Sequence record: NC_106514.1 | Length of the DNA: 64,000 nt | From: Escherichia phage vB_EcoS_ESCO40 | Direction: 5' to 3' (one strand) | Position numbers and translations under genes: made by a program | In this document: positions 1-64,000 of the stretch, one piece after another | Layout of the letters: each line of letters opens with the position of its first letter | Position numbering within the stretch: the first letter of the stretch is position 1 | Notes under the pieces: model-generated | The model's input: the letters and a program-made list of their open reading frames with translations, nothing else | Told to the model about the DNA's origin: nothing | Databases searched by the model: none

Positions 1-60
1 CGGATACCCAGATTACGAGTAGCTTTCTTACCATTTTTACGAACATTTTTAGATACTGGC
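1..60 (-). CDS. 5' end of a CDS running off the window edge (N-terminus MPVSKNVRKNGKKATRNLGI...)
   Basis: ATG at 58-60 on minus strand, basic N-terminus, AAGGA upstream and an early-type promoter at 103-131; rest of gene lies outside the window. Confidence 0.4.
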
Positions 61-102
61 ATATTTGTTTTCCTTTTATTGTTTTCTCAAATTTATGAAT
101 AT

Positions 103-131
103 ATTATACAGAATTTTGGAGCCGGAAGCAA
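103..131 (-). promoter_or_regulatory. sigma70-type early promoter (TTGCTT-17bp-TATAAT) with conserved downstream CATAAATTTGAGA box
   Basis: minus strand reads TTGCTT (126-131), 17-bp spacer, TATAAT (103-108), then ATATTCATAAATTTGAGAAAAC. Confidence 0.6.
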
Positions 132-132
132 A

Positions 133-834
133 TCAAATTTTCATTTTTTCGATCATAGCTGCAACACAATAGCTTTCAACTAAGGCATCAAATGCAGGAT
201 CATGCTTAACCGGATAGATCCCATAACGAATGGTGTCCATCTTCTCCATTTTAGCTATTGCCCAGCTAATACCTTCGGTCTCTAGAGCCTTATAACTGTA
301 TCCAGCTTGCATCCAGAGATTACGAAGAGATCGAACATTACCCAAATTCCAGAATTTCCACGGAACTACCTCTTCATTGGTTCCAGCATGGAAAGTGTTT
401 GCAGAGTAGATAGTCATATCAAACTCTGGGCCATTGCCATAATACAAAGCATTTTCGCCTAGAGCCAACTCCATAATATTTTGAGCCATAGAGAAGGCAG
501 CATAGTTAGAGCCAAGTTTATTAGTACAATGATGTTTACCATTTTGGAAGGCAATCAGTTTTGGATTACGCTCGTTCATAGCTTCCATAATGTGGATAGC
601 AGACGGGCTATTTTTAGCTTGATCCATCCAGAATGCTAGAGTAGATGCTGTAACTTTGGCACCAGAATTAAGCTGATCTTGCACATCCAAAGTAACAAAT
701 ACTAGATTAGGGTCTTTATCAATCCCATGCATAGCCACAAAAGCGAAAGAAGGCATTACGATATGAGTAGTACCACAATCCCCTGGAGTTCCTAGAGATT
801 CAATATCTAACATACCAAATGGTTTTACTTTCAT
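133..834 (-). CDS. putative DEDD-type 3'-5' exonuclease (DexA-like)
   Basis: 233-aa ORF; N-terminal FGMLDIESLGT resembles the Exo I D-x-E box; sits in the early nucleotide-metabolism block. Confidence 0.4.
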   Translation of the reverse strand: MKVKPFGMLDIESLGTPGDCGTTHIVMPSFAFVAMHGIDKDPNLVFVTLDVQDQLNSGAKVTASTLAFWMDQAKNSPSAIHIMEAMNERNPKLIAFQNGKHHCTNKLGSNYAAFSMAQNIMELALGENALYYGNGPEFDMTIYSANTFHAGTNEEVVPWKFWNLGNVRSLRNLWMQAGYSYKALETEGISWAIAKMEKMDTIRYGIYPVKHDPAFDALVESYCVAAMIEKMKI

Positions 835-862
835 AACTTATCCTTTATTGCGTAGAAAACTA

Positions 863-1099
863 TTAAAGAGCTGTCTCTTTAATAGACTCCCACTTCTTGG
901 GGTCTTTAAAACCAGGAAGCATATCTTCACTAACATCCCAGTTTTCTTCCATAGAAAAGTCTGGCCATTCATTCCAGCTATCTTCCAGTTCTTCGTAGCA
1001 GGTATCCATTACCTCATGACTAGAAAGTCGTGTATAATCTCTAGCGGACTTATGAGTGCTAGCACGGTTAAAATCATTCTTTGCTACAAAATTACGCAT
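863..1099 (-). CDS. hypothetical acidic small protein
   Basis: 78-aa ORF with GGAGAAAC-ATG ribosome site, co-directional with neighbours; the overlapping plus-strand ORF 848-1114 is judged spurious. Confidence 0.5.
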   Translation of the reverse strand: MRNFVAKNDFNRASTHKSARDYTRLSSHEVMDTCYEELEDSWNEWPDFSMEENWDVSEDMLPGFKDPKKWESIKETAL

Positions 1100-1115
1100 A
1101 GTTTCTCCAAATAAG

Positions 1116-1132
1116 AGGGGCTTTCGCCCCCT
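1116..1132 (-). terminator. stem-loop GGGGC-GAAA-GCCCC (as read on minus strand), terminator-like
   Basis: perfect 5-6 bp GC stem with GNRA-type loop just downstream of the 1141-1356 gene; identical copy at 1395-1410. Confidence 0.45.
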
Positions 1133-1140
1133 GACTTAAA

Positions 1141-1356
1141 TTATTTGCCCAGCAGTTTAAGGATATTTTCCATAATAGTTTGGGCAGATTTTTCACTCTT
1201 GTTGGTTTCAGCCAACTTTAAAGCGAGTTCTTCCTGCTGTTTCTGAATATCAGCAGCAATTTTCTGATCAGCCTCGATACGAGCTTGAAGTTCATCAGTG
1301 ATAGTAGTAAAGGAAGCAACGATTTCAGTAACGGAACGTGGTTTCTTGGAGAACAT
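1141..1356 (-). CDS. hypothetical small coiled-coil protein
   Basis: 71-aa ORF, helical heptad-like sequence (QARIEADQKIAADIQKQQEELALKLAE). Confidence 0.5.
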   Translation of the reverse strand: MFSKKPRSVTEIVASFTTITDELQARIEADQKIAADIQKQQEELALKLAETNKSEKSAQTIMENILKLLGK

Positions 1357-1394
1357 AAAAATATCCTTGATTAGTTAGAGAGCTAGTTGACTGT

Positions 1395-1410
1395 AGGGGC
1401 TTTCGCCCCT
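1395..1410 (-). terminator. second copy of the AGGGGCTTTCGCCCCT stem-loop
   Basis: identical palindrome to 1116-1131, downstream of the 1416-1931 gene; no strong U-tract, so may be a processing or stability element rather than a terminator. Confidence 0.35.
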
Positions 1411-1415
1411 ATCTA

Positions 1416-1931
1416 TTACTTCGCTTTACGTTTACGAGCTGGTTTAGCAGATTTACGAGCGGAATCGCCCGTGAATTTAATACCTACACCATAACACAGA
1501 GCACGAACGTTATCTTTGCTATATTCTACACCAAAGATATTTGGCTTAACAGAACCAAACTGTCCACGAGTATCACGCAATACATCTGCTGTTGGTTTAC
1601 GCTTCTGGTTAACTGCCTTCTCATAGTCTTTCATAGACATACCATTACGAGAGAACAATTCAGCCCCAGCGTTGAAGCTCAGGGAAACTGGGACAGATTT
1701 GTGGCCGTAATTTTCTACATACATAACCATTTTGTAGGATTTACGGGTAGCATTTTTAGCTTTAGGCTTCTGACGAATCGGAGCCGGATTATTCAGTGCT
1801 TGTGCAGCCTGAGCATCGGTAGGATGCTTACGCAGGTGACGTTCCAGGCGAGCTTTGCGATTAGCCTCAGTCTTCGGGAAAGTTTTAACTGCCGGAGCTG
1901 CTTGAGTTTTTGCGTTTTTCTGCTTAGCCAT
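1416..1931 (-). CDS. hypothetical highly basic protein (Lys/Arg-rich termini), possible nucleic-acid binding
   Basis: 171-aa ORF with own promoter at 1971-1999; N- and C-termini rich in K/R/A. Confidence 0.55.
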   Translation of the reverse strand: MAKQKNAKTQAAPAVKTFPKTEANRKARLERHLRKHPTDAQAAQALNNPAPIRQKPKAKNATRKSYKMVMYVENYGHKSVPVSLSFNAGAELFSRNGMSMKDYEKAVNQKRKPTADVLRDTRGQFGSVKPNIFGVEYSKDNVRALCYGVGIKFTGDSARKSAKPARKRKAK

Positions 1932-1970
1932 TATTTATTTTCCTTTTTGTTTATCAATTTATGAAGTATA

Positions 1971-1999
1971 TTATACGAGAATTTGAAGCGTTTAGCAAA
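1971..1999 (-). promoter_or_regulatory. sigma70-type early promoter (TTGCTA-17-TATAAT)
   Basis: minus strand TTGCTA (1994-1999), TATAAT (1971-1976), followed by ATACTTCATAAATTGATAAAC. Confidence 0.6.
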
Positions 2000-2014
2000 T
2001 GAATTTTTTAAAAA

Positions 2015-2293
2015 TTATCTACCAACCATCTTAGCTTGTTCGGCATCTGAGACATATTGATACGCTCCTTTATTATACGCTGGAGCAGTACACATTTTCT
2101 TACGCTCAATCTCTTCTTGAGCTTTTCTTTCGCGTTCAGCTAATTCTTCGTCCAGATAAACTAAACGTTGTTCTGGAGGAGGTGGAAGACGTGTTTCTGG
2201 CTCACCAATATTAGCCTTTCTTATTTGACGAGGTGATTGTGCACGTTTTCTCAATGGTTTAAATCCTAATGAATTTGAGTTATAAATTCGCAT
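2015..2293 (-). CDS. hypothetical protein
   Basis: 92-aa ORF preceded by promoter at 2320-2348. Confidence 0.45.
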   Translation of the reverse strand: MRIYNSNSLGFKPLRKRAQSPRQIRKANIGEPETRLPPPPEQRLVYLDEELAERERKAQEEIERKKMCTAPAYNKGAYQYVSDAEQAKMVGR

Positions 2294-2319
2294 AAAGCCC
2301 CCTCACTTTCAATACGAAT

Positions 2320-2348
2320 ATTATACTAAATTAAAGGGCTTTAAGCAA
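2320..2348 (-). promoter_or_regulatory. sigma70-type early promoter (TTGCTT-17-TATAAT)
   Basis: minus strand TTGCTT (2343-2348), TATAAT (2320-2325). Confidence 0.55.
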
Positions 2349-2368
2349 GAAAATTTTTAATTTATTTA

Positions 2369-2845
2369 TCACATCTCAGCCATTTCAGCTTCAGTAATAA
2401 CTGTATTACATAGTGCATCTACAGCTTCATTACCACTAATTCCTGAGTGCCCTTTTACTTTAATAAAAGTAGGATTAGTATTGTGGAAGTTAATGTATTG
2501 CTGAGTTAATTTAAATGCTTCTTGCCAAAGTTCTAGATTAAGAGGGATTTCACCATCTGCTTTCTTCCAGCCTTTCTTTTGCCAAGAAAACATCCAACTT
2601 TCCATACCATTTTTGCAATAAGCAGAGTCAGTATATATAATAATTGGTCTATTATCTTTTTTAACGGACCAACGTAGAGCTTCTACAATAGCTGTGAGTT
2701 CCATCTCATTATTTGTAGTTTTAGGACTATAACCAGATTTAGAGCCTAAACGATCGTCGTTATCATCATAGACAATAAAACCCCAAGCACCCGGGCCAGG
2801 GTTGGACTTACAAGCACCATCTGTGTAAATGTGGAAAACCGACAT
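2369..2845 (-). CDS. rnh: ribonuclease H (RnhA-type)
   Basis: IYTDGACKSNPGPGAWG, ELTAIVEAL, IYTDSAY and KGHSGISGNEAVDALC match RNase H catalytic motifs; ATG at 2843-2845 preferred over the upstream TTG used in the ORF track. Confidence 0.85.
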   Translation of the reverse strand: MSVFHIYTDGACKSNPGPGAWGFIVYDDNDDRLGSKSGYSPKTTNNEMELTAIVEALRWSVKKDNRPIIIYTDSAYCKNGMESWMFSWQKKGWKKADGEIPLNLELWQEAFKLTQQYINFHNTNPTFIKVKGHSGISGNEAVDALCNTVITEAEMAEM

Positions 2846-3126
2846 TATACCTCCCAACTAATTTTAAGACCTATGTCTACAAAGGCGGCTTCTCGGTAGT
2901 ATTGTGAGAGATGATACCCCTTATCCGATAAGGTTTTTAGTACCGATTTAGCGGCTCCTGGCATTTCTCTAGGATTATATAGCCACCTAGCGTAAGGATT
3001 ATCTCGAATAATTACTTCTGTATTTCCAGACTTAGCAGCTTCTACAATCTTTTCTTCTATAAACTTTAGAAATGCGGGTACTTCTGTTAATCCTGCAAGT
3101 TCTTGGGCTTCTTTGGCTGAAATCAT
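2845..3126 (-). CDS. hypothetical protein
   Basis: 93-aa ORF, stop overlaps the RNase H start (TAATG coupling), own promoter at 3152-3180. Confidence 0.5.
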   Translation of the reverse strand: MISAKEAQELAGLTEVPAFLKFIEEKIVEAAKSGNTEVIIRDNPYARWLYNPREMPGAAKSVLKTLSDKGYHLSQYYREAAFVDIGLKISWEV

Positions 3127-3151
3127 TGTATACCTCCAATTTATAAAATAT

Positions 3152-3180
3152 ATTATATTTAAATTTCACTAAATAAGCAA
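3152..3180 (-). promoter_or_regulatory. sigma70-type early promoter (TTGCTT-17-TATAAT)
   Basis: minus strand TTGCTT (3175-3180), TATAAT (3152-3157), then ATATTTTATAAATTGGAGG. Confidence 0.6.
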
Positions 3181-3196
3181 ATGAAATTTAAATATA

Positions 3197-3214
3197 ATAG
3201 CCCCGAAGGGCTAT
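3197..3214 (-). terminator. stem-loop ATAGCCC-UUCG-GGGCUAU, terminator after thyA
   Basis: 7-bp stem with UUCG-type loop on minus strand followed by A/U-rich tract, directly downstream of thyA stop. Confidence 0.5.
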
Positions 3215-3219
3215 TTAAG

Positions 3220-4059
3220 TTAAGAGGACATTTTAGCTTTAAGAGCTGGATGAGGATCGTACCCCTCTAAATGGAATGACCAAGCTGCCGTATTATTTTC
3301 TAGTAAGTCGTAAAGATCTACAAACTCTGGCATTACTAGAGTTGGCAGAGGGCGTGGCTTGCGTTTTACCTGTTCTTCTACCTGTTCCATGTGGTCATTA
3401 TAGATATGAGTATCACCGCCACTAAAGATAAGATAACGAGGTTTTAATCCTGTCAGTTTTGCTAATATATGCGTTAATAAAGCATAACTAGCAATATTGA
3501 AAGGTAAACCGAGGAAACAATCCACAGAGCGTTGTGTCCATTTAAGATCTAGGTATCCATCGTTACTTACATAGCACTGGAAGCCATAGTGACATGGTGG
3601 TAATGCCATTTTATCAAGTTCAGCTACGTTCCACGCAGAAACTAGGTGTCTACGACCATGTGGATTATTCTTGAGTCCCTCAATGAGTTCTAAAATCTGA
3701 TCTCGTCCGCCAAAGTTGCGCCATTGTTTACCATATACTGGTCCTAGATTACCATTGTCATAACCCATGCTTATAGCTTGGTCTTCATAATTTGGGGTCC
3801 AGATGGTCCACTGTCCTTCGTCACGACCAAATGTGAATACACGTAGATCATGAAGATTTGTGGAACCAGACAAGAACCATAAAAGTTCTCCTACTACTGA
3901 TTTCCAGGCCAGGCGTTTAGTAGTTACAGCCGGGAACCCTTCACGTAAATCGAACTTAGCATAGGAATCAAAAATTGAAACTGTGCCTGTTCCTGTACGG
4001 TCATTACGGGGTTCACCTAGTAAAATTACATCTGTCAAAATTTTTAAGTATTGTTGCAT
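3220..4059 (-). CDS. thyA: thymidylate synthase
   Basis: 279-aa ORF with LPPCHYGFQCYV catalytic-Cys region and typical ThyA N-terminus (RNDRTGTGT). Confidence 0.9.
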   Translation of the reverse strand: MQQYLKILTDVILLGEPRNDRTGTGTVSIFDSYAKFDLREGFPAVTTKRLAWKSVVGELLWFLSGSTNLHDLRVFTFGRDEGQWTIWTPNYEDQAISMGYDNGNLGPVYGKQWRNFGGRDQILELIEGLKNNPHGRRHLVSAWNVAELDKMALPPCHYGFQCYVSNDGYLDLKWTQRSVDCFLGLPFNIASYALLTHILAKLTGLKPRYLIFSGGDTHIYNDHMEQVEEQVKRKPRPLPTLVMPEFVDLYDLLENNTAAWSFHLEGYDPHPALKAKMSS

Positions 4060-4592
4060 TAATAAGTAACCAATTCCTGTACAAATCGCAGGCTGTTATC
4101 ACTGTTTGCGCCAACTGCATAGACTAATCGGGTGGATTCATAGTTATAATCCAGTATCATACTATCTAGGTGTATATCTGCCTCTAGCTTCTGTTCGCTA
4201 AAGATTGTAGATACAAAAGCACTTTCTATATGCCCATGTTGGTACATTTCTAGAAGAAGATTAGCTCCGCCTAGAACTACTGTTTGCTGATCTTTTAGAA
4301 AGGTAGGTAATGTATCACCTATCATTGATATGGGAGTGTAAATATCATGTGTAATATCGTCTGGCAATGGACGATCAGCACGAATAAATAGGTCAGAAGC
4401 TCCAATCATACGTTCCCTAACGGCATATGGAAGAGCTAAATAAGTACCAGCACCAATGATGATGTTATCTGGATTCAACACGTCCAGTTGAGAATAGAAA
4501 GCATCTAGTTCTTCTTTGAAGGAACCCCATGGAAGTTTACCACGGAGGCCGAACTCCCCATTCGGCCCAACTGCATATATTGCTGTAATCAT
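4059..4592 (-). CDS. frd: dihydrofolate reductase
   Basis: 177-aa ORF, N-terminus ITAIYAVGPNGEFGLRGKLPW typical of DHFR; start overlaps thyA stop. Confidence 0.8.
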   Translation of the reverse strand: MITAIYAVGPNGEFGLRGKLPWGSFKEELDAFYSQLDVLNPDNIIIGAGTYLALPYAVRERMIGASDLFIRADRPLPDDITHDIYTPISMIGDTLPTFLKDQQTVVLGGANLLLEMYQHGHIESAFVSTIFSEQKLEADIHLDSMILDYNYESTRLVYAVGANSDNSLRFVQELVTY

Positions 4593-5734
4593 AAGAAATC
4601 TCCAAATTCATTACCCAGATCTTTCAGAGTATCAGTAGAGGTCTCAGTTACCTGACCTACACGGTAAGCTGCACCAATCTGGATTTCTTGCGGAGCAGGC
4701 TGTAGAGAAGTAGTATCCAACCAGTTCATGATCCACGGAATAGGGTTTTTGGTGATTACAGGCAGATTACTTGGCCATTCTACACCGATGTGCATAAATG
4801 CATTGCGCCCCACAAAGTACAGATATTCTTCTAGAAGTTCTGCATTCAAGCCAATCAGACTACGACCTTTGAAAATGAAATGACCCCATTCAATTTCAGT
4901 TTTCAGAGTTTTCAGGAGCTGTGCTGGTGCTTTAGCCACTGCCTCATCTACCAGATCTTTGTCAAATTGCTGAAACATAATCTGGATGATTGCTTTGGAC
5001 ATCTGAGTGTGCAGAGCTTCATCTTTAGCGATTAATTGCAGATTTTTAGCAATACCTTGCAGAATATCGTTCTCTGCTAATGCAAAGGTACATGCAAAGG
5101 ATGCGTAAAACTGCATTGCTTCCAGACCATAGATCGCAAAGTAAGCGTCTAATAGTTTAGCCTGAGTTTCACGTTTAACTTCAGGGAACTCAGTTTCTGG
5201 ATATGTATTGTCGCCACGATGATCGCGTACTGCAATGAAATACTGACCTAACTGGTACAGTTCATCGAATAGTTCAACAGAATCAGCGATGCGTGCGAAT
5301 GCTTCCTGGTTTTTGGTTACAGAATCAATAAATTCTGCTGGATCAGTCAACACATTACGAATAATATTACTATATGCACGGCTATGCAGATCTTCGAAGT
5401 AGCTCCACTGCTTGAGCATACCTTCCAATTCTGGACGACTTACAAGCGGCATAATAGCTGCTTCAGGAGCACGACTGATAAAGGAATCTGTTTGGGTCTG
5501 CCATGCTAAGTTCAGGAGTGTAATTTCCTGAATTTCACGTGGGAGGTTGGGCCATTGTTTCTTATCTGCTTCCAGACTGATTTCAGTTTCAGTCCAAAAT
5601 TGAGAGCGTTGCAGAAGTGCCAGACGCTCTAATTCTGGATGTGCTACACGCACATAATCTGCGATACCTAGAGAATCGCCCAGGAAAAGATCAGCGTTAG
5701 TATGATCCCAATTCAGGTTTAGTAAAGTAGTCAT
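4589..5734 (-). CDS. nrdB: ribonucleotide reductase class Ia small subunit
   Basis: 381-aa ORF immediately downstream of nrdA, typical NrdB size and helical composition; own promoter at 5766-5794. Confidence 0.8.
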   Translation of the reverse strand: MTTLLNLNWDHTNADLFLGDSLGIADYVRVAHPELERLALLQRSQFWTETEISLEADKKQWPNLPREIQEITLLNLAWQTQTDSFISRAPEAAIMPLVSRPELEGMLKQWSYFEDLHSRAYSNIIRNVLTDPAEFIDSVTKNQEAFARIADSVELFDELYQLGQYFIAVRDHRGDNTYPETEFPEVKRETQAKLLDAYFAIYGLEAMQFYASFACTFALAENDILQGIAKNLQLIAKDEALHTQMSKAIIQIMFQQFDKDLVDEAVAKAPAQLLKTLKTEIEWGHFIFKGRSLIGLNAELLEEYLYFVGRNAFMHIGVEWPSNLPVITKNPIPWIMNWLDTTSLQPAPQEIQIGAAYRVGQVTETSTDTLKDLGNEFGDFL

Positions 5735-5765
5735 TGATTTTCCTCTTTCTCACTATTTCAGGAAT

Positions 5766-5794
5766 ATTATAGCAAATCAGGTAGCGATTAGCAA
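5766..5794 (-). promoter_or_regulatory. sigma70-type early promoter (TTGCTA-17-TATAAT) for nrdB
   Basis: minus strand TTGCTA (5789-5794), TATAAT (5766-5771). Confidence 0.6.
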
Positions 5795-5812
5795 GTAAAA
5801 TTTCAAAGAAAA

Positions 5813-5832
5813 AGGAGACCCGAAGATCTCCT
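5813..5832 (-). terminator. stem-loop plus U-tract after nrdA
   Basis: AGGAGA / TCTCCT stem; minus-strand transcript ends ...CUCCUUUUUCUUUG. Confidence 0.5.
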
Positions 5833-5840
5833 TGTTTTTA

Positions 5841-8171
5841 TTAAATAGTACAACCACCGGATGCACAACCTGCTGCTTCTTCTCCAGCACCTCCACCATT
5901 TGCGGTATTGAAGTTAGCATAATACCAAGTTTTCCACCCATACTTAACAGCAGTCATGAAATCACGAACTACTACTGGGCCAGGAATAATTTCATTCTCA
6001 AACTTGGTGTAGTCATAGTACATATTCGTGCTGATAGACTGACTGAAGAATTTCTGCATAGTTGCTACCCATTTGATCCACTCGATACGATCTACATCAT
6101 AAGCCAATTTATAGCTCATTAACGTTTCCCAATCGGTTGCACCTGGAGCAATTGCAATTACTTTATTTACTGCACTACCTTTGATAGATACAATCTTACG
6201 AGGTGGTTCGATAGAGTTAGTAACACCTAACAGAACAGAAGAACTTTCTCCCGGCATCTGAGCAGTCAGAACAGAGTTACGCATACCATATTTCATAATA
6301 TCTGCACGCAGAGACTCCCAATCCATTTCTAGACCTACGGATACCAGTTCATCAACAGTTTTCTTGTACGTGTCGATTACCAGAATTCCTTTAGATGGTT
6401 TAGTACGATCAAACCACTCACATGCGCCCTGTTCTTTAGCCAGGCGTACGGAGGCTTTATGCAGGAAGTAAGATAGTTTTTCAGCCTCACGGTGGATCCA
6501 GTTACGAGCTTCAATACCTTCGTAAGCCAGACCTTCTGCTGCCATTGCACCTGCTGCGTTCATTAGTCCAATACCAACATTACGACGTTTCTTAGCCGTA
6601 TATTCCATAGTTGGGAACGGATAATCCTGAATTTCAATAATTGTATCAACGAATTTCAGAAGGATGTAGCAAGTTTTTTCCCACTCAGCCAGAGATTCCA
6701 TGCGTCCTAGTACAACACCACCTAAGTTGCACAGAGATACTTCACCAATATCCTCCGGCTTCATTTGATCAAGTTGTTCTTTTGTTTTATACAGTTCCGT
6801 GATATGATGGAACGGACGTGTAGGCTGAGTAATTTCAACACAAAGGTTTGTCATACGGATCGGATCAAGGAAGTTACCGTGACGATTAGATTCCCCGATG
6901 TGGTGAGCATACATACGTCCTGTTTCCATTCGGATACGTAGCCAAGTATCTAGGATTTCTTTTGCAGAGACTTTAGGAGCTGCTGGAACTGTTTTTCCTT
7001 CGTGGTCGATCTTTGTAAGAGATGCCACACGTTTCTCCGCTGCCACATAGATTTCTTCAAATTTAGCCTCGTCATCACTATAAAACGCTTCATGAACTTC
7101 TGGAGCATAGAAGTATGACATTAGCGTAATATCTTCATTTTTCAGATAACGTTTTAACAAAAGATTGTTGAAGCTCAGAGAATAATCCATCTTATCGATT
7201 TTATTCTCATCTGTAGCACGTTGCTGCTTAACCTGCATCAATTGAATGATTTCAGGGTCAAAGTATGGATAAGACACTGTAGCAGAACCACCACGAGTTT
7301 GCTGAGTATTGGCCTTTACTGAGCGGTCAATGTGTCGATAATATGGCAGTTTTCCGGAATGCGGGAATGCCCCATTTCGCACCGGATCAGCAATTGATCG
7401 GCTTTCAAGATGATACCCGATTCCCGCTCTGGCTGCGACCATTTTGAAGACGATGTGCTCGGCTGTGTCGATTGAATCCAATGTGTCAGTGGAATCCACG
7501 AGGCAACAACTAGCAAATCCACGATCACTAGAGCGCAAGCCAACCAATGGCGGCGTAGGAATGTTGATTTTGTGTAGCGACATTGCGTTGTAGAGGTCGA
7601 TTGCATCTAGAATTGTCCAATTAGGTTGAGATAACATCGCCATTGCCATACCCATATAGGCGAATTGCGGGGTTTCGTAAATTTCGCCAGTTGCGATATT
7701 ACGACGGGAATACTTATCAAAGAATTGTTTCAATCCTCCGCTAGTGAAAAGACGGTCGCGATCATGGTCGATAACCTGATTCAGAGCTTCAAATTGCTCA
7801 TCGGTAATCCATGCACTCATGTCTTCCCATGCACCTACACTAACCATATGATCGTGGAAGAAGCGTAGAGAAGGTGGTTCGAAGGAATCATAAAGGCGTT
7901 TACGCATCTGCGCAAGACGTAATTCCTTTGCTGGCACGTCGTATGCTGGATTATCTTTGATAAGACTTTCAGCAGCTTTAATTAAAGCATCCATCAGAGT
8001 GTCGGAATCTACAACCCCTTTAGGCAGAGTTTTTTGAGCAGCCATAGTAATGGCTGACCAACTTACATCAACTGTTTTGCAGCCATACTCTGCCCAACCA
8101 TTGAGTTTTTCAGGAGCAAAGTCTTCTACAGTACCGTCACGTTTAATTACTTTTTCAATGCGATGGCTCAT
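5841..8171 (-). CDS. nrdA: ribonucleotide reductase class Ia large subunit
   Basis: aligns by eye with E. coli NrdA from the ATP-cone (VIKRDG) to the C-terminal Cys pair; ATG at 8169-8171 with AAGGA site chosen over ORF-track start 8276. Confidence 0.9.
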   Translation of the reverse strand: MSHRIEKVIKRDGTVEDFAPEKLNGWAEYGCKTVDVSWSAITMAAQKTLPKGVVDSDTLMDALIKAAESLIKDNPAYDVPAKELRLAQMRKRLYDSFEPPSLRFFHDHMVSVGAWEDMSAWITDEQFEALNQVIDHDRDRLFTSGGLKQFFDKYSRRNIATGEIYETPQFAYMGMAMAMLSQPNWTILDAIDLYNAMSLHKINIPTPPLVGLRSSDRGFASCCLVDSTDTLDSIDTAEHIVFKMVAARAGIGYHLESRSIADPVRNGAFPHSGKLPYYRHIDRSVKANTQQTRGGSATVSYPYFDPEIIQLMQVKQQRATDENKIDKMDYSLSFNNLLLKRYLKNEDITLMSYFYAPEVHEAFYSDDEAKFEEIYVAAEKRVASLTKIDHEGKTVPAAPKVSAKEILDTWLRIRMETGRMYAHHIGESNRHGNFLDPIRMTNLCVEITQPTRPFHHITELYKTKEQLDQMKPEDIGEVSLCNLGGVVLGRMESLAEWEKTCYILLKFVDTIIEIQDYPFPTMEYTAKKRRNVGIGLMNAAGAMAAEGLAYEGIEARNWIHREAEKLSYFLHKASVRLAKEQGACEWFDRTKPSKGILVIDTYKKTVDELVSVGLEMDWESLRADIMKYGMRNSVLTAQMPGESSSVLLGVTNSIEPPRKIVSIKGSAVNKVIAIAPGATDWETLMSYKLAYDVDRIEWIKWVATMQKFFSQSISTNMYYDYTKFENEIIPGPVVVRDFMTAVKYGWKTWYYANFNTANGGGAGEEAAGCASGGCTI

Positions 8172-8315
8172 TTGGTTTTCCTTTTTATAGTTATCAGGAT
8201 TTAGGAAATAGTTTACTTTATTCTCAGTCATTTGGCAAATAAAATTTTCTGATAGAAAAGGCCCGAGTATTTTCATACCCAGGCCTTCTGTGTTGTCAGT
8301 CTAGTTTTTGGCCAC

Positions 8316-8513
8316 TTAAGTTCTCAGCAGAATATCTATTGAGGTACTTAGTTCATTATAATTGAAGGGCCGATTTGGATTTGAGGTTACAATTTTCCAC
8401 GCTAGGGTAGTCTTAGGACTTTCTTCCCCTTCCTTACGTGTAATCATATTAGCAGCACTCAGTGAAGTACGATGTATTTTAGTTTTACGGTGTAGATGTA
8501 CGACGTTTCCCAT
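8316..8513 (-). CDS. hypothetical small basic protein, translationally coupled to phoH
   Basis: 65-aa ORF starting 1 nt after the phoH stop, GGAAGG 8 nt upstream; the longer ORF-track version overlaps phoH. Confidence 0.3.
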   Translation of the reverse strand: MGNVVHLHRKTKIHRTSLSAANMITRKEGEESPKTTLAWKIVTSNPNRPFNYNELSTSIDILLRT

Positions 8514-8514
8514 A

Positions 8515-9267
8515 TTACACCTTCCCCATGTCTTTAAAAATATCATAGAATGCTTTAGACTCAACAGAACGAACGTTATCAATCAATTCGATCATTGAGA
8601 ATGGGGCATTTTCGTATTTCTCATAGACTTCCATAAGTAGTGCTAGACCTGAGTCACCTTTAATGTCTTTCTGAGCTATATCTCCGCAGATAATTAAACG
8701 GCAGTCTTGTCCTACACGAGTTAGGAGACAAACCATTGCCTCAACGGAAATATTCTGAGCTTCATCGACAATTACATAGGAGTTGTTGAAAGTTCTGCCA
8801 CGAGCATGTTCTATAGCCAAAAATTTAATTTTCTGACGTTCGACATATCCCTTATAGGCATGATCACCGATGGCCCATTTCATACCATCAGCTATTGGCT
8901 CTAACCAAGGCTCTAGCTTTTCCGCTAGATCACCAGGAAGCATACCAAGAGACTTACCTAGAGGTTCATTAGGACGTACGAGGATCACTTGCTCAATATC
9001 TGAGTGAATGTCTACGAGTTCCTGAGCTGCAAGAACAGACGGGATAAAGGTTTTACCAGTACCTGGCTCCCCGATACCCACAGTCACTGTGTTGTTCTTG
9101 ATCATATTGATATATGATTTTTGCTCGCGGTTTTTACCTACTAGGGATTTAGCAACTGGGTTAGCGTAATCATTAGAAAAATCAGCCTGAATTACGTTAT
9201 TCTCATATTTGTTGCCACGCTTTCTTGAACCATTGCGGTTCTCTCTTTTTTGACGTGCTTTTCCCAT
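8515..9267 (-). CDS. phoH: PhoH-like ATPase
   Basis: Walker A GEPGTGKTF and PhoH-like core; ATG at 9265-9267 with AGGAG 8 nt upstream preferred over GTG at 9276. Confidence 0.85.
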   Translation of the reverse strand: MGKARQKRENRNGSRKRGNKYENNVIQADFSNDYANPVAKSLVGKNREQKSYINMIKNNTVTVGIGEPGTGKTFIPSVLAAQELVDIHSDIEQVILVRPNEPLGKSLGMLPGDLAEKLEPWLEPIADGMKWAIGDHAYKGYVERQKIKFLAIEHARGRTFNNSYVIVDEAQNISVEAMVCLLTRVGQDCRLIICGDIAQKDIKGDSGLALLMEVYEKYENAPFSMIELIDNVRSVESKAFYDIFKDMGKV

Positions 9268-9343
9268 AAATAACACTCCTATAGTGTACTTCGCTTCTAA
9301 CAGAGGATCAACAAAGAGATCTTGTTTATCAACTTACAAATAT

Positions 9344-9372
9344 ATTATAACAAGGTTTACAGCAAAAAGCAA
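9344..9372 (-). promoter_or_regulatory. sigma70-type early promoter (TTGCTT-17-TATAAT) for phoH operon
   Basis: minus strand TTGCTT (9367-9372), TATAAT (9344-9349). Confidence 0.55.
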
Positions 9373-9544
9373 GTATAATTTTAAATAAACCTATGATATT
9401 GCTTTTAAGTAAAAAATTTACTTGCTTATAAAGGTAGAAATATGATACTAGATAATCATTTATTTATATGTAAAGATATTATGCTGTATAGCATCGATAA
9501 AAATTGATAAAAATCAAAAGTCAAATAGTATTAGAAAAATGTAG

Positions 9545-9573
9545 TTGACTTATGGGGTGGAATTGTGTATAAT
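9545..9573 (+). promoter_or_regulatory. sigma70-type promoter (TTGACT-17-TATAAT)
   Basis: TTGACT 9545-9550, TATAAT 9568-9573, followed by AAGGAG site and the 9595 start. Confidence 0.6.
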
Positions 9574-9594
9574 ATATGAATTAAGGAGAATTTA

Positions 9595-10266
9595 ATGGTA
9601 AGAAAGAAAATAACTACAGAAGATGTGAACTTAACACTTGCTCCCAGAGGAATAATTATGCTAAGCACGTATATATCAGCTAAATCCAATGCTATATTTA
9701 AGTGCTCTAATGGACATAGTTGGGAGGCTAGAGTAGATAATGTAAAAGGTGGGAGAGGTTGCCCTTATTGTGCTAGTCGTACTTTAGATCTTAAAGAGGT
9801 AAGTGAATCCTTAGCTGCTCGTGGAATAAAGATGGAAGGTAAATACATCAATTCTAAGAGTAAAATTATGTTCAGCTGTGAGAATAATCATAGGTGGGAG
9901 TCTACACTTGATAGTGTTAGAAACCATAGTTCTGGTTGTCCTATATGTTTATTAGAGAAGGATAATTATCCTACTAGCGTATATATTTTAATAAGTAATG
10001 TGGGAACCAAAATAGGAGTGTCTAGCAGAACTAAAGATAGACTCAGAGATATTAAAACTTCTTCTAACATACATGATTTAAAAATATTTAAGGAATATAG
10101 CTTTTCAGATAGATCAAAAGCTATGCGTATTGAAAGAGAGGCCCATTTACAGTTTAAGGAATATAATTGTCAGTACAAAGATTTTGATGGTGCTACAGAA
10201 TTTTTTAATATTGAGCCAGAAGTAGTAGCAAGGTTTATTGAGGAAATAATTAATGACAGAGAATGA
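9595..10266 (+). CDS. T5orf172 / GIY-YIG-like domain protein with two N-terminal zinc-ribbon repeats; putative homing-type endonuclease
   Basis: two repeats C-x-N-x-H-x-W-E...G-C-P-x-C (KCSNGHSWEARVDNVKGGRGCPYC, SCENNHRWESTLDSVRNHSSGCPIC); C-terminal VYILISNVGTKIGVSS...R..R pattern. Confidence 0.55.
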   Translation: MVRKKITTEDVNLTLAPRGIIMLSTYISAKSNAIFKCSNGHSWEARVDNVKGGRGCPYCASRTLDLKEVSESLAARGIKMEGKYINSKSKIMFSCENNHRWESTLDSVRNHSSGCPICLLEKDNYPTSVYILISNVGTKIGVSSRTKDRLRDIKTSSNIHDLKIFKEYSFSDRSKAMRIEREAHLQFKEYNCQYKDFDGATEFFNIEPEVVARFIEEIINDRE

Positions 10267-12079
10267 ATTAATTGAGAATTGCAAAGGTCTGCTCACTCTA
10301 ACTGCGGATAAGGACTTACAGCATAATAATGCTAATAAGCCTAGTGAGATGTTCCATACTCAAAGAGACTTATTAGCTGGGGAAATTAACAAGTATTTAG
10401 TATCGCAAGAATTACCTAAACACCTGTTAGACGCACATAATCTAGGTAAAATACACATTCATGACATGGACTACAGAGCACAAGGGTACACCAACTGTTG
10501 CTTAGTAGATCTAGGCGGTATGCTGAAAAATGGCACTAAAATTGGTAACGCAAATATTGAAACCCCTAAATCCATAACTACTGCATGCGCGATTACTGCT
10601 CAGATTATTGCTCAAGTATCGGGTGCTCAGTATGGTGGCACCTCTATTGATCGTATCGATGAGGTTTTAGCCCCCTATGTCAGAAAGTCTTATGATAAAC
10701 ACCTGGGTCGTGGGCTACGTTGGCTCAAGGATGAAAGAAAAGCTGCTGTGTATGCTACTGAGCTTACTGAAAAAGAGTGTTATGATGCATTCCAAGCCCT
10801 AGAGTATGAAACTAATTCATTATTTAACTCTAATGGGCAGACCCCTTTTGTTACGCTTGGCTTTGGATTAGGTCAAGAGTGGGAGGAAAGGATGATTCAG
10901 AAAGCCATCCTCCAAAATCGTATTAAAGGTTTAGGTGCTGCTGAGTCAACCCCTATCTTCCCTAAACTAGTATTCTCAGTTAAAGAAGGGTTAAATAAAA
11001 ATCCAGGTGATCCTAACTATGATATAAAACAGCTAGCACTTGAGTGTTCTGCTACTCGTATGTATCCAGACTATTTAAGTTACGAGAGAGTTGTAGCTGT
11101 TACTGGTGATTTTAAAGCCCCTATGGGTTGTCGTAGTTTTTTATCTGCTATCCCCTCTGGAGAAATTGCAGGGCGTAATAATTTAGGTGTTGTGTCTATC
11201 AATCTACCTATGGTTGCTGCTGAGGCAGATGGAGTTTTTGAAGATTTCTGGGATATTCTAGACAAATATGTGGATGAGGCTTTTGAAGCGCATGACTTCT
11301 TCTTAAACAGACTGAAGAAAGTTAAGGCTAAACAAGCCCCTATTCTTTATATGCACGGTGGTTTTGGTGTACGTTTAGAAGGGGAAGAATATGTATGGCC
11401 TATTTTTGAGGGTAGATCCTCTGTATCTCTTGGGTATATTGGGGTCTATGAGATGTGCCAAATAATGTTTAGTTTACCACAGACTCATAGGGACTGTATT
11501 GAATTTACAGAGGAAGTTCTCACTCACTTAAAAAATCGTTGCGAAGTTAAAGCTAATGAGACTAATCTTGGGTTTAGCTTGTATGCTACTCCTAGTGAGT
11601 CTCTGTGTAATCGCTTTAATAAATTACTGGAGCGTAGATTCCCAGAGTATTCTTGGTTAACAGACAAAGGCTATCTTACTAATAGTCACCATTTGGACGT
11701 AAGAGAGAAGGTAGCCCCAGATACTAAATTTGAGTACGAAGCTCATTTTACCAAAATAGCTAATGGGGGTAATATATCGTTTGTGGAATTACCACAAATG
11801 AAAAAATTCCATAAAGCTCTTGAATACGTAGTAGATAAGGGACTAGAGTGTAGCCATTATATCGGTGTTAATATACCGATTGACGAGTGTTTCAACTGCG
11901 GATATATGGGTGAATCTATTGCCTCTGAGCGTGGGTTTGTATGTCCAAGTTGTGGGTCTGAAGAAATAGAGGTTACACGTAGGGTTTGCGGGTACCTGGG
12001 ATCCCCGGGCAGTAGGCCTTTCAATTCTGGGAAACAAAAAGAAGTGCTTGGTAGAGTAAAACACTTAAATCTTAAGTAA
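10253..12079 (+). CDS. nrdD: anaerobic ribonucleoside-triphosphate reductase (class III)
   Basis: aligns by eye with E. coli NrdD including the C-terminal zinc site (CFNCG...CPSCG) and glycyl-radical motif RVCGYLGS; no N-terminal ATP cone. Confidence 0.9.
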   Translation: MTENELIENCKGLLTLTADKDLQHNNANKPSEMFHTQRDLLAGEINKYLVSQELPKHLLDAHNLGKIHIHDMDYRAQGYTNCCLVDLGGMLKNGTKIGNANIETPKSITTACAITAQIIAQVSGAQYGGTSIDRIDEVLAPYVRKSYDKHLGRGLRWLKDERKAAVYATELTEKECYDAFQALEYETNSLFNSNGQTPFVTLGFGLGQEWEERMIQKAILQNRIKGLGAAESTPIFPKLVFSVKEGLNKNPGDPNYDIKQLALECSATRMYPDYLSYERVVAVTGDFKAPMGCRSFLSAIPSGEIAGRNNLGVVSINLPMVAAEADGVFEDFWDILDKYVDEAFEAHDFFLNRLKKVKAKQAPILYMHGGFGVRLEGEEYVWPIFEGRSSVSLGYIGVYEMCQIMFSLPQTHRDCIEFTEEVLTHLKNRCEVKANETNLGFSLYATPSESLCNRFNKLLERRFPEYSWLTDKGYLTNSHHLDVREKVAPDTKFEYEAHFTKIANGGNISFVELPQMKKFHKALEYVVDKGLECSHYIGVNIPIDECFNCGYMGESIASERGFVCPSCGSEEIEVTRRVCGYLGSPGSRPFNSGKQKEVLGRVKHLNLK

Positions 12080-12086
12080 GCTAATC

Positions 12087-12119
12087 AGCCAGGTTGCTAG
12101 TCGACCTGGCTTTTATTTT
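12087..12119 (+). terminator. rho-independent terminator after nrdD
   Basis: AGCCAGGT / ACCTGGCT 8-bp stem followed by TTTTATTTTA. Confidence 0.65.
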
Positions 12120-12121
12120 AT

Positions 12122-12150
12122 TTGCTTTCAGCCAAAAATTTATATATAAT
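12122..12150 (+). promoter_or_regulatory. sigma70-type early promoter (TTGCTT-17-TATAAT) with CATAAATTTGAGAGG leader
   Basis: TTGCTT 12122-12127, TATAAT 12145-12150, then AGATTTATAAATTTGAGAGGAG. Confidence 0.65.
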
Positions 12151-12178
12151 AGATTTATAAATTTGAGAGGAGAAGACT

Positions 12179-12460
12179 ATGAGCGAATTGCTTCCTAAAG
12201 TAGATGTTTCTCATCTTGGAGAGCCTAGTGAAGAACGTAAGGCTCTTGATTGGCTAGGTTACTTTGATTATCGTCGTGTTGTTGCAACATGGAATGATAA
12301 GAAAGTTAAGAAGTTTCGGGTACATTATGTAGGTAAAGACAAGTGGCTCTGGATTGATTATGAGGAATCGAAGGGGTCTACTAAGGCTGTGAAAATTTAT
12401 TGTATGTATGGGTATTATTATGCTCACTGTGATAAGAATGAATTTACAGTACAGAACTAA
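12179..12460 (+). CDS. hypothetical protein
   Basis: 93-aa ORF with GAGGAG site and own promoter. Confidence 0.55.
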   Translation: MSELLPKVDVSHLGEPSEERKALDWLGYFDYRRVVATWNDKKVKKFRVHYVGKDKWLWIDYEESKGSTKAVKIYCMYGYYYAHCDKNEFTVQN

Positions 12461-12469
12461 GGAACAAGA

Positions 12470-12700
12470 ATGAAAGACGTAAAACATCTTAAATATCGCT
12501 TAATCTATAATGGACGTATGGAAACTGAGGAGCTAGCTCAATTAGCTACTAACTCTAATGAGGTTATGGTGCGTGCGCTAGCAATTGAAAAGTTGCGTGC
12601 TTCTTATGAAAGTCGTATTATGCGACTGGAGGAAACCCTTTATGGACTTCTTGAATCAGAGGCTAAAAGTAACCCAGAGGATGGGCCTTCTAAGCAATAG
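12470..12700 (+). CDS. hypothetical protein
   Basis: 76-aa ORF with AAGGAA site, tightly packed after preceding gene. Confidence 0.5.
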   Translation: MKDVKHLKYRLIYNGRMETEELAQLATNSNEVMVRALAIEKLRASYESRIMRLEETLYGLLESEAKSNPEDGPSKQ

Positions 12701-12752
12701 AGGGTAACTTTACCCAAAATATTATCAAAGGACTCAAGAGAGGAATCATATA

Positions 12753-13589
12753 ATGCGTAGATTAATTATTATTAGTGGTGCAGGTTTGAGTGTTGAAAGT
12801 GGTGTACGAGCCTTCCGTACTGATACTGCTAGTGGTAAAGCATTGTGGGATGATTATGATCTAGAAGAGGTGTGTAATATTCATGCCTTTCGTGGTAATT
12901 TTTACCATAAAACTCACGCATTTTACAATAAACGTCGTGAAGAGTTAGAAACTGTTGAACCTAATCTTGCACACTTGCGTATTGGTGAATGGTATAAACA
13001 ATACCCAGGTCAGGTAGTAAACTTGACTACCAACGTTGATGACCTTATTGAGCGTGCTGGTGTTCCGCATAGTGACATTCTGCACATTCACGGATACTTA
13101 AAAGAGGTTGTTGTAGCTGATAGCTACAATAGTAGCAATAAACGAATTATTGATGTTGGGTATAGCTCTATTGACCCAGATGATTATAAGTGGGTTAAAC
13201 CTAATGTAATCTTCTTCGGAGAACATGCTCCAGCATACGCGGAGATGTACAATGTTTTTGATGGTATTACCAGTCAAGATATGATTGTGGTGGTTGGTTG
13301 CTCTAACCAAGTAATTAACTTCTACTGGGAATTATTCCCTGTTCTTAATCGGACTGCTGCGAAACTTATGGTAGTTAACTACTACGATAGTGCCTTAGCG
13401 GCGGAACCAGGCTATCAAGGTATGACTCGTAGTGATATGTACCAACTGGAAGATCGTGATATTCCTTACTGGAGTAAAGGTGCGGTAGATGCTTTCAGTG
13501 ACCCTGGTTTTATCGCTCGTGTAGAAGCTCATCTAGAGGGTAGACCTTATATGCCGGAGAGAAGGGGAAACAGATATGTCCATAGTTAA
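12753..13589 (+). CDS. Sir2-like (sirtuin-fold) NAD-binding protein lacking the zinc-ribbon module
   Basis: ISGAGLSVESGVRAFRTD (Rossmann NAD site), TTNVDDLIERAG and LHIHGYL (catalytic His region); no CxxC pairs. Confidence 0.6.
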   Translation: MRRLIIISGAGLSVESGVRAFRTDTASGKALWDDYDLEEVCNIHAFRGNFYHKTHAFYNKRREELETVEPNLAHLRIGEWYKQYPGQVVNLTTNVDDLIERAGVPHSDILHIHGYLKEVVVADSYNSSNKRIIDVGYSSIDPDDYKWVKPNVIFFGEHAPAYAEMYNVFDGITSQDMIVVVGCSNQVINFYWELFPVLNRTAAKLMVVNYYDSALAAEPGYQGMTRSDMYQLEDRDIPYWSKGAVDAFSDPGFIARVEAHLEGRPYMPERRGNRYVHS

Positions 13590-13758
13590 ATCTGTATATA
13601 CACATCCCGATGATATATTTGTATGGGCGGATGGTAGTTGGTGTTATCGTTGTGAGCTATGGGAAATGGACTATAAATCTGATGACTATGGTGTCATATA
13701 TGTTGATACGGTTGAGTATGATACGTTCTTAGCAAGGGACAAAAATGGAAATAAGTAA
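13576..13758 (+). CDS. hypothetical small protein
   Basis: 60-aa ORF, AAGGGGA site, overlaps both neighbours by a few codons. Confidence 0.4.
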   Translation: MSIVKSVYTHPDDIFVWADGSWCYRCELWEMDYKSDDYGVIYVDTVEYDTFLARDKNGNK

Positions 13759-14251
13759 TACTCCAATTATTTTTCTAGATATTGATGGGGTGCTCAACTC
13801 GAGCATCTCTCATCACCATGCACCTGATGATGAAAAGATTTTCTTTGGAAGTGACTGGGTTTTTAAACCGCTTCTCAAGGCTTTTCAGGACTTTATTCGT
13901 CCTTCTCCAATAATGATTGTTGGGGTATCTTCATGGTTCTCTGTCAGGAATGAGATGGAGAACGTTCAGATTATGACCGGATTAGATCTTATCGATCGTT
14001 TTCTTGGTACAACGGATTTTACTGGTGGTGGGCTATCTAGGGGTAATTCTGTTCTTCGCTTCGTTGAAAAGTATAAGCTCAAACATTGGTGTGTGCTGGA
14101 TGACGCTGGTGCTATGATGTATCAGTATCCAACGGTTATAGTCAATGGTAGAACTGGAATAAATCTTCAAGATTTAAGAGCTGTTAGCTATATGTTAGAA
14201 TTTAGTCCAGATCTTGAAATGTGTAAAGCCCTACAACAATTTAAGGTGTAA
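13745..14251 (+). CDS. HAD-superfamily phosphatase-like protein (possible nucleotidase)
   Basis: N-terminal IIFLDIDGVLN matches HAD motif I (DxDx[TV]); 168 aa. Confidence 0.55.
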   Translation: MEISNTPIIFLDIDGVLNSSISHHHAPDDEKIFFGSDWVFKPLLKAFQDFIRPSPIMIVGVSSWFSVRNEMENVQIMTGLDLIDRFLGTTDFTGGGLSRGNSVLRFVEKYKLKHWCVLDDAGAMMYQYPTVIVNGRTGINLQDLRAVSYMLEFSPDLEMCKALQQFKV

Positions 14252-14253
14252 AT

Positions 14254-14682
14254 ATGTTTAATAATGTATTCTCTAAAGAAGCTAACCCAATATTGGTTAA
14301 TTTTTGGCGTACTCTTCCAGACAACCTGTACAATGAGGCTATTAATGCCCTGAAAATATGGTGTGAGAATAATGAAATCTCCTTTGCTTTTAGAGGTGAG
14401 GTTGAAGAATCTCCCTGTATTGGTTTAATTGTGCAGGTAGAGGATGGTTTTGAAGAGATTGTCGGCTGGAAAGAGTTAGATGAAATGGGCTTGGTTTTTG
14501 CATTAAACTATAAGCTGTTTATGCCTAATAAACACCGTATTGTTGTTAACTATAAAACCAATGAATCTCCTGGTTTTCAAGTTAATGAACATTACGGTTG
14601 GTCTTACTCACCGGAAGAGGTAAATGATGGTATCCAGAAACTTCGTCGTTTTGGTTATCAGATTCCTGGTTTAACTGCCTAA
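14254..14682 (+). CDS. hypothetical protein, paralogue A of a tandem pair
   Basis: 142-aa ORF; shares blocks with the next ORF (SPCIGLIVQVEDG / WKELDEMGLVFALNYKLFMP / YQIPGLT). Confidence 0.55.
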   Translation: MFNNVFSKEANPILVNFWRTLPDNLYNEAINALKIWCENNEISFAFRGEVEESPCIGLIVQVEDGFEEIVGWKELDEMGLVFALNYKLFMPNKHRIVVNYKTNESPGFQVNEHYGWSYSPEEVNDGIQKLRRFGYQIPGLTA

Positions 14683-14691
14683 GGGGACACA

Positions 14692-15084
14692 ATGGAACAA
14701 GTATATTGGCGTCAGATTGATCCTAGTTTGGTGAAGCGTGCGGAGAAGCTGCTACAACGTTGGTTGGGGGTAAGACAAGCCTCCTTCACTTTTCCAGAGC
14801 AGCAAATAGATGATCCCTGTGTTGGTGTTTTCCTATCAGGCTACGCTAGGGAATGGGAATTGGATTGGAATGAATTGTCTGCTATGGGTTTAATTGTTGC
14901 ACTAAATTTCTCTTTGTTCCATCCACGTGGTTTGGCCATATGTCGTGTGCCTGGTGACGGTTGTTCGCCCCATCTTTTACAGGTGGAAGATGATATTTGG
15001 GAGTACACTCCAGGTATTCTCAAAGAAGCTAAAGAACAATTAAATCGTGTTGGAATCTATGTTCCGGGACTAAATGATGAATAA
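14692..15084 (+). CDS. hypothetical protein, paralogue B of a tandem pair
   Basis: 130-aa ORF; DPCVGVFLS / WNELSAMGLIVALNFSLFHP / HLLQVEDD / YVPGLN match paralogue A. Confidence 0.55.
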   Translation: MEQVYWRQIDPSLVKRAEKLLQRWLGVRQASFTFPEQQIDDPCVGVFLSGYAREWELDWNELSAMGLIVALNFSLFHPRGLAICRVPGDGCSPHLLQVEDDIWEYTPGILKEAKEQLNRVGIYVPGLNDE

Positions 15085-15268
15085 AGAATATTGGGTATGT
15101 TATGGTAAAATTAAAAAGTGGAATAAGGGTCAACTTTCCGCTAAACAAGTAAAATTTATGGCGAGATATTTGACTGATCCCACTTTCGATATTAAAAAGT
15201 TAAGTAGCTCAAACCGCGCTATTATACTTAAATTTGCTAATACTATTCGTGGTCTTTTTTATGATTAA
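15074..15268 (+). CDS. hypothetical small protein
   Basis: 64-aa ORF overlapping previous stop, followed by terminator. Confidence 0.4.
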   Translation: MMNKEYWVCYGKIKKWNKGQLSAKQVKFMARYLTDPTFDIKKLSSSNRAIILKFANTIRGLFYD

Positions 15269-15275
15269 TCCGTAT

Positions 15276-15302
15276 AACCGAGTCATTTTGGCTCGGTTTT
15301 CT
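15276..15302 (+). terminator. rho-independent terminator
   Basis: AACCGAG / CTCGGTT stem followed by TTTTCTCT. Confidence 0.6.
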
Positions 15303-15344
15303 CTGTACTCAAAGACACTGATAGCACCATCCGGAAAATTTTAC

Positions 15345-15373
15345 TTGCATGATACTCAAAATCTTGATATAAT
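15345..15373 (+). promoter_or_regulatory. sigma70-type promoter (TTGCAT-17-TATAAT) heading a ~500-nt untranslated leader
   Basis: TTGCAT 15345-15350, TATAAT 15368-15373, then ATTTATATTGAATTGAGAGAC and a 10-bp hairpin (15394-15419). Confidence 0.55.
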
Positions 15374-15873
15374 ATTTATATTGAATTGAGAGACATTAGT
15401 AAAAATTGGTTTTACTAATTTTTCTTGTTTACAATCCGCGATACGGAACAGTTAGGCTGCCCCATTAAGGGTTGTTTTAACTGTTACGTGTTAGTTTTTA
15501 AACAAATAGTTAATAGAATACTTAGCGATCTGCGTCCCATAGGAACCCTGGTAAGGCCTCGAAGCAACCTAGTATGAGGTGGTTGTGAAGTGAGATGGGA
15601 GGAGTGAAAAACTACCGAGACGTGATTCTGTAAGTTATATTGCATCTAGTATGAGCTAGTATATGAAGCATTAGGTGAGCAAATCTGGCTTAGCGGCCAT
15701 CCTCAAGGATTTGTGCGGTATAATGAGGCAGCAGCGCAGCGTGAAAGTGGAAGTTGCCACCCCACTTCAGTATTTGCGATTAATTTGTTGAGAAATTGAC
15801 AGTAACAGTTGTTCTATTCTTTCTGAATAGTCCTAAAGAAAACTTATTTCATTTCCAACACAGGAGTATTGTT

Positions 15874-18663
15874 GTGTTTTCAATCCTACAAGGTCATGCA
15901 GGATTTCATCGCGATTTAGCCACAGGCAATTGGCGAGAAGTTAAAGCAGAAGATTATCTTTTTGCTAAAAGATTTTCCTCAAAGCATCCTGAAGGTAAAC
16001 CAGCTTCAATGCCCTTCAAGTTTGATGTAATTGACGAAGTTGATCCTCAAACCCTAGTAGAAATGCTCCCTCTTATGAGACGTTTAACGTCTGACCCTCA
16101 TATCGTTGCGGTACGAGGTCGATGTCTTGCACCTAAAAATAATGTGCGGCGTAAGAAGGGCAACTTTAATGTATCTAATCCAAGTCATATAATCGCAATG
16201 GATGTGGATGGTATTGTAGATACAGGAGGTTGTAACAAGTTTGATCTTGTTGGCGTGGCTCGACATATTATTAGGATGTTAAATAGTATTAGTGAGGATA
16301 TGTTTCCTCTTGATGCAGGGTTTATCGCTCATGCATCGTCTTCGGCTGGACTAAAACCAGGTATCCGAATGCACTTAATACTAGAATCTAATGTTAAAGT
16401 TACACAGGGTCAGATCAAGTTCTTATTTACATCTATCAACGAAAGTAGTAGACAAAAGTATGGCTTTGATATTGCCGACTTAGCTTATTACTCTTCCGTA
16501 CAGCTCCACTATTTCGCAGATCCTTTATTTATTGATGGTATAGTCGATCCGTTTAAAGCGGAGGGTGCTTCACGTCTGGTATTTGTTAAAGGCTCAAAAG
16601 TAAATTTACCTAATAATCTAGTTGACTATGAAACAACTAGAGGAGAGTTTAAAGAGGAATTCTACTCTTTACTCGATCAAATTAAAGGTAAAAAAGCTGC
16701 CTCTGATAAAGTAGAGGAAACTATCAGTGAGCTAGAAGAGGCTGATGATGGGGTATACTTACGTATTATTCCAAAGCTATATCACCGAGCGTTAGAGGAT
16801 GGGGTAGATTTTGGTTGGCTAGAAAAAGAAATCCGCCCAGCTTTATCAGAATATATTGCAACTAAAGATAATAGCCGTAATATTCAGGATTATTTCAATA
16901 ACGGACGGAAACAGGCATTAAAAGCCTTTGTGAATAACTCTAAGCGTGAGATCCCTGAAGTATTAAAAGGTATCCCCCTTAAAAAGCTAGAAACTAATTC
17001 ACTAGAGACTGACAACTTCTTGAAATTAAATACTGTACCACCAGAAGGCTATATGACTTTTGTAAAAGCAAGTCTAGGCACAGGTAAAACCACGGCGGTT
17101 GTGCGTTGGTTAGATTCAGGGGTTATTAAAGGTAATTTCTTAGCAATTACCAATACTAGAGCACTGGTATCTTCAAATGCTAAGAAATTTAGTGCAGGAC
17201 AATATGATAAGTCTGTAGATATGCTTAATTTTAAGCGTGGTGCTATTGACCGTATGTCCACAACTATTCACTCTTTGCATAAATTCAAGAGTTTTATTGG
17301 TCAAATTGACGCAATCTTTATCGATGAATGTGATGCAGTAATGAATGACCTATTATTCGCTCCGGTTGTTAAGCAACGTCGCGAGTGTATTCAGGTTCTT
17401 CGTGATATTCTTGCAACTGCAAAAATAATTATATTATCTGATGGGGATATTAGTGCAGAAACAATTGAAGCATATGGTTCTTTGATTGAGTTCGATAAAC
17501 CAGTTGCATTTTACAATCACCACCGTAAAATGCTGTCAAAAGCTCATGCTTATGAGTTCCCTGATGAATCCAGTATTTGGGTTGCACTTCAGACTTCTCT
17601 AGAGATGGGTGAGAAATCTATTCTAGTATCTGATTGTGGCCCGGATGAGCTGAATGAGAAAGGTATGGCACTGCGTCGTAATACGGGTGCGTTAGTTAAG
17701 GAAATCCATTCAAACTCTACCTCAGATGTGGATATTCGACGTATTCTGGATTACACAACTAATGAACTAATTGATCAACAAATTGATTGCTTATTATGTA
17801 GTCCATCCGTAACGAGTGGTGTTGACTTTAACTATTTTGATAACGTATTTGTTATTACTAGAACTAGTAATCAAGCGCCAAACATGCGTTTTCAAGCAAT
17901 CAGGCGCGACCGTGGTGCTCAGAATATCTATTATTTTATTGATAAATCCACTAGTGGGTTCTCTGCTGGTTCTGAACAATATAATATTGATGAAGGTTGG
18001 CTGGAGTTAGCACAGCAGTTATATGCGCGTCGCAGGGAGCTAGAATCTAGGAACTATACTAGTACTTTACGTTATTACTTGCTTGATCAAGGTGCAACTA
18101 TTGATATTTTCAGCGAAAGCTGGGGAACTATTGAAGGTGCTGGTAAAGAGTACACAGAAGAGCGAATCAAAGCTATTCTGCATTCAACTCCAGATTATTG
18201 TGCTCCACGTCATGCGGATGCGTATGAAGCTAAACTACTTCTTGTTCGCTATTATCATCTTGAGTCTATTAAAGATGTAACAGTTGAGCATGTTGAACAA
18301 TATATCAAAGATAAGCCGAATGATCGAGCTGCATTCTTCCATAAGATGCACGAGATGTTCTGGGAAGATATTAAGAAGTGTTCAAATGTGACCATTAAAC
18401 CATTCATAGAAGCTCTGAAAGGTAAGAAGAAGGACTTCTTCCTTAAAACAGGTCAGAGTGCTAACCCAAAATATGCTAGAATGTATCTTGGTATGATGGG
18501 TATTGGTAAAGATATGAACACGGAGAATATCGTAGACTGGTACAGAACCTATTGTAAAATCGAGTGTATGCCAATTCCTTATAAGTTCATGACTGACGAG
18601 GAAAAACATATGCACGATGAAGCAATGTCAGAGCTAGGTGCTAGAAATGACAGTGAAGAATAA
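15874..18663 (+). CDS. large replication protein: N-terminal domain plus P-loop NTPase / DExD-type helicase domain (candidate origin-binding helicase)
   Basis: Walker A ASLGTGKTTAVV, Walker B AIFIDECDAV; GTG at 15874 with AGGAG 7 nt upstream chosen over ORF-track TTG at 15796; start uncertain. Confidence 0.6.
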   Translation: MFSILQGHAGFHRDLATGNWREVKAEDYLFAKRFSSKHPEGKPASMPFKFDVIDEVDPQTLVEMLPLMRRLTSDPHIVAVRGRCLAPKNNVRRKKGNFNVSNPSHIIAMDVDGIVDTGGCNKFDLVGVARHIIRMLNSISEDMFPLDAGFIAHASSSAGLKPGIRMHLILESNVKVTQGQIKFLFTSINESSRQKYGFDIADLAYYSSVQLHYFADPLFIDGIVDPFKAEGASRLVFVKGSKVNLPNNLVDYETTRGEFKEEFYSLLDQIKGKKAASDKVEETISELEEADDGVYLRIIPKLYHRALEDGVDFGWLEKEIRPALSEYIATKDNSRNIQDYFNNGRKQALKAFVNNSKREIPEVLKGIPLKKLETNSLETDNFLKLNTVPPEGYMTFVKASLGTGKTTAVVRWLDSGVIKGNFLAITNTRALVSSNAKKFSAGQYDKSVDMLNFKRGAIDRMSTTIHSLHKFKSFIGQIDAIFIDECDAVMNDLLFAPVVKQRRECIQVLRDILATAKIIILSDGDISAETIEAYGSLIEFDKPVAFYNHHRKMLSKAHAYEFPDESSIWVALQTSLEMGEKSILVSDCGPDELNEKGMALRRNTGALVKEIHSNSTSDVDIRRILDYTTNELIDQQIDCLLCSPSVTSGVDFNYFDNVFVITRTSNQAPNMRFQAIRRDRGAQNIYYFIDKSTSGFSAGSEQYNIDEGWLELAQQLYARRRELESRNYTSTLRYYLLDQGATIDIFSESWGTIEGAGKEYTEERIKAILHSTPDYCAPRHADAYEAKLLLVRYYHLESIKDVTVEHVEQYIKDKPNDRAAFFHKMHEMFWEDIKKCSNVTIKPFIEALKGKKKDFFLKTGQSANPKYARMYLGMMGIGKDMNTENIVDWYRTYCKIECMPIPYKFMTDEEKHMHDEAMSELGARNDSEE

Positions 18664-18888
18664 AAAATGGGAAACAAGGAAGTTTCCAGTAAAAGAACGT
18701 AAGGTTCCTGTTTATGATACTTCGGAAAAGCTATGTAGGGTGGTACCACACAGATTAGCTGGTATCCCTAACATATCCGAGTGGTTACTTAAACAACGGA
18801 GGACTAGCGTATCCCTCCGCATAGGGTTTGAGTTAGATAAAGTATATGCTGAACTTTCTTCTTTGCTCAAAGAATCATAAAAAATTAT

Positions 18889-18917
18889 TTGCTTTCAGGA
18901 AAAATTTTCTGTATAAT
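18889..18917 (+). promoter_or_regulatory. sigma70-type early promoter; sequence matches (from memory) the classical T5 PN25 promoter
   Basis: AAATTATTTGCTTTCAGGAAAAATTTTCTGTATAATAGATTCATAAATTTGAGAGAGGAG; TTGCTT 18889-18894, TATAAT 18912-18917. Confidence 0.75.
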
Positions 18918-18948
18918 AGATTCATAAATTTGAGAGAGGAGTTTAAAT

Positions 18949-19653
18949 ATGGCTGGTTCTCGCAGAAAGAAACATATCCATGAAATCCCGGATGAAGTCT
19001 TTAAAAAAGTTATAGAGCATCTGGAGAACGGTGGTACTAAGAAAGCAGCATGTGAAATGCTCGGCGTATCATCCAATCCAACTATGGAAAGGATGATTGA
19101 AGAATGGCAAGACCGCCAGATTCAAGTTGCCGAAATGAAGAAAAAGAAACGTGGTACACTCATTGAAGGTATTGAGTTGGCCAACGTTATTGAGCAGTAT
19201 CTATCTGGTGACTCCTTTGAGGAGATTGCCGATCGTAATTATCGTTCTGTAGCAATGGTTAAATCTGTTCTGGAACGATATGGTGCTCTACTTCGTTTGA
19301 ACGATATTGTAGATCCATTGAATCCACCAATTATTCCTGATGATGCTGTAGCAGAAGAATTTGAGGTAGGCGAGCTTGTTTGGGTTCCTGGATACCAGTG
19401 TATCGGTGAAATCAAAAAGGCAATGGATAATCCTGTTGGTTGCTACCGTGTATGGCTTCTATCAGAAGGCAAACAACAGAACGTTCATTATATGAATTAT
19501 GAATTAGCTTCTGTAAAGCATTTGGAAAAGTTAGGGGTTGACGTAAAATCTCTGGGGTACAAGTGGACTCGTGAAGAAGTTATTACGTTGATTAACGAAG
19601 CTGTTAAGGCTGCCCTGAAACTTGATAAAGAAAAAGGAAAACGCCGTGAGTAG
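18949..19653 (+). CDS. putative DNA-binding protein with helix-turn-helix motifs
   Basis: 234-aa ORF; TKKAACEMLGVSSNPTMERMI and SFEEIADRNYRSVAMVKSVLERY look HTH-like; driven by the PN25-like promoter. Confidence 0.5.
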   Translation: MAGSRRKKHIHEIPDEVFKKVIEHLENGGTKKAACEMLGVSSNPTMERMIEEWQDRQIQVAEMKKKKRGTLIEGIELANVIEQYLSGDSFEEIADRNYRSVAMVKSVLERYGALLRLNDIVDPLNPPIIPDDAVAEEFEVGELVWVPGYQCIGEIKKAMDNPVGCYRVWLLSEGKQQNVHYMNYELASVKHLEKLGVDVKSLGYKWTREEVITLINEAVKAALKLDKEKGKRRE

Positions 19654-19897
19654 ACTAACTGATTTACTTAAAGATGGGGAAGTAAAAACACTATATCGCA
19701 GAAGCTGGGGTAACGATAATAACGGCTTAGTGTTACTAACTTTAGATGCTGACTCGGATGTAGCTACCCAGCATACCTGGGTAGCCGGTAACTATCCATA
19801 TAGCGAGGTCGTTTCATTAACAGTATGCGAAGCTATTGCGGACGATTGGGAGGTTGCCAGCATTGATGATATGCTCGCTGTTGGCCTGGTGGAGTAA
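19646..19897 (+). CDS. hypothetical protein
   Basis: GTG start with AAGGAAA site overlapping previous stop; the ORF-track TTG start at 19622 is less likely. Confidence 0.4.
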   Translation: MSRLTDLLKDGEVKTLYRRSWGNDNNGLVLLTLDADSDVATQHTWVAGNYPYSEVVSLTVCEAIADDWEVASIDDMLAVGLVE

Positions 19898-19914
19898 CTA
19901 CTTAAAAATTTCAG

Positions 19915-19943
19915 TTGCTTAATCCTATAATTCTTGATATAAT
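19915..19943 (+). promoter_or_regulatory. sigma70-type early promoter (TTGCTT-17-TATAAT)
   Basis: TTGCTT 19915-19920, TATAAT 19938-19943. Confidence 0.6.
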
Positions 19944-20000
19944 ATTCTCATAGTTTGAAAGAACTATTCTGTTTAATTCTTAATTAAGGAAATATAAAAT

Positions 20001-20411
20001 ATGACTACTCCAACTCAGTGGACTGATGAACTGTTCGAAAAAATGTCTTCCGAATACGTTGCTCGTATGGAGCAATTCCCAGAGGATGAACGTCCGAGTG
20101 TTAGTATGGAAATTGTTAGTGAAATTGCCCAAGAAAATGGTGTAACTCCGAACGGTTTTCGTATGAAGCTGACTAAAGCAGGTGTGTATATCAAGAAAGC
20201 TGCTGGTTCTGCTTCTAAATCTAGCGCATCTACTGGAGAAAAAGCTTCTGGTGGTTCTCGTACCTCCAAAGCCCAAGCTCATGCCGACCTGCGTTCAGCA
20301 TTCTCTGATGCTGGCTTAGCACCAGATTTTCTGGATGATGCAATTATCGACAAACTGACCGGTAAAGCGGCCGCTCATCTGGCAGAAGCAATCCGAGCTA
20401 TCACTAAGTAA
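20001..20411 (+). CDS. hypothetical protein with high-expression codon usage
   Basis: 136-aa ORF, Ala/Ser-rich middle, GGT/GCT/CTG/CGT-biased codons distinct from AT-rich neighbours. Confidence 0.55.
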   Translation: MTTPTQWTDELFEKMSSEYVARMEQFPEDERPSVSMEIVSEIAQENGVTPNGFRMKLTKAGVYIKKAAGSASKSSASTGEKASGGSRTSKAQAHADLRSAFSDAGLAPDFLDDAIIDKLTGKAAAHLAEAIRAITK

Positions 20412-20448
20412 TATTTAGATAAATCCACCAACAAAAGGAACTACAGTT

Positions 20449-20745
20449 ATGACCAAAGCTGAAATTATCGCACAGTGTGAAAAATTTGGTGAGTTTTATC
20501 TTCATTACGAGAAACTTCGTCAGAAAGGAACCACGTACCTTCAGGGTACAATGGAATTTGATCCGGCCCAAGATAAATATCTGGCTGAGCGTATTAAACG
20601 TGAACGTATTCGTAAAGCGAAAGATGATGAAATCCTTGTCTTCTCTCGTACTAATGATAGCTTCCGTTTTATTCCTGTCGAGAAAGTTCGTCGTGTGACT
20701 AGCCTCCAATCAGAGTTAGATCGTGCTTCTCCAGTAGGCCGATAA
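20449..20745 (+). CDS. hypothetical protein
   Basis: 98-aa ORF with AAAGGAA site, followed by terminator. Confidence 0.5.
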   Translation: MTKAEIIAQCEKFGEFYLHYEKLRQKGTTYLQGTMEFDPAQDKYLAERIKRERIRKAKDDEILVFSRTNDSFRFIPVEKVRRVTSLQSELDRASPVGR

Positions 20746-20755
20746 GAAAACAATT

Positions 20756-20782
20756 AGCCCCTATATGGGGCTTTTTGTGTAT
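20756..20782 (+). terminator. rho-independent terminator
   Basis: AGCCCC-TATAT-GGGGCT stem-loop then TTTTTGTGTATTT. Confidence 0.65.
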
Positions 20783-20795
20783 TTGGGATATGTAA

Positions 20796-21104
20796 ATGAG
20801 CGAACAGGTAAATCAAAACTATGAAGGACACGTTGATGACCAGTCCATCATACTTTGGGAGAAGGAGGGGGAACAAGTAAGATTAACAGTATCTGAATTT
20901 CGTGGGAATCTATACATGGGTATTCGTTACTGGCTTCTTGATATTAATGATGAATGGTTTCCAACGAAATCTGGCTTCTCTTTTCCTTACACCCTAGAAA
21001 CAACATCACAGCTTTTCTATGCGTTTACACAGATTCTTAGTGAATCTGAGGTTTTACATGAAGTACAGAAACGAGCTGAAGAACTCAAAGCCAAGAATGC
21101 CTAG
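20796..21104 (+). CDS. hypothetical protein
   Basis: 102-aa ORF; stop lies inside the following terminator stem. Confidence 0.5.
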   Translation: MSEQVNQNYEGHVDDQSIILWEKEGEQVRLTVSEFRGNLYMGIRYWLLDINDEWFPTKSGFSFPYTLETTSQLFYAFTQILSESEVLHEVQKRAEELKAKNA

Positions 21105-21122
21105 TTCTTGGCTTTTTCTTTA
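21089..21122 (+). terminator. rho-independent terminator
   Basis: AGCCAAGAA / TTCTTGGCT 9-bp stem then TTTTTCTTTAT. Confidence 0.7.
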
Positions 21123-21131
21123 TAAATGTAT

Positions 21132-21160
21132 TTGCTTTCAACTCAGTTTTGTTATATAAT
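21132..21160 (+). promoter_or_regulatory. sigma70-type early promoter (TTGCTT-17-TATAAT)
   Basis: TTGCTT 21132-21137, TATAAT 21155-21160, then ATTTATATAAATTAATGAGAGG. Confidence 0.65.
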
Positions 21161-21174
21161 ATTTATATAAATTA

Positions 21175-21390
21175 ATGAGAGGATCAATCATGGCAATGAC
21201 AGTAACACTTCCCAAGATTCAAGCAAAACTTAATCTACTTTCCACAGCACGTATTAATTATCAAGATAGCATAGGCACAGTAAATCAAAAAGCGTACAAA
21301 GATGCGTTTCTGAAAGAATCTGCTGATTTGATGGATATGGTTACACAATATAATAAAGAACTCAAGATGGAAATCGCCGATGATGAATAA
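21175..21390 (+). CDS. hypothetical small protein
   Basis: 71-aa ORF with GAGAGGA site; overlaps the ligase start. Confidence 0.5.
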   Translation: MRGSIMAMTVTLPKIQAKLNLLSTARINYQDSIGTVNQKAYKDAFLKESADLMDMVTQYNKELKMEIADDE

Positions 21391-22354
21391 TGTAAAAGGC
21401 TTTATTAGGCGTTGTCAAGAAGCATATTATCAAGGCATGTCTTTAATCTCTGATGAGGAGTATGATTGCCTGGTAAAACGCTTCCCGTTAGAAGAAGAGA
21501 TCGGGCCTAAAGGTGATATTCCACATCTGTATCGTATGTATTCTTTACAGAAAGTTTATTATAATCGTGGAGATAAACCCCCATTTAACCCCTTAGGTCA
21601 GGTAGAAACTGATAAGTTAGATGGTTGTGCAATTTCTCTGTTATATATTAACGGCGAATTTGTCCAAGCATTAACCCGTGGTAATGGTATTCTAGGGAAT
21701 GATGTCACAAGCAACGTAAGATTGCTGAACATTCCTAAAAAGATTTCCCAAAAAGTACCTACTCAAATCACTGGTGAAGTTCTAATTACAAAAGAAGTAG
21801 AAAATAAACGTAACTTTGCCTCTGGTGCTATTAACCTCAAAGATAGTGATGATTTCGTACAACGCATTGGAGAAGGCGGTTTAATCTTTGTTGCTTACGG
21901 TATCCAATGTTCTGCTGAATCTGTAGGTATTACAGAAGCATACTTAAAAGATATGCTTTGGCTAGAGAATGAGAACTTCTTAACAGTTGTTAATGTGCGT
22001 TCCTTCTTTAAATGGATTCCGACGGACGGTAAAGTTGTTCGTATTAATGACAACAACAAATTCTTCCGTGAAGGCTGGACTAATAAATTCCCTCGTGGAG
22101 CATTCGCTATTAAAGAGGATGAAGAAGGCGAAATTACAACTCTTACTAAAGTTGAATGGCAGGTAGGGGCTTCTGGTAAAGTAACTCCAGTTGGTTATTT
22201 CGAACCGGTAATTATTGATGATGCTACAATTGTTAAGGCGACTCTTAATAACGTTGATTATATTAACTCTCTCGATCTAGAGATCGGTTGCCAGATTCGA
22301 GTGATTCGTGCTGGTGGTGTAATCCCGTGCATAGTAGAGCGAGTATACGATTAA
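21380..22354 (+). CDS. ligA: NAD-dependent DNA ligase, N-terminal (adenylation/OB) half
   Basis: KLDG adenylation-lysine motif (ETDKLDGCAISLLY), TRGNGILGNDVT; ORF ends before the Zn-finger/HhH/BRCT part. Confidence 0.75.
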   Translation: MMNNVKGFIRRCQEAYYQGMSLISDEEYDCLVKRFPLEEEIGPKGDIPHLYRMYSLQKVYYNRGDKPPFNPLGQVETDKLDGCAISLLYINGEFVQALTRGNGILGNDVTSNVRLLNIPKKISQKVPTQITGEVLITKEVENKRNFASGAINLKDSDDFVQRIGEGGLIFVAYGIQCSAESVGITEAYLKDMLWLENENFLTVVNVRSFFKWIPTDGKVVRINDNNKFFREGWTNKFPRGAFAIKEDEEGEITTLTKVEWQVGASGKVTPVGYFEPVIIDDATIVKATLNNVDYINSLDLEIGCQIRVIRAGGVIPCIVERVYD

Positions 22355-22404
22355 TACATAACCCTTTGCTACCCATCTACCATATCGGAATTATAAAGTG
22401 GTTA

Positions 22405-22433
22405 TTGACATTTTCGCCGCTTAGGTATATACT
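22405..22433 (+). promoter_or_regulatory. sigma70-type promoter (TTGACA-17-TATACT) inside the ligase spacer
   Basis: TTGACA 22405-22410, TATACT 22428-22433; followed by an 8-codon mini-ORF (ATG GCG AGG GTA AGC AAA GTT AGT TAA). Confidence 0.5.
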
Positions 22434-22497
22434 ATTATCATTCAGTTGAGGGATAGAAAGTTATGGCGAGGGTAAGCAAAGTTAGTTAAAATTGTAG

Positions 22498-22526
22498 TTG
22501 CTAAATGCTTAAATACTTGCTATAAT
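22498..22526 (+). promoter_or_regulatory. sigma70-type early promoter (TTGCTA-17-TATAAT)
   Basis: TTGCTA 22498-22503, TATAAT 22521-22526, then ATTTATATAAATTGATAAGGAAG. Confidence 0.65.
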
Positions 22527-22556
22527 ATTTATATAAATTGATAAGGAAGAAATTTG

Positions 22557-23336
22557 ATGAAAATCGAAATTCCAACACAATGTCCCTCTTGTGGTTCTAA
22601 GCTAGATCTTGTCAACGGACAATTATTCTGTCGTAATAAGTCCAACTGTCCAGCGCAATCAAGTAAGTTAATTGAGAACTTCTGTACAAAAATGAAGTTA
22701 AAGGGCTTTGGCCCGAAAACTATTGAGAAGCTGGAGCTGACGAAGATTTCAGAACTATTTTACCTAACCGAAGAAGATTTGGTTAGAGCCGTGGGTAGCA
22801 AGGTTGCCGCTAAGTTAATTAGCGAATTAAATACTAAAGTTCGCGGAGACATTGACTTTGGTTCAGTTCTCGGTTCTTTAGGAATCCCTCTAATTGGAGA
22901 GGTTGCAGCAAAGAAATTGTCCCAAAATTGCACCAGTTTTCAAGATGTGAGAGCTGATGGCAAAGCTGGAGAAAATTATAAAGCCTGGCTAAATTCCCCA
23001 CAAGGCAAGGATGTTATCGAATTACCGTGGAAATTCACAACTGGTATTAAAGGTGCTAAAGCTGGGGTCATCATTACTGATGGTCTAGTAGCCCAGCCAA
23101 ATGGAATCACGGTGTGTATTACCGGGTCTTTGCAAGATTTTGCAAATAGAACGGATGCAACAAATTATTTAGAAGGTCTAGGGTATACTGTTAAAAAATC
23201 AGTTACCAAAGACGTTAAATACCTAATCTGTGAGGATGAATCGAAGCGTTCTTCCTCATCTTATAAGAAAGCCGAAACGAATGGGATAGAAATCCTGTCG
23301 ATTAAAGAACTATTGGAGAAAAATAATAATGTCTAA
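22557..23336 (+). CDS. ligA: NAD-dependent DNA ligase, C-terminal (zinc-finger/HhH/BRCT) half
   Basis: four-Cys zinc finger CPSCGSKLDLVNGQLFCRNKSNCPAQ and HhH-like KLKGFGPKTIEKL; ATG 22557 with AAGGAAG site. Confidence 0.7.
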   Translation: MKIEIPTQCPSCGSKLDLVNGQLFCRNKSNCPAQSSKLIENFCTKMKLKGFGPKTIEKLELTKISELFYLTEEDLVRAVGSKVAAKLISELNTKVRGDIDFGSVLGSLGIPLIGEVAAKKLSQNCTSFQDVRADGKAGENYKAWLNSPQGKDVIELPWKFTTGIKGAKAGVIITDGLVAQPNGITVCITGSLQDFANRTDATNYLEGLGYTVKKSVTKDVKYLICEDESKRSSSSYKKAETNGIEILSIKELLEKNNNV

Positions 23337-24096
23337 ACTGAACTGGAACGTAGAAGGTGTAACCGAGTCTCTGAAAGCAAAAGCCACTGCTCTGGGTGTT
23401 GATGTAATCTCTCAAGAACAAGTAGCTACTATCGCTGCTGAACTGGCCGCTGAAACTGGCAAAGACGTTACCGCTCGCTCTGTTGGCTCTAAGCTGCGTA
23501 AAGAAGGTTTCGAAGTACAGAAAGCTAACGAAGTACAGAAATCTCCGTGGACTCCTGAGCAGGAAGCTGAACTGGTTGATTTCCTGAACGCTCATGCTGG
23601 TCAGTATACTTATGCTGAAATCGCTGCTGCTGTAGCTGGTGGTCAATTTGGTGCTAAGCAGGTACAGGGTAAGATCCTGAGTCTGGAAATGACCGCTTCT
23701 GTTAAACCAACTGAAAAAGCTGCTGCTGTTCGTTCCTTCACTCCGGATGAAGAAACTGACTTTGTTAATCAGGTTGTTGCTGGTGCTACTATTGAAGCTA
23801 TCGCTGCTCACTTCGGTCGTAATATCAAGCAGATCCGTGGTAAAGCTCTGAGTCTGCTGCGTGAAGGTCGTATCGCTGCTATGCCGGTACAGGAAACTTC
23901 AAGTGCTAAAACCCGTGAAGATCTGTTAGAAGGTCTGGATCTGGCTAATATGACCGTTGCTGAGATCGCTGAGAAAACTGGTAAGTCTGAGCGCGGTGTT
24001 AAATCTATGCTGTCTCGTCGTGGTCTGGTTGCTAAGGACTATGATGGTGCCGCTAAGCGTGCTAAACTGGATGCAAAAGCTGCGGCTGCTGAATAA
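23329..24096 (+). CDS. abundant-type protein with four degenerate ~30-aa HTH-like repeats (candidate DNA-binding protein)
   Basis: repeats TIAAELAAETGKDVTARSVGSKLRKEG / TYAEIAAAVAGG..QGKILSLE / TIEAIAAHFGRNIKQIRGKALSLLREG / TVAEIAEKTGKSERGVKSMLSRRG; strongly biased E. coli-optimal codons. Confidence 0.55.
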   Translation: MSKLNWNVEGVTESLKAKATALGVDVISQEQVATIAAELAAETGKDVTARSVGSKLRKEGFEVQKANEVQKSPWTPEQEAELVDFLNAHAGQYTYAEIAAAVAGGQFGAKQVQGKILSLEMTASVKPTEKAAAVRSFTPDEETDFVNQVVAGATIEAIAAHFGRNIKQIRGKALSLLREGRIAAMPVQETSSAKTREDLLEGLDLANMTVAEIAEKTGKSERGVKSMLSRRGLVAKDYDGAAKRAKLDAKAAAAE

Positions 24097-24114
24097 TCTG
24101 GTAAATTAAACCTA

Positions 24115-24150
24115 AGGGGAGGGGGCTATGCTCCTTCCCCTTTTTGCATT
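24115..24150 (+). terminator. rho-independent terminator
   Basis: GGGGAGG...CCTTCCCC stem then TTTTTGCATTT. Confidence 0.6.
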
Positions 24151-24178
24151 TAGAAGGCACGAAAGCGTGCAAAGGAGA

Positions 24179-25651
24179 ATGACCTTGTTTAACGTGCAAG
24201 CTGTAGTGTTGAAGATGCTTCTAGCTTCAGAACAGAAGCAAATAGCATTGGAAACATTCTCAAAACTGCATAAAGATCATTTTAATGACGCTTTCTCCTC
24301 AATTTACCAAGCCGTCCAGAATTATTATAAAAAATATAACACAATGCCGTCCATTGACGCACTGATGCTTGAGGCTAATAGGAACGCCCGCCTTTCTCAA
24401 GCTCTAGTCGTTTTAGCTAACACTCAAATTCCAGAAGTTAGCATGGAACAGGCACTTGAAGTCTTAGAGGCCGAGTATACACAGGATTTATTCCTGAAGC
24501 TTCTAGAAACAGACGTGCTTCAAGATTTAACAATGCTGGATCAGGGAGAAATTCTTAACCGAGTTGCCTCCCTTCACTTAAAATTAGAAGAGAAAGTAAC
24601 GAATACTGGAAAAGTATTCAACGCAGATAACATGCGTATTTTCCAGAGAGAAGAAGATACCAAACTGAACTTAATCGCTCTTGGTATTTGTAATGAGTTC
24701 GATGCTCAAATTGGTTTAGCTCGCACAGAAACGTTACTGCTTGGTGGTTGGCGTGGTACTGGTAAATCCATTATCTGTTCAAACATACAGGTTCAGCAAT
24801 ATTTGAATGGAGATATTGCTCCATACTTCTCAATTGAGATGAAAGAACATGAAGTATTTAGACGTAATCTAGCCATGTTAGCTGGTGTATCAGCACTAGC
24901 AATGCGTAATAATACTCTAGAAGGTGCAGCTCTGTTGAGATTAGCCAGAACTAGAGCTAGGATGTTTAATGGTGGTGAGGAGCTTTTCGATAACTTCGTT
25001 AAACAGTACACAATGGCTAAGATGAGTGATTTCTACGATATGGAAAGTAAGCTAATAGAAGGATATGAGCTACATACTCCTATGATTATTGTTTATGATC
25101 CTGAGCTGTCTATTACAACAGTTGACGTAGAATTAAATAAATTAGTTGCTAGATATGGGGATAAAGTTACAGTAGCTTTACTGGACTATATTAACCAAAC
25201 CCGACTTCCAGACTCTAAAACCATTGATATGTATGACTGGAAAGAACAGATGGTTGTTAGCTCGTCTTTCAAATCTATCTGCCAGAAACATAACGTGGCT
25301 GGTGTAGCCCCTTACCAGATTGATCAAGATGGTAGAACACGTATGTCAAAGGGGATTCTTGATTCCGCAGACATGGCTGCTAATCTTAATGCTGCTAAAG
25401 CTGATAATGGTCAAGGTGCTATTATGTTTGACTTCGTTAAGACCCGTTCTTCTGATAGCGTGAAGTTTATGCCTAAAATGAACTGGGAAACCCTGCGAAT
25501 GGATAACACTACCAACCTAGCAATGGAAGATATATCTCAAATGGAAGCTGAGTTCGTTATCCCTATTGAGAAGGATAAGCCAGCTCAATCTAAACGTGCT
25601 AAGAAAGACAAAGCTGAAAATTCAACAGGTGAACAGGCCAGCGATATATGA
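24179..25651 (+). CDS. putative replicative helicase (RecA-fold P-loop ATPase)
   Basis: Walker A LLGGWRGTGKSI, DnaB-like C-terminal organisation, followed directly by primase; ORF-track start 24128 lies inside the upstream terminator so ATG 24179 is preferred. Confidence 0.6.
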   Translation: MTLFNVQAVVLKMLLASEQKQIALETFSKLHKDHFNDAFSSIYQAVQNYYKKYNTMPSIDALMLEANRNARLSQALVVLANTQIPEVSMEQALEVLEAEYTQDLFLKLLETDVLQDLTMLDQGEILNRVASLHLKLEEKVTNTGKVFNADNMRIFQREEDTKLNLIALGICNEFDAQIGLARTETLLLGGWRGTGKSIICSNIQVQQYLNGDIAPYFSIEMKEHEVFRRNLAMLAGVSALAMRNNTLEGAALLRLARTRARMFNGGEELFDNFVKQYTMAKMSDFYDMESKLIEGYELHTPMIIVYDPELSITTVDVELNKLVARYGDKVTVALLDYINQTRLPDSKTIDMYDWKEQMVVSSSFKSICQKHNVAGVAPYQIDQDGRTRMSKGILDSADMAANLNAAKADNGQGAIMFDFVKTRSSDSVKFMPKMNWETLRMDNTTNLAMEDISQMEAEFVIPIEKDKPAQSKRAKKDKAENSTGEQASDI

Positions 25652-26538
25652 GTAGAATAACAGAACTACTTGATCTGAAAGGCATTGAATATAAAGACAC
25701 AGGTGGGGACATCCTCATCTGTTGTCTCAATCCAGATCATGACGATAAACACCCAAGTTTGCGTATTGACCCTGAAACAGGTATTATGCACTGCTTGAGT
25801 TGTGGCTTCGGTAAAGGTATACCGAGCATTTACCATTATTTTAATGAGACTCAGTACCGACAGTCCCCAAGGCTATCGCAAGTACGTAAAAAGATTTCAG
25901 AGATTAGGAATGGATCAACGAATCTTGCAATTCCTGAATCTGCTTACCTTTTCGAAGGTGATTTCCGGGGTATAAGTTCTAAGACCTTGAAGAAATATTT
26001 TGCTTTCCAACACCAAGAGAGCTGGGAAGGCAGAATTGTATTCCCAATCACAGATGCTGTTGGACGCAATATCCTATTTTTGGGTCGTTCTATAAACAGT
26101 TCTGCCCCTCCTAAATACTTAGTAAAACCAAAACAAGTTTCACCGCCAATTTTTCCTGTACGATATAATACTCCAGTTCTTATTCTAGTTGAAGGCATCT
26201 TTGATATGCTGAACCTAGAGGATAATGGTATAGACTATGCTTCTTGCTGCTTTGGTACACATCAGTTTACTTCGGATAACATTGCAGATAAGTTCAGTCC
26301 TTATATTATTGCTGGGGTAAAAGTTGTTGTTATCTTACTAGATAATGATGCTTCCGGTAATAAAGCTGCACAAGCACTGGCCAAGCTAATTCGTACAAAA
26401 ACGCGTTTAACACCTGTAGTTGCTAACTTTCTTCTGCCCGAAGGTAAAGACCCCGGTGATTTAAATAAAGAAGAGATTGATATGTTAGCAAAACGTATTG
26501 AAATTTTAGTTGCTGAATCACTTAAAGATTTGGTATAA
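25648..26538 (+). CDS. DNA primase (zinc-binding domain plus Toprim)
   Basis: CHC2 zinc finger CCLNPDHDDKHPSLRIDPETGIMHCLSCG; Toprim acidic motifs ILVEGIFDMLNLED and VILLDNDASG. Confidence 0.85.
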   Translation: MSRITELLDLKGIEYKDTGGDILICCLNPDHDDKHPSLRIDPETGIMHCLSCGFGKGIPSIYHYFNETQYRQSPRLSQVRKKISEIRNGSTNLAIPESAYLFEGDFRGISSKTLKKYFAFQHQESWEGRIVFPITDAVGRNILFLGRSINSSAPPKYLVKPKQVSPPIFPVRYNTPVLILVEGIFDMLNLEDNGIDYASCCFGTHQFTSDNIADKFSPYIIAGVKVVVILLDNDASGNKAAQALAKLIRTKTRLTPVVANFLLPEGKDPGDLNKEEIDMLAKRIEILVAESLKDLV

Positions 26539-26564
26539 TAGTCCTAAATAACTGAGGAGCTACT

Positions 26565-26894
26565 ATGGAATATGTATATATTTATGAAGATGTTCCAGTA
26601 TACGATAGTATAACACACGAAGAAGTTAAACTAGAGCTATTTACAGTACTAGAGTCCCTTAATAAACGAAAGGATTTCCATTTATTTGGTGATCCTAAAT
26701 TACCTGCATCTTATATTTTCTTTAAAGTAAAAGATACAGGTCAAGAGGTGTATCTAACTTATGATTGGGCTGTTGTAGAAAATACTGAGCAATCTATGAA
26801 AGTGTTAGGTGCTTTTCTGCGTATAGATGAAGAATTTCGGTCACTAGAAAAGCAGCGCAATGAAATGCGTAAATTACTACATACCTATAAATAG
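26565..26894 (+). CDS. hypothetical protein
   Basis: 109-aa ORF with GAGGAG site. Confidence 0.5.
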   Translation: MEYVYIYEDVPVYDSITHEEVKLELFTVLESLNKRKDFHLFGDPKLPASYIFFKVKDTGQEVYLTYDWAVVENTEQSMKVLGAFLRIDEEFRSLEKQRNEMRKLLHTYK

Positions 26895-26897
26895 TAT

Positions 26898-26927
26898 TTG
26901 CTATTATCCCAATATTTTTGATACAAT
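26898..26927 (+). promoter_or_regulatory. sigma70-type promoter (TTGCTA-18-TACAAT) for the DNA polymerase gene
   Basis: TTGCTA 26898-26903, TACAAT 26922-26927; 5' leader forms a 9-bp hairpin (26931-26939 / 26967-26975) abutting the AAGAGGAG site. Confidence 0.55.
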
Positions 26928-26988
26928 ATATTGGTAAGTTAGAGAAGAAACACTGAAGTTATACTTACTTACCAAGAGGAGATTAAAT

Positions 26989-29556
26989 TTGAAAATCGCA
27001 GTAGTTGATAAAGCTCTAAATAACACTCGTTATGATAAACATTTCCAGCTATACGGCGAGGAAGTTGATGTATTCCATATGTGTAACGAGAAGTTGTCCG
27101 GTCGTTTGCTCAAAAAGCATATTACTATCGGGACTCCGGAAAACCCATTTGACCCGAATGATTATGATTTTGTTATACTGGTAGGTGCCGAACCTTTCCT
27201 ATACTTTGCAGGTAAGAAAGGTATTGGTGATTATACTGGTAAACGTGTAGAGTATAATGGATATGCTAACTGGATTGCGAGTATCAGCCCAGCCCAGTTA
27301 CACTTTAAACCTGAAATGAAACCAGTTTTTGGTGCAACAGTAGAGAATATCCACGATATTATCAATGGTCGTGAGAAGATTGCAAAAGCTGGTGATTACC
27401 GTCCTATTACTGACCCGGATGAGGCAGAAGAATATATCAAGATGGTGTATAATATGGTTATCGGACCTGTCGCATTCGACTCCGAAACCTCAGCACTATA
27501 CTGTCGAGATGGTTATCTGCTTGGTGTTTCTATGTCTCACCAAGAGTATCAGGGTGTATATATCGATTCTGATTGTCTCACAGAAGTTGCAGTATATTAC
27601 CTCCAGAAAATTCTAGATAGTGAAAACCACACTATTGTTTTTCACAACTTGAAGTTTGATATGCACTTTTATAAGTACCATCTGGGACTTACTTTTGATA
27701 AAGCACATAAAGAACGCAGGCTCCATGATACCATGTTGCAGCACTATGTTCTAGATGAACGTCGGGGTACTCATGGCTTGAAATCTCTAGCAATGAAGTA
27801 TACCGATATGGGTGACTATGACTTCGAACTAGATAAGTTCAAAGATGATTACTGCAAAGCACATAAAATCAAGAAAGAAGATTTCACCTATGATTTAATT
27901 CCGTTTGATATTATGTGGCCTTACGCTGCGAAAGATACAGATGCTACCCTACGTTTACACAACTTCTTCTTACCGAAAATTGAGAAGAATGAAAAACTTT
28001 GCAGTCTGTACTATGATGTTTTGATGCCTGGTTGCGTATTCTTGCAACGTGTTGAGGATCGTGGAGTACCTATCTCTATTGATCGTTTGAAAGAAGCTCA
28101 GTATCAATTGACTCATAATTTGAATAAAGCCCGTGAGAAACTGTACACTTATCCAGAAGTTAAACAGCTAGAACAAGATCAGAATGAAGCATTTAACCCG
28201 AACTCTGTTAAGCAACTTCGTGTTCTTCTGTTCGATTATGTTGGTTTGACTCCAACTGGTAAGTTAACAGATACTGGTGCAGATTCTACAAACGCAGAAG
28301 CTCTGAATGAGTTGGCAACCCAGCATCCGATTGCTAAAACTCTTCTAGAGATTCGTAAGCTGACTAAGCTGATCTCTACTTATGTTGAGAAGATTCTACT
28401 GAGTATTGATGCAGATGGTTGCATTCGTACTGGTTTCCATGAACATATGACTACTTCTGGTCGTCTGAGTTCTTCTGGTAAACTGAACCTGCAACAGTTA
28501 CCTCGTGATGAATCTATCATTAAGGGTTGTGTAGTTGCACCACCTGGATACCGTGTAATCGCATGGGACTTAACAACTGCGGAAGTTTATTATGCTGCTG
28601 TTCTATCTGGTGATAGAAATATGCAACAAGTATTTATCAACATGAGAAATGAACCTGATAAATACCCTGACTTCCACTCTAACATCGCCCACATGGTATT
28701 TAAATTGCAATGTGAACCTCGTGATGTTAAGAAGTTGTTCCCAGCTCTACGTCAGGCAGCTAAGGCAATTACCTTTGGTATTTTGTATGGTTCTGGCCCG
28801 GCTAAAGTAGCACATTCTGTTAATGAAGCATTGCTAGAACAAGCAGCCAAAACTGGTGAACCGTTTGTTGAATGTACTGTTGCAGATGCTAAAGAGTATA
28901 TTGAGACTTACTTTAGTCAATTCCCACAGCTTAAGCGTTGGATTGATAAGTGCCACGATCAGATCAAGAATCATGGATTTATCTATAGTCACTTTGGTCG
29001 TAAACGTCGTCTACATAATATCCACTCCGAAGACCGTGGCGTTCAGGGTGAAGAAATTCGTTCTGGATTTAACGCAATCATTCAGTCTGCTTCTTCTGAT
29101 AGTCTCCTTTTAGGTGCTGTAGATGCAGATAATGAGATCATTTCTCTTGGCTTAGAACAAGAGATGAAGATTGTTATGCTGGTTCATGACTCCGTAGTTG
29201 CTATTGTTCGTGAGGATTTGATCGACCAATACAATGAACTTCTGATTCGTAATATTCAGAAAGACCGTGGTATCAGTATTCCTGGTTGTCCTATTGGTAT
29301 TGATTCAGATTCTGAAGCTGGAGGTTCTCGTGACTATTCTTGTGGTAAGATGAAGAAACAGCACCCATCAATCGCTTGTATTGATGATGATGAGTATACT
29401 CGTTATGTCAAGGGTGTATTACTTGATGCAGATTTCGAGTATAAGAAATTAGCTGCAATGGATAAAGAGCATCCAGACCACAGCAAGTACAAGGATGATA
29501 AGTTTATTGCTGTATGTAAAGATCTGGATAACGTGAAAAGGATTCTCGGTGCTTAA
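26989..29556 (+). CDS. DNA polymerase, family A, with 3'-5' exonuclease domain
   Basis: 855 aa; Exo I FDSETSALY, motif B RQAAKAITFGILYGSG, motif C MLVHDS; TTG start 7 nt after AAGAGGAG. Confidence 0.9.
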   Translation: MKIAVVDKALNNTRYDKHFQLYGEEVDVFHMCNEKLSGRLLKKHITIGTPENPFDPNDYDFVILVGAEPFLYFAGKKGIGDYTGKRVEYNGYANWIASISPAQLHFKPEMKPVFGATVENIHDIINGREKIAKAGDYRPITDPDEAEEYIKMVYNMVIGPVAFDSETSALYCRDGYLLGVSMSHQEYQGVYIDSDCLTEVAVYYLQKILDSENHTIVFHNLKFDMHFYKYHLGLTFDKAHKERRLHDTMLQHYVLDERRGTHGLKSLAMKYTDMGDYDFELDKFKDDYCKAHKIKKEDFTYDLIPFDIMWPYAAKDTDATLRLHNFFLPKIEKNEKLCSLYYDVLMPGCVFLQRVEDRGVPISIDRLKEAQYQLTHNLNKAREKLYTYPEVKQLEQDQNEAFNPNSVKQLRVLLFDYVGLTPTGKLTDTGADSTNAEALNELATQHPIAKTLLEIRKLTKLISTYVEKILLSIDADGCIRTGFHEHMTTSGRLSSSGKLNLQQLPRDESIIKGCVVAPPGYRVIAWDLTTAEVYYAAVLSGDRNMQQVFINMRNEPDKYPDFHSNIAHMVFKLQCEPRDVKKLFPALRQAAKAITFGILYGSGPAKVAHSVNEALLEQAAKTGEPFVECTVADAKEYIETYFSQFPQLKRWIDKCHDQIKNHGFIYSHFGRKRRLHNIHSEDRGVQGEEIRSGFNAIIQSASSDSLLLGAVDADNEIISLGLEQEMKIVMLVHDSVVAIVREDLIDQYNELLIRNIQKDRGISIPGCPIGIDSDSEAGGSRDYSCGKMKKQHPSIACIDDDEYTRYVKGVLLDADFEYKKLAAMDKEHPDHSKYKDDKFIAVCKDLDNVKRILGA

Positions 29557-30046
29557 TTTCAAATTGCCCGTCTATGCGTTACGGGCGTTTGTATCAATTG
29601 AGCAAGAAGGTGATTATTCCGTAATTACAACAAGATATAATAAATATGTGCTAGATAACAGGAAGTTGCCTGGCACGTTTTCTCAACGTAGGCTTATTCT
29701 ATTTGAGAAACGGAAAGAATTACCATACAAGCTTTATCCTATTAGGGGTAGAATATCAATGTTGTCTCAATTAGTTGGGTCAAAGCGTGACCAATTTATA
29801 GATTCTGATGGAAATCTTATTAATTGGAAGAAAACTACGTTCTATGATGTTGTCACCTCTAAAGTTTTGCATTCAGCTAGAATTTATAATGGAAAATACC
29901 AATGCTATGTGGCTAAAGTCCCTTATCCATTTGTACTATCCTATGTTCCAGCTTATATAAGCTATATTCTGGTAAATAATAGCCCTGTTATTTATCAAGC
30001 CCATCAAGAGGAGCCTGAAATTCCTAGACTTAGAATAAAATTATGA
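29549..30046 (+). CDS. hypothetical protein (AT-rich, atypical codon usage)
   Basis: 165-aa ORF exactly filling the gap between polymerase and helicase, GTG start, no internal Met until residue 71; may be shorter or non-coding. Confidence 0.3.
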   Translation: MLNFKLPVYALRAFVSIEQEGDYSVITTRYNKYVLDNRKLPGTFSQRRLILFEKRKELPYKLYPIRGRISMLSQLVGSKRDQFIDSDGNLINWKKTTFYDVVTSKVLHSARIYNGKYQCYVAKVPYPFVLSYVPAYISYILVNNSPVIYQAHQEEPEIPRLRIKL

Positions 30047-31395
30047 AGGTTGTTATATCTAATAAAGCCTATTTCAAGCCCGATGATGAACTTTGGGATT
30101 ATTGTAGTAAGCAAACCACTTATCACATAGAGACAATGACTAGTAAATACCCTATTATGTATAAGAATAGTGGTGTTGTTGCCAAAGAGATTAAGTGGAT
30201 TCCTATTACGCGTCTGGACTTACTAGATGCTAAAGGAGTAAAATACGAATTAGTCGATAAACGCACATTAGCTCCGGTAGATATACCAAAACCTAAGTTC
30301 AAACTGCGTGAAGAAGATCAGCTTCCAATATACGAAGAATGCGATGATACCTGTATTATTAATGGTAAGCCTGGATTTGGTAAAACTATCCTAGCCCTTG
30401 CACTTGCGTATAAATTTGGCCAGAAAACTTTGGTAATCTGTACGAATACATCCATTCGTGAAATGTGGGCGGCAGAAGTTCGTAAATGGTTTGGGTTTGA
30501 ACCAGGCATCATAGGTTCTGGGAAATACAATATTGATCCACCAATTGTAGTTAGTAATATTCAAACAGTGAATAAACATGCGAATAATCTTTCTAAAGTA
30601 TTCGGTACTGTTATAGTTGATGAAGTTCACCATTGTGTAGCTACAACTTTCACTAACTTCCTAGAAATATCATGTGCTCGCTATAAAATTGGACTATCCG
30701 GTACACTAAAACGAAAAGATGGTTTGCAAGTTATGTTCAAAGATTTCTTTGGATATAAAATCTTTAGTCCTCCAGTTAATAATACTGTTGCTCCTACAAT
30801 CCACAGGTACTCCGTACCAGTTGAATTGTCTGGAAACCAAAACGTACCGTGGGCATTACGTGCTAACGATGTGTATAATCATCCTGAATATCGAGAGACC
30901 ATTATAAACCTAGCACATTTATATGTGAATATGGGACATAAAGTACTCATTGTAAGTGATAGAACAGAGTTAATCCAAACAGTACTAGAAGCACTATCTC
31001 AGAGAGGAGTCACAACCTATGAGATTATTGGCGCAACCCACTTAGATGACCGATTAAAAATTCAGGAAGATATAGCAAAAGGTGGGTCTTGTGTACTTGC
31101 AGCAGCTCAAAGTATCTTCTCTGAAGGTATTTCCCTTAACGAGCTGTCTTGTTTAATAATGGGAAGCCTCATTAATAATGAATCTCTCATCGAACAGCTT
31201 GCAGGCCGTGTTCAACGTATTGTCGATGGTAAACTCGACCCTATTGTTGTAGATCTAATTATGAAAGGTGGCACTGGGTTAAGGCAGGCTTCTGGACGTA
31301 TGGCAGTATATCGTAACAACGGGTGGAAAACTATTACTATGACTCCGGAGAAAGCAGTTCAATTAGCTAAAATTGCATTTGGCAACAGCTCATAA
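30043..31395 (+). CDS. SF2 DNA helicase (DEVH-box)
   Basis: Walker A NGKPGFGKTILALALA, Walker B VIVDEVHHC, helicase C-terminal domain. Confidence 0.85.
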   Translation: MKVVISNKAYFKPDDELWDYCSKQTTYHIETMTSKYPIMYKNSGVVAKEIKWIPITRLDLLDAKGVKYELVDKRTLAPVDIPKPKFKLREEDQLPIYEECDDTCIINGKPGFGKTILALALAYKFGQKTLVICTNTSIREMWAAEVRKWFGFEPGIIGSGKYNIDPPIVVSNIQTVNKHANNLSKVFGTVIVDEVHHCVATTFTNFLEISCARYKIGLSGTLKRKDGLQVMFKDFFGYKIFSPPVNNTVAPTIHRYSVPVELSGNQNVPWALRANDVYNHPEYRETIINLAHLYVNMGHKVLIVSDRTELIQTVLEALSQRGVTTYEIIGATHLDDRLKIQEDIAKGGSCVLAAAQSIFSEGISLNELSCLIMGSLINNESLIEQLAGRVQRIVDGKLDPIVVDLIMKGGTGLRQASGRMAVYRNNGWKTITMTPEKAVQLAKIAFGNSS

Positions 31396-31478
31396 ATGAT
31401 GTATAATATATACATAAATTTGAGAGAGAAAGTTTCGGATTGATAAGAAAGTCCGAAGCAGAAAAATAAAAATTTTAG

Positions 31479-31508
31479 TTGCTAAATTCTCTCGAAATCT
31501 AGTATAAT
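31479..31508 (+). promoter_or_regulatory. sigma70-type early promoter (TTGCTA-18-TATAAT)
   Basis: TTGCTA 31479-31484, TATAAT 31503-31508, then ATATACATAAATTCGAGGAG; a related TATAAT / CATAAATTTGAGAGAG element sits at 31402-31430. Confidence 0.55.
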
Positions 31509-31615
31509 ATATACATAAATTCGAGGAGAAAACAAAAATTAAATTCTTCGATTATGAAAAGCTATACTTACTAGCTAGAGGAAATTCTGACCTAATTATT
31601 AAGCTATTCAAAAGA

Positions 31616-31900
31616 ATGCTTACAGAGCCTGATGCTCACCAATTATTGGTCGGTTCCTCATTTATTTTGAATGAATCAACAATAGTTGATAATCCAAATA
31701 AATTGTCTAATAGACAACTGGCAGAATATCTAGGAATTTTAAGTCTACGAAATTATGCCGAATACAAGTTTACAAACGATCCTAGTTTGGACATACAATA
31801 TGTTCCAGTATGGATACCACGTTTAGTAATCGACACTAACCCACTAATCGCAATTAACAAATCGAAATTAATCTTTAAAGAGGAAATAAAATATGGCTAA
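31616..31900 (+). CDS. hypothetical protein (doubtful)
   Basis: 94-aa ORF without a convincing ribosome site; region may be a long leader for the next gene. Confidence 0.25.
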   Translation: MLTEPDAHQLLVGSSFILNESTIVDNPNKLSNRQLAEYLGILSLRNYAEYKFTNDPSLDIQYVPVWIPRLVIDTNPLIAINKSKLIFKEEIKYG

Positions 31901-32666
31901 GTCTTGGGGCGAAACTACTGGCGGTTCTAACGATAAAATCGAATTCCTGAAGTTCAACAACGGTATCACTCGTGTTCGTATCGTTTCTGGTGTTCTTCCA
32001 CGTTATGTCTATTGGCTGACTAATAAAGAGGGTAGCGTAGCTCCTTTCGAATGTCTCCGTTTTAACCGCGACAAAGAGAGCTTTGTTCGTGGTAAAGCTG
32101 ATCCGGTTCATGAGATGGGTTTCTTTGAGAAAGAGCTGGATAAAGATGGTAATCGCGTTCCGCTGAAACCGAAGAAAAACTATATCGCTTTTGTTATCGA
32201 CCGTTCTGATAACAAACTGAAAGTAATGGAAGTCAAGGCTACTATTCTGAAAGGCATCCAGTCTATCATGAAGCAGTTGAATCTGGCGACTCCGTTTGAT
32301 ATTGATATTTCTATTGAGAAGAAGGGTAAAGGTTTCGATACCGAGTATGATGTACAGCAGATTGCTGCTATGCAGTTCCAAATTAAGCTGCAAGATCCTA
32401 ACAGCGCAGAATCTAAGCAATATGCTGCGGATGTAGATCTGATCGGTGAAGCTATGTGTGATGAAGATGGCGACATCATCAAGTTCGAAAAAGTTCCTTC
32501 TCTGGAACAAACATATCCGGTTCCTACCTATGAAGAGCAGAAAGAAGCAATTCAAGCCTTCATGGAAGGTCGTGAGAATAAAGATGATGATGCCAAATCT
32601 GGTAACAGCAATGCTGGTTCCCAGAAAGGTATTGACCAAGAAGCTGCAAGCGATCTGGACGACTAA
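31893..32666 (+). CDS. abundant replication-module protein with acidic C-terminal tail; possible ssDNA-binding protein
   Basis: 257-aa ORF, AAGAGGA site, high-expression codon usage, C-terminus ...QEAASDLDD; assignment is inferential. Confidence 0.4.
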   Translation: MAKSWGETTGGSNDKIEFLKFNNGITRVRIVSGVLPRYVYWLTNKEGSVAPFECLRFNRDKESFVRGKADPVHEMGFFEKELDKDGNRVPLKPKKNYIAFVIDRSDNKLKVMEVKATILKGIQSIMKQLNLATPFDIDISIEKKGKGFDTEYDVQQIAAMQFQIKLQDPNSAESKQYAADVDLIGEAMCDEDGDIIKFEKVPSLEQTYPVPTYEEQKEAIQAFMEGRENKDDDAKSGNSNAGSQKGIDQEAASDLDD

Positions 32667-32673
32667 TAAATAG

Positions 32674-32698
32674 AGGGGCTTCGGCCCCTTTCTTTTTA
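32674..32698 (+). terminator. rho-independent terminator
   Basis: AGGGGC-UUCG-GCCCCU stem-loop then TTCTTTTTAA. Confidence 0.7.
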
Positions 32699-32702
32699 AC
32701 TT

Positions 32703-33233
32703 ATGAGAAATAAGCTATATTCCTTATTTTTGGAAGACCCTAAAAAATTCATTTTATTAGTAAATAAATTCAGAGAAAGATTTTCTTATGATCCTGAGTC
32801 CGGCCTACTCTCTAGGAAAGTAGGAACGGGTGGTCAGTTAGCAGGATCTATAGTAGGCACGGATAATGGAAAAGGGTATTTAAGAACCTCATTTAATAAT
32901 GAGCAGTATCTTGTACATTTAATTATTTATGCCATGCAGACTAATGAAATGGCAGAAGTAGTAGACCACAAAGACTTAGATAAGAAGAATAATAGATGGA
33001 ATAATCTAAGACCAACTAATAAATCAGGTAATGAAAGAAACACAAGCGTAAGATCTAATAGTACCACAGGTGTTAAAAACGTATATTGGATACCTGGGAG
33101 ACATAAGTATAGGGTTCAGTTTAAAATCCACGGAGAAACAAAATACTTTGGATATTATGATACTATTCAAGAAGCAGAAGTAGTAGCTGATAGGGAACGT
33201 AGGCGACTACACGGAGAATTTGCCAGATCATGA
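32703..33233 (+). CDS. HNH endonuclease with AP2-type DNA-binding domain (homing-endonuclease-like)
   Basis: GYLRTSFNNEQYLVHLIIYA...VDHKDLDKKNNRWNNLRPTNKSGN (HNH core) then VYWIPGRHKYRVQFKIHGETKYFGYYDTIQEA (AP2-like). Confidence 0.7.
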   Translation: MRNKLYSLFLEDPKKFILLVNKFRERFSYDPESGLLSRKVGTGGQLAGSIVGTDNGKGYLRTSFNNEQYLVHLIIYAMQTNEMAEVVDHKDLDKKNNRWNNLRPTNKSGNERNTSVRSNSTTGVKNVYWIPGRHKYRVQFKIHGETKYFGYYDTIQEAEVVADRERRRLHGEFARS

Positions 33234-34207
33234 AAATACTCTTTAGTGCTGATCACCATATAAAACTTGGGCAAGATAAAATTCCCAAAGAATGGCAGAA
33301 GAAAAGATTCTTAATGCTGGGAGACCGTCTAAATGATATATTCCATAATCATAACTGTGATTTGCATATTATTGGTGGTGATTTATTTGATCATTCCGAC
33401 CCGTCGTCGGAAGAAGTAGAACTTCTAGAAAAATTTATGTCTAGGCTAGATCATATAGGAATGGTATTTACAGGTAATCATGAATTAATAACTAAAACCA
33501 TTTCGTGCCTATATCATTATGCGGGGGTTATTAACAAAGTAACTAGTGGGAAGTGGGAAGTAATTACCAAACCATATCGTTCCCCTGAATTTGATATTGT
33601 TCCGTATGATGAGATCCATAAATCTAAGTGGAAACCTCCTGTATCAAAACTATGTTTCACGCATGTTCGTGGTGAAATCCCTCCGCATGTAAAACCAGAA
33701 ATTGATCTAACTAAGTACAACTGTTATGATACTGTAATTGCTGGCGATTTACATTCTTATACTAATAGCCAGACTATCGGATCTACTAGACTTCTCTACC
33801 CAGGCTCTCCATTAACTACATCGTTCCATAGAGAACGCACAAAAGGTACAAATGGTTGCTTTATCATTGATACCGACACATTAAAAGTAGAATGGATTGA
33901 ACTAGGTGATTTACCACAACTGATTCGTAAAACAATCGGAGCAGGTGAAGAGATGGAACCTAGTGATTATGATCGTGTAGTCTACGAAGTTACTGGTGAC
34001 GTTGTTCAATTAAAGTCTATTAAAGACTCTGATTTATTAGATAAGAAGATTAACCATCGAGTTACTAAAGATGCTAAGTTAAATCTTGTTGATCTTGATA
34101 TGTTGGGCGAACTTGAACTTTACTTCCGTGAAGTCGAGAAGCTATCTCAAGGCGACATTGATAGAATCTTGGCTAGAGCTGCGAAATATGTCAAAGATTA
34201 CAATTAA
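33230..34207 (+). CDS. SbcD/Mre11-like nuclease subunit
   Basis: calcineurin-type phosphoesterase motifs FSADHH, GGDLFDH, TGNHE. Confidence 0.8.
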   Translation: MKILFSADHHIKLGQDKIPKEWQKKRFLMLGDRLNDIFHNHNCDLHIIGGDLFDHSDPSSEEVELLEKFMSRLDHIGMVFTGNHELITKTISCLYHYAGVINKVTSGKWEVITKPYRSPEFDIVPYDEIHKSKWKPPVSKLCFTHVRGEIPPHVKPEIDLTKYNCYDTVIAGDLHSYTNSQTIGSTRLLYPGSPLTTSFHRERTKGTNGCFIIDTDTLKVEWIELGDLPQLIRKTIGAGEEMEPSDYDRVVYEVTGDVVQLKSIKDSDLLDKKINHRVTKDAKLNLVDLDMLGELELYFREVEKLSQGDIDRILARAAKYVKDYN

Positions 34208-36026
34208 GACACTAAAATTTAGTAACGTTATGTCTTACGGTAAGGACATCGTAATTCATTTCGATAAGAATCCAGTTACTCAACTAATTGGTGGCAATGG
34301 GCTAGGGAAATCCACCATCGCTACGGTTATCGAGGAATTGTTTTATAACAAGAACTCTCGAGGTATCAAGAAGGATGCTCTATTCTCCTGGGCTTCTCCG
34401 AAGAAAGAATACGATATGCACGCTTACTTTTCAAAAGATGATGATGAGTATGAGCTGCATAAAGTTGTCAAGTCAACTGCTAAAGTAACGTTGATTAAGA
34501 ATGGGGAAGATATTAGTGGGCACACGGCAACCCAAACATACAAGATGATTGAAGAGATTATGGGTGGTGACTTTCAAACATTCACCAAACTGATTTATCA
34601 ATCAGTGGGTTCTAATCTAGATTTTCTAAAAGCAACAGATGCAACACGTAAGGCTTTTCTTGTTAACTTGTTCAATCAGGAACAATACAAAGAAATGTCG
34701 GAAACTATTAAGGCCGACCGTAAAGAAATAGCAAATACCTTAAATAATTTGCAGGGCCAAATGGCTGTAATTACGAAAATCCTTAATGGAAAAAATAATC
34801 TAGGAACTTTGCAGGAACCTGTAGAGGTGCCGGAGTTTGATGAAGAGCCATTAGCGCAAGAACTTACTGAATCGAAAATTAAGGCGGCATTAGCCAAGTC
34901 TCAAGAGGCTAATATTACTAAGTTGCGTAATTTGGACAAAGCTGTACAAGTTGCCGAACAATCTTTCGAACCTTTCAAAAATTTGCCCGCGCCCACCGAC
35001 CAAAATGAAGAGATCTCGAGTGTTACGCGTGACCTAACGATTGTGACCTCACGTGCGAGCGAAGTTAAGAAACGTTATCAGAAGTTCAAGCAAGAGGCTT
35101 CGAATACTGAATGCCCTACTTGCGGTACTCATCTAGATACAACTGCTGCTCAAAAAGCAATGGATATGGCTAGAGTAGAATATGATCCTCTGTTCAAAGA
35201 GAAGCAATCTCTTGAAGCTAAGCTAGAACAGTTGAAGAAAGAACAACTTGAGTACGTTGCGTATACTAGAGCAAAAGATGCTCTTGATAAAGCGGTGGTA
35301 GCTAGAGACGAGTTCAAAAATTCAATGAGTGATGCTTCTTTTGAAGAACTCAATGTGCAAATCCTACAGGTGCAAATCCGACAATTAGAACAGGCAATCG
35401 CTGATGGACGTTCTAAGGTTGCAATTGCCAAAGAGCATAATGCAAATGTAGAATTAGCCAATGCAAAATATAAAGCAAAGTTAGAACAGATTGAGAAAGC
35501 AGAAGCAGAAATGACTGAGATTACTTCCAAACTGAATGGAGTAGCCGAAGCTGTAGCTGATCTTGATATTCTAATTGCTGCTTTGAAAAATCTGGTGGGG
35601 TATAAACTAGAGCATAGTGTGAAAGTATTTGAAGAACTAATTAATAAATACCTTTCCATTATGACTGGAGGTAAATTCGCACTTGGATTTGAACTGGATG
35701 AAACGAAGTTACAAGTAGTAATCTTCAATGATGGAAACCGTACCAGTATGGAGAACTGCTCTACTGGTCAGCAAAGTCGAATTAATCTAGCAACCCTGTT
35801 AGCTATTCGGATGCTGTTAACATCTATTAGTAAAGTTAATATTAATCTTCTATTCCTTGATGAAGTAATTAGCTTTATTGATACGAAAGGACTTGATACT
35901 CTCGTTGAACTATTAAATGAGGAAGAAAGTCTAAATTCTATCATTGTTTCTCATGGGCATACGCATCCATTAGCTCATAAGATTACTGTCAAAAAAGATG
36001 CAGAAGGATTTTCCTACTTAGAATAA
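34188..36026 (+). CDS. SbcC/Rad50-like ATPase subunit
   Basis: Walker A GGNGLGKSTI, zinc-hook CPTCG within long coiled coil, signature CSTGQQSRIN, Walker B LLFLDEV; ATG 34188 (MSKITIKTLKF) used instead of ORF-track 34086. Confidence 0.8.
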   Translation: MSKITIKTLKFSNVMSYGKDIVIHFDKNPVTQLIGGNGLGKSTIATVIEELFYNKNSRGIKKDALFSWASPKKEYDMHAYFSKDDDEYELHKVVKSTAKVTLIKNGEDISGHTATQTYKMIEEIMGGDFQTFTKLIYQSVGSNLDFLKATDATRKAFLVNLFNQEQYKEMSETIKADRKEIANTLNNLQGQMAVITKILNGKNNLGTLQEPVEVPEFDEEPLAQELTESKIKAALAKSQEANITKLRNLDKAVQVAEQSFEPFKNLPAPTDQNEEISSVTRDLTIVTSRASEVKKRYQKFKQEASNTECPTCGTHLDTTAAQKAMDMARVEYDPLFKEKQSLEAKLEQLKKEQLEYVAYTRAKDALDKAVVARDEFKNSMSDASFEELNVQILQVQIRQLEQAIADGRSKVAIAKEHNANVELANAKYKAKLEQIEKAEAEMTEITSKLNGVAEAVADLDILIAALKNLVGYKLEHSVKVFEELINKYLSIMTGGKFALGFELDETKLQVVIFNDGNRTSMENCSTGQQSRINLATLLAIRMLLTSISKVNINLLFLDEVISFIDTKGLDTLVELLNEEESLNSIIVSHGHTHPLAHKITVKKDAEGFSYLE

Positions 36027-36029
36027 AAC

Positions 36030-36512
36030 ATGGCTGTAGATAGTAGAGAGAAAGGTAAACGTGGTGAATATCAGGTAAGAGATATTTTACGTGAGCGTAC
36101 AGGTCTTGAGTGGGAACGTGTTCCTGGCTCTGGTGCTTTTGGCCAGAGCCACGGACTGAAAGGTGACATCTACCTTCCACCACAAAGCGGACACATTAGT
36201 AAATACTGCTTCGAAGTTAAGTGGTATAAAGATGATAATATATCAAGTAATTTATTTAATGTTGGTGAATCCACTCTAGAGAAGTGGTGGCAGCAGTGTT
36301 CACGTGAAGGTGAGCAGATGAACTCCAAACCTGCATTAATATTCAAAAAAGACAGAGGACAGTGGTTAATAGCTTTGGATAGCTCAGACCCGATGGTTGA
36401 CAACTTAATGAGTCGTACCCATATGGTCTTAAATAAGAAAGGCATGGAAATCGTAATCGGTTTATTTGAGCCGTGGCTACATAATGCATCTGTTGAGGAC
36501 TTAATTAAATAA
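36030..36512 (+). CDS. putative PD-(D/E)xK-type recombination endonuclease / resolvase-like protein
   Basis: 160-aa ORF; GEYQVRDIL...KGDIY...FEVKW pattern resembles Hjc-type nuclease core; position next to the SbcCD pair. Confidence 0.4.
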   Translation: MAVDSREKGKRGEYQVRDILRERTGLEWERVPGSGAFGQSHGLKGDIYLPPQSGHISKYCFEVKWYKDDNISSNLFNVGESTLEKWWQQCSREGEQMNSKPALIFKKDRGQWLIALDSSDPMVDNLMSRTHMVLNKKGMEIVIGLFEPWLHNASVEDLIK

Positions 36513-37387
36513 TGAGTAAATCCTGGGGAAAATTTATTGAAGAAGAGGAAGCTGAAATGGCTTCCCGTCGTAACCTAATGATTGTCGATGGAACTAACTT
36601 AGGCTTTCGCTTCAAACATAACAACAGTAAAAAACCATTTGCCTCAAGTTATGTTTCAACTATTCAATCTCTGGCAAAATCCTACTCTGCAAGAACCACG
36701 ATTGTTTTAGGCGATAAAGGGAAGTCTGCATTTCGCCTAGAGCATCTTCCGGAGTATAAAGGGAATCGAGACGAGAAATACTCTCAGCGTACGGAAGAGG
36801 AGAAAGCGTTAGATGAGCAGTTCTTCGAGTATTTGAAAGATGCTTTCGAACTATGTGAAACTACATTCCCAACCTTCACTATTCGTGGCGTAGAAGCAGA
36901 TGATATGGCAGCTTATATTGTTAAGCTCATCGGGCATCTATATGATCACGTTTGGTTGATTTCTACTGACGGTGACTGGGATACCTTATTAACTGATAAA
37001 GTTTCTCGCTTCTCTTTCACAACACGTCGTGAATATCATCTTCGTGATATGTACGAGCATCATAATGTTGACGATGTAGAGCAGTTTATCTCTCTGAAAG
37101 CAATTATGGGTGATTTAGGGGATAATATCCGAGGTGTTGAAGGTATCGGGGCAAAACGCGGGTATAACATTATTCGTGAATTCGGTAACGTTCTGGATAT
37201 TATTGATCAGCTTCCATTGCCTGGAAAACAGAAATATATACAGAATTTAAATGCTTCGGAAGAGTTGCTTTATCGAAACCTAATTCTGGTTGATTTACCT
37301 ACCTACTGCGTGGATGCTATTGCTGCTGTAGGTCAAGATGTATTAGATAAGTTCACAAAAGATATTTTGGAGATTGCAGAACAATGA
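36512..37387 (+). CDS. D15: flap endonuclease / 5'-3' exonuclease
   Basis: 291 aa; N-terminal NLMIVDGTNLGFRF and acidic clusters typical of FEN-family nucleases; matches the size of T5 D15. Confidence 0.8.
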   Translation: MSKSWGKFIEEEEAEMASRRNLMIVDGTNLGFRFKHNNSKKPFASSYVSTIQSLAKSYSARTTIVLGDKGKSAFRLEHLPEYKGNRDEKYSQRTEEEKALDEQFFEYLKDAFELCETTFPTFTIRGVEADDMAAYIVKLIGHLYDHVWLISTDGDWDTLLTDKVSRFSFTTRREYHLRDMYEHHNVDDVEQFISLKAIMGDLGDNIRGVEGIGAKRGYNIIREFGNVLDIIDQLPLPGKQKYIQNLNASEELLYRNLILVDLPTYCVDAIAAVGQDVLDKFTKDILEIAEQ

Positions 37388-37830
37388 TTAAAATTAAATT
37401 AACTCACCCAGATTGTATGCCTAAGATTGGTTCCGAAGATGCCGCAGGTATGGATCTGCGAGCATTCTTTGGTACAAACCCTGCCGCAGATTTACGTGCT
37501 ATTGCGCCAGGCAAATCCCTAATGATTGACACCGGTGTCGCGGTAGAAATTCCGCGAGGTTGGTTCGGTTTGGTGGTTCCTCGCAGCTCTTTAGGTAAGC
37601 GCCATTTGATGATTGCAAACACCGCTGGAGTGATCGACTCAGACTATCGTGGTACTATTAAGATGAACCTTTATAACTACGGTTCTGAAATTCAAACTCT
37701 GGAGAATTTTGAAAGACTTTGCCAGTTAGTGGTACTACCGCATTACTCAACCCATAATTTTAAAATCGTTGATGAACTAGGGGAGACTGATCGTGGAGAG
37801 GGTGGATTTGGAAGTTCAGGAAGCAAATAA
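37384..37830 (+). CDS. dut: dUTPase
   Basis: motifs AGMDLRA, VVPRSSLG, GVIDSDYRG, RGEGGFGSSG. Confidence 0.9.
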   Translation: MIKIKLTHPDCMPKIGSEDAAGMDLRAFFGTNPAADLRAIAPGKSLMIDTGVAVEIPRGWFGLVVPRSSLGKRHLMIANTAGVIDSDYRGTIKMNLYNYGSEIQTLENFERLCQLVVLPHYSTHNFKIVDELGETDRGEGGFGSSGSK

Positions 37831-38056
37831 TTTTACTGATCCTAATATGGTAGGTATTGATACTAATGTGTCAACTTATCAGACTAAAACTACAGAACCG
37901 GAAAGATTTGTACTAAAAACAGACAAAGAAGGTAATGTTACTTTCTGGGATCCTGAAGGTTTTGTAGAGCTTTGTACTAATACAGATAATGAGCAGTTAA
38001 AATTACTATTAACTATTTATAATCTTGGTATTATAGAAGGTTGTAGAAGAGAATAG
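37793..38056 (+). CDS. hypothetical small protein
   Basis: 87-aa ORF, GTG start with GGGGAG site inside the dut 3' end; followed by a terminator. Confidence 0.35.
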   Translation: MERVDLEVQEANNFTDPNMVGIDTNVSTYQTKTTEPERFVLKTDKEGNVTFWDPEGFVELCTNTDNEQLKLLLTIYNLGIIEGCRRE

Positions 38057-38062
38057 TAGAGA

Positions 38063-38098
38063 AAACCCCAGTGGACAAAATCCGCTGGGGTTTCTTAT
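38063..38098 (+). terminator. terminator-like stem-loop closing the early plus-strand block
   Basis: AAACCCCA / TGGGGTTT 8-bp stem with internal loop, then CTTATTA. Confidence 0.5.
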
Positions 38099-38441
38099 TA
38101 TGATATTAGCTTATTAGCTAATATTTTTAGTTTGTCCCTATTTGAGTGGGTTATTTAGATGTTTTTAGTGCCACTATCCCTGCCCCCAAATCCTACGTTT
38201 GTTTACTTAGATACTAGACAAATCCTAGTAGACCACAAGGGTTGGGGCCTACTAAAGGCCTATCTCTATCCTACCAGTATCACGAGTGTCCTTTTAAGCT
38301 CCATTGCTATATTTGGTATATTAAGATGCTATACCCTCCCGTTGGCAATAACACCGAAGTTGGTAGGACTATGTACGCACAACATCAGAATAGGGTAGAA
38401 AATTCTACATCTGCAGAATTTTTAGAGGAATCCAGGTGGCG

Positions 38442-40121
38442 TTACTTCTGTACCATTAGATTGACCAGTTCTCTGAGTTCAGCCAATTCAGCTTTCATCT
38501 CAGCCAACTCCCTATCCTGCTCCTGTACCACTGCCACGATATCTGCTAGTATCGCACGATCGTTCAGGTTGAGCATTCCAGACATGCTACCGGAAAACGC
38601 GTAAATCTCATCCGCTTCTTTAGCTTCCTGAGCAACAAATCCGCGATCTTTGCGCCCATCTGATAGCCATTCAAACTCACGCGCAACAAGGCGGTTAATA
38701 CGGTCACGTGGGGTGTTGCCTTCCGTATTGGTGGTGTCTGTGATCTTGTCTTTGAGGCGACGATCTGAACCGCCAGGTTGGATAAGGCCTAAATTAGTGT
38801 CGATACATGAATTTTCCCATTTAAACGCCCAATATTTATTACCTCCTACGGCTCTATTAATATTTAGTTGTACGGCTCTAAATTGTGTATTACCTTCACG
38901 TATGCCACCAAATTCCCACCTATCGTCATACCAATGACCACGAATAATATTTACATAGGTATTACCTTCGCTACTAGGAGTAACATTGAAAAACTCGATG
39001 GCATTGGGTTCTCCTGTATTACCTACGAAAAAACCACCTCTCCCTGGTACTGTTACCACACCAATTGAGTTAACAGACATTACCTCCCGCAACGTACCTT
39101 CTTGTCCTTTTACTTCTAGTGCAGAATAAAAATCTGTCCCAAAAAGAATCTTGGTACGCAATTGTGAGACATATGCTTCCGCGCCAGCAATATTGTATAC
39201 AGATCGCACAGCACCGCCATAGGCCATTACGCCGTTAGATGGACTTGTCGCATCACCATTAATAACACTCCACGAGGTATTCGCAGCCACGAACCCCCCA
39301 GAAGCACGGATTACCCAGACGCCGACAAAGTTTCGTGTAAGGATTTCGTCCCTTGATGCCCCGTAGATAGGGCTTGAGCGTGAGGCGTCAAAATTTAATG
39401 TATTATAGCGCCCAGCTACTGCAATATTTCCTGTACTTGGAATTGCATCCCCATCCCCATTAGGAAAAATCGCATTATCAACAAAGAAAGCACCGCTAGC
39501 AGCAGAACCAAATACCTGAGCGTAACTACCCCCTGAGTAACTAGGAACAGCAGCAGTAATATTAGGCGCAGCGGATTCAAATAGCTGGCCATTTGCACCA
39601 CTATTCCCACCATCACCACGACCGTAGAGAGCACGTATTGATCCTTGTTGCACACCGTTCCTATCTGGCACACGGAAAGTAGTTGTACCGTCACCCAATG
39701 AGTATCTGCCACGCTGAAATTTATCTGCTAACCAAACTGAATCATCTATAGCCCCAACCATTTGTGCATACGCCCAAAGTTCAGGCCAGTCAGCCCTATT
39801 AAGAAGCTGTCCGTCAGAAACGACTTCGTATGGTTGAATATACGCACGACTATCTCGAAGGTGGAAATCACCAACACCGTAATTCATAACACCATTCATA
39901 GTGGGACCGACTGTACCGGTGTTAATCTTATTCTCTACCCAACGTTTAGTTGCGGCATCATAGTCCCCAACAGGATCCCCCGCAAGAGGGGTGGACCCAA
40001 TAGGACGCACATTTAACCATGCTGCTGCACGGTCTGCAAGATCGGATAAATTGTTGTTTTTATCCATCTTTTCGTCTTTAAGTTTTGTAATATCCTGGGG
40101 GATATTAGTATAAGTAGTCAT
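38442..40121 (-). CDS. distal tail-fibre protein with C-terminal intramolecular chaperone (S74-like) domain
   Basis: 559 aa; N-terminal NNLSDLADRAAAWLNV fibre-attachment-like motif; C-terminal ...GGSDRRLKDKI... chaperone-type domain with coiled-coil end; strong AAGAGGTGA site. Confidence 0.7.
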   Translation of the reverse strand: MTTYTNIPQDITKLKDEKMDKNNNLSDLADRAAAWLNVRPIGSTPLAGDPVGDYDAATKRWVENKINTGTVGPTMNGVMNYGVGDFHLRDSRAYIQPYEVVSDGQLLNRADWPELWAYAQMVGAIDDSVWLADKFQRGRYSLGDGTTTFRVPDRNGVQQGSIRALYGRGDGGNSGANGQLFESAAPNITAAVPSYSGGSYAQVFGSAASGAFFVDNAIFPNGDGDAIPSTGNIAVAGRYNTLNFDASRSSPIYGASRDEILTRNFVGVWVIRASGGFVAANTSWSVINGDATSPSNGVMAYGGAVRSVYNIAGAEAYVSQLRTKILFGTDFYSALEVKGQEGTLREVMSVNSIGVVTVPGRGGFFVGNTGEPNAIEFFNVTPSSEGNTYVNIIRGHWYDDRWEFGGIREGNTQFRAVQLNINRAVGGNKYWAFKWENSCIDTNLGLIQPGGSDRRLKDKITDTTNTEGNTPRDRINRLVAREFEWLSDGRKDRGFVAQEAKEADEIYAFSGSMSGMLNLNDRAILADIVAVVQEQDRELAEMKAELAELRELVNLMVQK

Positions 40122-40131
40122 TGATCACCTC

Positions 40132-40398
40132 TTATGCCCATTTGCGTACATCAGGATTCTTAATAATGAATTGTTCGATGTCTGACAAGTCTATATTATC
40201 TCCTACTATCCTTATATTTATGTAATAACCTTCTTTACCAATAATAGCAGGGGTTTTACTTTTAGGGTCGTCTACCACAGGGATAAAACCAATTTCATCT
40301 ATAAACACGTTACCGTAGTTTGTCTTAAGCCACCCACTATCAACGACAACATCCAGATAATGTTTTTCATCCTTGAATTGTAAATTAATATCTTTCAC
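40132..40398 (-). CDS. hypothetical 88-aa protein between the two fibre genes
   Basis: in frame with the upstream 815-aa ORF and separated by a single TAA; GTG start immediately after that stop, GGGAGA 8 nt upstream. Confidence 0.35.
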   Translation of the reverse strand: MKDINLQFKDEKHYLDVVVDSGWLKTNYGNVFIDEIGFIPVVDDPKSKTPAIIGKEGYYINIRIVGDNIDLSDIEQFIIKNPDVRKWA

Positions 40399-42846
40399 TT
40401 AAACTTTCTCCCGCATTTGACTATCTGTTAATACTCTATTCCATATTCTAAGGTTACGAATATGACCATACAATTTAGTTGAATCTGAAAGTCTACCGCC
40501 TATTTCTACTAGTGCGTCCGCGTCCGTTCCTTTCCATGTAAAACCGTGTGAGGTCTCACCCCTATTACCATTAACAAACGAGGTGACCTCTACATCGCCA
40601 CGGAGAATAAAACCAAATACATGTGGAGAAAATTGTTTTTCAAATGAATAACCTCTGGACAGTATAGTTGATCCATCCTCAGTTACCACATACGTGTAAG
40701 GTGTAACGGAGGTTCTGTCAAATTCCGCAACAAATGCTTTTCCTCTTACGAAGTAGTGGTTGTTATCCACTATCATTGGGTATATATTATCTAAGTGAAA
40801 GCTATCCCAGTTAACACTTACCTCAGCAAGTAATGAAATATTTGTCCCGAAGAAATTATTCCTTGCTGGTATAGTAACATAGTCTAGAGCCCTTGTTGCA
40901 GGCGTGCTTCCCGTAATAATGAAGGAGGATGCACAAAAACCCTTTTCAAATTGCGGGTTACAAAATGATATTTCATCCCCAACTTGTAAAGGCTGACCAT
41001 CCACCCGACAATAATTCACCGAACCAATAGAATTTCCGCCAATCTCCACAAATTTACACATAGCTTCAACTTTCAACCATCCGTTGTCTTCTCTATATAT
41101 TCTATGTGCTATAGTCCCGCTCCCTTCTACTACAGAAGAAATTTCGCCGGTTCCGCAACTTATGACAGATCTAGCGCCGAGAATAAGTCCTCCGTCCTCA
41201 CCTACTAAATAAAATTGAGGGGTAATATAGATATCCTGGCCTGCTTTTACTCGTATGGATAAAGAGACATATTCATTTTTCTGACAGTTAATCGCATTTG
41301 CTGTTTCACAATAAAATAGGTTTGGCGTATCACCTTGACCATTTTGGTTTACAGTTGCCGTTGTGTATGTAAAACCATACTTATCAACACCATATGTAAC
41401 ATCGATACGATGTCTATCCGTATTTAAAGAAGCCGGGTCGTTACTGAAAGTAATGTGATTTGTCCTCTGCCCTTCAATCAAGAGTCCTTGCTTTTCAAAT
41501 CTAGGCTCATCGATATTGGCAATACAAAACTCACCGTGTTTGTTTATATATGTTGCATTTGATGCGCGGGAGAAACTGACAACCTTATCCGAGGGCATTG
41601 TAATAACATCTTCACCAACTGTTATTTTCTTGTATCCTGGCGAGTAACCTGCAAGCATATCAAGCGAGTCATTAAAGGGAATCCATACGTCAGGGAATGG
41701 TTGAAGATCCGGAGCCCTGTTAGCTGCAATTTCCGCACGGTCTGCTTCTGCTTTTGCACGGTCTGCCTCTACTTTAGAGCTATTTGCACTACCAGCAGCA
41801 TTGCTAGCTTGTTGCCCGGCCTCAACAGCACTATTACCTGCTTGTGTAGCAGAAGCAGCAGCTTGGTTTTTTAAAGTTGTTGTCTCAGATACCGCGCTAT
41901 CCTTAATACCTTGTGTATCTGTTTTTAATTGCTCAACCTCTGCTTTTAAAGCTGTTGTCTCTGTTACAGCACTATTTTTAATGGCCTGGGTATCAGATTT
42001 TAACTGTTCGACATCCGCTTTTAAAGCTGTTGTCTCTGTTATAGCACTATTTTTAATGGCCTGGGTATCAGATTTTAATTGTTCAACATCTGATTTAAGT
42101 CCTTGAATAGTAGTTACAGATTGGTTGGCGGAGGCTGCAGACCCTGCCGCATTAGTTTCGCTAGCCTTAGCTTTTGTTTCCGAGGTTTTTGCATTGGTTT
42201 CAGAGATTTTTGCCGCAGATGCCGATGCAGCAGCTTGCCCAGAAAATATTTCCGCCTCATTCCTAAAACCGCTAGAATCAGCTGCTGATTGAGCTGCATT
42301 AGTCTCACTGACCTTTGCATTACCCTCGCTAAGTTTTGCATCAGTAGCTGATTGAGCTGCATTAGTCTCACTTGCCTTTGCATTAGTCTCACTAATTTTT
42401 GCAGCAGCAGCTGATGCGTCAGCATTAGTTTCACTAGTCTTCGCATTAGTTTCACTAGTCTTCGCATTAGTTTCACTAGTCTTCGCATTAGTCTCGGATA
42501 TTTTAGCTGCGGCAGCGGACTCTGCAGACTTATTGGCTGACGCTGCGGACTGAGTAGCAGAGGTAGCAGACTGAGTAGCAGAAGCTTCTGAAGCTCCAGC
42601 AGAAATAGCAGCTTCCTGTTCAGAGTTCTTAGCATTAAGCTCTGAAGTCTTAGCTGCTATTTCAGAATCTTTTGCAGCCGCAGCAGACTTAGCAGCGGCC
42701 TCTATAGAGGATACTAACTCATTAGCAGTAATAGAGCTAATAGAATTTCCAAGAGTTACTGTGTATCTAGGAAATTTACTAGCAGTAGCTTTAGTATCAT
42801 CAATATTTAATATTTGTTGTACAATAATCTTAGTAGTTATTGCCAT
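40399..42846 (-). CDS. ltf: proximal L-shaped tail-fibre protein (LtfA-like) with Ala/Ser/Thr-rich tandem repeats
   Basis: 815 aa; repeated SETNAKT heptads and three ~25-aa repeats (DVEQLKSDTQAIKNSA.TETTALKA); position after the baseplate genes. Confidence 0.65.
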   Translation of the reverse strand: MAITTKIIVQQILNIDDTKATASKFPRYTVTLGNSISSITANELVSSIEAAAKSAAAAKDSEIAAKTSELNAKNSEQEAAISAGASEASATQSATSATQSAASANKSAESAAAAKISETNAKTSETNAKTSETNAKTSETNADASAAAAKISETNAKASETNAAQSATDAKLSEGNAKVSETNAAQSAADSSGFRNEAEIFSGQAAASASAAKISETNAKTSETKAKASETNAAGSAASANQSVTTIQGLKSDVEQLKSDTQAIKNSAITETTALKADVEQLKSDTQAIKNSAVTETTALKAEVEQLKTDTQGIKDSAVSETTTLKNQAAASATQAGNSAVEAGQQASNAAGSANSSKVEADRAKAEADRAEIAANRAPDLQPFPDVWIPFNDSLDMLAGYSPGYKKITVGEDVITMPSDKVVSFSRASNATYINKHGEFCIANIDEPRFEKQGLLIEGQRTNHITFSNDPASLNTDRHRIDVTYGVDKYGFTYTTATVNQNGQGDTPNLFYCETANAINCQKNEYVSLSIRVKAGQDIYITPQFYLVGEDGGLILGARSVISCGTGEISSVVEGSGTIAHRIYREDNGWLKVEAMCKFVEIGGNSIGSVNYCRVDGQPLQVGDEISFCNPQFEKGFCASSFIITGSTPATRALDYVTIPARNNFFGTNISLLAEVSVNWDSFHLDNIYPMIVDNNHYFVRGKAFVAEFDRTSVTPYTYVVTEDGSTILSRGYSFEKQFSPHVFGFILRGDVEVTSFVNGNRGETSHGFTWKGTDADALVEIGGRLSDSTKLYGHIRNLRIWNRVLTDSQMREKV
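41867..42091. repeat. tandem 75-bp direct repeats (about 3 copies) inside the fibre gene
   Basis: GCTTTTAAAGCTGTTGTCTCTGTTA(C/T)AGCACTATTTTTAATGGCCTGGGTATCAGATTTTAA... repeated with period 75. Confidence 0.8.
42422..42484. repeat. tandem 21-bp direct repeats (3 copies) inside the fibre gene
   Basis: GCATTAGTTTCACTAGTCTTC x3, encoding (T)SETNAK heptads. Confidence 0.85.
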
Positions 42847-43268
42847 TATCTAGTTACCCCATCACTGATAAATACTTTACCCTCCATTATACGAAAAGAG
42901 CTAATAGCTGATCCTATGACATCTCGTGTCATAATTATATCATAGTATCCTGCAAAACGTTGGCGAGGGTTATACTTATCTCTCTCTTTGGTAGCTTTTT
43001 CACCAATATTATCTACCGCCTCTACAGGTAAACTTATAGCTATGGCACCCTGAGCAGCATCAATAATTTTAGTAGTAAAAGATGCCAAAGTTTCCGCATT
43101 CTCATCAAGCCCGGCCTTTATAGTACCCCTTAGGGAATACCCTGTTAAGTTAACAGGGGTATTTGTAGGTGGATAAGTACTATCATCAACATCTAAGAAT
43201 TGCATCATTAGACCATAAGGTACTTTCTCATCTATCACTAAGTCTATAACTCTATTTTCAGTACTCAT
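42846..43268 (-). CDS. small tail-tip/collar protein
   Basis: 140-aa ORF between pb4-like and fibre genes; size and position match the T5 collar protein. Confidence 0.5.
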
Positions 43269-43274
43269 TATTTA

Positions 43275-45347
43275 TTACCTTATATGGATATACCCACTAT
43301 TTAGGTCTATCTTCATCTTGTAGTATGCCTCAGGGTTTCCTGATAACGCAGCGTTCCTATCATAAATGATGTTAACACCGATCTGAGATAAGAAAGCATT
43401 TCCTGCTACAATTTTATCTGCCGTCACCGTTCCGTTAACAATCATGTTTCCATGGAGAACCATTGCAGGGTTAACCCAACCAGACCCATTCCATTGCCTT
43501 GTAAATGCTGATTGTGGGGCATTACTATTAAATTCAGTTAATACATCGTATTTAACTGGTGGAGAACCGAAGTTACTTTGAAAGAAGGAATTAGCTTGTC
43601 CATCATCCCAACCACCTAAACCTGCTATACCTACAGAATACATCCCAGGACCACGTTGTCCATCATGCCCTATAGTACCTTCAGTACCACTCCACTGAAC
43701 TACATCCGACCAGCTAGTACCCTCTAATAACCTATTAGTAACTGGATCAAGCGTACCTGTAGTGGCATAGATATTTTGTGTCATATCTGTACGGTTAGGT
43801 GGAGTTTTTGACCAACCAGGAGGTGGATAATCTTGTTCTAGTGGTTTAGCCGGTAGAGATGTTGCTAACTTATAAACAAATACTGTCTGTTTACCTTGTA
43901 AACCAGTTTCAATATCTACGTCACCATTTGGTGTTCCAATTACTACACCACTAGAGATACGCAAAGTAGTACCATCATAACGTATCCATTGTGTAGCATT
44001 ACCAATGTCTAATTTAGCTTTGGCAGAGGTATTATCCATACCCATCCAAATACCGGAGTTATTATCCCCCCAAGATTTACCTTGAGTGTAAATTGCTGGG
44101 TTATCCTTACCAGATAAGTTAGTCATGATAAAGTTCGCAGCATTAATATCCCTAGTAATTACTTTACCATCAACGTTAACAACACGGTTTATAGGATCAA
44201 AAGAAATAGGTGCTTTTCCTTCTTCATCTAGCAGACCAATGTTAATAGCACCAGTAGCTGCGTCGATTAAGAATGTCTGTCTCCAGATTTCTCCATCTTT
44301 CATGCTGCCCTTAATAAAGGCATAATTAACATCAATACCCGTCTCATTGACAAAGCTGTTGTCTAGAGGAGTATCTTCATTCAATATAAATGTTACAGGA
44401 GCTGATTCTGTTATATCTTGCTTATTTGGTCCCCAGGCAATTGATGATACCTTAAAAGTATGCTCAACTTTCCATGGGAATGATATAATCGTTGCAGCTC
44501 TAGCAGCCCCAACGTTTATCTTTTGAGCTTTAGCCCAACCAGTCTTAGCGTATTCTTCAGAGTTTATATAAGTAACCAGAAATTCACGGACATTAGCACC
44601 CGCACCACGTTCCCAGTCCCACTCTATTCTAACATCATATCGTTCCTTACCATCTGCGATTCGTGCAGCTTTAAAGGCAATGTTAGTAGGTGCAGTAGGT
44701 GGTACGAAATTATAAGCTACAGTGAAAATGCTAGGATATTCATAATAGCCAGATGAGTCAACTGTAACACCATCTGGCATAGTAACTTGACCAGATATTC
44801 TGATCTTATAGTTGCCAACAGGAACACCACCAAATTTGATAGTAGGTCCCAGCGCGCCTATATAATATTTAACCCATTCACTATCTTCTGATGCAGTACT
44901 TTTTAATTCAATAGTGCAGTAACTAGCTTCACCAGCAGTCTCTACAACAACTATTGGAGCACCAACACCAACATCAACGGGTTCTGATTCAGATCTTGCT
45001 GCAGTAATTATTGGCTTTTCCTTTGTTCTAAAGTTAGTTTCATTAGAGAGGTTGATACCAATTTTTGCATTTAAAAGCTCTGAGTCGATAATTGAGTCAT
45101 AGAAAGCCCCCTGAATCTCATAGGAGGTAGAGGGGGTTAGATTATTAATCATTACGAAGAAAGTATCTATACCGGTGTAATCACGTCTATCTATACTTTC
45201 TCCTATTTTTAACCAAAAAGATCTACCAATAACATCATAATCAGTATAAATGGAGTGCTGGACATAAGCCAAAGTATATCCAGTCATTATACTATTTAAG
45301 ACCATTTTGGCTGGTGCATTATTTGAAATCATTAAATGGATGCCCAC
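43275..45347 (-). CDS. baseplate/tail-tip protein (pb4-like)
   Basis: 690-aa ORF downstream of the hub gene; size and order as in T5-like phages; start uncertain (overlaps preceding gene). Confidence 0.6.
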   Translation of the reverse strand: MGIHLMISNNAPAKMVLNSIMTGYTLAYVQHSIYTDYDVIGRSFWLKIGESIDRRDYTGIDTFFVMINNLTPSTSYEIQGAFYDSIIDSELLNAKIGINLSNETNFRTKEKPIITAARSESEPVDVGVGAPIVVVETAGEASYCTIELKSTASEDSEWVKYYIGALGPTIKFGGVPVGNYKIRISGQVTMPDGVTVDSSGYYEYPSIFTVAYNFVPPTAPTNIAFKAARIADGKERYDVRIEWDWERGAGANVREFLVTYINSEEYAKTGWAKAQKINVGAARAATIISFPWKVEHTFKVSSIAWGPNKQDITESAPVTFILNEDTPLDNSFVNETGIDVNYAFIKGSMKDGEIWRQTFLIDAATGAINIGLLDEEGKAPISFDPINRVVNVDGKVITRDINAANFIMTNLSGKDNPAIYTQGKSWGDNNSGIWMGMDNTSAKAKLDIGNATQWIRYDGTTLRISSGVVIGTPNGDVDIETGLQGKQTVFVYKLATSLPAKPLEQDYPPPGWSKTPPNRTDMTQNIYATTGTLDPVTNRLLEGTSWSDVVQWSGTEGTIGHDGQRGPGMYSVGIAGLGGWDDGQANSFFQSNFGSPPVKYDVLTEFNSNAPQSAFTRQWNGSGWVNPAMVLHGNMIVNGTVTADKIVAGNAFLSQIGVNIIYDRNAALSGNPEAYYKMKIDLNSGYIHIR

Positions 45348-48181
45348 TCCACAGACTGTTCTCCATCATCCCCTTCAGCTCTAATACGAAAATACAATTT
45401 TCTATTTATACCTAGAGCACCGCTGTTTTGGAGAGCAAAATCTGCCTTATTATACGTTAATAAATAGTCATAAGTATACTGATTTTCAATACGTACACTT
45501 CTTAACATCCTATTTTGTGAATCGTGTATTTCAAGTGTATAAAATATACTCTCTATTATATCTTCTTCAGGTATTCTATCCCAGGCTAGTTTCACATCTG
45601 GGCCAACAAACTCAGTTACATCTCCAGAAGCCGTATTAGTTACTCTAAAATTAGATACTACACTAAGGTTTTTAGCAGAGTTAAGCTCTATGGACAGAGT
45701 CACCGGGGAACTTCTTCTACCATTAATATCTACTGCCCTTATCTCAAATATAGCCAGACCTGCTGGTTCCCCAATTATTTCTTGGATCATACGTTCATTA
45801 GGGTTGGTCTCTAACTGTTGTACTATGTAAGGTTCGGCATGGCCTGAGTGCACAATAGAGTAATAAACTACATTATTGGTTAGACTCGGAAGCCAAGATA
45901 ACTCACCATTTTTACCTATAGAGCCTACTAAACCGCCAGGAGTAGGGGTATACTTAAAGTCTCTAGGAGGAAGGACATTATTACTAATATCGGGAATATC
46001 ATTACCGCTATTATCAACCTGCTCAGAGTTGATGAATACATCTTCTCCATACTCCTGTAGAGTAACATTTATCTTTCCTTCCCTAGAGTTTTCCACTTCG
46101 TCTACTAGGAAGTACTTCTTATCCCATCCGTAACGGTCATACGTGAATGCAATAGCATCATTGGGTTCAATCCCTATGAACTGGTATGGTAATGAGAAAG
46201 AAAGTGTTCTTGAGTATCTGGATTTCTTAAGTTCCCTATCAGCAAAACTTCTTGCAGTATAGTAATTAGTAATATTAGCAAAAGATAGTTGTAATTTTTT
46301 ATCTAGGTTCTTGTCCTGTTCCTTATACTTGGAATTATAGAATGTAATAGAATTAGTTTTCCAGCTAAGGGCGGGATCTACGATAGATGCTTGAACTGAG
46401 TTGAATTTATTTCTACCAGTAGTATCTGATAGCTCCAAATCACCGTAAGTATCTAGAAAATTAATCTCTAAGGGAGTATTAGAGTATTTTTCTACAGTAA
46501 CCCTATACTGGCCAGATAAATTGTTAATAGCCCCACCATAGGACTCTAACAAACCTTGCACATTTTTAAATACTGATTCAGATGTATCCAGAATAGTATT
46601 CATTTGTACTATTTGTCTATTTTCTGCTAGTGGATCAGTCCACCCAACGTATCTCCAATATGGCTGCCAAGATACCTGATAGGATTCATCTATAATATCT
46701 AAAATAGCTGCCTCCTGTATTAATTGCTGAAGAGGAAACTGATCAATGGTAATATTAGCGCCATATCTATCAGAGGTTAAGTAATCAAGTGTTTGCCAAA
46801 TACCATTTAAACTAGTACTATTAGCAGTTACTCTACCATCAGAATGATAGACTTTTACTTTTTTACCTTGAATTTCAGCACTAACTTCTGGAATCTCAGT
46901 CCTATTTTCATTAATAGTGAAGCGCACCACTGCGTATGCAGTATCTAGTAGCTTATATCTAGCATCCCAGTACTCCGGCCCATTGCCATTCATATTCTGA
47001 AGGTAGAATCCACGTTCTTTAGCTATATCTACTAGTACTTCAGAGGCTGTTTGATCAGATTTTCCGTGATAAGTCCAAATCCTTATGTCACCATTTCCAT
47101 CATTATACTTATACTCTTGACCATGGACGGATGGACTACTAGAAGAGGTTCCAGATGCTATCCTCTGCATTGTATCTCCTGCTATTTTTTTAGTACCAAA
47201 GCAGGTTCTAGCGGAGCTGTCATTAGCATCTACGCAGATCATAGGGTTATCACCAAAGGAGAAATCAAGAAAACCATCAATCTCCCCCTCAGCAAAGGCG
47301 TATACGACATAAACTATGTTGGGATTGTGTAGTTCTGTATCAGCAAAAATGGGTATTCCAGGAATTTTTTGAACTCCATAAACCACCGGTATGTATTTAG
47401 CAGCAAGGTTAAAATCTATATCCACTTCCTTAGTGACAGTTTCATAGTATTTTTTAAGGCTGTAGCTTCTAGATAAACCAAATAATTTTTTCTTTGATTT
47501 TAGCTTGTATCTTTCTTCTTGAACCTGATATTTTGCTAGGATAGAGATACTTTTATTAGAGTGGAAGAACCCATAGTCTTCTTGGTACTCAGGTCTTTTA
47601 GCCCCGTTAGATGGAACTAATTGTCCTGCTACAACTTCAAGCCCTCTATGGGAGGCGTCATCAGTATATCTACCGTTAACTCTATCAAAGTCATAGAATT
47701 GGTTAGAACAATTCCAGGTAATTGTAGAGGTTCCTACCCCAGAGGTACTAATATTATCTTTAATGCCCCCTCCAGTAATCCTCCCCCTAAAGTATAGTAA
47801 AGGACCATTTGTATCTGGGTCTACTGGTAGAATAGAACCATCTTCGGTAATAATTGCTTGATGAATTGATACGGTTCTATCTAAGAAGGATACACCATTT
47901 TGCACTAGTTTTAGTACTTCATCCTGTGCTGTACCAGTAATAGTAAAAGATAGACTACCAATAGATAAATCTCTATTTTGTTTGTGTGAGCTAATAGACT
48001 TAACTTTACCTGCCTGGTATAAGATGCCATTATATAGTACATCCCTAAAATAATCAGTTAAATAAATAAAAGCAGTACTAGTACCAGTAGAGCCAGGTAA
48101 CTCTAGAGAAATTAGACTAGCAGTTTTTATTCTGCTATTATTTTTTAAGTAGTTTCTAGCACTATCTAGTATTTTTTTCAT
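45332..48181 (-). CDS. baseplate hub protein (pb3-like)
   Basis: 949-aa ORF following the distal tail protein; size and order as in T5. Confidence 0.65.
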   Translation of the reverse strand: MKKILDSARNYLKNNSRIKTASLISLELPGSTGTSTAFIYLTDYFRDVLYNGILYQAGKVKSISSHKQNRDLSIGSLSFTITGTAQDEVLKLVQNGVSFLDRTVSIHQAIITEDGSILPVDPDTNGPLLYFRGRITGGGIKDNISTSGVGTSTITWNCSNQFYDFDRVNGRYTDDASHRGLEVVAGQLVPSNGAKRPEYQEDYGFFHSNKSISILAKYQVQEERYKLKSKKKLFGLSRSYSLKKYYETVTKEVDIDFNLAAKYIPVVYGVQKIPGIPIFADTELHNPNIVYVVYAFAEGEIDGFLDFSFGDNPMICVDANDSSARTCFGTKKIAGDTMQRIASGTSSSSPSVHGQEYKYNDGNGDIRIWTYHGKSDQTASEVLVDIAKERGFYLQNMNGNGPEYWDARYKLLDTAYAVVRFTINENRTEIPEVSAEIQGKKVKVYHSDGRVTANSTSLNGIWQTLDYLTSDRYGANITIDQFPLQQLIQEAAILDIIDESYQVSWQPYWRYVGWTDPLAENRQIVQMNTILDTSESVFKNVQGLLESYGGAINNLSGQYRVTVEKYSNTPLEINFLDTYGDLELSDTTGRNKFNSVQASIVDPALSWKTNSITFYNSKYKEQDKNLDKKLQLSFANITNYYTARSFADRELKKSRYSRTLSFSLPYQFIGIEPNDAIAFTYDRYGWDKKYFLVDEVENSREGKINVTLQEYGEDVFINSEQVDNSGNDIPDISNNVLPPRDFKYTPTPGGLVGSIGKNGELSWLPSLTNNVVYYSIVHSGHAEPYIVQQLETNPNERMIQEIIGEPAGLAIFEIRAVDINGRRSSPVTLSIELNSAKNLSVVSNFRVTNTASGDVTEFVGPDVKLAWDRIPEEDIIESIFYTLEIHDSQNRMLRSVRIENQYTYDYLLTYNKADFALQNSGALGINRKLYFRIRAEGDDGEQSVEWASI

Positions 48182-48792
48182 AAACTTTCCCGTAAATTTA
48201 ATGAGATGCCGGAATATGTTCCGTTATTGTTTAATGTAGATCCGAAAGCATCACCATTCATGAGTTTTGTTCTAAACAGTATCCCATTAAATACTGGTTT
48301 TTCAGCTCCAGTAGTCGTTACAAATAAATCAGGGTATAGATTTATAGACCATGTATTGCCTGATTTGTTAAATGATGTTATTTTGTAAACTTTTGGGTGA
48401 TTGGATAATTTAAATAAATCACCTGGTTTAGGGATACCGGTAAGAACACCTTTTGTATCCATAGTAATATTGGAACCTTTTTGTCCTGCTGGTATATTTA
48501 CTAAGTTAGTATTACCCCTAACCCTAAAAGCCTCATACTGAGGTAATATAACATCAATGTAGCCTCCTGTCCTCTTATACTCTAGAATAAAGGAATCTAG
48601 AACACTATATTCATCAGGAAACAATTCTGGGTAAGAAATATTTATACCCCAGTACTGAGCAGATACCTTAACTTCGTTAACTTTACCATTAGGTAACTCA
48701 TCACGAATTACTGGGTCATTATCAATCAGGTTAACACTTTCGAATCCTAATCCTGAAAGTTCTGGATTCGTGTATGGGTCTGGTAATCTCAT
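48178..48792 (-). CDS. distal tail protein (pb9-like)
   Basis: 204-aa ORF immediately after the tape measure gene; AAGAGGAGAAATTAACT site before ATG. Confidence 0.65.
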   Translation of the reverse strand: MRLPDPYTNPELSGLGFESVNLIDNDPVIRDELPNGKVNEVKVSAQYWGINISYPELFPDEYSVLDSFILEYKRTGGYIDVILPQYEAFRVRGNTNLVNIPAGQKGSNITMDTKGVLTGIPKPGDLFKLSNHPKVYKITSFNKSGNTWSINLYPDLFVTTTGAEKPVFNGILFRTKLMNGDAFGSTLNNNGTYSGISLNLRESL

Positions 48793-48859
48793 AGTTAATT
48801 TCTCCTCTTAGATACAATTATTATAATAGTATTAGAAAATTTTATCAAGAAATTTTTAT

Positions 48860-48894
48860 TTTTCCATAAAGAAAAGGAGGACTCAAAGTCCTCC
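48860..48894 (-). terminator. stem-loop plus U-tract after the tape measure gene, with A/T box
   Basis: perfect 8-bp stem GGAGGACT / AGTCCTCC, 3-nt loop; minus-strand transcript continues UUUUCUUUAUGGAAAAAUAAAAA. Confidence 0.6.
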
Positions 48895-48901
48895 TCCAGT
48901 T

Positions 48902-51900
48902 TTAAGAATTTCCTAGTGTTTTTAGGCTAGCACCATTCTCATTCAGAGCTAATTCTACTGCATCCCTCAGAGCACCGCTATTACTAGAGGCGAACTCTCT
49001 AAAACTAGCAGCATCCATAGCACTAATATTCAGGATGATAGGTCTTCCTGAGGTTGAATTAGAGGAATTTTTTAACTCATCATTAGGTGTAGCTTTCATA
49101 GGAATCATAGGTGTAATTACTTCTGTACCATGTTCTCCCATCTGGTAGCTAACCCCTGGGTACATATTACCACCTTCGGCACGAGGCACAAATGAATTAG
49201 CATTACCAATACCTTGATCACCACGTACATAGGATAGTTCCCCAGCATTAGCAGACATAGATACATCAATGTTCTTCTGACGCTCCCCAAGAGTTAAATA
49301 ACTAGTAGTATCCGCTCCAGAATCTGCAATACTTGACATACTAGAGGCAGAGGATGCCTGCGCTAATGCCAGAGCACCTGCTAATCCTGCCGCTACCATT
49401 AGAGGGATAGAGAACGGGTATGGTACAGCTGTTGCTGCCTGCATAACTGCTACTGCAGTTTGGATGATAATCTGCTTCTTAGCTGCATCTTGTTGAATCT
49501 TCAGCTTTTCAGCTTCTAGCTTCTTCAATTTAGCTTTAGATGCCTCAGATTTACCATCACGTTTCTGTTCGGCGGCGATAGCCTGATCAATGGCACTAAC
49601 CTGCTGACTAGTACTATATTGAATCATGGAAGCCACAGTCTGCATACCAACTGCAATAGTAGAAGTGGTATCTAGAGATCCCTGGGAGAACTGAATCATA
49701 GCATTGGCTAAGTTACCCATACTTTGTGCTACCGCAGTTGCTTCGGAGTTTAGCTCGGACAGCTTAGAGATTGCTTGGTCATAAGAAGCCAATTGATTTC
49801 CCATATCTGCAAATTTCTTATCTTCTCCAGATAACCCAGTAGTAGGGGTGTATACAGCACCTAAAGAAGATCCAACAGAAGCTTGCATTTGAGCATTACG
49901 TTGCGCTGTTAAAGCAGACATTTGAGCCCTTGTCTTAGCTATTTCAGCATTCCAGCGCATCTGCTCATTAGCATTACCTTTAGTAAGTTCCTTCATCTGA
50001 GTATAAAAATCTAGCTGCATTTCCATTTTCTGCATTTCCCCAGCCAGAGGGAACATGGAAGTTAGTGTATTTTCAAAGGCTTCTTGCCTTTTGCGGGTCA
50101 TTTCAGCTTGCTGATCTTGGCGGAATTTCCAGATTTCACGCTCTATCTGTGCTTGAGCACGCCTAGATTGTTCAGCCTCTTTTTGTTTATCTGCCTGTTT
50201 TGTGTACCACTCATACTTTTCCTTTTCAATAGTCAGCTCTAGATTTAACTGCGCCAGACGATACTGAGTATCAGTCATAGTACGGTTATTCAAGAGAGCA
50301 ATCTCACGATCTACACCAAGAATTTTATCTGTGTAATCCTTGACCTTCTTCTGAGCTTCCATACCCTGATTGGTAAGTTTAAGTTTCTCCAGCTGAATTT
50401 TTTCAATTTCTTTCTCAACAGCTTTATTCCCCTGGTTTGTTTTAAGAACACGGCGTAAAGCAGCTTCTTGCTCTTCTAACTGTTGCAACTCTAAACGTCT
50501 ACCAGCTTCCTGAGCCTTTTCCTTATCCTTAGTTTGATTATACACATCAGCTATTTTCTGTTGAACTGCTAACTGATTTTTAGTTTCATTACCAGTTAGT
50601 TTAACATACTCAGATAGAGCCTGAGATGCAGTTTTCATTTCAGACAGGGTGTTATAGCCCAGGTTAAGGTTTTTAACATATTCATCGGCACTCTTACCAG
50701 TGCCTAAGGATAGAGATTCTATGTTTTTTATAGCATCTGCTAAAGTAGCACTAGTTTTAGCAGCAGTATCTGTATTCTGAGCAACGTTCTGTATATCATT
50801 AGCTAAGTCACTAGCAGTTTTCTTAGTTTGATTATATGCTTTCTGTTGTTCAGTTAGCCCTTTTAATACTGTGGAGTTAAAGTCATATACAGCACCAGGA
50901 TCAGTAGTATCCCTCTGTAGATTAATCTGTTTTTGGAATTCTGGATTAGCTTTTGCAGCAGCAGCACCCGCAGCTTGATAGGCTGACTTCCAAGCATTAA
51001 GGTTTTCAGTAGAATCTTCTACCTCCTTACCTAGTCTGGTTACTTGTAGACCCATAGCTGCAGTTTCTTCTACGAACTTTTTATTAGCTTCGGAAGCACC
51101 AGCAGCAGCAAGACCAACAGGAATACCTTCACCAACTTGACGTATGGCTAATCTTGTATAGAAATCCGCTTGCTCCATTCGTTTATCGAATTCGGATTTT
51201 AGCTTATTACGCTTATCAAGAGATTCCTTATACATATCTAGAGCTTTATTATAGCCTTCTTCAGAAGCGGCCAAACTTAAAGCAACAGCACCAACGTTGG
51301 TAGGATCTATCTGTCTATTAGTTTTTTCTTGAGCTCTAGCTGCTTCAGCAGATACAGAAGCCTGAGAAGTATAAAATACTGTGTTGATAGCATCAATTAC
51401 TGGTCCTAAGTACTTAGCAGCAGCTTGTTGTATTGTTCTTAATGCAGCATCAGCATTAGCAGCAAACTGCTCCCATGGAGTAGCACGCAGAACTTCATCT
51501 AGATACCCGAATTGTTTAGTAGATTCTGCTATAGCAGCCTTAGCGTATGCCTGCTGTTTCTGGAAAGTAGTAAGACTATTAATGTTATAAGTTATACCCG
51601 TGTTAGCAGCATTTAGCTGTTTAACATAGTCAGCATAAGCATCGTTAAGACGAATAGTAATACCAAGTTCATCCATAAGTTCGATTTCTTGTTTAGATAT
51701 ACCCTTAATTACACGGTTAAGTGCATCAGTCATATCAACACCAAGAACAGCAGCCGCACGACGTGCTATCAAACCAAACTGCTCCAGTTGTTCAGCATCA
51801 AATCCGTACGCAGAAGCAGAGGATGCTTGTCTCATTGCTTCTTCAAAGGAGATAGCATATCCGGCAGCTTCTTGTAGTGATCTAGCAAGAGACTGAACAG

Positions 51901-52585
51901 GAGTACCTGTCTGAGTACCTACTATAACACCAAATTTTTCTAGACGATTTAGCTGGTCACCTAGTTTAAGTTGTTCGAATGCAGATTGCAAAACGAAGAT
52001 GTTGGAAGCAAGAGCTGCGTACATAATAGGTAAACTACCACCTATCTTAGCCATTGCTGCAAAATCACGAGTTGCACCGCGTGCTGAACCAGAAGTATTA
52101 CCAATAGCTCTAGAAGCCCTACCAGCAGCACCAGTAGTATCATTAAAGCCTTTAGTTGTACCACCTAAAGCTCTATTAGTATCGTATAACCTATCTTGAA
52201 CTTTCTCTGTTGCAGATGCAACATCATTACCCATTGCTTTAACAGATCTAGAAACCCCATCGAATCCAATTTCTAGCTTATCTGTTACTTCAATAAGTTG
52301 AATAGCCAGGTAATCTAGCTTATCACCAATACCCTCAATGGATTTAGTGATACCAGCCATACCCCTACTAGCTTGCATTTTAGTAAGACTTTTTGCTGCC
52401 CTGTCTGCTGCCCTCTCAATGGAGTATAGAGTTTTGGGCATTTTACCTAACTGTTCATTTGTCAGTTCGGAAGCAGCAGCAGCATTTTCTAATGCATCAG
52501 ATACGTTTTCAATAGACTTCGCAGTACGGGTTGCCCCTTTCTGTTTAACGTCTATTAGTAATTCTCGTATTAGCTTATCAGTCAT
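48902..52585 (-). CDS. tail tape measure protein
   Basis: 1227-aa ORF, long Ala/Gln-rich helical regions, between tail-chaperone-sized ORFs and the distal tail protein. Confidence 0.8.
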   Translation of the reverse strand: MTDKLIRELLIDVKQKGATRTAKSIENVSDALENAAAASELTNEQLGKMPKTLYSIERAADRAAKSLTKMQASRGMAGITKSIEGIGDKLDYLAIQLIEVTDKLEIGFDGVSRSVKAMGNDVASATEKVQDRLYDTNRALGGTTKGFNDTTGAAGRASRAIGNTSGSARGATRDFAAMAKIGGSLPIMYAALASNIFVLQSAFEQLKLGDQLNRLEKFGVIVGTQTGTPVQSLARSLQEAAGYAISFEEAMRQASSASAYGFDAEQLEQFGLIARRAAAVLGVDMTDALNRVIKGISKQEIELMDELGITIRLNDAYADYVKQLNAANTGITYNINSLTTFQKQQAYAKAAIAESTKQFGYLDEVLRATPWEQFAANADAALRTIQQAAAKYLGPVIDAINTVFYTSQASVSAEAARAQEKTNRQIDPTNVGAVALSLAASEEGYNKALDMYKESLDKRNKLKSEFDKRMEQADFYTRLAIRQVGEGIPVGLAAAGASEANKKFVEETAAMGLQVTRLGKEVEDSTENLNAWKSAYQAAGAAAAKANPEFQKQINLQRDTTDPGAVYDFNSTVLKGLTEQQKAYNQTKKTASDLANDIQNVAQNTDTAAKTSATLADAIKNIESLSLGTGKSADEYVKNLNLGYNTLSEMKTASQALSEYVKLTGNETKNQLAVQQKIADVYNQTKDKEKAQEAGRRLELQQLEEQEAALRRVLKTNQGNKAVEKEIEKIQLEKLKLTNQGMEAQKKVKDYTDKILGVDREIALLNNRTMTDTQYRLAQLNLELTIEKEKYEWYTKQADKQKEAEQSRRAQAQIEREIWKFRQDQQAEMTRKRQEAFENTLTSMFPLAGEMQKMEMQLDFYTQMKELTKGNANEQMRWNAEIAKTRAQMSALTAQRNAQMQASVGSSLGAVYTPTTGLSGEDKKFADMGNQLASYDQAISKLSELNSEATAVAQSMGNLANAMIQFSQGSLDTTSTIAVGMQTVASMIQYSTSQQVSAIDQAIAAEQKRDGKSEASKAKLKKLEAEKLKIQQDAAKKQIIIQTAVAVMQAATAVPYPFSIPLMVAAGLAGALALAQASSASSMSSIADSGADTTSYLTLGERQKNIDVSMSANAGELSYVRGDQGIGNANSFVPRAEGGNMYPGVSYQMGEHGTEVITPMIPMKATPNDELKNSSNSTSGRPIILNISAMDAASFREFASSNSGALRDAVELALNENGASLKTLGNS

Positions 52586-52633
52586 AATTTATTTTTCCCA
52601 ATAAAAAAGGCTCTGGGCAAATCACCCAGAGCC
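52586..52633 (-). terminator. stem-loop plus conserved TTTTTTATTGGGAAAAATAAAT box immediately upstream of the tape measure start
   Basis: perfect 9-bp stem GGCTCTGGG / CCCAGAGCC; minus strand then reads UUUUUUAUUGGGAAAAAUAAAUU-AUG. Confidence 0.55.
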
Positions 52634-52667
52634 AAGCCTCATCGTGGAACGCCCATTGGAGGAAACC

Positions 52668-53036
52668 TTACCGTGCTCGAGATTTGGCATGTGGCTTAAC
52701 GTTAGGTATTCTACCGTTTTGCGGCTTATGCTTCTCAGCACGTTTACGTGCAGCGTCTACAGCTTTAGCATCAAATATATTGATAATGTGTAGAACAAAT
52801 TCTTTTTCTATAGGATCAGTAATCCCATAAATATCAAATAAAACACCTAAAGCAGCTTTGTCTTTACCTATAAAGATAGGGAAGTCACCAGGTATGAAAC
52901 AGTCAACTAGACTATTATAAATATTCATACTAATAGCTACAATAGGTGGAAAGTCTTCAAGTTCAACAGGCATAGCCTTAGGATCAGGTTCTATACCCAT
53001 TGACTCACAAAGTATTAGATATTGTTGTTTAGTCAT
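52668..53036 (-). CDS. hypothetical protein (candidate tail assembly chaperone by position)
   Basis: 122-aa ORF directly upstream of tape measure gene. Confidence 0.4.
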   Translation of the reverse strand: MTKQQYLILCESMGIEPDPKAMPVELEDFPPIVAISMNIYNSLVDCFIPGDFPIFIGKDKAALGVLFDIYGITDPIEKEFVLHIINIFDAKAVDAARKRAEKHKPQNGRIPNVKPHAKSRAR

Positions 53037-53097
53037 TTTAGATGCTGAGCTTTTAATACACTTATCTGCAAAATCAGCAACAGCATCTAGTAATTCT

Positions 53098-53517
53098 TTA
53101 CGCTTTTGAGCTACGAAAAGTATCTAAGTGGAACACTGTCTGGTTGATCCAAGAATCAAACGCAGCAGAGTTCTGCATAAGCATTACAGCATTATCACGA
53201 CTAAATGGAACTTCAGTAGCAGGATCAGCATCTGTTTCAATCAGCATCAGTTTTTCAACGTCACCTACAGTCAAACCAGTCCAACCTTTAATTGCAGCAT
53301 CAACGAAAGCTTCGATAAACTTATCGTCATCCTGTACTTGAATTAGAGTACCATTAACCCACTCATCGCGTTTGGCAGAAGAGACAACACGTTTAGAAGT
53401 AGCACGAGACATGTAGTTAAGCTCTAGCTTAAAGTTTGGCATACCTGGGTATGAAAGAGTAATAGTACGGGTATCAAGAGTAATATCTTTTAAATTAATC
53501 ATTTTTAATTTCTCCAA
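53098..53517 (-). CDS. hypothetical protein (candidate tail assembly chaperone by position)
   Basis: 139-aa ORF between tail genes. Confidence 0.4.
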   Translation of the reverse strand: MEKLKMINLKDITLDTRTITLSYPGMPNFKLELNYMSRATSKRVVSSAKRDEWVNGTLIQVQDDDKFIEAFVDAAIKGWTGLTVGDVEKLMLIETDADPATEVPFSRDNAVMLMQNSAAFDSWINQTVFHLDTFRSSKA

Positions 53518-54397
53518 AGAAATCTATTCTCACTGGGTCTGAAGAAGCAGTAGGTATAATATCCCACTCAACTTTATACACATCTGAGAAATCTAGGCGT
53601 TTTGTAATACGTGCTAAAGGAAAATCTATAGAAATATTATTATTTCTTATATTTAAAGGTACATCGGTTTCTGGTTCAATATTGTAAACCATATCTCCAG
53701 CAAAACGTTTTAAGTAATATAGAGAAATGGTTGCTGAAGCATTCATTTCATTTACATAGGCTCTTTTATTATTATAGATTTTATTTATATCAAAAACACT
53801 CTTATCTTCTCTCCAAGAGCATTGCTGTTGAAAAGATAAAGAAGCGGAAATAAGGCCAGGTAAGATGCTACCGTTAGTAGAAACTATTACCGGGCTATAA
53901 GACATTGCTTCACCTTGTATAATAGAAGCTGCTTCTCTATATGTAGATACCTCGGAAAATTTCCCTGATTCAATACCAACGTTAAGAATTGGTATATTCT
54001 TATCTAAAGAAAAATCTACAGTAGATACATAGCAGTTCTCAAAGTATACACAGTTATTATCTTTATTTACTATATAGATATTAAACATAATAGGTTCAAT
54101 ATTGTTACTATATAGTGGTAGTAAGAAAGTATTACCTTTTCTATCAAAACCTAGCCATTCGAAAAAATTAGCTTCAGTAAGCGTATTACTAAAATTTACT
54201 GCTAGAGAGATAGAAGAAGGAGTTTGAGCATTTATAATAGAGTCTGCATAGTTAGTTCTACGATGAATAGTCCTACGAAGGGTCTTAAATTCTTCGTAGG
54301 AGGTTTGTACATCATAGTTTGATAGGGCATCAAAATGAAATGCCCTACCATCATACTCAACTATAACTTTTGACTCTCGCATTAGAGAGTAGTACAT
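53495..54397 (-). CDS. tail protein
   Basis: 300-aa ORF immediately downstream of the tail tube gene. Confidence 0.45.
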   Translation of the reverse strand: MYYSLMRESKVIVEYDGRAFHFDALSNYDVQTSYEEFKTLRRTIHRRTNYADSIINAQTPSSISLAVNFSNTLTEANFFEWLGFDRKGNTFLLPLYSNNIEPIMFNIYIVNKDNNCVYFENCYVSTVDFSLDKNIPILNVGIESGKFSEVSTYREAASIIQGEAMSYSPVIVSTNGSILPGLISASLSFQQQCSWREDKSVFDINKIYNNKRAYVNEMNASATISLYYLKRFAGDMVYNIEPETDVPLNIRNNNISIDFPLARITKRLDFSDVYKVEWDIIPTASSDPVRIDFFGEIKND

Positions 54398-54401
54398 TTA
54401 T

Positions 54402-55808
54402 TTATTCACCAGCACTAACTGTGATAGTTTTAGTACCTTTTACGCCAGAACCGTCTTTAGCTACAGCCTTCACAATAACTTCGCCCGTTTTAGAAACATC
54501 AGCAGTTAATAGTCCAGATTCGGCATCAATCGTAGCGGCATCACCACTAGAAATAGACCAAGTCACAGCCTTATTAGTAGCTTCTGGAGGGGTTACCTCA
54601 ACAGACATCTGTAAAGTATTACTATTTGTTACAGAAGTAGCATCAGCAGCAGATTTAACTGTGATTGATTCGACCAGTTTTGGTGGAGTTTTAGCACCAT
54701 CCCCCGTAGCAATCAGATTAGCCACAGTAGTTTTTGTATACTTGTTAGAAAATCCAAGATAACCTTCGTCACCAGTATCCAAATCTGTAGGAATAGCCTT
54801 AAACTCTACTGAAGTACCAAGTACATCATCAGTCTCAATAGTAGGAATGTTAACGTGCGCCTGTTTAGCAACTAACACAGCTGCCGGACGTTCATCATCA
54901 TATTCACCACCAAGGATAAGTGCAATCTCAAACCTGTTAACTACCTTAAGAGTTTTAATTAGATCTTTATATAATTCCATAGATCCTAGAGCTTTATCGT
55001 TAAGGTATGCTGTTAGAGAACCAGTTAATTCAAATGCACCCGTAAATGAGCCGATTGGAATATTTACACGTGACATAATATTCGGGGTTAGATACGTGAT
55101 GTTGTTATTAATGGTAAAAGTACCACCAGTAATAGGAATATCATATGCCTTATCAGAATCCATATCCTTAATTTTTAGGATAGTTAACTTGTTCTTAATG
55201 TAAGAACTCTGAATAGTCATGTAGGTTTCATCATCAATACCTAATGCATCTGGATCAAATGGTTGGCTATCTAACGGAATGAGCTGATTACCATTACCAG
55301 ACCAAGTTACACGACCAATATCTTCAATATCAACGTTAACTTCTGCCTGGTTGATCTGGCAAGAGTCAATATAGCTCCATGCTTTGTCAGTAAGAATGTA
55401 GATGTGCAGCATAGCCAACTCATGATAAGAGTTATCTTTAAAGTTAACCATGAAGTTAGCTTCATTATTATGCGCACCTGTGTCTCCCTCAAGGTTTAAC
55501 GCTTTACCACTAGAAAGAGCATGCCATAACATGTAGTCGGGAACAATCTGTTTATTAGAGGTTTTATCCTTGTATGGCAGGATATAAGTAGAAAAACTCC
55601 ACTCAGCCGCATTCAAGGAATCGTTAAAACGTTTAGAACCACGAGTAGGACGCGGACCAGCTTCGTTAACAGTAATATCTGTTGAGTTGCTGTCCTGACC
55701 CCAAGAAATATCATCCTGAACTAGAATCTCTTGCGTGTTGGTCTTATTGTGACCAGTCTTAACCGTAGACACGAAGATTCGAGTATTACGTAATAGTTGT
55801 AAAGACAT
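54402..55808 (-). CDS. major tail tube protein (pb6-like) with C-terminal Ig-like domain
   Basis: 468 aa; C-terminal ...VTWSISSGDAATIDAESGLLTADVSKTGEVIVKAVAKDGSGVKGTKTITV resembles a bacterial Ig-like domain; position and size. Confidence 0.7.
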   Translation of the reverse strand: MSLQLLRNTRIFVSTVKTGHNKTNTQEILVQDDISWGQDSNSTDITVNEAGPRPTRGSKRFNDSLNAAEWSFSTYILPYKDKTSNKQIVPDYMLWHALSSGKALNLEGDTGAHNNEANFMVNFKDNSYHELAMLHIYILTDKAWSYIDSCQINQAEVNVDIEDIGRVTWSGNGNQLIPLDSQPFDPDALGIDDETYMTIQSSYIKNKLTILKIKDMDSDKAYDIPITGGTFTINNNITYLTPNIMSRVNIPIGSFTGAFELTGSLTAYLNDKALGSMELYKDLIKTLKVVNRFEIALILGGEYDDERPAAVLVAKQAHVNIPTIETDDVLGTSVEFKAIPTDLDTGDEGYLGFSNKYTKTTVANLIATGDGAKTPPKLVESITVKSAADATSVTNSNTLQMSVEVTPPEATNKAVTWSISSGDAATIDAESGLLTADVSKTGEVIVKAVAKDGSGVKGTKTITVSAGE

Positions 55809-55834
55809 TTAATTATTTTCTCCTAATCTGTAAC

Positions 55835-56320
55835 TTATCTGCGAAGTGACCTACGTGGAGGCTGATACCTCACTGTTACATTTATTTCTGCTAAACCATA
55901 TGGGGCCAGTAGACCCTCATCTGTACTAACTGATGTAATGCTCATATCAGTCGCCTCACATGGGAAGGTCGATCCATTAGGTTTACTAACAGTATATTCT
56001 AAATTTCCACCTGTGTCAATAACGGTTTTTATATCCGCTACGAGTTTTTCAAGTTGCTCTTGAATGTCTGTTTTCTCTTTATCGTACACCAGGATTGGAA
56101 GTTCTAAAAACATCCACTGTTGGCCTGAAGGAAGATACTGCCCAGTTTCAGTTCCGATATGAACTGCAACATAAGGAAACTCTCGTATCTCCTCAAACTT
56201 ATAAGTTTGACGTGAGACGTTTCCATACAAGTTATTAAAATATTCATCTGGTTGAGAGCCATCCATTTGTTTGGCTATTCGGTCAACCAGAGCTTGTGCT
56301 ATACTTGTTCTGTGATCCAT
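55835..56320 (-). CDS. tail completion / neck protein (by position)
   Basis: 161-aa ORF between head and tail tube genes. Confidence 0.45.
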   Translation of the reverse strand: MDHRTSIAQALVDRIAKQMDGSQPDEYFNNLYGNVSRQTYKFEEIREFPYVAVHIGTETGQYLPSGQQWMFLELPILVYDKEKTDIQEQLEKLVADIKTVIDTGGNLEYTVSKPNGSTFPCEATDMSITSVSTDEGLLAPYGLAEINVTVRYQPPRRSLRR

Positions 56321-56323
56321 TTA

Positions 56324-57091
56324 TTAGGTTCCTTGATTAACCTTAATTTTGTATCTGGAGTGAATTAAGTCTCTTGCAGCTTTAGCTATCGCCTCTCCAA
56401 TTAGTCTTTGAGGATTTCTAGCACCTGGGTAGGGTCGTAATGACAATCTTCGATATGTAGATACTGCAGGATTAAATACTGAATATGGACGTACCATATA
56501 ATTATATGTAACATTTAATTCAGGAGCACCTTTGCTAGTTCCAGCATCTCTAAGCATAACATCTTTAACTTTTAGAGAATTTGCAAAACGACCTGTTCTA
56601 AATTTAAGTGGAGCTCCTGCTTTTTTCATATCCTTTATTAAGTATTCTTTAGCAACCAACTCCAGAATAACCTTCATATTACTATTTGACACAAAACGAC
56701 CAGAAGCACCGGTTACTGCACCAGAATATCCGTCTTCTACATCTCTAGGATCCCCAAAGTTTACCTCTACTCTACCAGTAGAGCGTTTTTTACCTACAGA
56801 AGATTTCTTGCCTGCGGTTGATTGAATAAGGCTTTCTAAAGCCCCTAGATCTCCTGTTAGGTCTAAGCTAGAAGAAACTGCTTTTAGAATAGAGGCTGTC
56901 CTAACACTAAGGAGATCCTGTGATACCGGTTTTGAGAATTTAAAAGATACTTGAGCAACAGTACCATCTCTAGTGGGATCTTTTAATCCTGTTTCAACAG
57001 AATATACAACAGTATTCTTATTGTTCTCGGAACGTCCAACATTATCTAGCTGCTCCTTAATAATTTGTGTAGCTAAATCAGAAAGAGACAT
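56324..57091 (-). CDS. head-tail joining protein (by position)
   Basis: 255-aa ORF. Confidence 0.45.
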   Translation of the reverse strand: MSLSDLATQIIKEQLDNVGRSENNKNTVVYSVETGLKDPTRDGTVAQVSFKFSKPVSQDLLSVRTASILKAVSSSLDLTGDLGALESLIQSTAGKKSSVGKKRSTGRVEVNFGDPRDVEDGYSGAVTGASGRFVSNSNMKVILELVAKEYLIKDMKKAGAPLKFRTGRFANSLKVKDVMLRDAGTSKGAPELNVTYNYMVRPYSVFNPAVSTYRRLSLRPYPGARNPQRLIGEAIAKAARDLIHSRYKIKVNQGT

Positions 57092-57603
57092 TATACTCTC
57101 CTGTAAACTTCAATAATAGTACGAATATGCTCTGGAATACCAGACTTAGTATTATTAAAGGTAACTGTTTCTCCGCCAATTGTTTTAGCTTGACGGTAAT
57201 CCTGTTTATGCCAATGATCTACTAGCATACATGCTGCAAGTTTGAGATCTTCAGGAATTGGGTTAAATCCACCTTGTGTGTATTCTACATCCATATAACC
57301 TTCCGGAGGATTAAATTTAAGAAGTATAACCCCATCAGAATACAACTTATACTGTTTGGGATCTATCTCCTTATCATTAATAGTCATTTTAGTTACTGAA
57401 GTAGCCGAGGGAGAACTTAAGAAGTATTTTTTACGAGTAGGTTTTGTATTGATTAACTGGTCTACCGCATCAGCATCATCCATACCTAAGAGGCTAGTAA
57501 TCAGCGCGTTGGCAGCAGTAATCATCATCTCTACTCCAGATTCTAGTTCCGGTCGTTTTAACCCGCCGTATAGTCTATAGTCTTCAGCTGTGATTATTTG
57601 CAT
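57091..57603 (-). CDS. head completion / head-tail connector protein (by position)
   Basis: 170-aa ORF whose ATG directly follows the conserved hairpin + A/T box. Confidence 0.45.
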   Translation of the reverse strand: MQIITAEDYRLYGGLKRPELESGVEMMITAANALITSLLGMDDADAVDQLINTKPTRKKYFLSSPSATSVTKMTINDKEIDPKQYKLYSDGVILLKFNPPEGYMDVEYTQGGFNPIPEDLKLAACMLVDHWHKQDYRQAKTIGGETVTFNNTKSGIPEHIRTIIEVYRRV

Positions 57604-57642
57604 TTATTTTTCCCAATAAAAAAGGAGAGCCGAAGCTCTCCT
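57604..57642 (-). terminator. strong stem-loop (UUCG loop) plus U-tract after the major capsid gene, with conserved A/T box
   Basis: AGGAGAGC-UUCG-GCUCUCCU then UUUUUUAUUGGGAAAAAUAAAU-AUG on minus strand. Confidence 0.65.
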
Positions 57643-57662
57643 TATCGGCTGAAAAGCCTGTA

Positions 57663-59039
57663 TTAAGATGCAGCGTAAGTACCAGATACAACGCCATTAT
57701 TAAAGTAACGTTGCAGGTTAACACGCTGAGTAACGTAGTATGCATCACGCTGTTTACCAGCTTGGCGCTCACGTTCAACAGTAACAGCACGCTGACGCGG
57801 CATTACGAAGTTATCTTTATAAACAATAACTGCGAACTCTGCTGAGTTAGCTTTAGCTGGGAAGAATTCAGAAACTACAACCGGCAGACCGTAAATACGA
57901 CCAACTTGACCTTGCAGTTTAACAGCATCGTTACCAACCTGTGCAACATCCTGCCATTCTTCATCTTCCAGCAGATCGTAGTAAGCATCCATAGATACGA
58001 TCAGTACCAGCTTGCTTAGTTTCAGACCATGACGGCCCAGTTTACGACGCAGTTTAGAGATAGTCTTAGCGGTTACCTTTACGGAACCGTCAGCTTTAGC
58101 TTCTGTGACAACCTTAGCACTATCTTCACTAGCAAGGGTCAACAGACCTTTCGGCTTACCAGAACCATCACCAGTCATAAATGCTTCTTCGATAGAAACA
58201 GCGTGTGCTTCAATCAGACGTTTACGCAGCAGCGGTAGCAGAGAGAAGATTGCATCTTCTTCAGTTTCATCAGTAATAAAGGACTTAGCAGCCAGTTTGT
58301 AGGTTTTAAAACTAATTTCAGTTAATGTACCTTTAACTTCGTTACCAGTAGTATTGTCAGTACCATAAGCGGAAGCATCTACCCAAGTAGCTTTACCAGC
58401 TTCTGGTTCAACCAGCATAGTAAGAATCTTACTAGACATCGGCAGTTCTTCGAACAGTGCGCCAACTACCAGTTCTTTCTGCAGGTCACGAATGATACGG
58501 GTAGAGAAAATAGTTTCGTAGTTTTCGCTAGAAACCTGAACTGAGGAAGAAGAGTTTACAGCTTTAAGGTGATTCTGACCATGTTCAGTTTCGAATACGC
58601 CTTTTTCCATTACATAAGATAACAGAACCAGTTTTTCAACTTCATCTTCAAAGGCTTCCTGAGTACCGTACAGTGCTTTAGCAACACTATCACCAACGAA
58701 GGAACGACCTTCACGAGCTGTCAGCAGGGATTTGATTTCGTCCTGAAGACCAACAATAGTTTCCTGCTGTTTTTCTACAGTTTGTGCAAACAGTTCTGCG
58801 CTCTTCTTAGATTTTTCATCCAGGGATTTAACCAGTTCCAGAGCTTCTTCCAGACGCTTACGGTCTTCGCCAACTGCTTTAGAAACCAGGTCATTCATAC
58901 GAGCCAGTTCTTTTTCTTCCTGCTCTTTACGCATACGTTCAGCTTCCTGAGCTTTCTGAGCAGCGGTCAGACCTTCCAGAGATTTAGCCAGATCACCCAG
59001 ACCAAGTTCTTCTTTCAGCTTATTAATATCAATAGTCAT
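57663..59039 (-). CDS. major capsid protein precursor with N-terminal scaffolding (delta) domain
   Basis: 458 aa; N-terminal ~150 aa Glu/Lys-rich coiled coil, high-expression codon usage, follows prohead protease gene. Confidence 0.8.
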   Translation of the reverse strand: MTIDINKLKEELGLGDLAKSLEGLTAAQKAQEAERMRKEQEEKELARMNDLVSKAVGEDRKRLEEALELVKSLDEKSKKSAELFAQTVEKQQETIVGLQDEIKSLLTAREGRSFVGDSVAKALYGTQEAFEDEVEKLVLLSYVMEKGVFETEHGQNHLKAVNSSSSVQVSSENYETIFSTRIIRDLQKELVVGALFEELPMSSKILTMLVEPEAGKATWVDASAYGTDNTTGNEVKGTLTEISFKTYKLAAKSFITDETEEDAIFSLLPLLRKRLIEAHAVSIEEAFMTGDGSGKPKGLLTLASEDSAKVVTEAKADGSVKVTAKTISKLRRKLGRHGLKLSKLVLIVSMDAYYDLLEDEEWQDVAQVGNDAVKLQGQVGRIYGLPVVVSEFFPAKANSAEFAVIVYKDNFVMPRQRAVTVERERQAGKQRDAYYVTQRVNLQRYFNNGVVSGTYAAS

Positions 59040-59056
59040 TTTTAAATAATTCTCCG

Positions 59057-59689
59057 TTATTCTTTAACGTAGCCTAAAGCTATCGCAAGTTTTTCTAGTT
59101 CAGAAAGATTACGTTCTTGAGCTGGGACAGCTTTAGAACTTATTGCAGTAAAAGATTTACGCCATTCAGTATAATCATGACCATTCATGCTCTTAGCGAG
59201 ATTGAACGTTGAGTCCTGATTACAAGGTACAGAAACTACCGAAACTTCGTATAGTTCTAAATCTTTAATAATAAATATATCAGTAGCTTCATCCCACTCT
59301 GCATCTAGGCAGCGGAATCCGATACTAAAAGTTTTCAGTACACCGTTTTTAATTAGTGAAAAGATAGCCGGGTCAGAACTTTCATAGATCTCGCATTCGA
59401 TTTCGAGACCCATTTCAGTAGGGTTAAGATCAATACACTTGCCGATTGGACGACGATGATCGTGTCCGAAAAGAATAATCGGGTTTTTCATGTAGTTAGC
59501 AAGTGCATTAGATGTTTTCCACGCAGAAGCAGGAATTACATCACCAGCGCGATCTTTACTAATTGTGTTAGCGAATCCACGGATTTTTACAACACCTTCT
59601 TTGGATTCGCTATCAATAGATTTAATATAAGCATCTAAATGAACGGGTGCTGATTTTAACTTGTTATAGTCAATAGCAGCTTGTGTCAT
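59057..59689 (-). CDS. prohead protease
   Basis: 210-aa ORF between decoration and capsid genes; size and position. Confidence 0.6.
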   Translation of the reverse strand: MTQAAIDYNKLKSAPVHLDAYIKSIDSESKEGVVKIRGFANTISKDRAGDVIPASAWKTSNALANYMKNPIILFGHDHRRPIGKCIDLNPTEMGLEIECEIYESSDPAIFSLIKNGVLKTFSIGFRCLDAEWDEATDIFIIKDLELYEVSVVSVPCNQDSTFNLAKSMNGHDYTEWRKSFTAISSKAVPAQERNLSELEKLAIALGYVKE

Positions 59690-59692
59690 TTA

Positions 59693-60187
59693 TTAGCCTC
59701 CAGGAACAGTAGGATTAACTGTCACAGCACATGTAGTAGAGTCCTTGCTTACTTGCTTACTATCTGTTACAGTTACTTTATAGGCTCCAGAATCCTCCGT
59801 AGCTGCTGCAGGCTTAGTATAGGTAGCTCCTGAAGCATCCGGAATAGGAGAACCATCTTTAGTCCATGCATAAGTATATGGACCAGTACCACCAGTTGCA
59901 GTAACAGAAAGTGTTAATGCTGTTCCCTCTTCAACGGACATGCTAGCAGTTAAATCTTTAGAAAGAGTTAACGGTGGGGCCGGTGGAGCAGGAGGAACTG
60001 CTTTACCATAAGCCTCTACAAATTTCTTCCATACTTTACGGTTAGTATGCGCAGATGAAAGTCCTAGTTCTCTACGCAGAAAAGCATAGCTAGGAACATA
60101 TTTATGCGCAGCAACCGTAGCAAAGAAGATATGAGATTCTGGCAGTTTTTCACCAAAAATGGTCTTTAGACCATTATAATCAATCAT
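59693..60187 (-). CDS. head decoration protein with C-terminal Ig-like domain
   Basis: 164 aa; Pro-rich linker PPAPPAPP then Ig-like region (TLSVTATGGTGPYTYAWTKDG...YKVTVTD). Confidence 0.65.
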   Translation of the reverse strand: MIDYNGLKTIFGEKLPESHIFFATVAAHKYVPSYAFLRRELGLSSAHTNRKVWKKFVEAYGKAVPPAPPAPPLTLSKDLTASMSVEEGTALTLSVTATGGTGPYTYAWTKDGSPIPDASGATYTKPAAATEDSGAYKVTVTDSKQVSKDSTTCAVTVNPTVPGG

Positions 60188-61401
60188 TCTTTATCTCCCT
60201 CGGTGGAACCTTGAGGTCTACCACCTTCTTGACCAGATACACCTGTTGCAGAACCAGCAACGTTAGCAGGAATACGAATCTTATCCATCTGCTCATCATC
60301 TAAAGGTTCAAGGTTCAGCTCTAAACGAGCTTCGTTACCAGTCATAATACCATTATTAACCAATGAGGTTAAATGTTTAGCCTCAGCTTCTTTATCTGGG
60401 GTTAATGCAGCTACCTCCTTAGTATTAGGGGTAATCTTATAACCAAAAAAGAAAGTAAGAGAACTAGTCAGTTTGTTCAGCATAGGAATGATAGTCATAT
60501 AATAGAACAATTCGATGTTTGGTCGAATATTCGCATTATTACCACCATCAAGCAGTACTTGCGGAACACCAAAGGCTAGACAGATAGATTTATTAAATCC
60601 TTCGATGTCTTCCTTAAAGTCTAGATCTTTAAAAGAGGATATTTGGGAGTACGGTTTAGCTTTCATACCACCATCTAGAATCAGGACAGAAGACTGACCC
60701 GTACTAGGATTATAATCGAGTTGTAATTCTTCTTGTTTACGCTCACGCAATTTCTTGTTCAGGATTTCATCCGTCTCAAGAATAAGACCAATCACGGTAC
60801 CGTTATCGAGGAATTTCTCTTTAAAGTTAAGCATTTTAGAACGCTTCTCGAGAGAATCAATAACAGTAGCAACACGAGATTGTCCAGAAATTTGAGAATT
60901 TGTGCCACACACGTAACTGTTATCCTTTATAAAGATAATCTCATCTACGCGATAGTCTATCTGATTATTAAATATAAATTTTTTGATAAACTTATTGGCA
61001 TCTGCCTCGACCTGCATAAGAGCGGCCGGGACATGGTAAAGCGATGTGCCATCCCAATAGATGTATGCACAACCTTCAAAAAGTAGGTCAGTGACTACAA
61101 GTCTACGGAATGTGCTTATATCCATGAATGGATTAGGTCGTACATTTAAGAGAGTGTCTAGAGTCTTTGTCTTGATGCCATTGGCATACGTGACAATATT
61201 ATATTTATCTCCGACAGTATAAGAACACTCCGCCGCACTATCTATAACCATATTGGCAGTTCGATTGAGAATCTCAATCTTGCTATAGGCTTGTCCAGTG
61301 GTAAAAGGCTTACGGTTAGTGCGATGACTAACTGGTTCCATGTCTCTTATAATACGTTGACCCGGATTTAACTTTTCAGTAATCCAGCTTTTTAAACCCA
61401 T
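60184..61401 (-). CDS. portal protein
   Basis: 405-aa ORF between the terminase region and head genes; size and position. Confidence 0.65.
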   Translation of the reverse strand: MGLKSWITEKLNPGQRIIRDMEPVSHRTNRKPFTTGQAYSKIEILNRTANMVIDSAAECSYTVGDKYNIVTYANGIKTKTLDTLLNVRPNPFMDISTFRRLVVTDLLFEGCAYIYWDGTSLYHVPAALMQVEADANKFIKKFIFNNQIDYRVDEIIFIKDNSYVCGTNSQISGQSRVATVIDSLEKRSKMLNFKEKFLDNGTVIGLILETDEILNKKLRERKQEELQLDYNPSTGQSSVLILDGGMKAKPYSQISSFKDLDFKEDIEGFNKSICLAFGVPQVLLDGGNNANIRPNIELFYYMTIIPMLNKLTSSLTFFFGYKITPNTKEVAALTPDKEAEAKHLTSLVNNGIMTGNEARLELNLEPLDDEQMDKIRIPANVAGSATGVSGQEGGRPQGSTEGDKE

Positions 61402-61838
61402 TATAAGAACCTTGCGAATCCTGATTTTATTTCAGTCTTGACTTGTGTCTTTTCTTGAGGATTCTGTAATTTGTCTTTCTGCTTTTGAACCCACACTTTT
61501 TGCTTATTAGCAGAAAATAAAGGAGGTTCTTTTGTGTAAACCTTATGTAATAGTTGGTGATGGTGTACACAAAGGGTAACAGTGTCTTCTACCAGCTCAT
61601 GCCTATATCGATCATAGAATGCCGTCCTATTTGAAAGGACTGTTTCTTCGTCAGTGAAATCCAATTGGAGTTCTTTAGCAAATTTTTTAACTAGTAGAGA
61701 CACCGTATGGTAATGATGAAGCTCTAATTCTTCAGCACAACCGCAGATAGCACATTGAGAGTCTTTTTTATATTGACTTTTTATTCCGTCTCTCATAAGG
61801 GATATAGCATCGCGTTTATATTTTATATTGCTTGCCAT
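61401..61838 (-). CDS. HNH endonuclease (zinc-binding), free-standing cassette
   Basis: CAICGCAEELELHHYH ... LCVHHHQLLHK; ATG 61836-61838 with GAGGAG site; own promoter and upstream terminator. Confidence 0.65.
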   Translation of the reverse strand: MASNIKYKRDAISLMRDGIKSQYKKDSQCAICGCAEELELHHYHTVSLLVKKFAKELQLDFTDEETVLSNRTAFYDRYRHELVEDTVTLCVHHHQLLHKVYTKEPPLFSANKQKVWVQKQKDKLQNPQEKTQVKTEIKSGFARFL

Positions 61839-61864
61839 AGTGTTCTCCTCAACTGTATGAATAT

Positions 61865-61893
61865 AGTATACATAATCGTATCGAATTTGTAAA
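61865..61893 (-). promoter_or_regulatory. sigma70-type promoter (TTTACA-17-TATACT) for the HNH gene
   Basis: minus strand TTTACA (61888-61893), TATACT (61865-61870). Confidence 0.5.
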
Positions 61894-61915
61894 GGGGATT
61901 TTAAAATACAGGAAT

Positions 61916-61939
61916 GGGATACCAACTGAGTAGTATCCC
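61916..61939 (-). terminator. stem-loop after the large terminase gene
   Basis: GGGATAC / GTATCCC 7-bp stem; minus strand then reads AUUCCUGUAUUUUAAAAUC. Confidence 0.45.
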
Positions 61940-61952
61940 ATCCTATACTTAT

Positions 61953-63269
61953 TTATTTACCACGGGAAATAGAGTAAATTCCATAGCGGAGCGCATCACA
62001 AAGGTGAGAGTTAGCATCATGACGTGGTTTTTCACGTGATAATTTCTCTTCACCTTCTTGGAAATCCCACTTATAGTTCTGCAGTGCATGGATTAATGAG
62101 GAACATGAAGCATCTACAATAATCTTACCCTGTTGGAATAGTGCCTGCAGACATGCTAGGCCATCTAGGACAGATTTTTTAGCTGGAGCCGATGCGATTT
62201 CATGCTCATAAGCTAAGTCCTGTCGGAACTGAGCTGCTGCAGAGTCAACAAAAATACGATCAACTTTATAACGATCTATACAGTGCTGAATATAAGCAGC
62301 ATGCTGAGCTGTAGTTTTCTCCGCCTGCTGGTACTCTTCTAATACATAGTAAGTATCCGTATCGTAATGATATTTAATAGTAAGAACTGCTGTAGGATCA
62401 CGATAACCAACGTCAATACCAAGCAACGTTTCGAATGCTTCATCATCTTTAAAGAAGTGACGCATACCTTTGAGGTCTTTAACATGATCGATAGCATTAA
62501 AGGTATCAAAGATCTGGCCCTCGAATACAGAGAAGTCAGCCTCGTATTCTTGGCGGAAGTAGTTTTTACTAACTGTACGGCGTGCTTCCTCAATATCATT
62601 CAAGTCAGCACGTGGGTTATCACGATATGTACCATGAATAGATACCCAGTTAGGCAACGTATCATCAAATCCGTAGGCGTAAAACTCTTTAAACCAGTTA
62701 CCTCCACGAGGGGTGGAAATAAATAGAGCCTTAGAATTAGGTTTATCCAGAGTAGGACGCAGCTGAACCCTGAAAGCATCACCACCCACGTCGGAAATTG
62801 CCGCTTCGTCAAAGATGATAAAATCATATGAACGTCCAACTGCGGAGTCAGCCTGCGCCGCAGAAGCTAGTTTGAAGAGCGAGCCGTTTGCCAGCTCAAT
62901 CTCTTTATCTTTGGCGTTTTCACGTTCGGTTTGTAGGCCATACTTCTTGATAAGACCACGAATCTGTGACCAACCAATGTTAGCCAGTGAGTAGTTAGGG
63001 GCAACTACTAGTACCTTCACATTAGGTTCCAGCAATTTTAGGAACCCAAGTGTGTATGCTATAAAGGACTTGCCTACACGGCGTGATACACACGCCGTTA
63101 CAAAACGATGTCTAGGGTCTTCTAGGGCATTGATAATTGCTATTTGAGGGCCATTAGGCGTGATACCCTCTTGTGCTAGTATTCCGGAAACAGGTAAACG
63201 AAAGAAACGCTTATCTATTCCGAAATCAATAACATCTACTGTGTTAACATAGGGTCTTGATACTTCCAT
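61953..63269 (-). CDS. terminase large subunit
   Basis: 438 aa; Walker A-like CVSRRVGKSF, Walker B IIFDEAAISD, C-terminal nuclease-like region. Confidence 0.8.
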   Translation of the reverse strand: MEVSRPYVNTVDVIDFGIDKRFFRLPVSGILAQEGITPNGPQIAIINALEDPRHRFVTACVSRRVGKSFIAYTLGFLKLLEPNVKVLVVAPNYSLANIGWSQIRGLIKKYGLQTERENAKDKEIELANGSLFKLASAAQADSAVGRSYDFIIFDEAAISDVGGDAFRVQLRPTLDKPNSKALFISTPRGGNWFKEFYAYGFDDTLPNWVSIHGTYRDNPRADLNDIEEARRTVSKNYFRQEYEADFSVFEGQIFDTFNAIDHVKDLKGMRHFFKDDEAFETLLGIDVGYRDPTAVLTIKYHYDTDTYYVLEEYQQAEKTTAQHAAYIQHCIDRYKVDRIFVDSAAAQFRQDLAYEHEIASAPAKKSVLDGLACLQALFQQGKIIVDASCSSLIHALQNYKWDFQEGEEKLSREKPRHDANSHLCDALRYGIYSISRGK

Positions 63270-63751
63270 TACTTTTTACCTCCAGTAGCTAGGGAAGTAA
63301 TTAAGTCCATGTAGTTTTGGTCCCCAGCTCCAGCAATAATGTTATTCTGGATATTGGTCTGATTAGCAGGAGCACGGACAGCAGCTTTAGCTTTCTCTAA
63401 CTCTACCATCATCTTCATTTCTTCCATCTTCATTTTGTGTGCCTTCCAGAGAATATCCATAATATCTTGGTCAGAACCCATGCCAGTTTCTTCTAGCTCT
63501 TCTAGCTTACGCTTAATAACCTCATCTAGAACACCAAATAAACGATCCCTATTACGGAATCCACTCTCCATAAAAATATCGTTTAAGTAGTTCTTAACTT
63601 CACTACGATTCATAATATCTCGAAAAGCAATTTCGGACATTCCAAGGCTACGTGCGGCAGAAGGCACATCGCTACCACACTGTAAATAAGCTTCAATCAC
63701 ATCCATCCCTTCAGGGGACATAAGATCTGGTACTAATACATCATTTGCCAT
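63269..63751 (-). CDS. putative terminase small subunit / DNA-binding protein
   Basis: 160-aa ORF immediately upstream of the large terminase with HTH-like [17 protein letters not shown]. Confidence 0.45.
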
Positions 63752-63761
63752 ATTTCCTCCT

Positions 63762-63959
63762 TTAGGTAAGGCGCTGAACTGTTACTCTTAATCTAGGTAG
63801 GAAAACTGCGCTACCCAAACTCACGTGCATAACTACTCCTAACTCTACATTTCCATTTCCTAAATTTTTAACAGTGTATATAAAACTGTTCCTACTTAGA
63901 GCATTGTTAGGTGTATATCTAAAAGCAGATGTAGTATGAAAAGGTACTAGATAACCCAC
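63762..63959 (-). CDS. hypothetical small protein
   Basis: 65-aa ORF near the window edge; no further support. Confidence 0.25.
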
Positions 63960-64000
63960 AGGTAGCGTTAAAATCTGGTGGAATATTGCATCTCCATTAC

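Follow-up and report, generated by a model that had tools for sequence, protein, structure and literature searches.

A conserved, elaborately folded RNA is very probably encoded upstream of the obp/D2 helicase gene of T5-like phages

Genes and signals at the helicase locus

The DNA analysed here, in the following called the window, is a stretch of 64,000 nucleotides (64 kb) from Escherichia phage vB_EcoS_ESCO40 (NC_106514.1). Its largest ORF-free gap (70-aa cut-off) reaches from 15085 to 15795 and is the region upstream of the helicase gene. Salmonella phages S130/S131 and Escherichia phage IrisVonRoten (Tequintavirus, Demerecviridae) share 99.7% identity with the region 15200-15900, and matches to this region are found in 536 phage records. 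The interval is framed by the following features.

15276..15304, + strand: intrinsic terminator of the upstream transcription unit (terminator scan, T5 annotation, relatives)
15345..15373, + strand: T5-type early sigma-70 promoter (read from the sequence, conservation, T5 annotation)
15831..15876, + strand: A/U-rich spacer without structure, with the Shine-Dalgarno (SD) sequence AGGAG at 15862-66 and the start codon GTG at 15874-76 (consensus folds, alignment)
15874..18663, + strand: obp/D2 helicase, 'replication origin binding protein', SF2, 929 aa (Pfam, annotation of relatives)

The helicase carries the Pfam domain Herpes_ori_bp at residues 394-533 and belongs to the bipolar SF2 helicases, the enzyme having been named D2 by Wong et al. 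2013 (PMC3632103). The original prediction described a protein of 930 aa starting with GTG or TTG. The GTG at 15874 is supported as the start, since it aligns with the ATG of Klebsiella and Pectobacterium relatives and the protein similarity starts at the same codon; the length is corrected to 929 aa. In several lineages the helicase starts with a weak GTG or TTG codon, which is consistent with a tightly dosed expression.

The terminator consists of a 10-bp stem with 5 GC pairs (15276-15298) followed by a T-run. It had been proposed at 15276-15302, and both the scan and its conservation in relatives agree with this; the homologous terminator is annotated in the T5 record AY587007. It is the 5' boundary of the element and lies outside the RNA itself.

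The promoter is composed of the -35 hexamer TTGCAT (15345-50), a 17-bp spacer, the extended -10 dinucleotide TG (15365-66) and the -10 hexamer TATAAT (15368-73). It was missed by a simple scan because its -35 hexamer matches in only 3/6 positions. Sequence, conservation (as far as Klebsiella and Providencia T5-like phages) and annotation of the T5 counterpart as 'putative early promoter T5P32' (AY587007) all agree with the promoter originally placed at 15345-15373. In AY587007, T5P32 is followed by 472 nt without any annotation. The pattern TATAAT-N-TGAGAG is common to five promoters in the 64-kb window, this one included, while 0.31 are expected by chance. The sequence GAGAG, which is conserved just 3' of the promoter, is at the same time the 5' strand of the first hairpin (P1, see below). 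By analogy with T5 PN25 the predicted transcription start site is presumably at about 15380.

As previously noted, no ORF of at least 60 codons is listed within 15269-15873; the longest ones comprise 53 aa (- strand), 51 aa and 50 aa. A protein-coding gene conserved in relatives, which had been named as the counter-evidence to a non-coding region, was looked for in 12 lineages, and no conserved ORF was found among them. In the versions of Enterobacterales phages the longest ORFs have 25-73 aa and in the longer Vibrio regions up to 102 aa, on strands and at positions that vary. The small CDSs which some GenBank records contain at this locus are not common to the relatives. The elements named in the original prediction were all recovered, with coordinates that agree exactly or differ by one base. 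Two further observations of it were correct in themselves. The direct repeat CTAGTATGAG exists at 15569 and 15646 (not 15647), and is of no significance, its first copy not being conserved and the repeat being no better than 14 families of two-copy repeats which occur at chance level within the surrounding 5 kb. The tiny ORFs MRWL (15574-88) and MGGVKNYRDVIL (15596-15634) exist as well; they lie inside helices of the RNA and are not conserved. Both the repeat and the tiny ORFs are incidental.

Helices, compensatory changes and strand polarity

The comparison comprised 32 loci from IMG/VR, 10 metagenome loci, T5, and the lineages reached via the helicase protein. The metagenome loci were obtained by a search with helicase peptides and are mostly near-identical. 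Consensus folds were calculated with RNAalifold on MAFFT alignments made from sequence alone. Alignment A3 contains 8 sequences (the window type together with L053, L034 and L035), A5 the Klebsiella phages and phage Eos, and A6 T5 and Epseptimavirus.

With a probability of roughly 0.9 we regard the interval as the template of a conserved, elaborately folded + strand RNA of ~430-495 nt, the structure of which is well supported. The stretch 15388-15830 contains 17-18 helices, which together account for about 120 conserved base pairs. The two hairpins P1 and P2 are followed by the long-range helix P3 of ~40 bp, which encloses a core of ~240 nt (P4-P11), by the hairpin P12 and by the open SD region. 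The predicted elements are listed below.

15388-15404/15410-15426, + strand: P1, 5'-terminal hairpin of 16-17 bp (inverted repeat; helix 1 in A3)
15431..15475, + strand: P2, segmented hairpin with the highly conserved GAUACGGAACAGUUAGGCUGCCCCAU (A6, A5, A3)
15478..15521, + strand: P3 5' arm, AT-rich, one strand of the ~40-bp long-range duplex (pairs with 15770-15811)
15525..15766, + strand: core domain enclosed by P3, P4-P11 (RNAalifold on MAFFT alignment A3 and pair counts)
15525-35/15734-42, + strand: P4 (A3)
15536-40/15595-99, + strand: P5 (A3)
15547-56, + strand: P5a (A3)
15559-61/15591-93, + strand: P5b (A3)
15564-69/15581-86, + strand: P5c (A3)
15601-16, + strand: P6 (A3)
15628-43/15715-31, + strand: P7 (A3)
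15646-59, + strand: P8 (A3)
15679-86/15707-14, + strand: P9 (A3)
15687..15698, + strand: hairpin GGCU-UAGC-GGCC at the tip of P9 (alignments A2 and A4)
15746-50/15762-66, + strand: P11 (A3)
15770..15811, + strand: P3 3' arm (same evidence as for the 5' arm)
15814..15830, + strand: P12, small hairpin CUAUUC/GAAUAG directly 3' of P3 (helix 18 in A3)

The perfect 10-bp hairpin formerly reported at 15394-15419 corresponds to the inner arms of P1, ATTAGTAAAA and TTTTACTAAT (15395-15404/15410-15419), and is part of a longer stem which extends to 15388-15426. P1 is also present in the T5 clade, and in the Klebsiella/Eos lineage it is formed by another sequence. P2 is built from the pairings ACAAUCC/GGGUUGU, GAU/AUU, GG/CC and CAGU/GCUG. 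It is completely predicted in A6, its base and middle covary in Klebsiella/Eos, and its tip is invariant in A3.

P3 comprises 39 pairs in this phage and 31-39 pairs when sequences of the A-type, L034 and L046 lineages are folded singly; equivalents with unrelated sequences occur in 7 lineages. It is continuous in all clade alignments (A3, A5, A6). An interruption of P3 by hairpins in Klebsiella phages turned out to be an artefact of single-sequence MFE folding, as the Klebsiella/Eos alignment yields a continuous P3. A switch between P2 and P3 (15443-54 with 15478-89) was considered and rejected: the alternative pairing is absent in L034, and a substitution in L013 is compensated in P3 and not in the alternative helix.

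The core is arranged as P4, the P5 domain, P6, the three-way domain P7-P8-P9, and P11, and its helices were recovered independently for the T5 type and the Klebsiella type. The sequence CUUAGCGG is invariant in 12/12 lineages compared and can be taken as the signature of the RNA family, while the helix enclosing it is found in 11 of the 12 with differing sequences. The core hairpin GCUUAGCGG is near-invariant, and GAGAnGUG and GUUGCCACC belong like CUUAGCGG to the invariant loop and junction sequences. At the position of P12 the Klebsiella, L034, L035 and L046 lineages have a hairpin of other sequence. For the segment 15831..15876 no conserved pairs are predicted in the consensus folds A3 and A5. 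Two tertiary contacts, a kissing interaction between the loops of P5c (GGUGG) and P11 (CCACC) and a pseudoknot between the tip of P2 (GGCUGC) and GCGGCC, are compatible with some lineages, fail in others, and have no compensatory support. L034 contains an anti-SD-like loop, CCUCCUUAA, as a candidate partner of the helicase SD; this loop is conserved neither in the T5 type nor in the Klebsiella type.

The alignment with related phages for compensatory base changes, which had been suggested as a check, gave a clear answer. In A3 92.8% of the cells of 121 pairs are paired, and 58 of the 121 pairs show changes on both sides, compared to 19.3 +/- 3.2 compensated pairs in shuffled alignments (0/500 reach 58) and 8-18 in slid registers, over which the tested structures have an advantage as they were derived from the same alignments. 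The agreement of three separately aligned clades, and of types which cannot be aligned with each other, is free of this bias. In A5 35 of 150 pairs are compensatory. A6 contains 153 pairs, 6 of them compensatory, with 3 unpaired cells and 4 further broken cells at alignment gaps; apart from three, the substitutions located in its helices leave the pairing intact. For P9 together with the hairpin GGCU-UAGC-GGCC (A2), 9/12 pairs are compensatory, which is matched by none of 500 shuffles.

When Tequintavirus and Epseptimavirus are aligned by plain MAFFT, their sequences hardly differ in 15385-15485 and 15800-15873. The sequence in between (15485-15790) is unalignable between the window type and the T5 type, save islands such as GGCTTAGCGGCC; folded separately, the two types result in the same architecture. 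The sequences of the helices thus differ completely between lineages and the pairing is kept.

The fold is more stable than those of shuffled sequences (z = -2.1; 0/100 shuffles equally stable). Two observations indicate which strand is selected. The consensus fold has -83.9 kcal/mol on the + strand versus -61.3 on the - strand, and the mean single-sequence MFE is -136 versus -112. In the P3 stems of 7 lineages 211 positions are Watson-Crick pairs, and the mismatches number 48 of the G.U type and 4 of the A.C type, the transition types being scored equally. It follows from the G.U:A.C ratio of 48:4 and the better fold of the + strand that the single-stranded + strand is under selection. This is the strand which is read from the promoter and which is co-oriented with the helicase gene. 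This asymmetry excludes a double-stranded DNA inverted repeat or transposon-like element as well as a - strand RNA, and the ~15% G.U pairs together with the promoter context argue for RNA rather than for a folded + strand single-stranded DNA.

A region without function, be it the remains of a gene or a small mobile element whose terminal inverted repeats (TIRs) would be the P3 arms, is on these grounds hardly to be entertained. Inverted repeats of 40 nt do flank ~250 bp, and the centre differs sharply between otherwise similar phages, as such an element would suggest. However, compensatory changes keep the pairing in every helix and not only in the supposed TIRs, a G.U:A.C ratio of 48:4 is unexpected for repeats of double-stranded DNA, and the element is present in one copy per genome at a fixed locus without conserved ORF remnants. 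Covariation and strand asymmetry already contradict this reading. The structured leader or small RNA which the original prediction had offered among other options is in contrast strongly supported by the ~120 pairs, the compensatory changes and the + polarity, and is much larger than first described.

Distribution and comparison with known RNA families

A non-coding stretch of 430-820 nt upstream of the helicase was found in every Enterobacterales T5-like lineage sampled. Taken more widely, 430-1300 nt of non-coding DNA directly precede obp in Tequintavirus, Epseptimavirus and the T5-like phages of Klebsiella, Erwinia, Pectobacterium, Providencia, Vibrio and Aeromonas, and the upstream neighbours differ among these phages. 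In the Vibrio and Aeromonas members the stretch measures 600-1300 nt and folds into domains which are closed by long-range stems.

We also built a covariance model of the P7-P9 region (R1). In the 64-kb window R1 detects exactly one copy (15618-15741, 133 bits), and sequences outside the seed are matched in L053 (115 bits), Erwinia phage KEY (92 bits), oselot (83 bits) and Eos (52 bits). No match of R1 was obtained in the Vibrio, Aeromonas and more distant loci, and L030 reaches only 10 bits. The RNA is a single-copy element in each genome, always at the same locus. A search of genome contigs and viral contigs with the pattern GGCTGC-N(215-245)-CTTAGCGG proved too unspecific, with chance matches among the matches listed.

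The link of the RNA to the helicase gene is strong but not universal. The D2-related phages L058 and L059 are devoid of a long leader. Upstream of two more distant relatives of the helicase (46-51% identity) lies just a short divergent promoter region rich in AT, and upstream of two others (33-35%) again a long structured region. The L036/L056 lineage contains a 12/12 promoter for the RNA and, 37 nt ahead of the helicase start, a second sigma-70 promoter with a perfect match. In the phages Vibrio D233 and Aeromonas TS3 terminator-like hairpins are located between the upstream RNA region and the helicase. These hairpins favour a separate RNA gene over a simple leader, and the second promoter of L036/L056 likewise counts against a role in cis alone.

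The covariance search which had been proposed was run with Rfam 15 (4227 models). At gathering thresholds no family matches in the whole 64-kb window nor in 9 related loci, and at E <= 10 only noise-level matches appear in the region and in the T5 and Klebsiella-phage leaders. Versions from Vibrio and Aeromonas phages gave no real match either. The single match with E < 1 is MicF-like (33.7 bits versus a gathering score of 79) and lies outside the RNA. In the literature searched, neither a description of the RNA nor a transcript map of the region was found. We consider it a real RNA family of a classical phage group that had not been catalogued before, either a large structured RNA or a structured leader of an mRNA.

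Bacterial RNase P RNA was tried as a candidate and rejected. The resemblance of GGAACAGUUAGGCUGCCCCAU to CR-I and of AUAGAAUCGGCUUAGCGG in T5 to CR-V is superficial, and no covariance-model match was obtained even at E <= 10 in the region or in its T5 and Klebsiella versions. The CR-V-like GGCUUAGCGGCC, which could have been taken for a strand of the RNase P helix P4, folds locally into a hairpin of 4 bp with the loop UAGC. Across lineages the outer pairs of this hairpin change in a covarying manner from G-C to A-U, C-G and U.G.

With GOLLD, ROOL, HEARO, OLE and raiA the RNA shares a length of several hundred nt, many covarying helices and invariant loops, and GOLLD and ROOL are also carried by phages. 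None of the Rfam models of these five families matches it. GOLLD and ROOL are usually located near tRNA genes. The RNA described here, in contrast, always precedes the obp helicase gene and is predicted to be co-transcribed with it.

Possible functions of the RNA

A scan of 15305-15873 revealed no terminator-like site between promoter and helicase. As neither a terminator nor a second promoter separates the RNA from the helicase in this phage and its close relatives, both are predicted to form one transcription unit there. The reading we prefer, to which we would give nearly an even chance, is a cis-acting module for the post-transcriptional control and processing of the helicase and the replication genes behind it. 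We infer for this module transcription from the promoter, cleavage by RNase III and a regulatory role. In detail, the helicase mRNA would start at the T5-type early promoter with a 5' leader of ~495 nt, in which host RNase III would cut the P3 duplex. The cleavage would free the core as a discrete RNA and shorten the leader of the helicase mRNA to the part from the P3 3' arm through P12. Processing might in this way set mRNA stability and translation level of a gene with weak GTG/TTG starts, and the conserved core and P2 may offer a binding surface for a tuning protein or ligand.

E. coli RNase III needs roughly 20 bp. With 31-39 pairs P3 exceeds this length and could therefore be cut; it provides the at least ~20 bp of near-continuous double-stranded RNA that are typical of a substrate, and as modelled is a probable RNase III site. 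Processed leaders and stems such as the lambda N leader, the T7 R sites, the pnp/rnc leaders and the rRNA precursors likewise have a long stem formed from distant sequences, which stands before a gene and closes a structured domain, and the host possesses RNase III. The known phage sites are, however, single hairpins of ~20-25 bp without a conserved core of 240 nt. It also counts against control in cis that none of the consensus folds pairs the SD region and that no expression platform is visible. Furthermore, ~17 helices are far beyond what known translational operators or RNase III sites need, so that the RNA may have another function besides or instead of this one, perhaps in trans.

Second in our ranking, after the cis-acting leader, is an independent non-coding RNA acting in trans. 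It is a strong rival, with the P3-closed core of ~290-330 nt as the product that would be released by processing. Such an RNA might be part of a ribonucleoprotein or a decoy, acting for example together with the helicase or other replication proteins or against a host function, and its place in the leader would then serve only to express it. A fold with over 120 pairs and the invariant CUUAGCGG, GAGAnGUG and GUUGCCACC are typical of large functional non-coding RNAs and not of operators. In rRNA precursors processing stems bring the 5' and 3' ends together, and the long closing stem of the RNA, which joins both ends, resembles them. The separate promoters for RNA and helicase in L036/L056 and the terminator-like hairpins behind the structured region in Vibrio D233 and Aeromonas TS3 point in the same direction. 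Against it stand the single transcription unit in this phage and all close relatives, and the failure of R1 to match in Vibrio and Aeromonas, which weakens the support from there. A more specific version appears rather doubtful to us: the core would represent a new large RNA class which is excised from the leader and acts in trans with obp/D2 at replication initiation. It could do so as loader scaffold, primer, catalytic or ligand-sensing RNA, and would have positional counterparts of 400-900 nt in all of the Demerecviridae, those of Vibrio and Aeromonas among them.

A replication origin beside its initiator had also been suggested for this interval. According to this unlikely reading a structured pre-primer transcript would form an R-loop and allow loading of obp/D2, as known from ColE1 RNA II, T4 and T7. 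The RNA lies directly upstream of a gene annotated as origin-binding helicase, and the biochemistry of D2 suggested an initiator role (PMC3632103). The T5 locus is found at about 49% of the genome, and old electron microscopy, as cited in 10.1101/866236, located T5 origins close to the middle of the DNA molecule. With the ColE1 and T4/T7 origin transcripts the locus shares a strong promoter and a long structured G-rich transcript beside replication functions (GC skew +0.25 to +0.41 over 15500-15800), and the P3 arms are AT-rich. It differs from them in that an antisense partner, an origin signature, a skew inflection and a mapped RNA-DNA transition are missing. Iterons, of which an origin of this type would have at least three beside an AT-rich unwinding element, and tandem repeats were not found, only two-copy repeats at chance level. 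The cumulative skew rises steadily through 14-17.5 kb without an inflection at the site, and skew and gene orientation switch ~6 kb upstream at 9.3-9.6 kb (skew sign change at ~8-10 kb). Moreover, the DNA sequence is not conserved where the RNA pairing is, the P3 arms being kept as pairing partners, and D2-related phages (L058, L059) manage without the long leader. Recombitron strand bias suggests that T5 forks start mainly from one end (PMC10055335), and a dominance of such one-ended forks speaks against an origin at this site as well. The sequence thus does not support the origin option, as iterons and a skew inflection are absent and the conservation resides in the RNA pairing.

The last alternative, a riboswitch-like or antitermination leader, we regard as improbable. 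In one form the core would be an aptamer for a metabolite, an ion, a tRNA or a protein and would switch either the elongation of transcription or translation; in the other P1 and P2 would act like the HK022 put RNA and make RNA polymerase resistant to terminators across the long replication operon. Like riboswitches, T-boxes and protein-binding leaders the RNA is located in a 5' UTR and contains multi-helix junctions with conserved unpaired nucleotides. P1 and P2 directly follow the transcription start site, P2 is highly conserved in sequence, and the distant relatives with terminator-like hairpins between RNA region and helicase would also suit such a leader. In contrast to those leaders the RNA has no expression platform and no known ligand, and its size is two to three times theirs, well above that of known aptamers. 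Among the Rfam models for riboswitches and leaders none matches. In this phage neither a terminator nor an SD-sequestering helix was found, and no alternative pairing is conserved. The attenuator of the original prediction likewise finds no support here, as there is no terminator-like hairpin from the promoter to the gene and the one candidate for an alternative pairing lacks conservation.

Large RNAs that fold in a complex way are seldom found and have repeatedly proved to be ribozymes, riboswitches or scaffolds of ribonucleoproteins. An RNA of more than 400 nt and ~120 pairs was left unannotated in these phages, or its sequence was wrongly assigned to tiny proteins or to additional N-terminal residues of the helicase. 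In many database records the finding thus puts right the start of a gene or a spurious CDS. T5 has long served as a model phage, and its relatives find wide use in therapy and biocontrol. For the control of T5 replication, the RNA before the helicase is a genetically tractable handle on timing and dosing of the replication machinery, and also a handle on the question what large phage RNAs do.

Helicase start and annotation of the leader

In RefSeq record S131 and in other records the CDS of the helicase (the obp/D2 'replication origin binding protein') is begun at TTG 15796, which adds 26 codons (window 15796-15873) that are read through the P3 3' arm and P12, two helical elements of the conserved structured leader RNA. 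The helicase start is likely GTG 15874, with AGGAG at 15862-66. Several GenBank records also annotate two to four tiny 'hypothetical proteins' within the leader. For Vibrio phage D233 the record seems to place the helicase CDS start ~135 nt too far downstream, because the similarity to the helicase protein already begins at ~1501 of that locus (L051).

Variable elements within the leader

Between helices P1 and P2 an optional insertion of 89-97 nt was found, e.g. in the related loci L032, L011 and L023. Its site falls between window 15418 and 15426, and the insertion is flanked by a duplication of TTTTTCTT. It occurs in 51 phage records, with one copy in each genome, in backgrounds of both the window type and the T5 type of leader, and it does not fold better than shuffled sequence. 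In Salmonella phage oselot (L038, 1636-1666) three short tandem copies of ATTTTGCTA, which the record annotates as repeat_region, lengthen P1 on its 3' strand.

On the 3' side of the UAGC hairpin, which forms the tip of P9, the loop reads AUCCUCAA in the window (15699-15706), CCUCCUUAA in L034 (~2830-2841) and UCUCCUUAG at the equivalent position in L035. The L034 and L035 sequences resemble the anti-Shine-Dalgarno 3' end of 16S rRNA; leaders of the T5 and Klebsiella types do not conserve this motif.

Upstream flank and GC skew

A weak match to MicF in Rfam (33.7 bits against a gathering threshold of 79, E 0.005) lies on the + strand at window 15217-15304. It spans the upstream terminator, whose hairpin contributes part of the score, and the 3' end of a 64-aa ORF (15074-15268) found in a subset of relatives only.

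The GC skew changes sign at ~8-10 kb, close to the second-largest ORF-free gap (9277-9594). In the T5-like phage phiLLS the published GC-skew 'origin' is ~3.5 kb upstream of the obp gene, not at the leader.

Promoters and terminator-like hairpins

Five window promoters have in common TATAAT-N(4-16)-TGAGAG, the classic T5 early-promoter downstream motif, compared to 0.31 expected by chance.

Promoters with the shared motif (window, + strand)
12145
15368
18912
21155
31402

Terminator-like hairpins with T-runs, 85-130 nt upstream of the helicase start and followed by a common TTTTTTGCAC motif
L051 1369-1424, Vibrio phage D233
L052 1179-1227, Aeromonas phage TS3

Perfect (12/12) sigma-70 promoters in L056, also in L036
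705-733
1435-1464

One of these two perfect promoters precedes a structured region of ~700 nt, the other is located 37 nt upstream of the helicase start.

Follow-up and report, generated by a model that had tools for sequence, protein, structure and literature searches.

Bacterial NAD-dependent DNA ligases, such as the LigA enzymes of E. coli (2OWO) and Thermus (1V9P/1DGS), are single chains of ~670 aa. The T5-type phage ligases share with these enzymes the order of the domains, the catalytic residues and the zinc-binding residues, but are more compact, with ~583 aa in total on two chains. In the GenBank record of phage T5 (AY692264), ligA, ligB and the promoters P-K 28b and P-K 28a are annotated, and the split T5 ligase is credited in the literature to the paper reporting the T5 genome (Wang et al. 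2005). Two PDB entries, 9HU3 and 9I5I, contain 'DNA ligase (NAD(+))' and 'DNA ligase subunit B' of the Providencia phage PSTCR5 / vB_PreS_PR1 as separate chains; the chain B sequence and that of ligB from PSTCR5/PR1 are 100% identical. In the literature searched, no paper describing 9HU3/9I5I and no published activity assay of a reconstituted T5-type LigA and LigB was found. The split ligase is a textbook-level trait of T5-like phages, present in GenBank annotation, in the cited literature and in the PDB. A viral NAD-dependent ligase divided over separate proteins is likewise seen in the phage solo Nlig-Ia proteins (PMC9503650); there, however, the break separates domain Ia from the nucleotidyltransferase domain, whereas in the T5 type it separates the OB fold from the zinc finger.

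Identity of the locus and its two ligase genes

The window analysed was the whole 64,000-nt stretch of DNA from Escherichia phage vB_EcoS_ESCO40 (NC_106514.1), and all features given here lie on its + strand. Judged by its sequence, the locus is ligA-ligB of a T5-like phage (Tequintavirus), with the NAD-dependent DNA ligase encoded on two genes. LigA was 99% and LigB 98% identical to the T5 proteins at the aa level, and the spacer between the genes was 100% identical. The two-gene ligase with promoters between its halves is real, but already known. The neighbours were also those of T5, with a PC4-like gene upstream and D5 and a DnaB-like helicase downstream; the order ligA, ligB, D5, DnaB-like helicase is the T5-type synteny and was found both in the window and in relatives.

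The upstream transcription unit ends in a terminator-like hairpin (21087-21115), consisting of a 12-bp stem and then a T run, and in phage HdH2 a terminator is annotated at the equivalent place. It is followed by a T5-family early promoter, TTGCTT-17-TATAAT (21132-21160), which was detected in a promoter-family scan upstream of the ligA unit and matches the 'putative promoter' just before ligA in AY692264. Between this promoter and ligA, ESCO40 has an extra 71-aa ORF (21175-21390) that T5 lacks. This ORF, taken from the ORF list, overlaps the start of ligA by 11 nt and had no Pfam match. It is a variable accessory ORF, being missing from T5 and bombadil, with other small ORFs in its place in oldekolle and HdH2. 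At the other end of the locus, the gene for the D5 DNA-binding protein (23329-24096), assigned from the ORF list and the D5 annotation of relatives, overlaps the end of ligB by 8 nt and shares a transcription unit with it. The unit ends at a strong intrinsic terminator (24114-24142) with a 13-bp stem, 8 GC pairs and a T run, and HdH2 has a terminator here as well.

Instead of the single polypeptide of the LigA family, two ORFs 202 bp apart were found. In the initial annotation, an adenylation half with a KLDG motif and a zinc-finger/HhH/BRCT half had been placed on separate ORFs, and this assignment was confirmed. The first gene, ligA (21380-22354), encodes 324 aa comprising domain Ia, an adenylation domain and an OB fold, with Pfam matches to DNA_ligase_aden (PF01653, E 2.3e-23) and DNA_ligase_OB (PF03120, E 3.8e-22) and a match to chain A of 9HU3 (E 9e-104). 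The KLDG motif corresponds to LigA residues 79-82; K79-L-D-G was invariant in relatives and aligned with the KLDG of E. coli LigA. The presence of domain Ia was evident from the LigA family profile, which from its position 4 aligned to Thermus ligase residue 12, and from the conserved AYY-G-p-ISD-EYD segment of this domain.

The second gene, ligB (22557-23336), encodes subunit B of the NAD-dependent DNA ligase with a Cys4 zinc finger, HhH and BRCT, and matched chain B of 9HU3 (E 1e-79). LigB is 259 aa long when read from the ATG at 22557, while the longest ORF begins at TTG 22554. A ribosome-binding site, AAGGAAG (22543-22549), read from the sequence 7 nt 5' of this ATG, was kept in relatives. 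The ligase homology of this C-terminal ORF was borne out by profile search, with BRCT (E 1.6e-8) reaching 35.1 bits against a cut-off of 21.3. The HhH matches were weaker, HHH_2 scoring 25 bits, slightly below its cut-off of 27, and no Pfam zinc-finger model matched LigB at E <= 0.01. The four zinc-finger cysteines (C9, C12, C25 and C31) were, nevertheless, invariant across relatives. A single-sequence AlphaFold model of LigB had a mean pLDDT of 34.7 and was unusable.

Alignment to the full-length enzymes located the break. The LigA family profile covered residues 12-390 of Thermus ligase 1V9P, its OB fold aligning to residues 282-391 of E. coli LigA (2OWO), and the LigB alignment started at 2OWO residue 402 and covered residues 400-653 of the Thermus ligase. 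The break point is the OB/zinc-finger boundary, between the E. coli LigA-equivalent positions 391 and 402.

The enzyme of PSTCR5/PR1 (Priunavirus) is orthologous, with the break point and the tandem promoters in the gap as in ESCO40, although aa identity is only 54-56%. For both halves, dN/dS was 0.02-0.14, corresponding to strong purifying selection, and ligA and ligB always co-occurred and had similar evolutionary rates. The initial annotation had held that the ligase must work as a two-subunit enzyme. Such an enzyme is supported by the intact halves, the purifying selection, the conserved split and the presence of both orthologue chains in 9HU3/9I5I, and LigA and LigB of ESCO40 would be expected to assemble and seal nicks.

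An alternative division of labour would make LigA a self-sufficient minimal ligase; LigB, made in surplus through its own promoters, would have a role apart, in DNA binding or recruitment, alongside D5. Protein recruitment is a frequent function of BRCT domains, and ligB has additional promoters and a tight linkage to D5 in all lineages. This reading is nonetheless unlikely. Both PDB entries hold the two chains together, their genes co-occur without exception and evolve at similar rates, and uninterrupted relatives join the A and B parts by a linker of 3-14 residues. Furthermore, LigN, a C-terminally truncated NAD ligase without the zinc finger, HhH and BRCT, self-adenylates but cannot ligate (PMC1684257).

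The inter-ligase spacer and its promoters

The region between the two genes (22355-22556) is 202 bp long, matching the ~200-bp spacer with two promoter-like elements that had been proposed, and was classed as a promoter region and not an intron. Stop codons were present in all three frames (7, 5 and 7), and the frame of ligB differs from that of ligA. Because of these stops and the change of frame, no single frameshift could fuse ligA and ligB. The same layout was seen in over 400 phage genomes that had been sequenced independently. A frameshift introduced by sequencing, or a pseudogene in decay, with a single ligase as the real gene, might be suspected on the general prior that split ORFs often arise from errors, and from the different frames of the two genes. 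It was refuted by the 5-7 stops per frame across 202 bp, the number of independent genomes with this layout, the low dN/dS of both halves, the ribosome-binding site and ATG that ligB has of its own, and the two chains of the PDB entry, and its probability is close to nil.

A further possibility is that the spacer is removed or skipped to give one polypeptide, by a self-splicing intron, by trans-splicing of a split intein or by translational bypassing of the T4 gene 60 type. Introns, inteins and bypass elements are known to interrupt phage genes. However, a search of 21000-24000 against Rfam with a permissive threshold gave nothing relevant, intron families included, and the RNA fold of the spacer was unexceptional (z-score -0.78). 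The end of LigA and the start of LigB lie exactly at the OB/zinc-finger boundary, which leaves no residues for an intein. With ordinary genes occupying the gap in Vibrio phages and the orthologue in the PDB consisting of two chains, removal or skipping of the spacer is considered extremely improbable.

Both promoter-like elements were found where they had been proposed, and their names are those of the GenBank annotation of T5. The distal promoter, P-K 28b (22405-22433), has the structure TTGACA-17-TATACT (11/12) and lies within the feature annotated in T5 as 'promoter P-K 28b' (window 22385-22459, corresponding to L003:2586-2660). The proximal promoter, P-K 28a (22498-22526), is TTGCTA-17-TATAAT (10/12), with TG before the -10 hexamer, and lies within the T5 feature 'promoter P-K 28a' (window 22478-22552). 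In the 4-kb region, which is A+T-rich, seven promoter-like sites were found versus 8.8 expected in shuffled sequence. Because the site count did not exceed that of shuffled sequence, the significance of the two promoters rests on their conservation and on the T5 annotation.

This conservation was extensive. The hexamers of P-K 28a and P-K 28b were kept across five lineages with their geometry preserved, and the tandem promoters were 88-96 bp apart across the family. Every lineage, from the Klebsiella phages to the Vibrio phages, had a distal promoter scoring 11/12, with TTGACA or TTGACG, 17 nt, and TATACT or TATAAT. For the proximal promoter, the distance from the end of the -10 hexamer to the ligB start was 29-30 nt in nine of the ten genomes scanned; in the tenth, My1, it was also 30 nt after correction of a likely mis-annotated ligB start. 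The spacer as a whole was more conserved than the fourfold-degenerate sites of the flanking genes, at 94% identity versus 52% and 72% in the comparison with phiR2-01, and 70% versus 38% and 32% in that with KpGranit. Purifying selection thus acts on the spacer as well as on the two genes.

The two promoters differ in type. P-K 28a has the extended consensus of the T5 early promoters, namely an A/T-rich upstream tract, TTGCTw, 17 nt, TATAATAT, then ATAAATTGA. It was paralogous to at least eight other promoters in the window, and the extended consensus occurred at at least 15 other window sites. The T5 early promoter family includes the widely used N25 promoter. P-K 28b is unlike this family, with a canonical TTGACA -35 hexamer and other flanks, and its closest counterparts were the TTGACA/T promoters before ligB in distant relatives.

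Between 21115 and 24114, including the interval between ligA and ligB, no terminator-like sites were found. Since there is no terminator after ligA, read-through from the 21132 promoter should also cover ligB, and ligB is probably co-transcribed with ligA as well as transcribed from its own promoters. The proposal that the C-terminal half is transcribed independently was therefore retained in part: the T5 annotation and the conserved hexamers support promoters of its own, but with no terminator after ligA these would act additionally. For the spacer, nothing useful on transcript mapping, T5 transcription starts or the K28 promoter names was obtained from the literature searched. We infer from the sequence features that both promoters fire in vivo and that read-through from upstream occurs.

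The spacer was also said to hold an 8-codon mini-ORF with a ribosome site. An ORF of this length (22463-22489; MARVSKVS, then stop) can be read from the sequence in the leader of P-K 28b, and GAGGGA precedes it by 9 nt. Its ATG or frame was lost in KpGranit, My1 and PSTCR5, and it was missing from the relatives with gaps of 59-74 bp. A role as a conserved leader peptide was rejected, given this loss of start or frame outside Markadamsvirinae. As it is not conserved outside the closest subfamily, the mini-ORF is probably not functional as a gene.

Distribution of split and uninterrupted ligases

The split was kept in all Demerecviridae lineages sampled, comprising Markadamsvirinae, Sugarlandvirus, Myunavirus, Priunavirus and the Vibrio T5-likes, and D5 was found closely after ligB in every lineage. 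The split ligase extends far beyond the cultured T5 family, to about 100 protein clusters at 50% identity. In distant loci, D5 homologues (44-49% identity) lay directly after ligB or after a fused ligase. A near-consensus sigma-70 promoter was present directly upstream of ligB in every split relative examined (five cultured lineages and eight distinct uncultivated ones). Among the uncultivated viral contigs, all eight distinct split loci had an 11-12/12 promoter upstream of ligB, the chance of which is ~1.3% per locus.

Phage 'genes in pieces' are known in which the interruption has a mobile origin, such as the Aeh1 ribonucleotide reductase split by a homing endonuclease gene; the T4 topoisomerase subunits are a further case. 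These likewise concern enzymes that are single-chain elsewhere and consist here of two polypeptides that reassemble. By this comparison, the ligase split could be the scar of a mobile element, for example a free-standing homing endonuclease gene, with the promoters as its remains. T5-like genomes carry homing endonucleases, and the gap accepts insertions in Vibrio phages, where it contains 1-3 ordinary genes. In contrast to the mobile endonuclease gene of the 'genes in pieces', however, the interrupter of ligA/ligB is a promoter. Homing endonuclease domains were sought with Pfam and PHROG in the gap ORFs of the Vibrio phages and none was found, the products being a DprA-like protein and unknowns only; no lineage had such a domain in a gap ORF. 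Moreover, the smallest gaps (59-74 bp) held just a promoter and a ribosome site. An origin of the split as a mobile-element scar is thus regarded as very unlikely.

Fused genes were also sought among relatives. All cultured lineages sampled were split, but uninterrupted ligases of 555-578 aa exist in T5-like metagenomic contigs, so function does not depend on the split. With the fused protein P0107, whose linker has 9 residues, as query, no viral-contig relative was found. The neighbour-joining tree of the LigB region was star-like, its resolution too poor for counting fission or fusion events.

A probable two-chain ligase and a possible reason for its division

The locus is, with high confidence, best described as a compact NAD-dependent ligase made as two polypeptides cut at the OB/zinc-finger linker, with tandem early promoters between their genes and read-through added. 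Domain Ia, which binds NAD, the nucleotidyltransferase domain with Lys79 as its adenylated residue, and the OB fold would come from subunit A. The zinc finger, the DNA clamp formed by the helix-hairpin-helix domain, and BRCT would come from subunit B, and the two subunits would associate non-covalently to form the nick-sealing enzyme. The spacer would provide the tandem early promoters P-K 28b and P-K 28a, read by the host sigma-70 RNA polymerase, from which a ligB-D5 transcription unit would start and run to the terminator at 24114. As ligB and D5 would also be carried on the read-through transcript from the 21132 promoter, the internal promoters would be an additional source of ligB-D5 transcripts, not the sole one.

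The presence of a promoter before ligB in every split relative, together with the constant proximity of D5, suggests that selection for a ligB-D5 transcription start could underlie the fission. In L035, the one T5-like contig with an uninterrupted ligase that extends far enough downstream, the D5 homologue begins 2 bp after the ligase stop, and there is therefore no intergenic promoter at that point. It is tentatively proposed, as a possibility held at rather less than even confidence, that selection for a strong extra ligB-D5 transcription start caused the ligase to split at the domain linker most tolerant of a break, or has kept it split there. No paper linking the ligB promoter with the ligase split was found, in a search that reached little of the subscription literature. 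If the proposal is true, this ligase would be an enzyme divided in nature by a regulatory element. The split forms with a promoter and the uninterrupted forms, occurring in otherwise syntenic phages, offer a clean comparison in nature for asking how, and for what reason, an enzyme gene comes to be divided at a domain boundary.

The two ligase ORFs and the enzyme they encode

The proposal in the initial annotation that an NAD-dependent DNA ligase is encoded by two separate ORFs was confirmed. ligA (21380-22354, 324 aa) and ligB (22557-23336, 259 aa) lie on the same strand. Pfam matches in the first were to the adenylation domain of NAD ligases (E 2.3e-23) and to the OB fold of ligases (E 3.8e-22), with the adenylation lysine of KLDG at residue 79. 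The ligase-domain homology of the C-terminal ORF was also borne out, by a BRCT match (E 1.6e-8), weaker helix-hairpin-helix matches and four cysteines near the N-terminus (C9, C12, C25 and C31) that are invariant among relatives. When aligned against the family profile, LigA covered the full-length Thermus ligase from domain Ia through the OB fold and reached residue 391 of E. coli LigA. The LigB alignment to E. coli LigA begins at residue 402 and continues onward. The cut therefore falls exactly in the short OB-fold/zinc-finger linker, leaving no room for intein residues. Lys290 in motif V (DGVVIK) of E. coli LigA is an important residue; the aligned position of LigA, R221 (22040-22042), is an invariant arginine in all aligned T5-type subunit A sequences (DGxVxR).

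A sequencing frameshift splitting a single gene was excluded. The frames of the 202-bp spacer (22355-22556) contain 7, 5 and 7 stop codons, and ligB is out of frame with ligA, so one sequencing error cannot join them. An intron or structured RNA in the spacer was likewise rejected, with no Rfam match and an RNA fold z-score of -0.78.

Matches to the ligase region came from 446 T5-like phage records, and Salmonella phages S130 and S131 share 98% identity with it. The spacer with its flanks is 100% identical to bacteriophage T5. The T5 record AY692264 labels 'ligB, NAD-dependent DNA ligase subunit B' and annotates 'promoter P-K 28b' and 'promoter P-K 28a' ahead of it, within the split; both subunits also appear on the T5 map of a 2013 paper (PMC3632103). 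The split ligase with intervening promoters is thus already known from T5-like phages, where it has been annotated and characterised structurally. PDB entries 9HU3 and 9I5I pair a 339-aa 'DNA ligase (NAD(+))' chain (E 9e-104 to LigA) with a 248-aa 'DNA ligase subunit B' chain (E 1e-79 to LigB), the latter 100% identical to ligB of the T5-like Providencia phages PSTCR5 and vB_PreS_PR1.

With the joined halves as tblastn query, all listed phages with at least 47% identity gave two pieces (Markadamsvirinae, Sugarlandvirus, Myunavirus, Priunavirus and Vibrio T5-likes), and phages at 30% identity or less gave a single piece. Both halves showed dN/dS of 0.02-0.14 in comparisons with unsaturated dS, that is, strong purifying selection. 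Given this selection, the retention of the split across lineages and the two chains of 9HU3 and 9I5I, the main interpretation, a two-subunit ligase, proved right. An NAD ligase truncated of its C-terminal domains carries out self-adenylation and no ligation (PMC1684257), a result consistent with a division of labour between subunit A, which would perform the chemistry, and subunit B, which would supply DNA binding. For ESCO40 itself, we infer assembly and activity of LigA and LigB, since a literature search found no published activity assay of a reconstituted T5-type ligase.

Promoters and transcription units

Each of the two promoter-like elements initially noticed in the spacer lies inside an annotated T5 promoter: the hexamer pair at 22405-22433 within P-K 28b (22385-22459), and that at 22498-22526 within P-K 28a (22478-22552). 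Compared with phiR2-01, the spacer is 94% identical, versus 52% (ligA) and 72% (ligB) at fourfold-degenerate sites; for KpGranit, the values are 70% versus 38% and 32%. On these comparisons the spacer is under selection, its conserved portions being the promoters. Neither promoter varies in its -35 or -10 hexamer among Klebsiella, Pectobacterium and Providencia phages, and Vibrio phages have the same pair. Across relatives, the -35 to -35 distance is 88-96 bp, and 29-30 nt separate the end of the proximal -10 from ligB. The latter includes Pectobacterium phage My1 at 30 nt after start correction: within L007:2652-2675, its annotated GTG start is just 9 nt past the -10 and is probably wrong, as the usual MKIEIP N-terminus results from a TTG at 2673 with AAGGAA ahead of it.

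In Vibrio phages the gap holds 1-3 ordinary genes, encoding a DprA-like protein and proteins of unknown function; no endonuclease was found among them. These genes sit between ligA and the promoter pair, so the promoters belong with ligB. The DprA-like gene (phrog_768) is in the gap of Thalassavirus phages (L004:3127-3687, L005:2801-3361) and just upstream of ligA in My1 (L007:1005-1517), so gene order around the halves is fluid.

P-K 28a is typical of the T5 early promoters, a family with at least 15 further copies in the window. They share an extended consensus, in which an A/T-rich tract precedes TTGCTw, 17 nt, TATAATAT and finally ATAAATTGA. Sites include 12122, 15345, 18889, 19915, 21132, 22498 and 31479 on the plus strand and 131, 1998, 2348, 3180, 5794, 9372 and 48848 on the minus strand. 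Site 19915 corresponds to the T5 feature 'P-N 26'; 18889 resembles the N25 promoter of expression vectors, and 1998(-) resembles H207.

The promoter at 21132(+) follows a terminator-like hairpin (21087-21115, +) and precedes a small ORF and ligA. The next such hairpin on the plus strand, a strong one, is at 24114-24142, after the DNA-binding protein gene D5, whose first 8 nt are shared with the ligB end; none was found in between. The small ORF, ligA, ligB and D5 therefore likely form a single unit (21132-24142), to which the two internal promoters would add ligB-D5 transcripts. The claim that ligB is transcribed independently was thus only partly right: it has its own promoters, but no terminator follows ligA and ligB likely also lies in the longer unit. 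This arrangement is read from the sequence, a literature search having turned up no transcript maps.

The small ORF (21175-21390, 71 aa) has no Pfam match and runs 11 nt into ligA. This slot is variable, being empty in T5 and bombadil and holding one different ORF in HdH2 and two in oldekolle. The hairpin at 24114-24142 overlaps ATG 24128, from which the DnaB-like helicase ORF is read both here and in the annotated T5 genome; translation may really begin further downstream.

The 8-codon mini-ORF does exist (22463-22489), but it is unconserved outside Markadamsvirinae and is probably not a gene. In KpGranit its ATG is TTG and the frame is changed, in My1 the region is deleted, in PSTCR5 it differs, and it would not fit into the gaps of those relatives where they measure 59-74 bp. 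What looks like its ribosome site is similar to the early-transcribed region conserved in the early-promoter family.

Split and fused ligases

LigB was searched exhaustively with HMMER against 1.84 billion representative proteins. Among the best 150 matches, 101 were stand-alone (226-275 aa, 31-63% identity to LigB), 10 compact fused (555-578 aa, 33-41%) and 11 canonical (600-720 aa, 29-37%); the other 28 were fragments or of intermediate length. The compact single-chain ligases (P0031, P0054, P0084, P0090, P0107, P0108, P0109, P0115, P0117 and P0128), from metagenomes, are ~100 aa shorter than bacterial LigA and align over the whole length of both subunit profiles, just 3-14 residues separating the two. 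At least two are on contigs with T5-like neighbours. L035 carries a PC4-like gene, the ligase, a D5 homologue (44% identical to D5 of the window) and a DnaB-like helicase; L036, a short contig, has a Phage_T5_A2-family gene upstream of the ligase. The check for a fused gene in relatives thus returned a positive answer. Fused forms occupied about six positions among split ones in a neighbour-joining tree, which is star-like and cannot count events.

Split ligases were examined on 12 viral contigs, representing 8 distinct sequences. In each, a promoter of 11-12/12 consensus immediately precedes ligB, even though the ligA-ligB gap is only 59-74 bp in 10 of them. From the background rate in the same loci, the chance of such a site is ~1.3% per 51-bp window. 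As the split-ligase loci share ancestry, this recurrence reflects conservation, not independent events. Within the zinc-finger codons of the uninterrupted L035 ligase, ~50 nt past the split position of other phages, is an 11/12 promoter-like site (4992-5020; TTGACA-17-CATAAT with TG), which could be chance or an embedded promoter.

No description of the constant pairing of split and strong promoter, together with syntenic fused relatives, was found in the literature. These two observations allow the speculative hypothesis that the promoter drove, or maintains, fission of the ligase. The split-promoter pairing is a modest comparative point beside an otherwise known feature.

What the first reader, a model, noticed from the sequence alone, without database searches (positions are those of the whole stretch)
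23329..24096. High-expression protein built from four HTH-like repeats
The 255-aa ORF has four ~30-residue repeats, each resembling a helix-turn-helix unit (T-x-x-E-I-A-x-x-x-G-x...K-x-L-S-L...G). Its codon usage is strikingly E. coli-optimal (GGT, GCT, CTG, CGT, AAA, GAA), unlike the AT-rich neighbours, implying very high expression. This is the profile of an abundant DNA-coating or transcription-switch protein; in T5 biology an abundant ~29-kDa DNA-binding protein (D5) controls the early-to-late switch.
Basis: inference. Interest (0 to 1): 0.45.

Follow-up and report, generated by a model that had tools for sequence, protein, structure and literature searches.

The report
Phage T5 D5 DNA-binding protein gene

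Summary
The ORF at 23329..24096 (+) is real: 255 aa, 27.1 kDa. Its exact protein sequence is deposited as "D5 protein" of Escherichia phage vB_EcoS_ESCO40. It differs at 2 of 255 residues from T5 D5 (Swiss-Prot D5_BPT5).

Both observations hold, with corrections. An AlphaFold2 model (pLDDT 92.8) shows four tandem three-helix helix-turn-helix modules plus a C-terminal helix. The module period is about 55-65 residues, and the ~30-residue motif is the helix 2-turn-helix 3 core. Sequence statistics support repetition only for units 2 and 3 (profile-profile probability 96%). Units 1 and 4 are supported mainly by the model.

Codon bias is the highest of 54 ORFs in the window (CAI 0.714 against a median of 0.26), above the major head protein (0.654). 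It is not driven by GC3.

The gene is the last cistron of a ligB-D5 unit. Two sigma-70-like promoters lie upstream, at the positions of the annotated T5 promoters P-K28b and P-K28a, and a hairpin terminator follows. The order ligase-D5-helicase-primase-polymerase is kept in distant T5-like phages.

D5 is a known abundant dsDNA-binding protein that affects replication and late gene expression. A 2026 preprint reports it as a retron trigger. It is not a sigma factor, an SSB or a transposase. Verdict: already known, low interest.

The parts
22405..22433 (+). Sigma-70-type promoter, TTGACA-17-TATACT; lies where T5 annotates early promoter P-K28b
   Evidence: Consensus scan, 11/12 match. The T5 annotation puts P-K28b at locus L001 5057-5131, which is window 22385-22459 by the offset of the matched gene.
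22498..22526 (+). Sigma-70-type promoter, TTGCTA-17-TATAAT with an extended -10 TG; lies where T5 annotates early promoter P-K28a
   Evidence: Consensus scan, 10/12 match plus TG. The T5 annotation puts P-K28a at L001 5150-5224, which is window 22478-22552.
22554..23336 (+). ligB (NAD-dependent DNA ligase subunit B), the upstream cistron of the same unit; its stop overlaps the D5 start by 8 nt
   Evidence: ORF list; PHROG 3498 at E 3.5e-136; T5 annotation. CAI is only 0.229.
23315..23318 (+). Candidate Shine-Dalgarno GGAG, 10 nt upstream of the D5 ATG, followed by an A-rich spacer
   Evidence: Read directly from the sequence. Its function is inferred.
23329..24096 (+). D5 coding sequence (255 aa plus stop)
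23359..23502 (+). HTH unit 1 (residues 11-58); third helix ARSVGSKLRK, net charge +4, 88% mean identity across 39 homologues
   Evidence: AlphaFold2 model; conservation and charge.
23554..23682 (+). HTH unit 2 (residues 76-118), Myb-like, preceded by W74-T-P-E; third helix AKQVQGKILS
   Evidence: hhalign of unit 2 against unit 3 gives 96% probability; weak Pfam Myb_DNA-binding match at residues 71-100.
23743..23862 (+). HTH unit 3 (residues 139-178), preceded by F136-T-P-D-E; third helix IKQIRGKALSLLR
   Evidence: weak Pfam HTH_23 match at residues 151-184.
23911..24021 (+). HTH unit 4 (residues 195-231); first helix poorly formed in the model; third helix ERGVKSMLSRR. This stretch gives the Sigma70_r4_2 hit.
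   Evidence: Pfam PF08281, 29.1 bits, residues 204-230.
24046..24090 (+). C-terminal basic, Ala-rich helix (residues 240-254), net charge +3
   Evidence: A role in self-association or DNA contact is only a guess.
24114..24150 (+). Intrinsic terminator: a 13-bp G+C-rich hairpin followed by a T-run, 18 nt after the D5 stop
   Evidence: Terminator scan; RNA fold -25.6 kcal/mol, z = -2.5.

Best explanation
This is the orthologue of bacteriophage T5 early gene D5.

Shown here:
- The gene is the second cistron of a ligB-D5 stretch. Two sigma-70-like promoters lie upstream, at the positions of T5 P-K28b and P-K28a, and a stable hairpin terminator follows.
- Its codon usage is that of very highly expressed E. 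coli genes. The co-transcribed ligB has ordinary phage codon usage.
- The protein is predicted to consist of four tandem three-helix HTH modules of the Myb/homeodomain/GcrA-DBD type, plus a basic C-terminal helix.
- In every module the third helix is the most conserved part and is positively charged. The first helix is acidic and variable.

Inferred:
- The product is made in much larger amounts than the enzymes encoded around it.
- Each module places its third helix in the major groove, so that one monomer contacts several adjacent stretches of duplex DNA without strong sequence preference.
- Many monomers coat replicating phage DNA.

- gpD5 is a ~29-kDa protein that binds double-stranded DNA cooperatively.
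- D5 mutants are defective in DNA replication, in shut-off of early genes and in turn-on of late genes.
- gpD5 bound to duplex DNA restricts T5 DNA polymerase action at nicks.

The most likely mechanism is therefore stoichiometric, chromatin-like coating of phage duplex DNA. This coating changes the template state for host RNA polymerase and for T5 polymerase. A classical site-specific activator is less likely.
For: Identity:
- The exact sequence is 'D5 protein' of phage vB_EcoS_ESCO40, clustered with D5_BPT5.
- 442 phage records carry the gene, 419 of them at 95-99% identity.
- PHROG 323, D5-like, matches at E 2.4e-71.
- There are 2 aa differences from T5, and 15 of the 18 nt differences are at codon position 3, which indicates purifying selection.
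- The residue numbering matches the T5 D5 of preprint 10.64898/2026.07.11.737809.

Size: 27.1 kDa, against the ~29 kDa recalled from older literature for gpD5.

Architecture:
- AlphaFold2 pLDDT is 92.8, with four three-helix units.
- Mean identity of the third helices is 0.70-0.88 and their charge is +2 to +4. The first helices carry -3 to -4 in units 2-4.
- The BFVD model of Vibrio phage X1 'D5 protein' superposes over the full length, TM 0.79-0.82.

Expression:
- CAI 0.714 is the top of 54 ORFs and Nc is 31.2.
- The other high-CAI genes are the major head protein, the SSB and another DNA-binding protein, all needed in stoichiometric amounts.
- Promoters and terminator.
- The D5 homologue was among the proteins with the highest spectral counts in virion preparations of phage phiR2-01, although it is not a T5 virion component (PMC8624392).

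Function:
- The title of McCorquodale et al. [quoted passage not shown]
- The preprint reports that T5 D5 is mildly toxic on its own and is predicted to bind retron msDNA.

Conserved context: PC4-like, ligA, ligB, D5, DnaB helicase, primase and PolA occur in this order in a marine contig (53% identity) and in Vibrio phage D259 (50%).
Against: - No DNA-binding, abundance or timing measurement was or could be made here.
- The four-module DNA-contact model is an inference from a predicted structure. The pTM of 0.51 means the relative arrangement of the modules is uncertain.
- The overall pI is 6.3 and the net charge is about -1, which is unusual for a non-specific DNA-coating protein.
- Sequence statistics support repeat homology firmly only for units 2 and 3.
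- In the marine relative L003 the D5 homologue shows no stronger codon bias than its neighbours (Nc 41.5 against 34-47). In L005 it is among the most biased (38.2). The expression signature is therefore not demonstrably universal.
- The primary 1979-1983 papers were not available to read.
Confidence: 0.9

Rival explanations
1. It is a phage-encoded sigma factor, or a sigma-region-4-like RNA polymerase subunit, that redirects host core RNA polymerase to late promoters. Some records annotate it as 'RNA polymerase sigma factor' or 'sigma-70 region 4 domain-containing protein'.
For: - Pfam Sigma70_r4_2 scores 29.1 bits, above its 25.7 cut-off, at E 7.5e-7.
- Phage Shivani and a Shigella record carry this annotation.
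- D5 mutants affect late gene expression, according to the title cited.
Against: - The hit covers only 27 residues (204-230), which is the generic HTH of unit 4.
- No sigma region 2 or full region 3 was found. The only Sigma70_r3 match covers 21 residues at 20.5 bits, below its 25.3-bit cut-off.
- NCBIfam TIGR02937 scores 15 bits against a cut-off of 42.9.
- The model is four equivalent HTH modules, not a sigma architecture.
- T5 transcription of all three gene classes uses the sigma-70 holoenzyme (PMC7472727).
Confidence: 0.03
2. It is a sequence-specific Myb- or GcrA-like transcription factor. It recognises defined sites at T5 late or early promoters, possibly together with sigma-70 as GcrA does, and switches them directly. 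It does not coat DNA.
For: - Swiss-Prot names it 'Putative transcription factor D5'.
- The third helices are highly conserved.
- The mechanism of the early-to-late switch is still described as unknown.
Against: - The extreme codon bias, above that of the major capsid protein, points to stoichiometric rather than regulatory amounts.
- Older biochemistry, from memory, describes cooperative and non-specific duplex binding.
- GcrA is not detectable by sequence. It does not appear in the PDB profile search, and only 1 of 38 units hits PF07750, at E 0.022.
- There is no equivalent of GcrA's C-terminal sigma-binding domain.
Confidence: 0.06
3. It is a single-stranded DNA-binding protein of the replisome, as annotated in Klebsiella phage vB_Kpn_3.
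For: - It sits in the replication module between the ligase and the helicase.
- It has one such annotation.
- Its expression signature is high, like that of an SSB.
Against: - The model is entirely helical, with no OB fold.
- A separate gene at 31893..32666 matches the phage SSB family PHROG 1607 at E 2.3e-106.
- A PC4-like ssDNA-binding gene is also present upstream in T5 and its relatives.
Confidence: 0.01

Closest known systems
Bacteriophage T5 protein D5 (Swiss-Prot D5_BPT5; T5.118 / T5p116 / ORF109), PHROG 323
   Same: - 253 of 255 residues are identical and the length is the same.
- It has the same position between ligB and the replicative helicase.
- The same promoters lie upstream and the same terminator lies downstream.
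- The exact sequence is already deposited for phage vB_EcoS_ESCO40.
   Different: Only T34A and A206V relative to T5, plus 16 synonymous nucleotide changes.
GcrA DNA-binding domain (Caulobacter crescentus, PDB 5yiu)
   Same: - It is a small three-helix domain with a basic third helix.
   Different: - GcrA has one such domain plus a C-terminal sigma-70-binding domain. D5 has four modules and no such domain.
- The similarity is not detectable by sequence profiles.
- GcrA is a regulatory factor, not a bulk DNA-binding protein.
Myb/SANT repeat arrays (c-Myb R1-R3, SNAPC4, Timeless DNA-binding domain)
   Same: - They are tandem arrays of ~50-residue three-helix modules.
- Each begins with an aromatic-T/S-x-E-E motif, and the third helix acts as the DNA reader.
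   Different: - The three regularly spaced tryptophans that define Myb repeats are absent. D5 has only W6 and W74.
- Pfam Myb_DNA-binding scores 17.6 bits, below its 24.4 cut-off.
- Myb proteins are eukaryotic and sequence-specific.
Bipartite HTH DNA-binding domains of Tc3/mariner and IS630 transposases, and paired/POU domains
   Different: - D5 has no catalytic domain.
- D5 has four modules rather than two.
- The E-values are weak (0.1-0.5).

Membership tests
T5 D5 / PHROG 323 (D5-like protein of Demerecviridae) | Full-length sequence homology to T5 D5 | tested here: met
   - PHROG 323 matches at E 2.4e-71 over residues 1-253.
- 97.7% nucleotide identity to T5.
- 2 aa differences from T5.
- It is in the same 90% cluster as D5_BPT5.
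T5 D5 / PHROG 323 (D5-like protein of Demerecviridae) | Position in the replication module: ligA, ligB, D5, DnaB-like helicase, primase, PolA | tested here: met
   The order is seen in the window ORFs, in T5 and Gostya9 annotation, in the marine contig L003 and in Vibrio phage D259 L005.
T5 D5 / PHROG 323 (D5-like protein of Demerecviridae) | Polypeptide of about 29 kDa (historical gel estimate, from memory) | tested here: met
   The predicted mass is 27.1 kDa. The neighbouring helicase, which one record labels D5, is 507 aa, roughly 57 kDa by my estimate.
T5 D5 / PHROG 323 (D5-like protein of Demerecviridae) | Cooperative binding to double-stranded DNA | not testable with these tools
   Only indirect support: four predicted HTH modules with conserved basic third helices.
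T5 D5 / PHROG 323 (D5-like protein of Demerecviridae) | Made in large amounts after infection | tested here: inconclusive
   - Codon bias is the highest in the window.
- The homologue was abundant in mass spectrometry of phiR2-01 preparations.
- There is no direct measurement for this phage.
Sigma-70 family sigma factors | Region 2 (core binding, -10 recognition) together with region 4 | tested here: not met
   - No Sigma70_r2 hit was found at E up to 10.
- The Sigma70_r4_2 hit covers only residues 204-230.
- TIGR02937 scores 15 bits against a cut-off of 42.9.
Myb/SANT domain (Pfam PF00249) | Score above the Pfam gathering threshold, and three regularly spaced Trp/aromatic residues per repeat | tested here: not met
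   - The score is 17.6 bits against 24.4.
- Only 9 of 38 unit sequences hit PF00249 at E up to 1; the best E is 0.0016.
- The protein contains only W6 and W74.
Myb/SANT domain (Pfam PF00249) | Three-helix fold with HTH formed by helices 2 and 3 | tested here: met
   [not shown]
GcrA (Pfam PF07750) | Sequence match to the GcrA family, including the C-terminal sigma-70-interacting domain | tested here: not met
   - There was no PF07750 hit for the whole protein.
- Only 1 of 38 units hits, at E 0.022.
- 5yiu is absent from the profile search of PDB sequences.
- Only the fold of the DNA-binding domain matches.
Single-stranded DNA-binding proteins (OB fold) | OB-fold beta barrel | tested here: not met
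   The model is all-helical. A separate SSB gene lies at 31893..32666.
IS630/Tc1-mariner transposases | DDE/DDD catalytic domain after the HTH region | tested here: not met
   - NF033545 scores 12.9 bits against a cut-off of 100.
- The four HTH modules and the terminal helix occupy all 255 residues.

The most novel reading that the evidence does not exclude
D5 might be more than an inert coat. It could be a four-module, GcrA/Myb-like protein that forms a chromatin-like filament on phage DNA and also contacts the sigma-70 holoenzyme, as GcrA does. In that case it would itself be the unresolved T5 early-to-late switch. The same DNA-reading surface would be what retron-type defences have evolved to sense.
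Probability: 0.1. Interest if true: 0.5.

Novelty: already known. Interest (0 to 1): 0.1.

Why it matters
As a discovery it matters little. The gene is annotated in hundreds of T5-like genomes, and the protein has been characterised biochemically since 1979.

Three points have modest value:
- The analysis settles an annotation inconsistency. D5 is this 27-kDa ORF, not the adjacent helicase, and it is not a sigma factor or an SSB.
- It gives an explicit four-module HTH description, with conserved basic third helices.
- It shows that D5 is the most codon-optimised gene in this 64-kb window, above the major capsid protein. That fits a stoichiometric, chromatin-like role.

The mechanism by which D5 affects late transcription is still open. 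D5 has recently gained interest as a reported trigger of a type IX retron.

Tried and rejected
- Single-sequence self-comparison (BLOSUM62, 28-residue ungapped windows) did not exceed shuffled controls. Repeat homology had to be shown with family profiles and the model.
- The whole-protein profile against PDB sequences gave only a marginal hit to a designed homeodomain (E 0.007).
- The DRT4 paper on a 'phage-encoded DNA binding protein' concerns T5 ORF55, not D5. The T5 pre-early gene preprint concerns A2. The BF23 paper gave no expression data for D5.
- The 1974 and 1979 primary papers (PMC355262, PMC353123) are not held.
- A literature search for T5.118, T5p116 or gpD5 returned only the phiR2-01 paper and unrelated hits.
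- Nc in two distant relatives did not consistently single out the D5 homologue.
- I did not use the representative-library search, the second structure job or the metagenome and genome scans. The identity was already unambiguous.
Full report
**The observation**

The ORF at 23329..24096 on the + strand is present as described. It starts with ATG, ends with TAA, and encodes 255 aa of 27.1 kDa with pI 6.3. The protein is rich in Ala (17%), Glu, Lys, Val and Gly.

**Identity**

- Megablast against 50,697 phage records found the gene in 442 records, 419 of them at 95-99% identity. All are T5-like phages of Escherichia, Salmonella, Shigella, Klebsiella and Yersinia.
- The best hits are Gostya9 (98.3%) and T5 (97.7%).
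- The exact protein sequence is deposited as "D5 protein [Escherichia phage vB_EcoS_ESCO40]". Its 90% cluster includes Swiss-Prot D5_BPT5, "Putative transcription factor D5", under accessions AAS77164, AAU05255 and AAX12046 from the three T5 genome records.
- Against T5 st0 there are 18 nucleotide differences. Fifteen are at third codon positions, and only two change amino acids (T34A, A206V).
- PHROG 323, "transcriptional regulator, D5-like", matches end to end at E 2.4e-71.
- A 2026 preprint on T5 D5 describes a 255-residue HTH protein and escape mutations G53D, W74*, V149I and G232D. G53, W74, V149 and G232 are all present at those positions here.

Annotation across records is inconsistent:
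- It is variously called hypothetical protein, DNA-binding protein, transcription factor, RNA polymerase sigma factor or single-stranded DNA-binding protein.
- The helicase is 507 aa, roughly 57 kDa by my estimate. Historical gpD5 is about 29 kDa, a figure I give from memory. The 27-kDa ORF is therefore the better assignment, as most records and the preprint also assume.

**The repeats**

An AlphaFold2 model built from 39 family members has mean pLDDT 92.8 and pTM 0.51. It contains four three-helix modules and a C-terminal helix:

| Element | Helix 1 | Helix 2 | Helix 3 |
|---|---|---|---|
| Unit 1 | 11-22 | 29-43 | 49-58 |
| Unit 2 | 76-88 | 95-101 | 109-118 |
| Unit 3 | 139-150 | 155-162 | 166-178 |
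| Unit 4 | about 195-207, poorly formed | 210-217 | 221-231 |
| C-terminal helix | 240-254 | | |

- The period is therefore about 55-65 residues.
- On the single sequence, the best ungapped self-match (33) lies within the range of shuffled sequences (mean 26.6, sd 4.0, max 39).
- With family profiles, units 2 and 3 are clearly homologous (hhalign probability 96%, E 2e-9). Units 3/4 reach 64%, 1/4 reach 30% and 1/2 reach 14%.
- In every unit the third helix is the most conserved element (mean identity 0.70-0.88 across 39 homologues) and carries a charge of +2 to +4. The first helices of units 2-4 carry -3 to -4, and the first helices of units 1 and 3 are the least conserved (0.38 and 0.41). This is the usual signature of a DNA-reading helix.

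**Fold comparison**

- Foldseek of the whole model against the PDB gave nothing at E <= 0.001.
- A profile of units 2 and 3 finds Myb-type repeats only marginally: SNAPC4 at 1.5e-4, Timeless at 1.6e-3 and MYB21 at 2e-3. It does not find GcrA.
- Per-unit Pfam hits are scattered over HTH_23, Myb_DNA-bind_6, Myb_DNA-binding and HTH_Tnp_1.
- In BFVD, the model of Vibrio phage X1 "D5 protein" superposes over the full length (TM 0.79-0.82).
- I conclude that the modules are generic Myb/homeodomain-like HTH domains. They are not members of a specific curated family other than D5 itself.

**Codon usage**

This is the highest of 54 ORFs of at least 100 aa (median 0.26, z = 4.3).
- The next highest are the major head protein (0.654), the SSB at 31893..32666 (0.546), a PHROG 1725 DNA-binding protein at 20001..20411 (0.541) and an unknown protein at 1416..1931 (0.526).
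- Nc is 31.2 for D5 and 33.4 for the head protein.
- Raw counts do not depend on any weight table. Leu is CTG in 18 of 19 codons, against 21 of 135 in the four neighbouring genes. Ile is ATC in 9 of 10, against 24 of 104. Ala is GCT in 38 of 44, Gly is GGT in 17 of 19, and Arg is CGT in 10 of 12 with no AGA or AGG.
- GC3 (0.33) equals that of the neighbours. The higher overall GC (47.5% against 39.1%) reflects amino-acid composition, not third-position GC.

**Expression context**

- Two sigma-70-type promoters lie upstream of ligB. One is at 22405-22433 (TTGACA-17-TATACT) and one at 22498-22526 (TTGCTA-17-TATAAT with TG). They sit at the positions of the annotated T5 promoters P-K28b and P-K28a.
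- No further promoter-like site on the + strand precedes D5.
- The D5 ATG overlaps the ligB stop by 8 nt, and a GGAG lies 10 nt upstream.
- Eighteen nucleotides after the D5 stop there is a 13-bp G+C-rich hairpin followed by a T-run, at 24114-24150 (-25.6 kcal/mol).
- ligB (CAI 0.229) and D5 (CAI 0.714) thus appear to share a transcript but differ sharply in codon adaptation. I infer that output is set at the level of translation.

**Conservation**

- The word-indexed search returned 738 relatives at E <= 0.001. The 120 listed are mostly 241-267 aa, apart from two partial sequences.
- The gene order PC4-like, ligA, ligB, D5, DnaB, primase, PolA is retained in a marine contig (53% identity) and in Vibrio phage D259 (50%).
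- Residues in all four third helices are invariant across 39 homologues.
- Codon bias of the homologue stands out in L005 (Nc 38.2, among the lowest in that locus) but not in the AT-rich marine contig L003.

**Function**

- The available literature gives the title of McCorquodale et al. [quoted passage not shown]
- A 2025 paper summarises D5 as implicated in replication and in suppression of early gene expression.
- The D5 homologue was among the proteins with the highest spectral counts in phiR2-01 virion preparations, although it is not a T5 virion protein.
- The 2026 preprint reports that T5 D5 is mildly toxic, is predicted to bind msDNA through an HTH, and triggers retron-Kva2.
- From memory, and not verified here: Rice et al. 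1979 and Fujimura & Roop 1983 describe cooperative duplex-DNA binding and effects on T5 DNA polymerase at nicks.
- The mechanism of the T5 early-to-late switch is still described as unknown (PMC7472727).
- I therefore favour a stoichiometric duplex-DNA coating protein whose four HTH modules each use the third helix. The site-specific-factor, sigma-factor and SSB readings are much less likely, for the reasons listed under the rival explanations.

**Verdict**

Noticed in passing
window 24114-24190: The helicase start used in T5-type annotation (ATG 24128) lies in the loop of the D5 terminator hairpin, with its GGAGG in the 5' arm of the stem. Helicase homologues from a marine contig and from Vibrio phage D259 align only from residue ~19 onward. 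The true start is therefore probably ATG 24179 or TTG 24185, the latter 7 nt after AAGGAG at 24172-24177. That would make the terminator fully intergenic.
   Followed up: partly
window 25648-25651 (helicase/primase junction): The helicase and primase ORFs overlap directly here. T5 and Gostya9 carry a 534-bp HNH homing-endonuclease gene (T5p118 / F-TflVIII) between them. This phage has the endonuclease-free allele.
   Followed up: no
window 1416-1931 (-), 20001-20411 (+), 31893-32666 (+), 57663-59039 (-): These are the other strongly codon-adapted genes in the window: a PHROG 4516 protein of unknown function (CAI 0.526), a PHROG 1725 'DNA binding protein' (0.541; its Vibrio phage counterpart has a weak Phage_T5_A2 Pfam hit), the SSB (0.546) and the major head protein (0.654). 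The unknown 171-aa protein is the one without an explanation for its high bias.
   Followed up: partly
public records matching window 23329-24096: Near-identical copies (98-99%) are filed under 'Listeria phage LM 4-14-1', under partial Enterococcus faecalis proteins, and under Shigella and Salmonella genome assemblies. These are most likely contamination or mislabelled T5-like phage sequence.
   Followed up: no
L003 / L004 (marine T5-like contigs), e.g. L003 1-61, 2063-2293, 10144-10509: The marine relative encodes a ribosomal protein L33 homologue, a PP-binding (acyl-carrier-like) protein, and a SET-domain protein inserted between the helicase and the primase.
   Followed up: no
window 22354-22554: The NAD-dependent ligase is split into ligA and ligB by a 200-bp spacer that holds the two promoter-like sites. 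ligB and D5 could therefore be transcribed independently of ligA.
   Followed up: no
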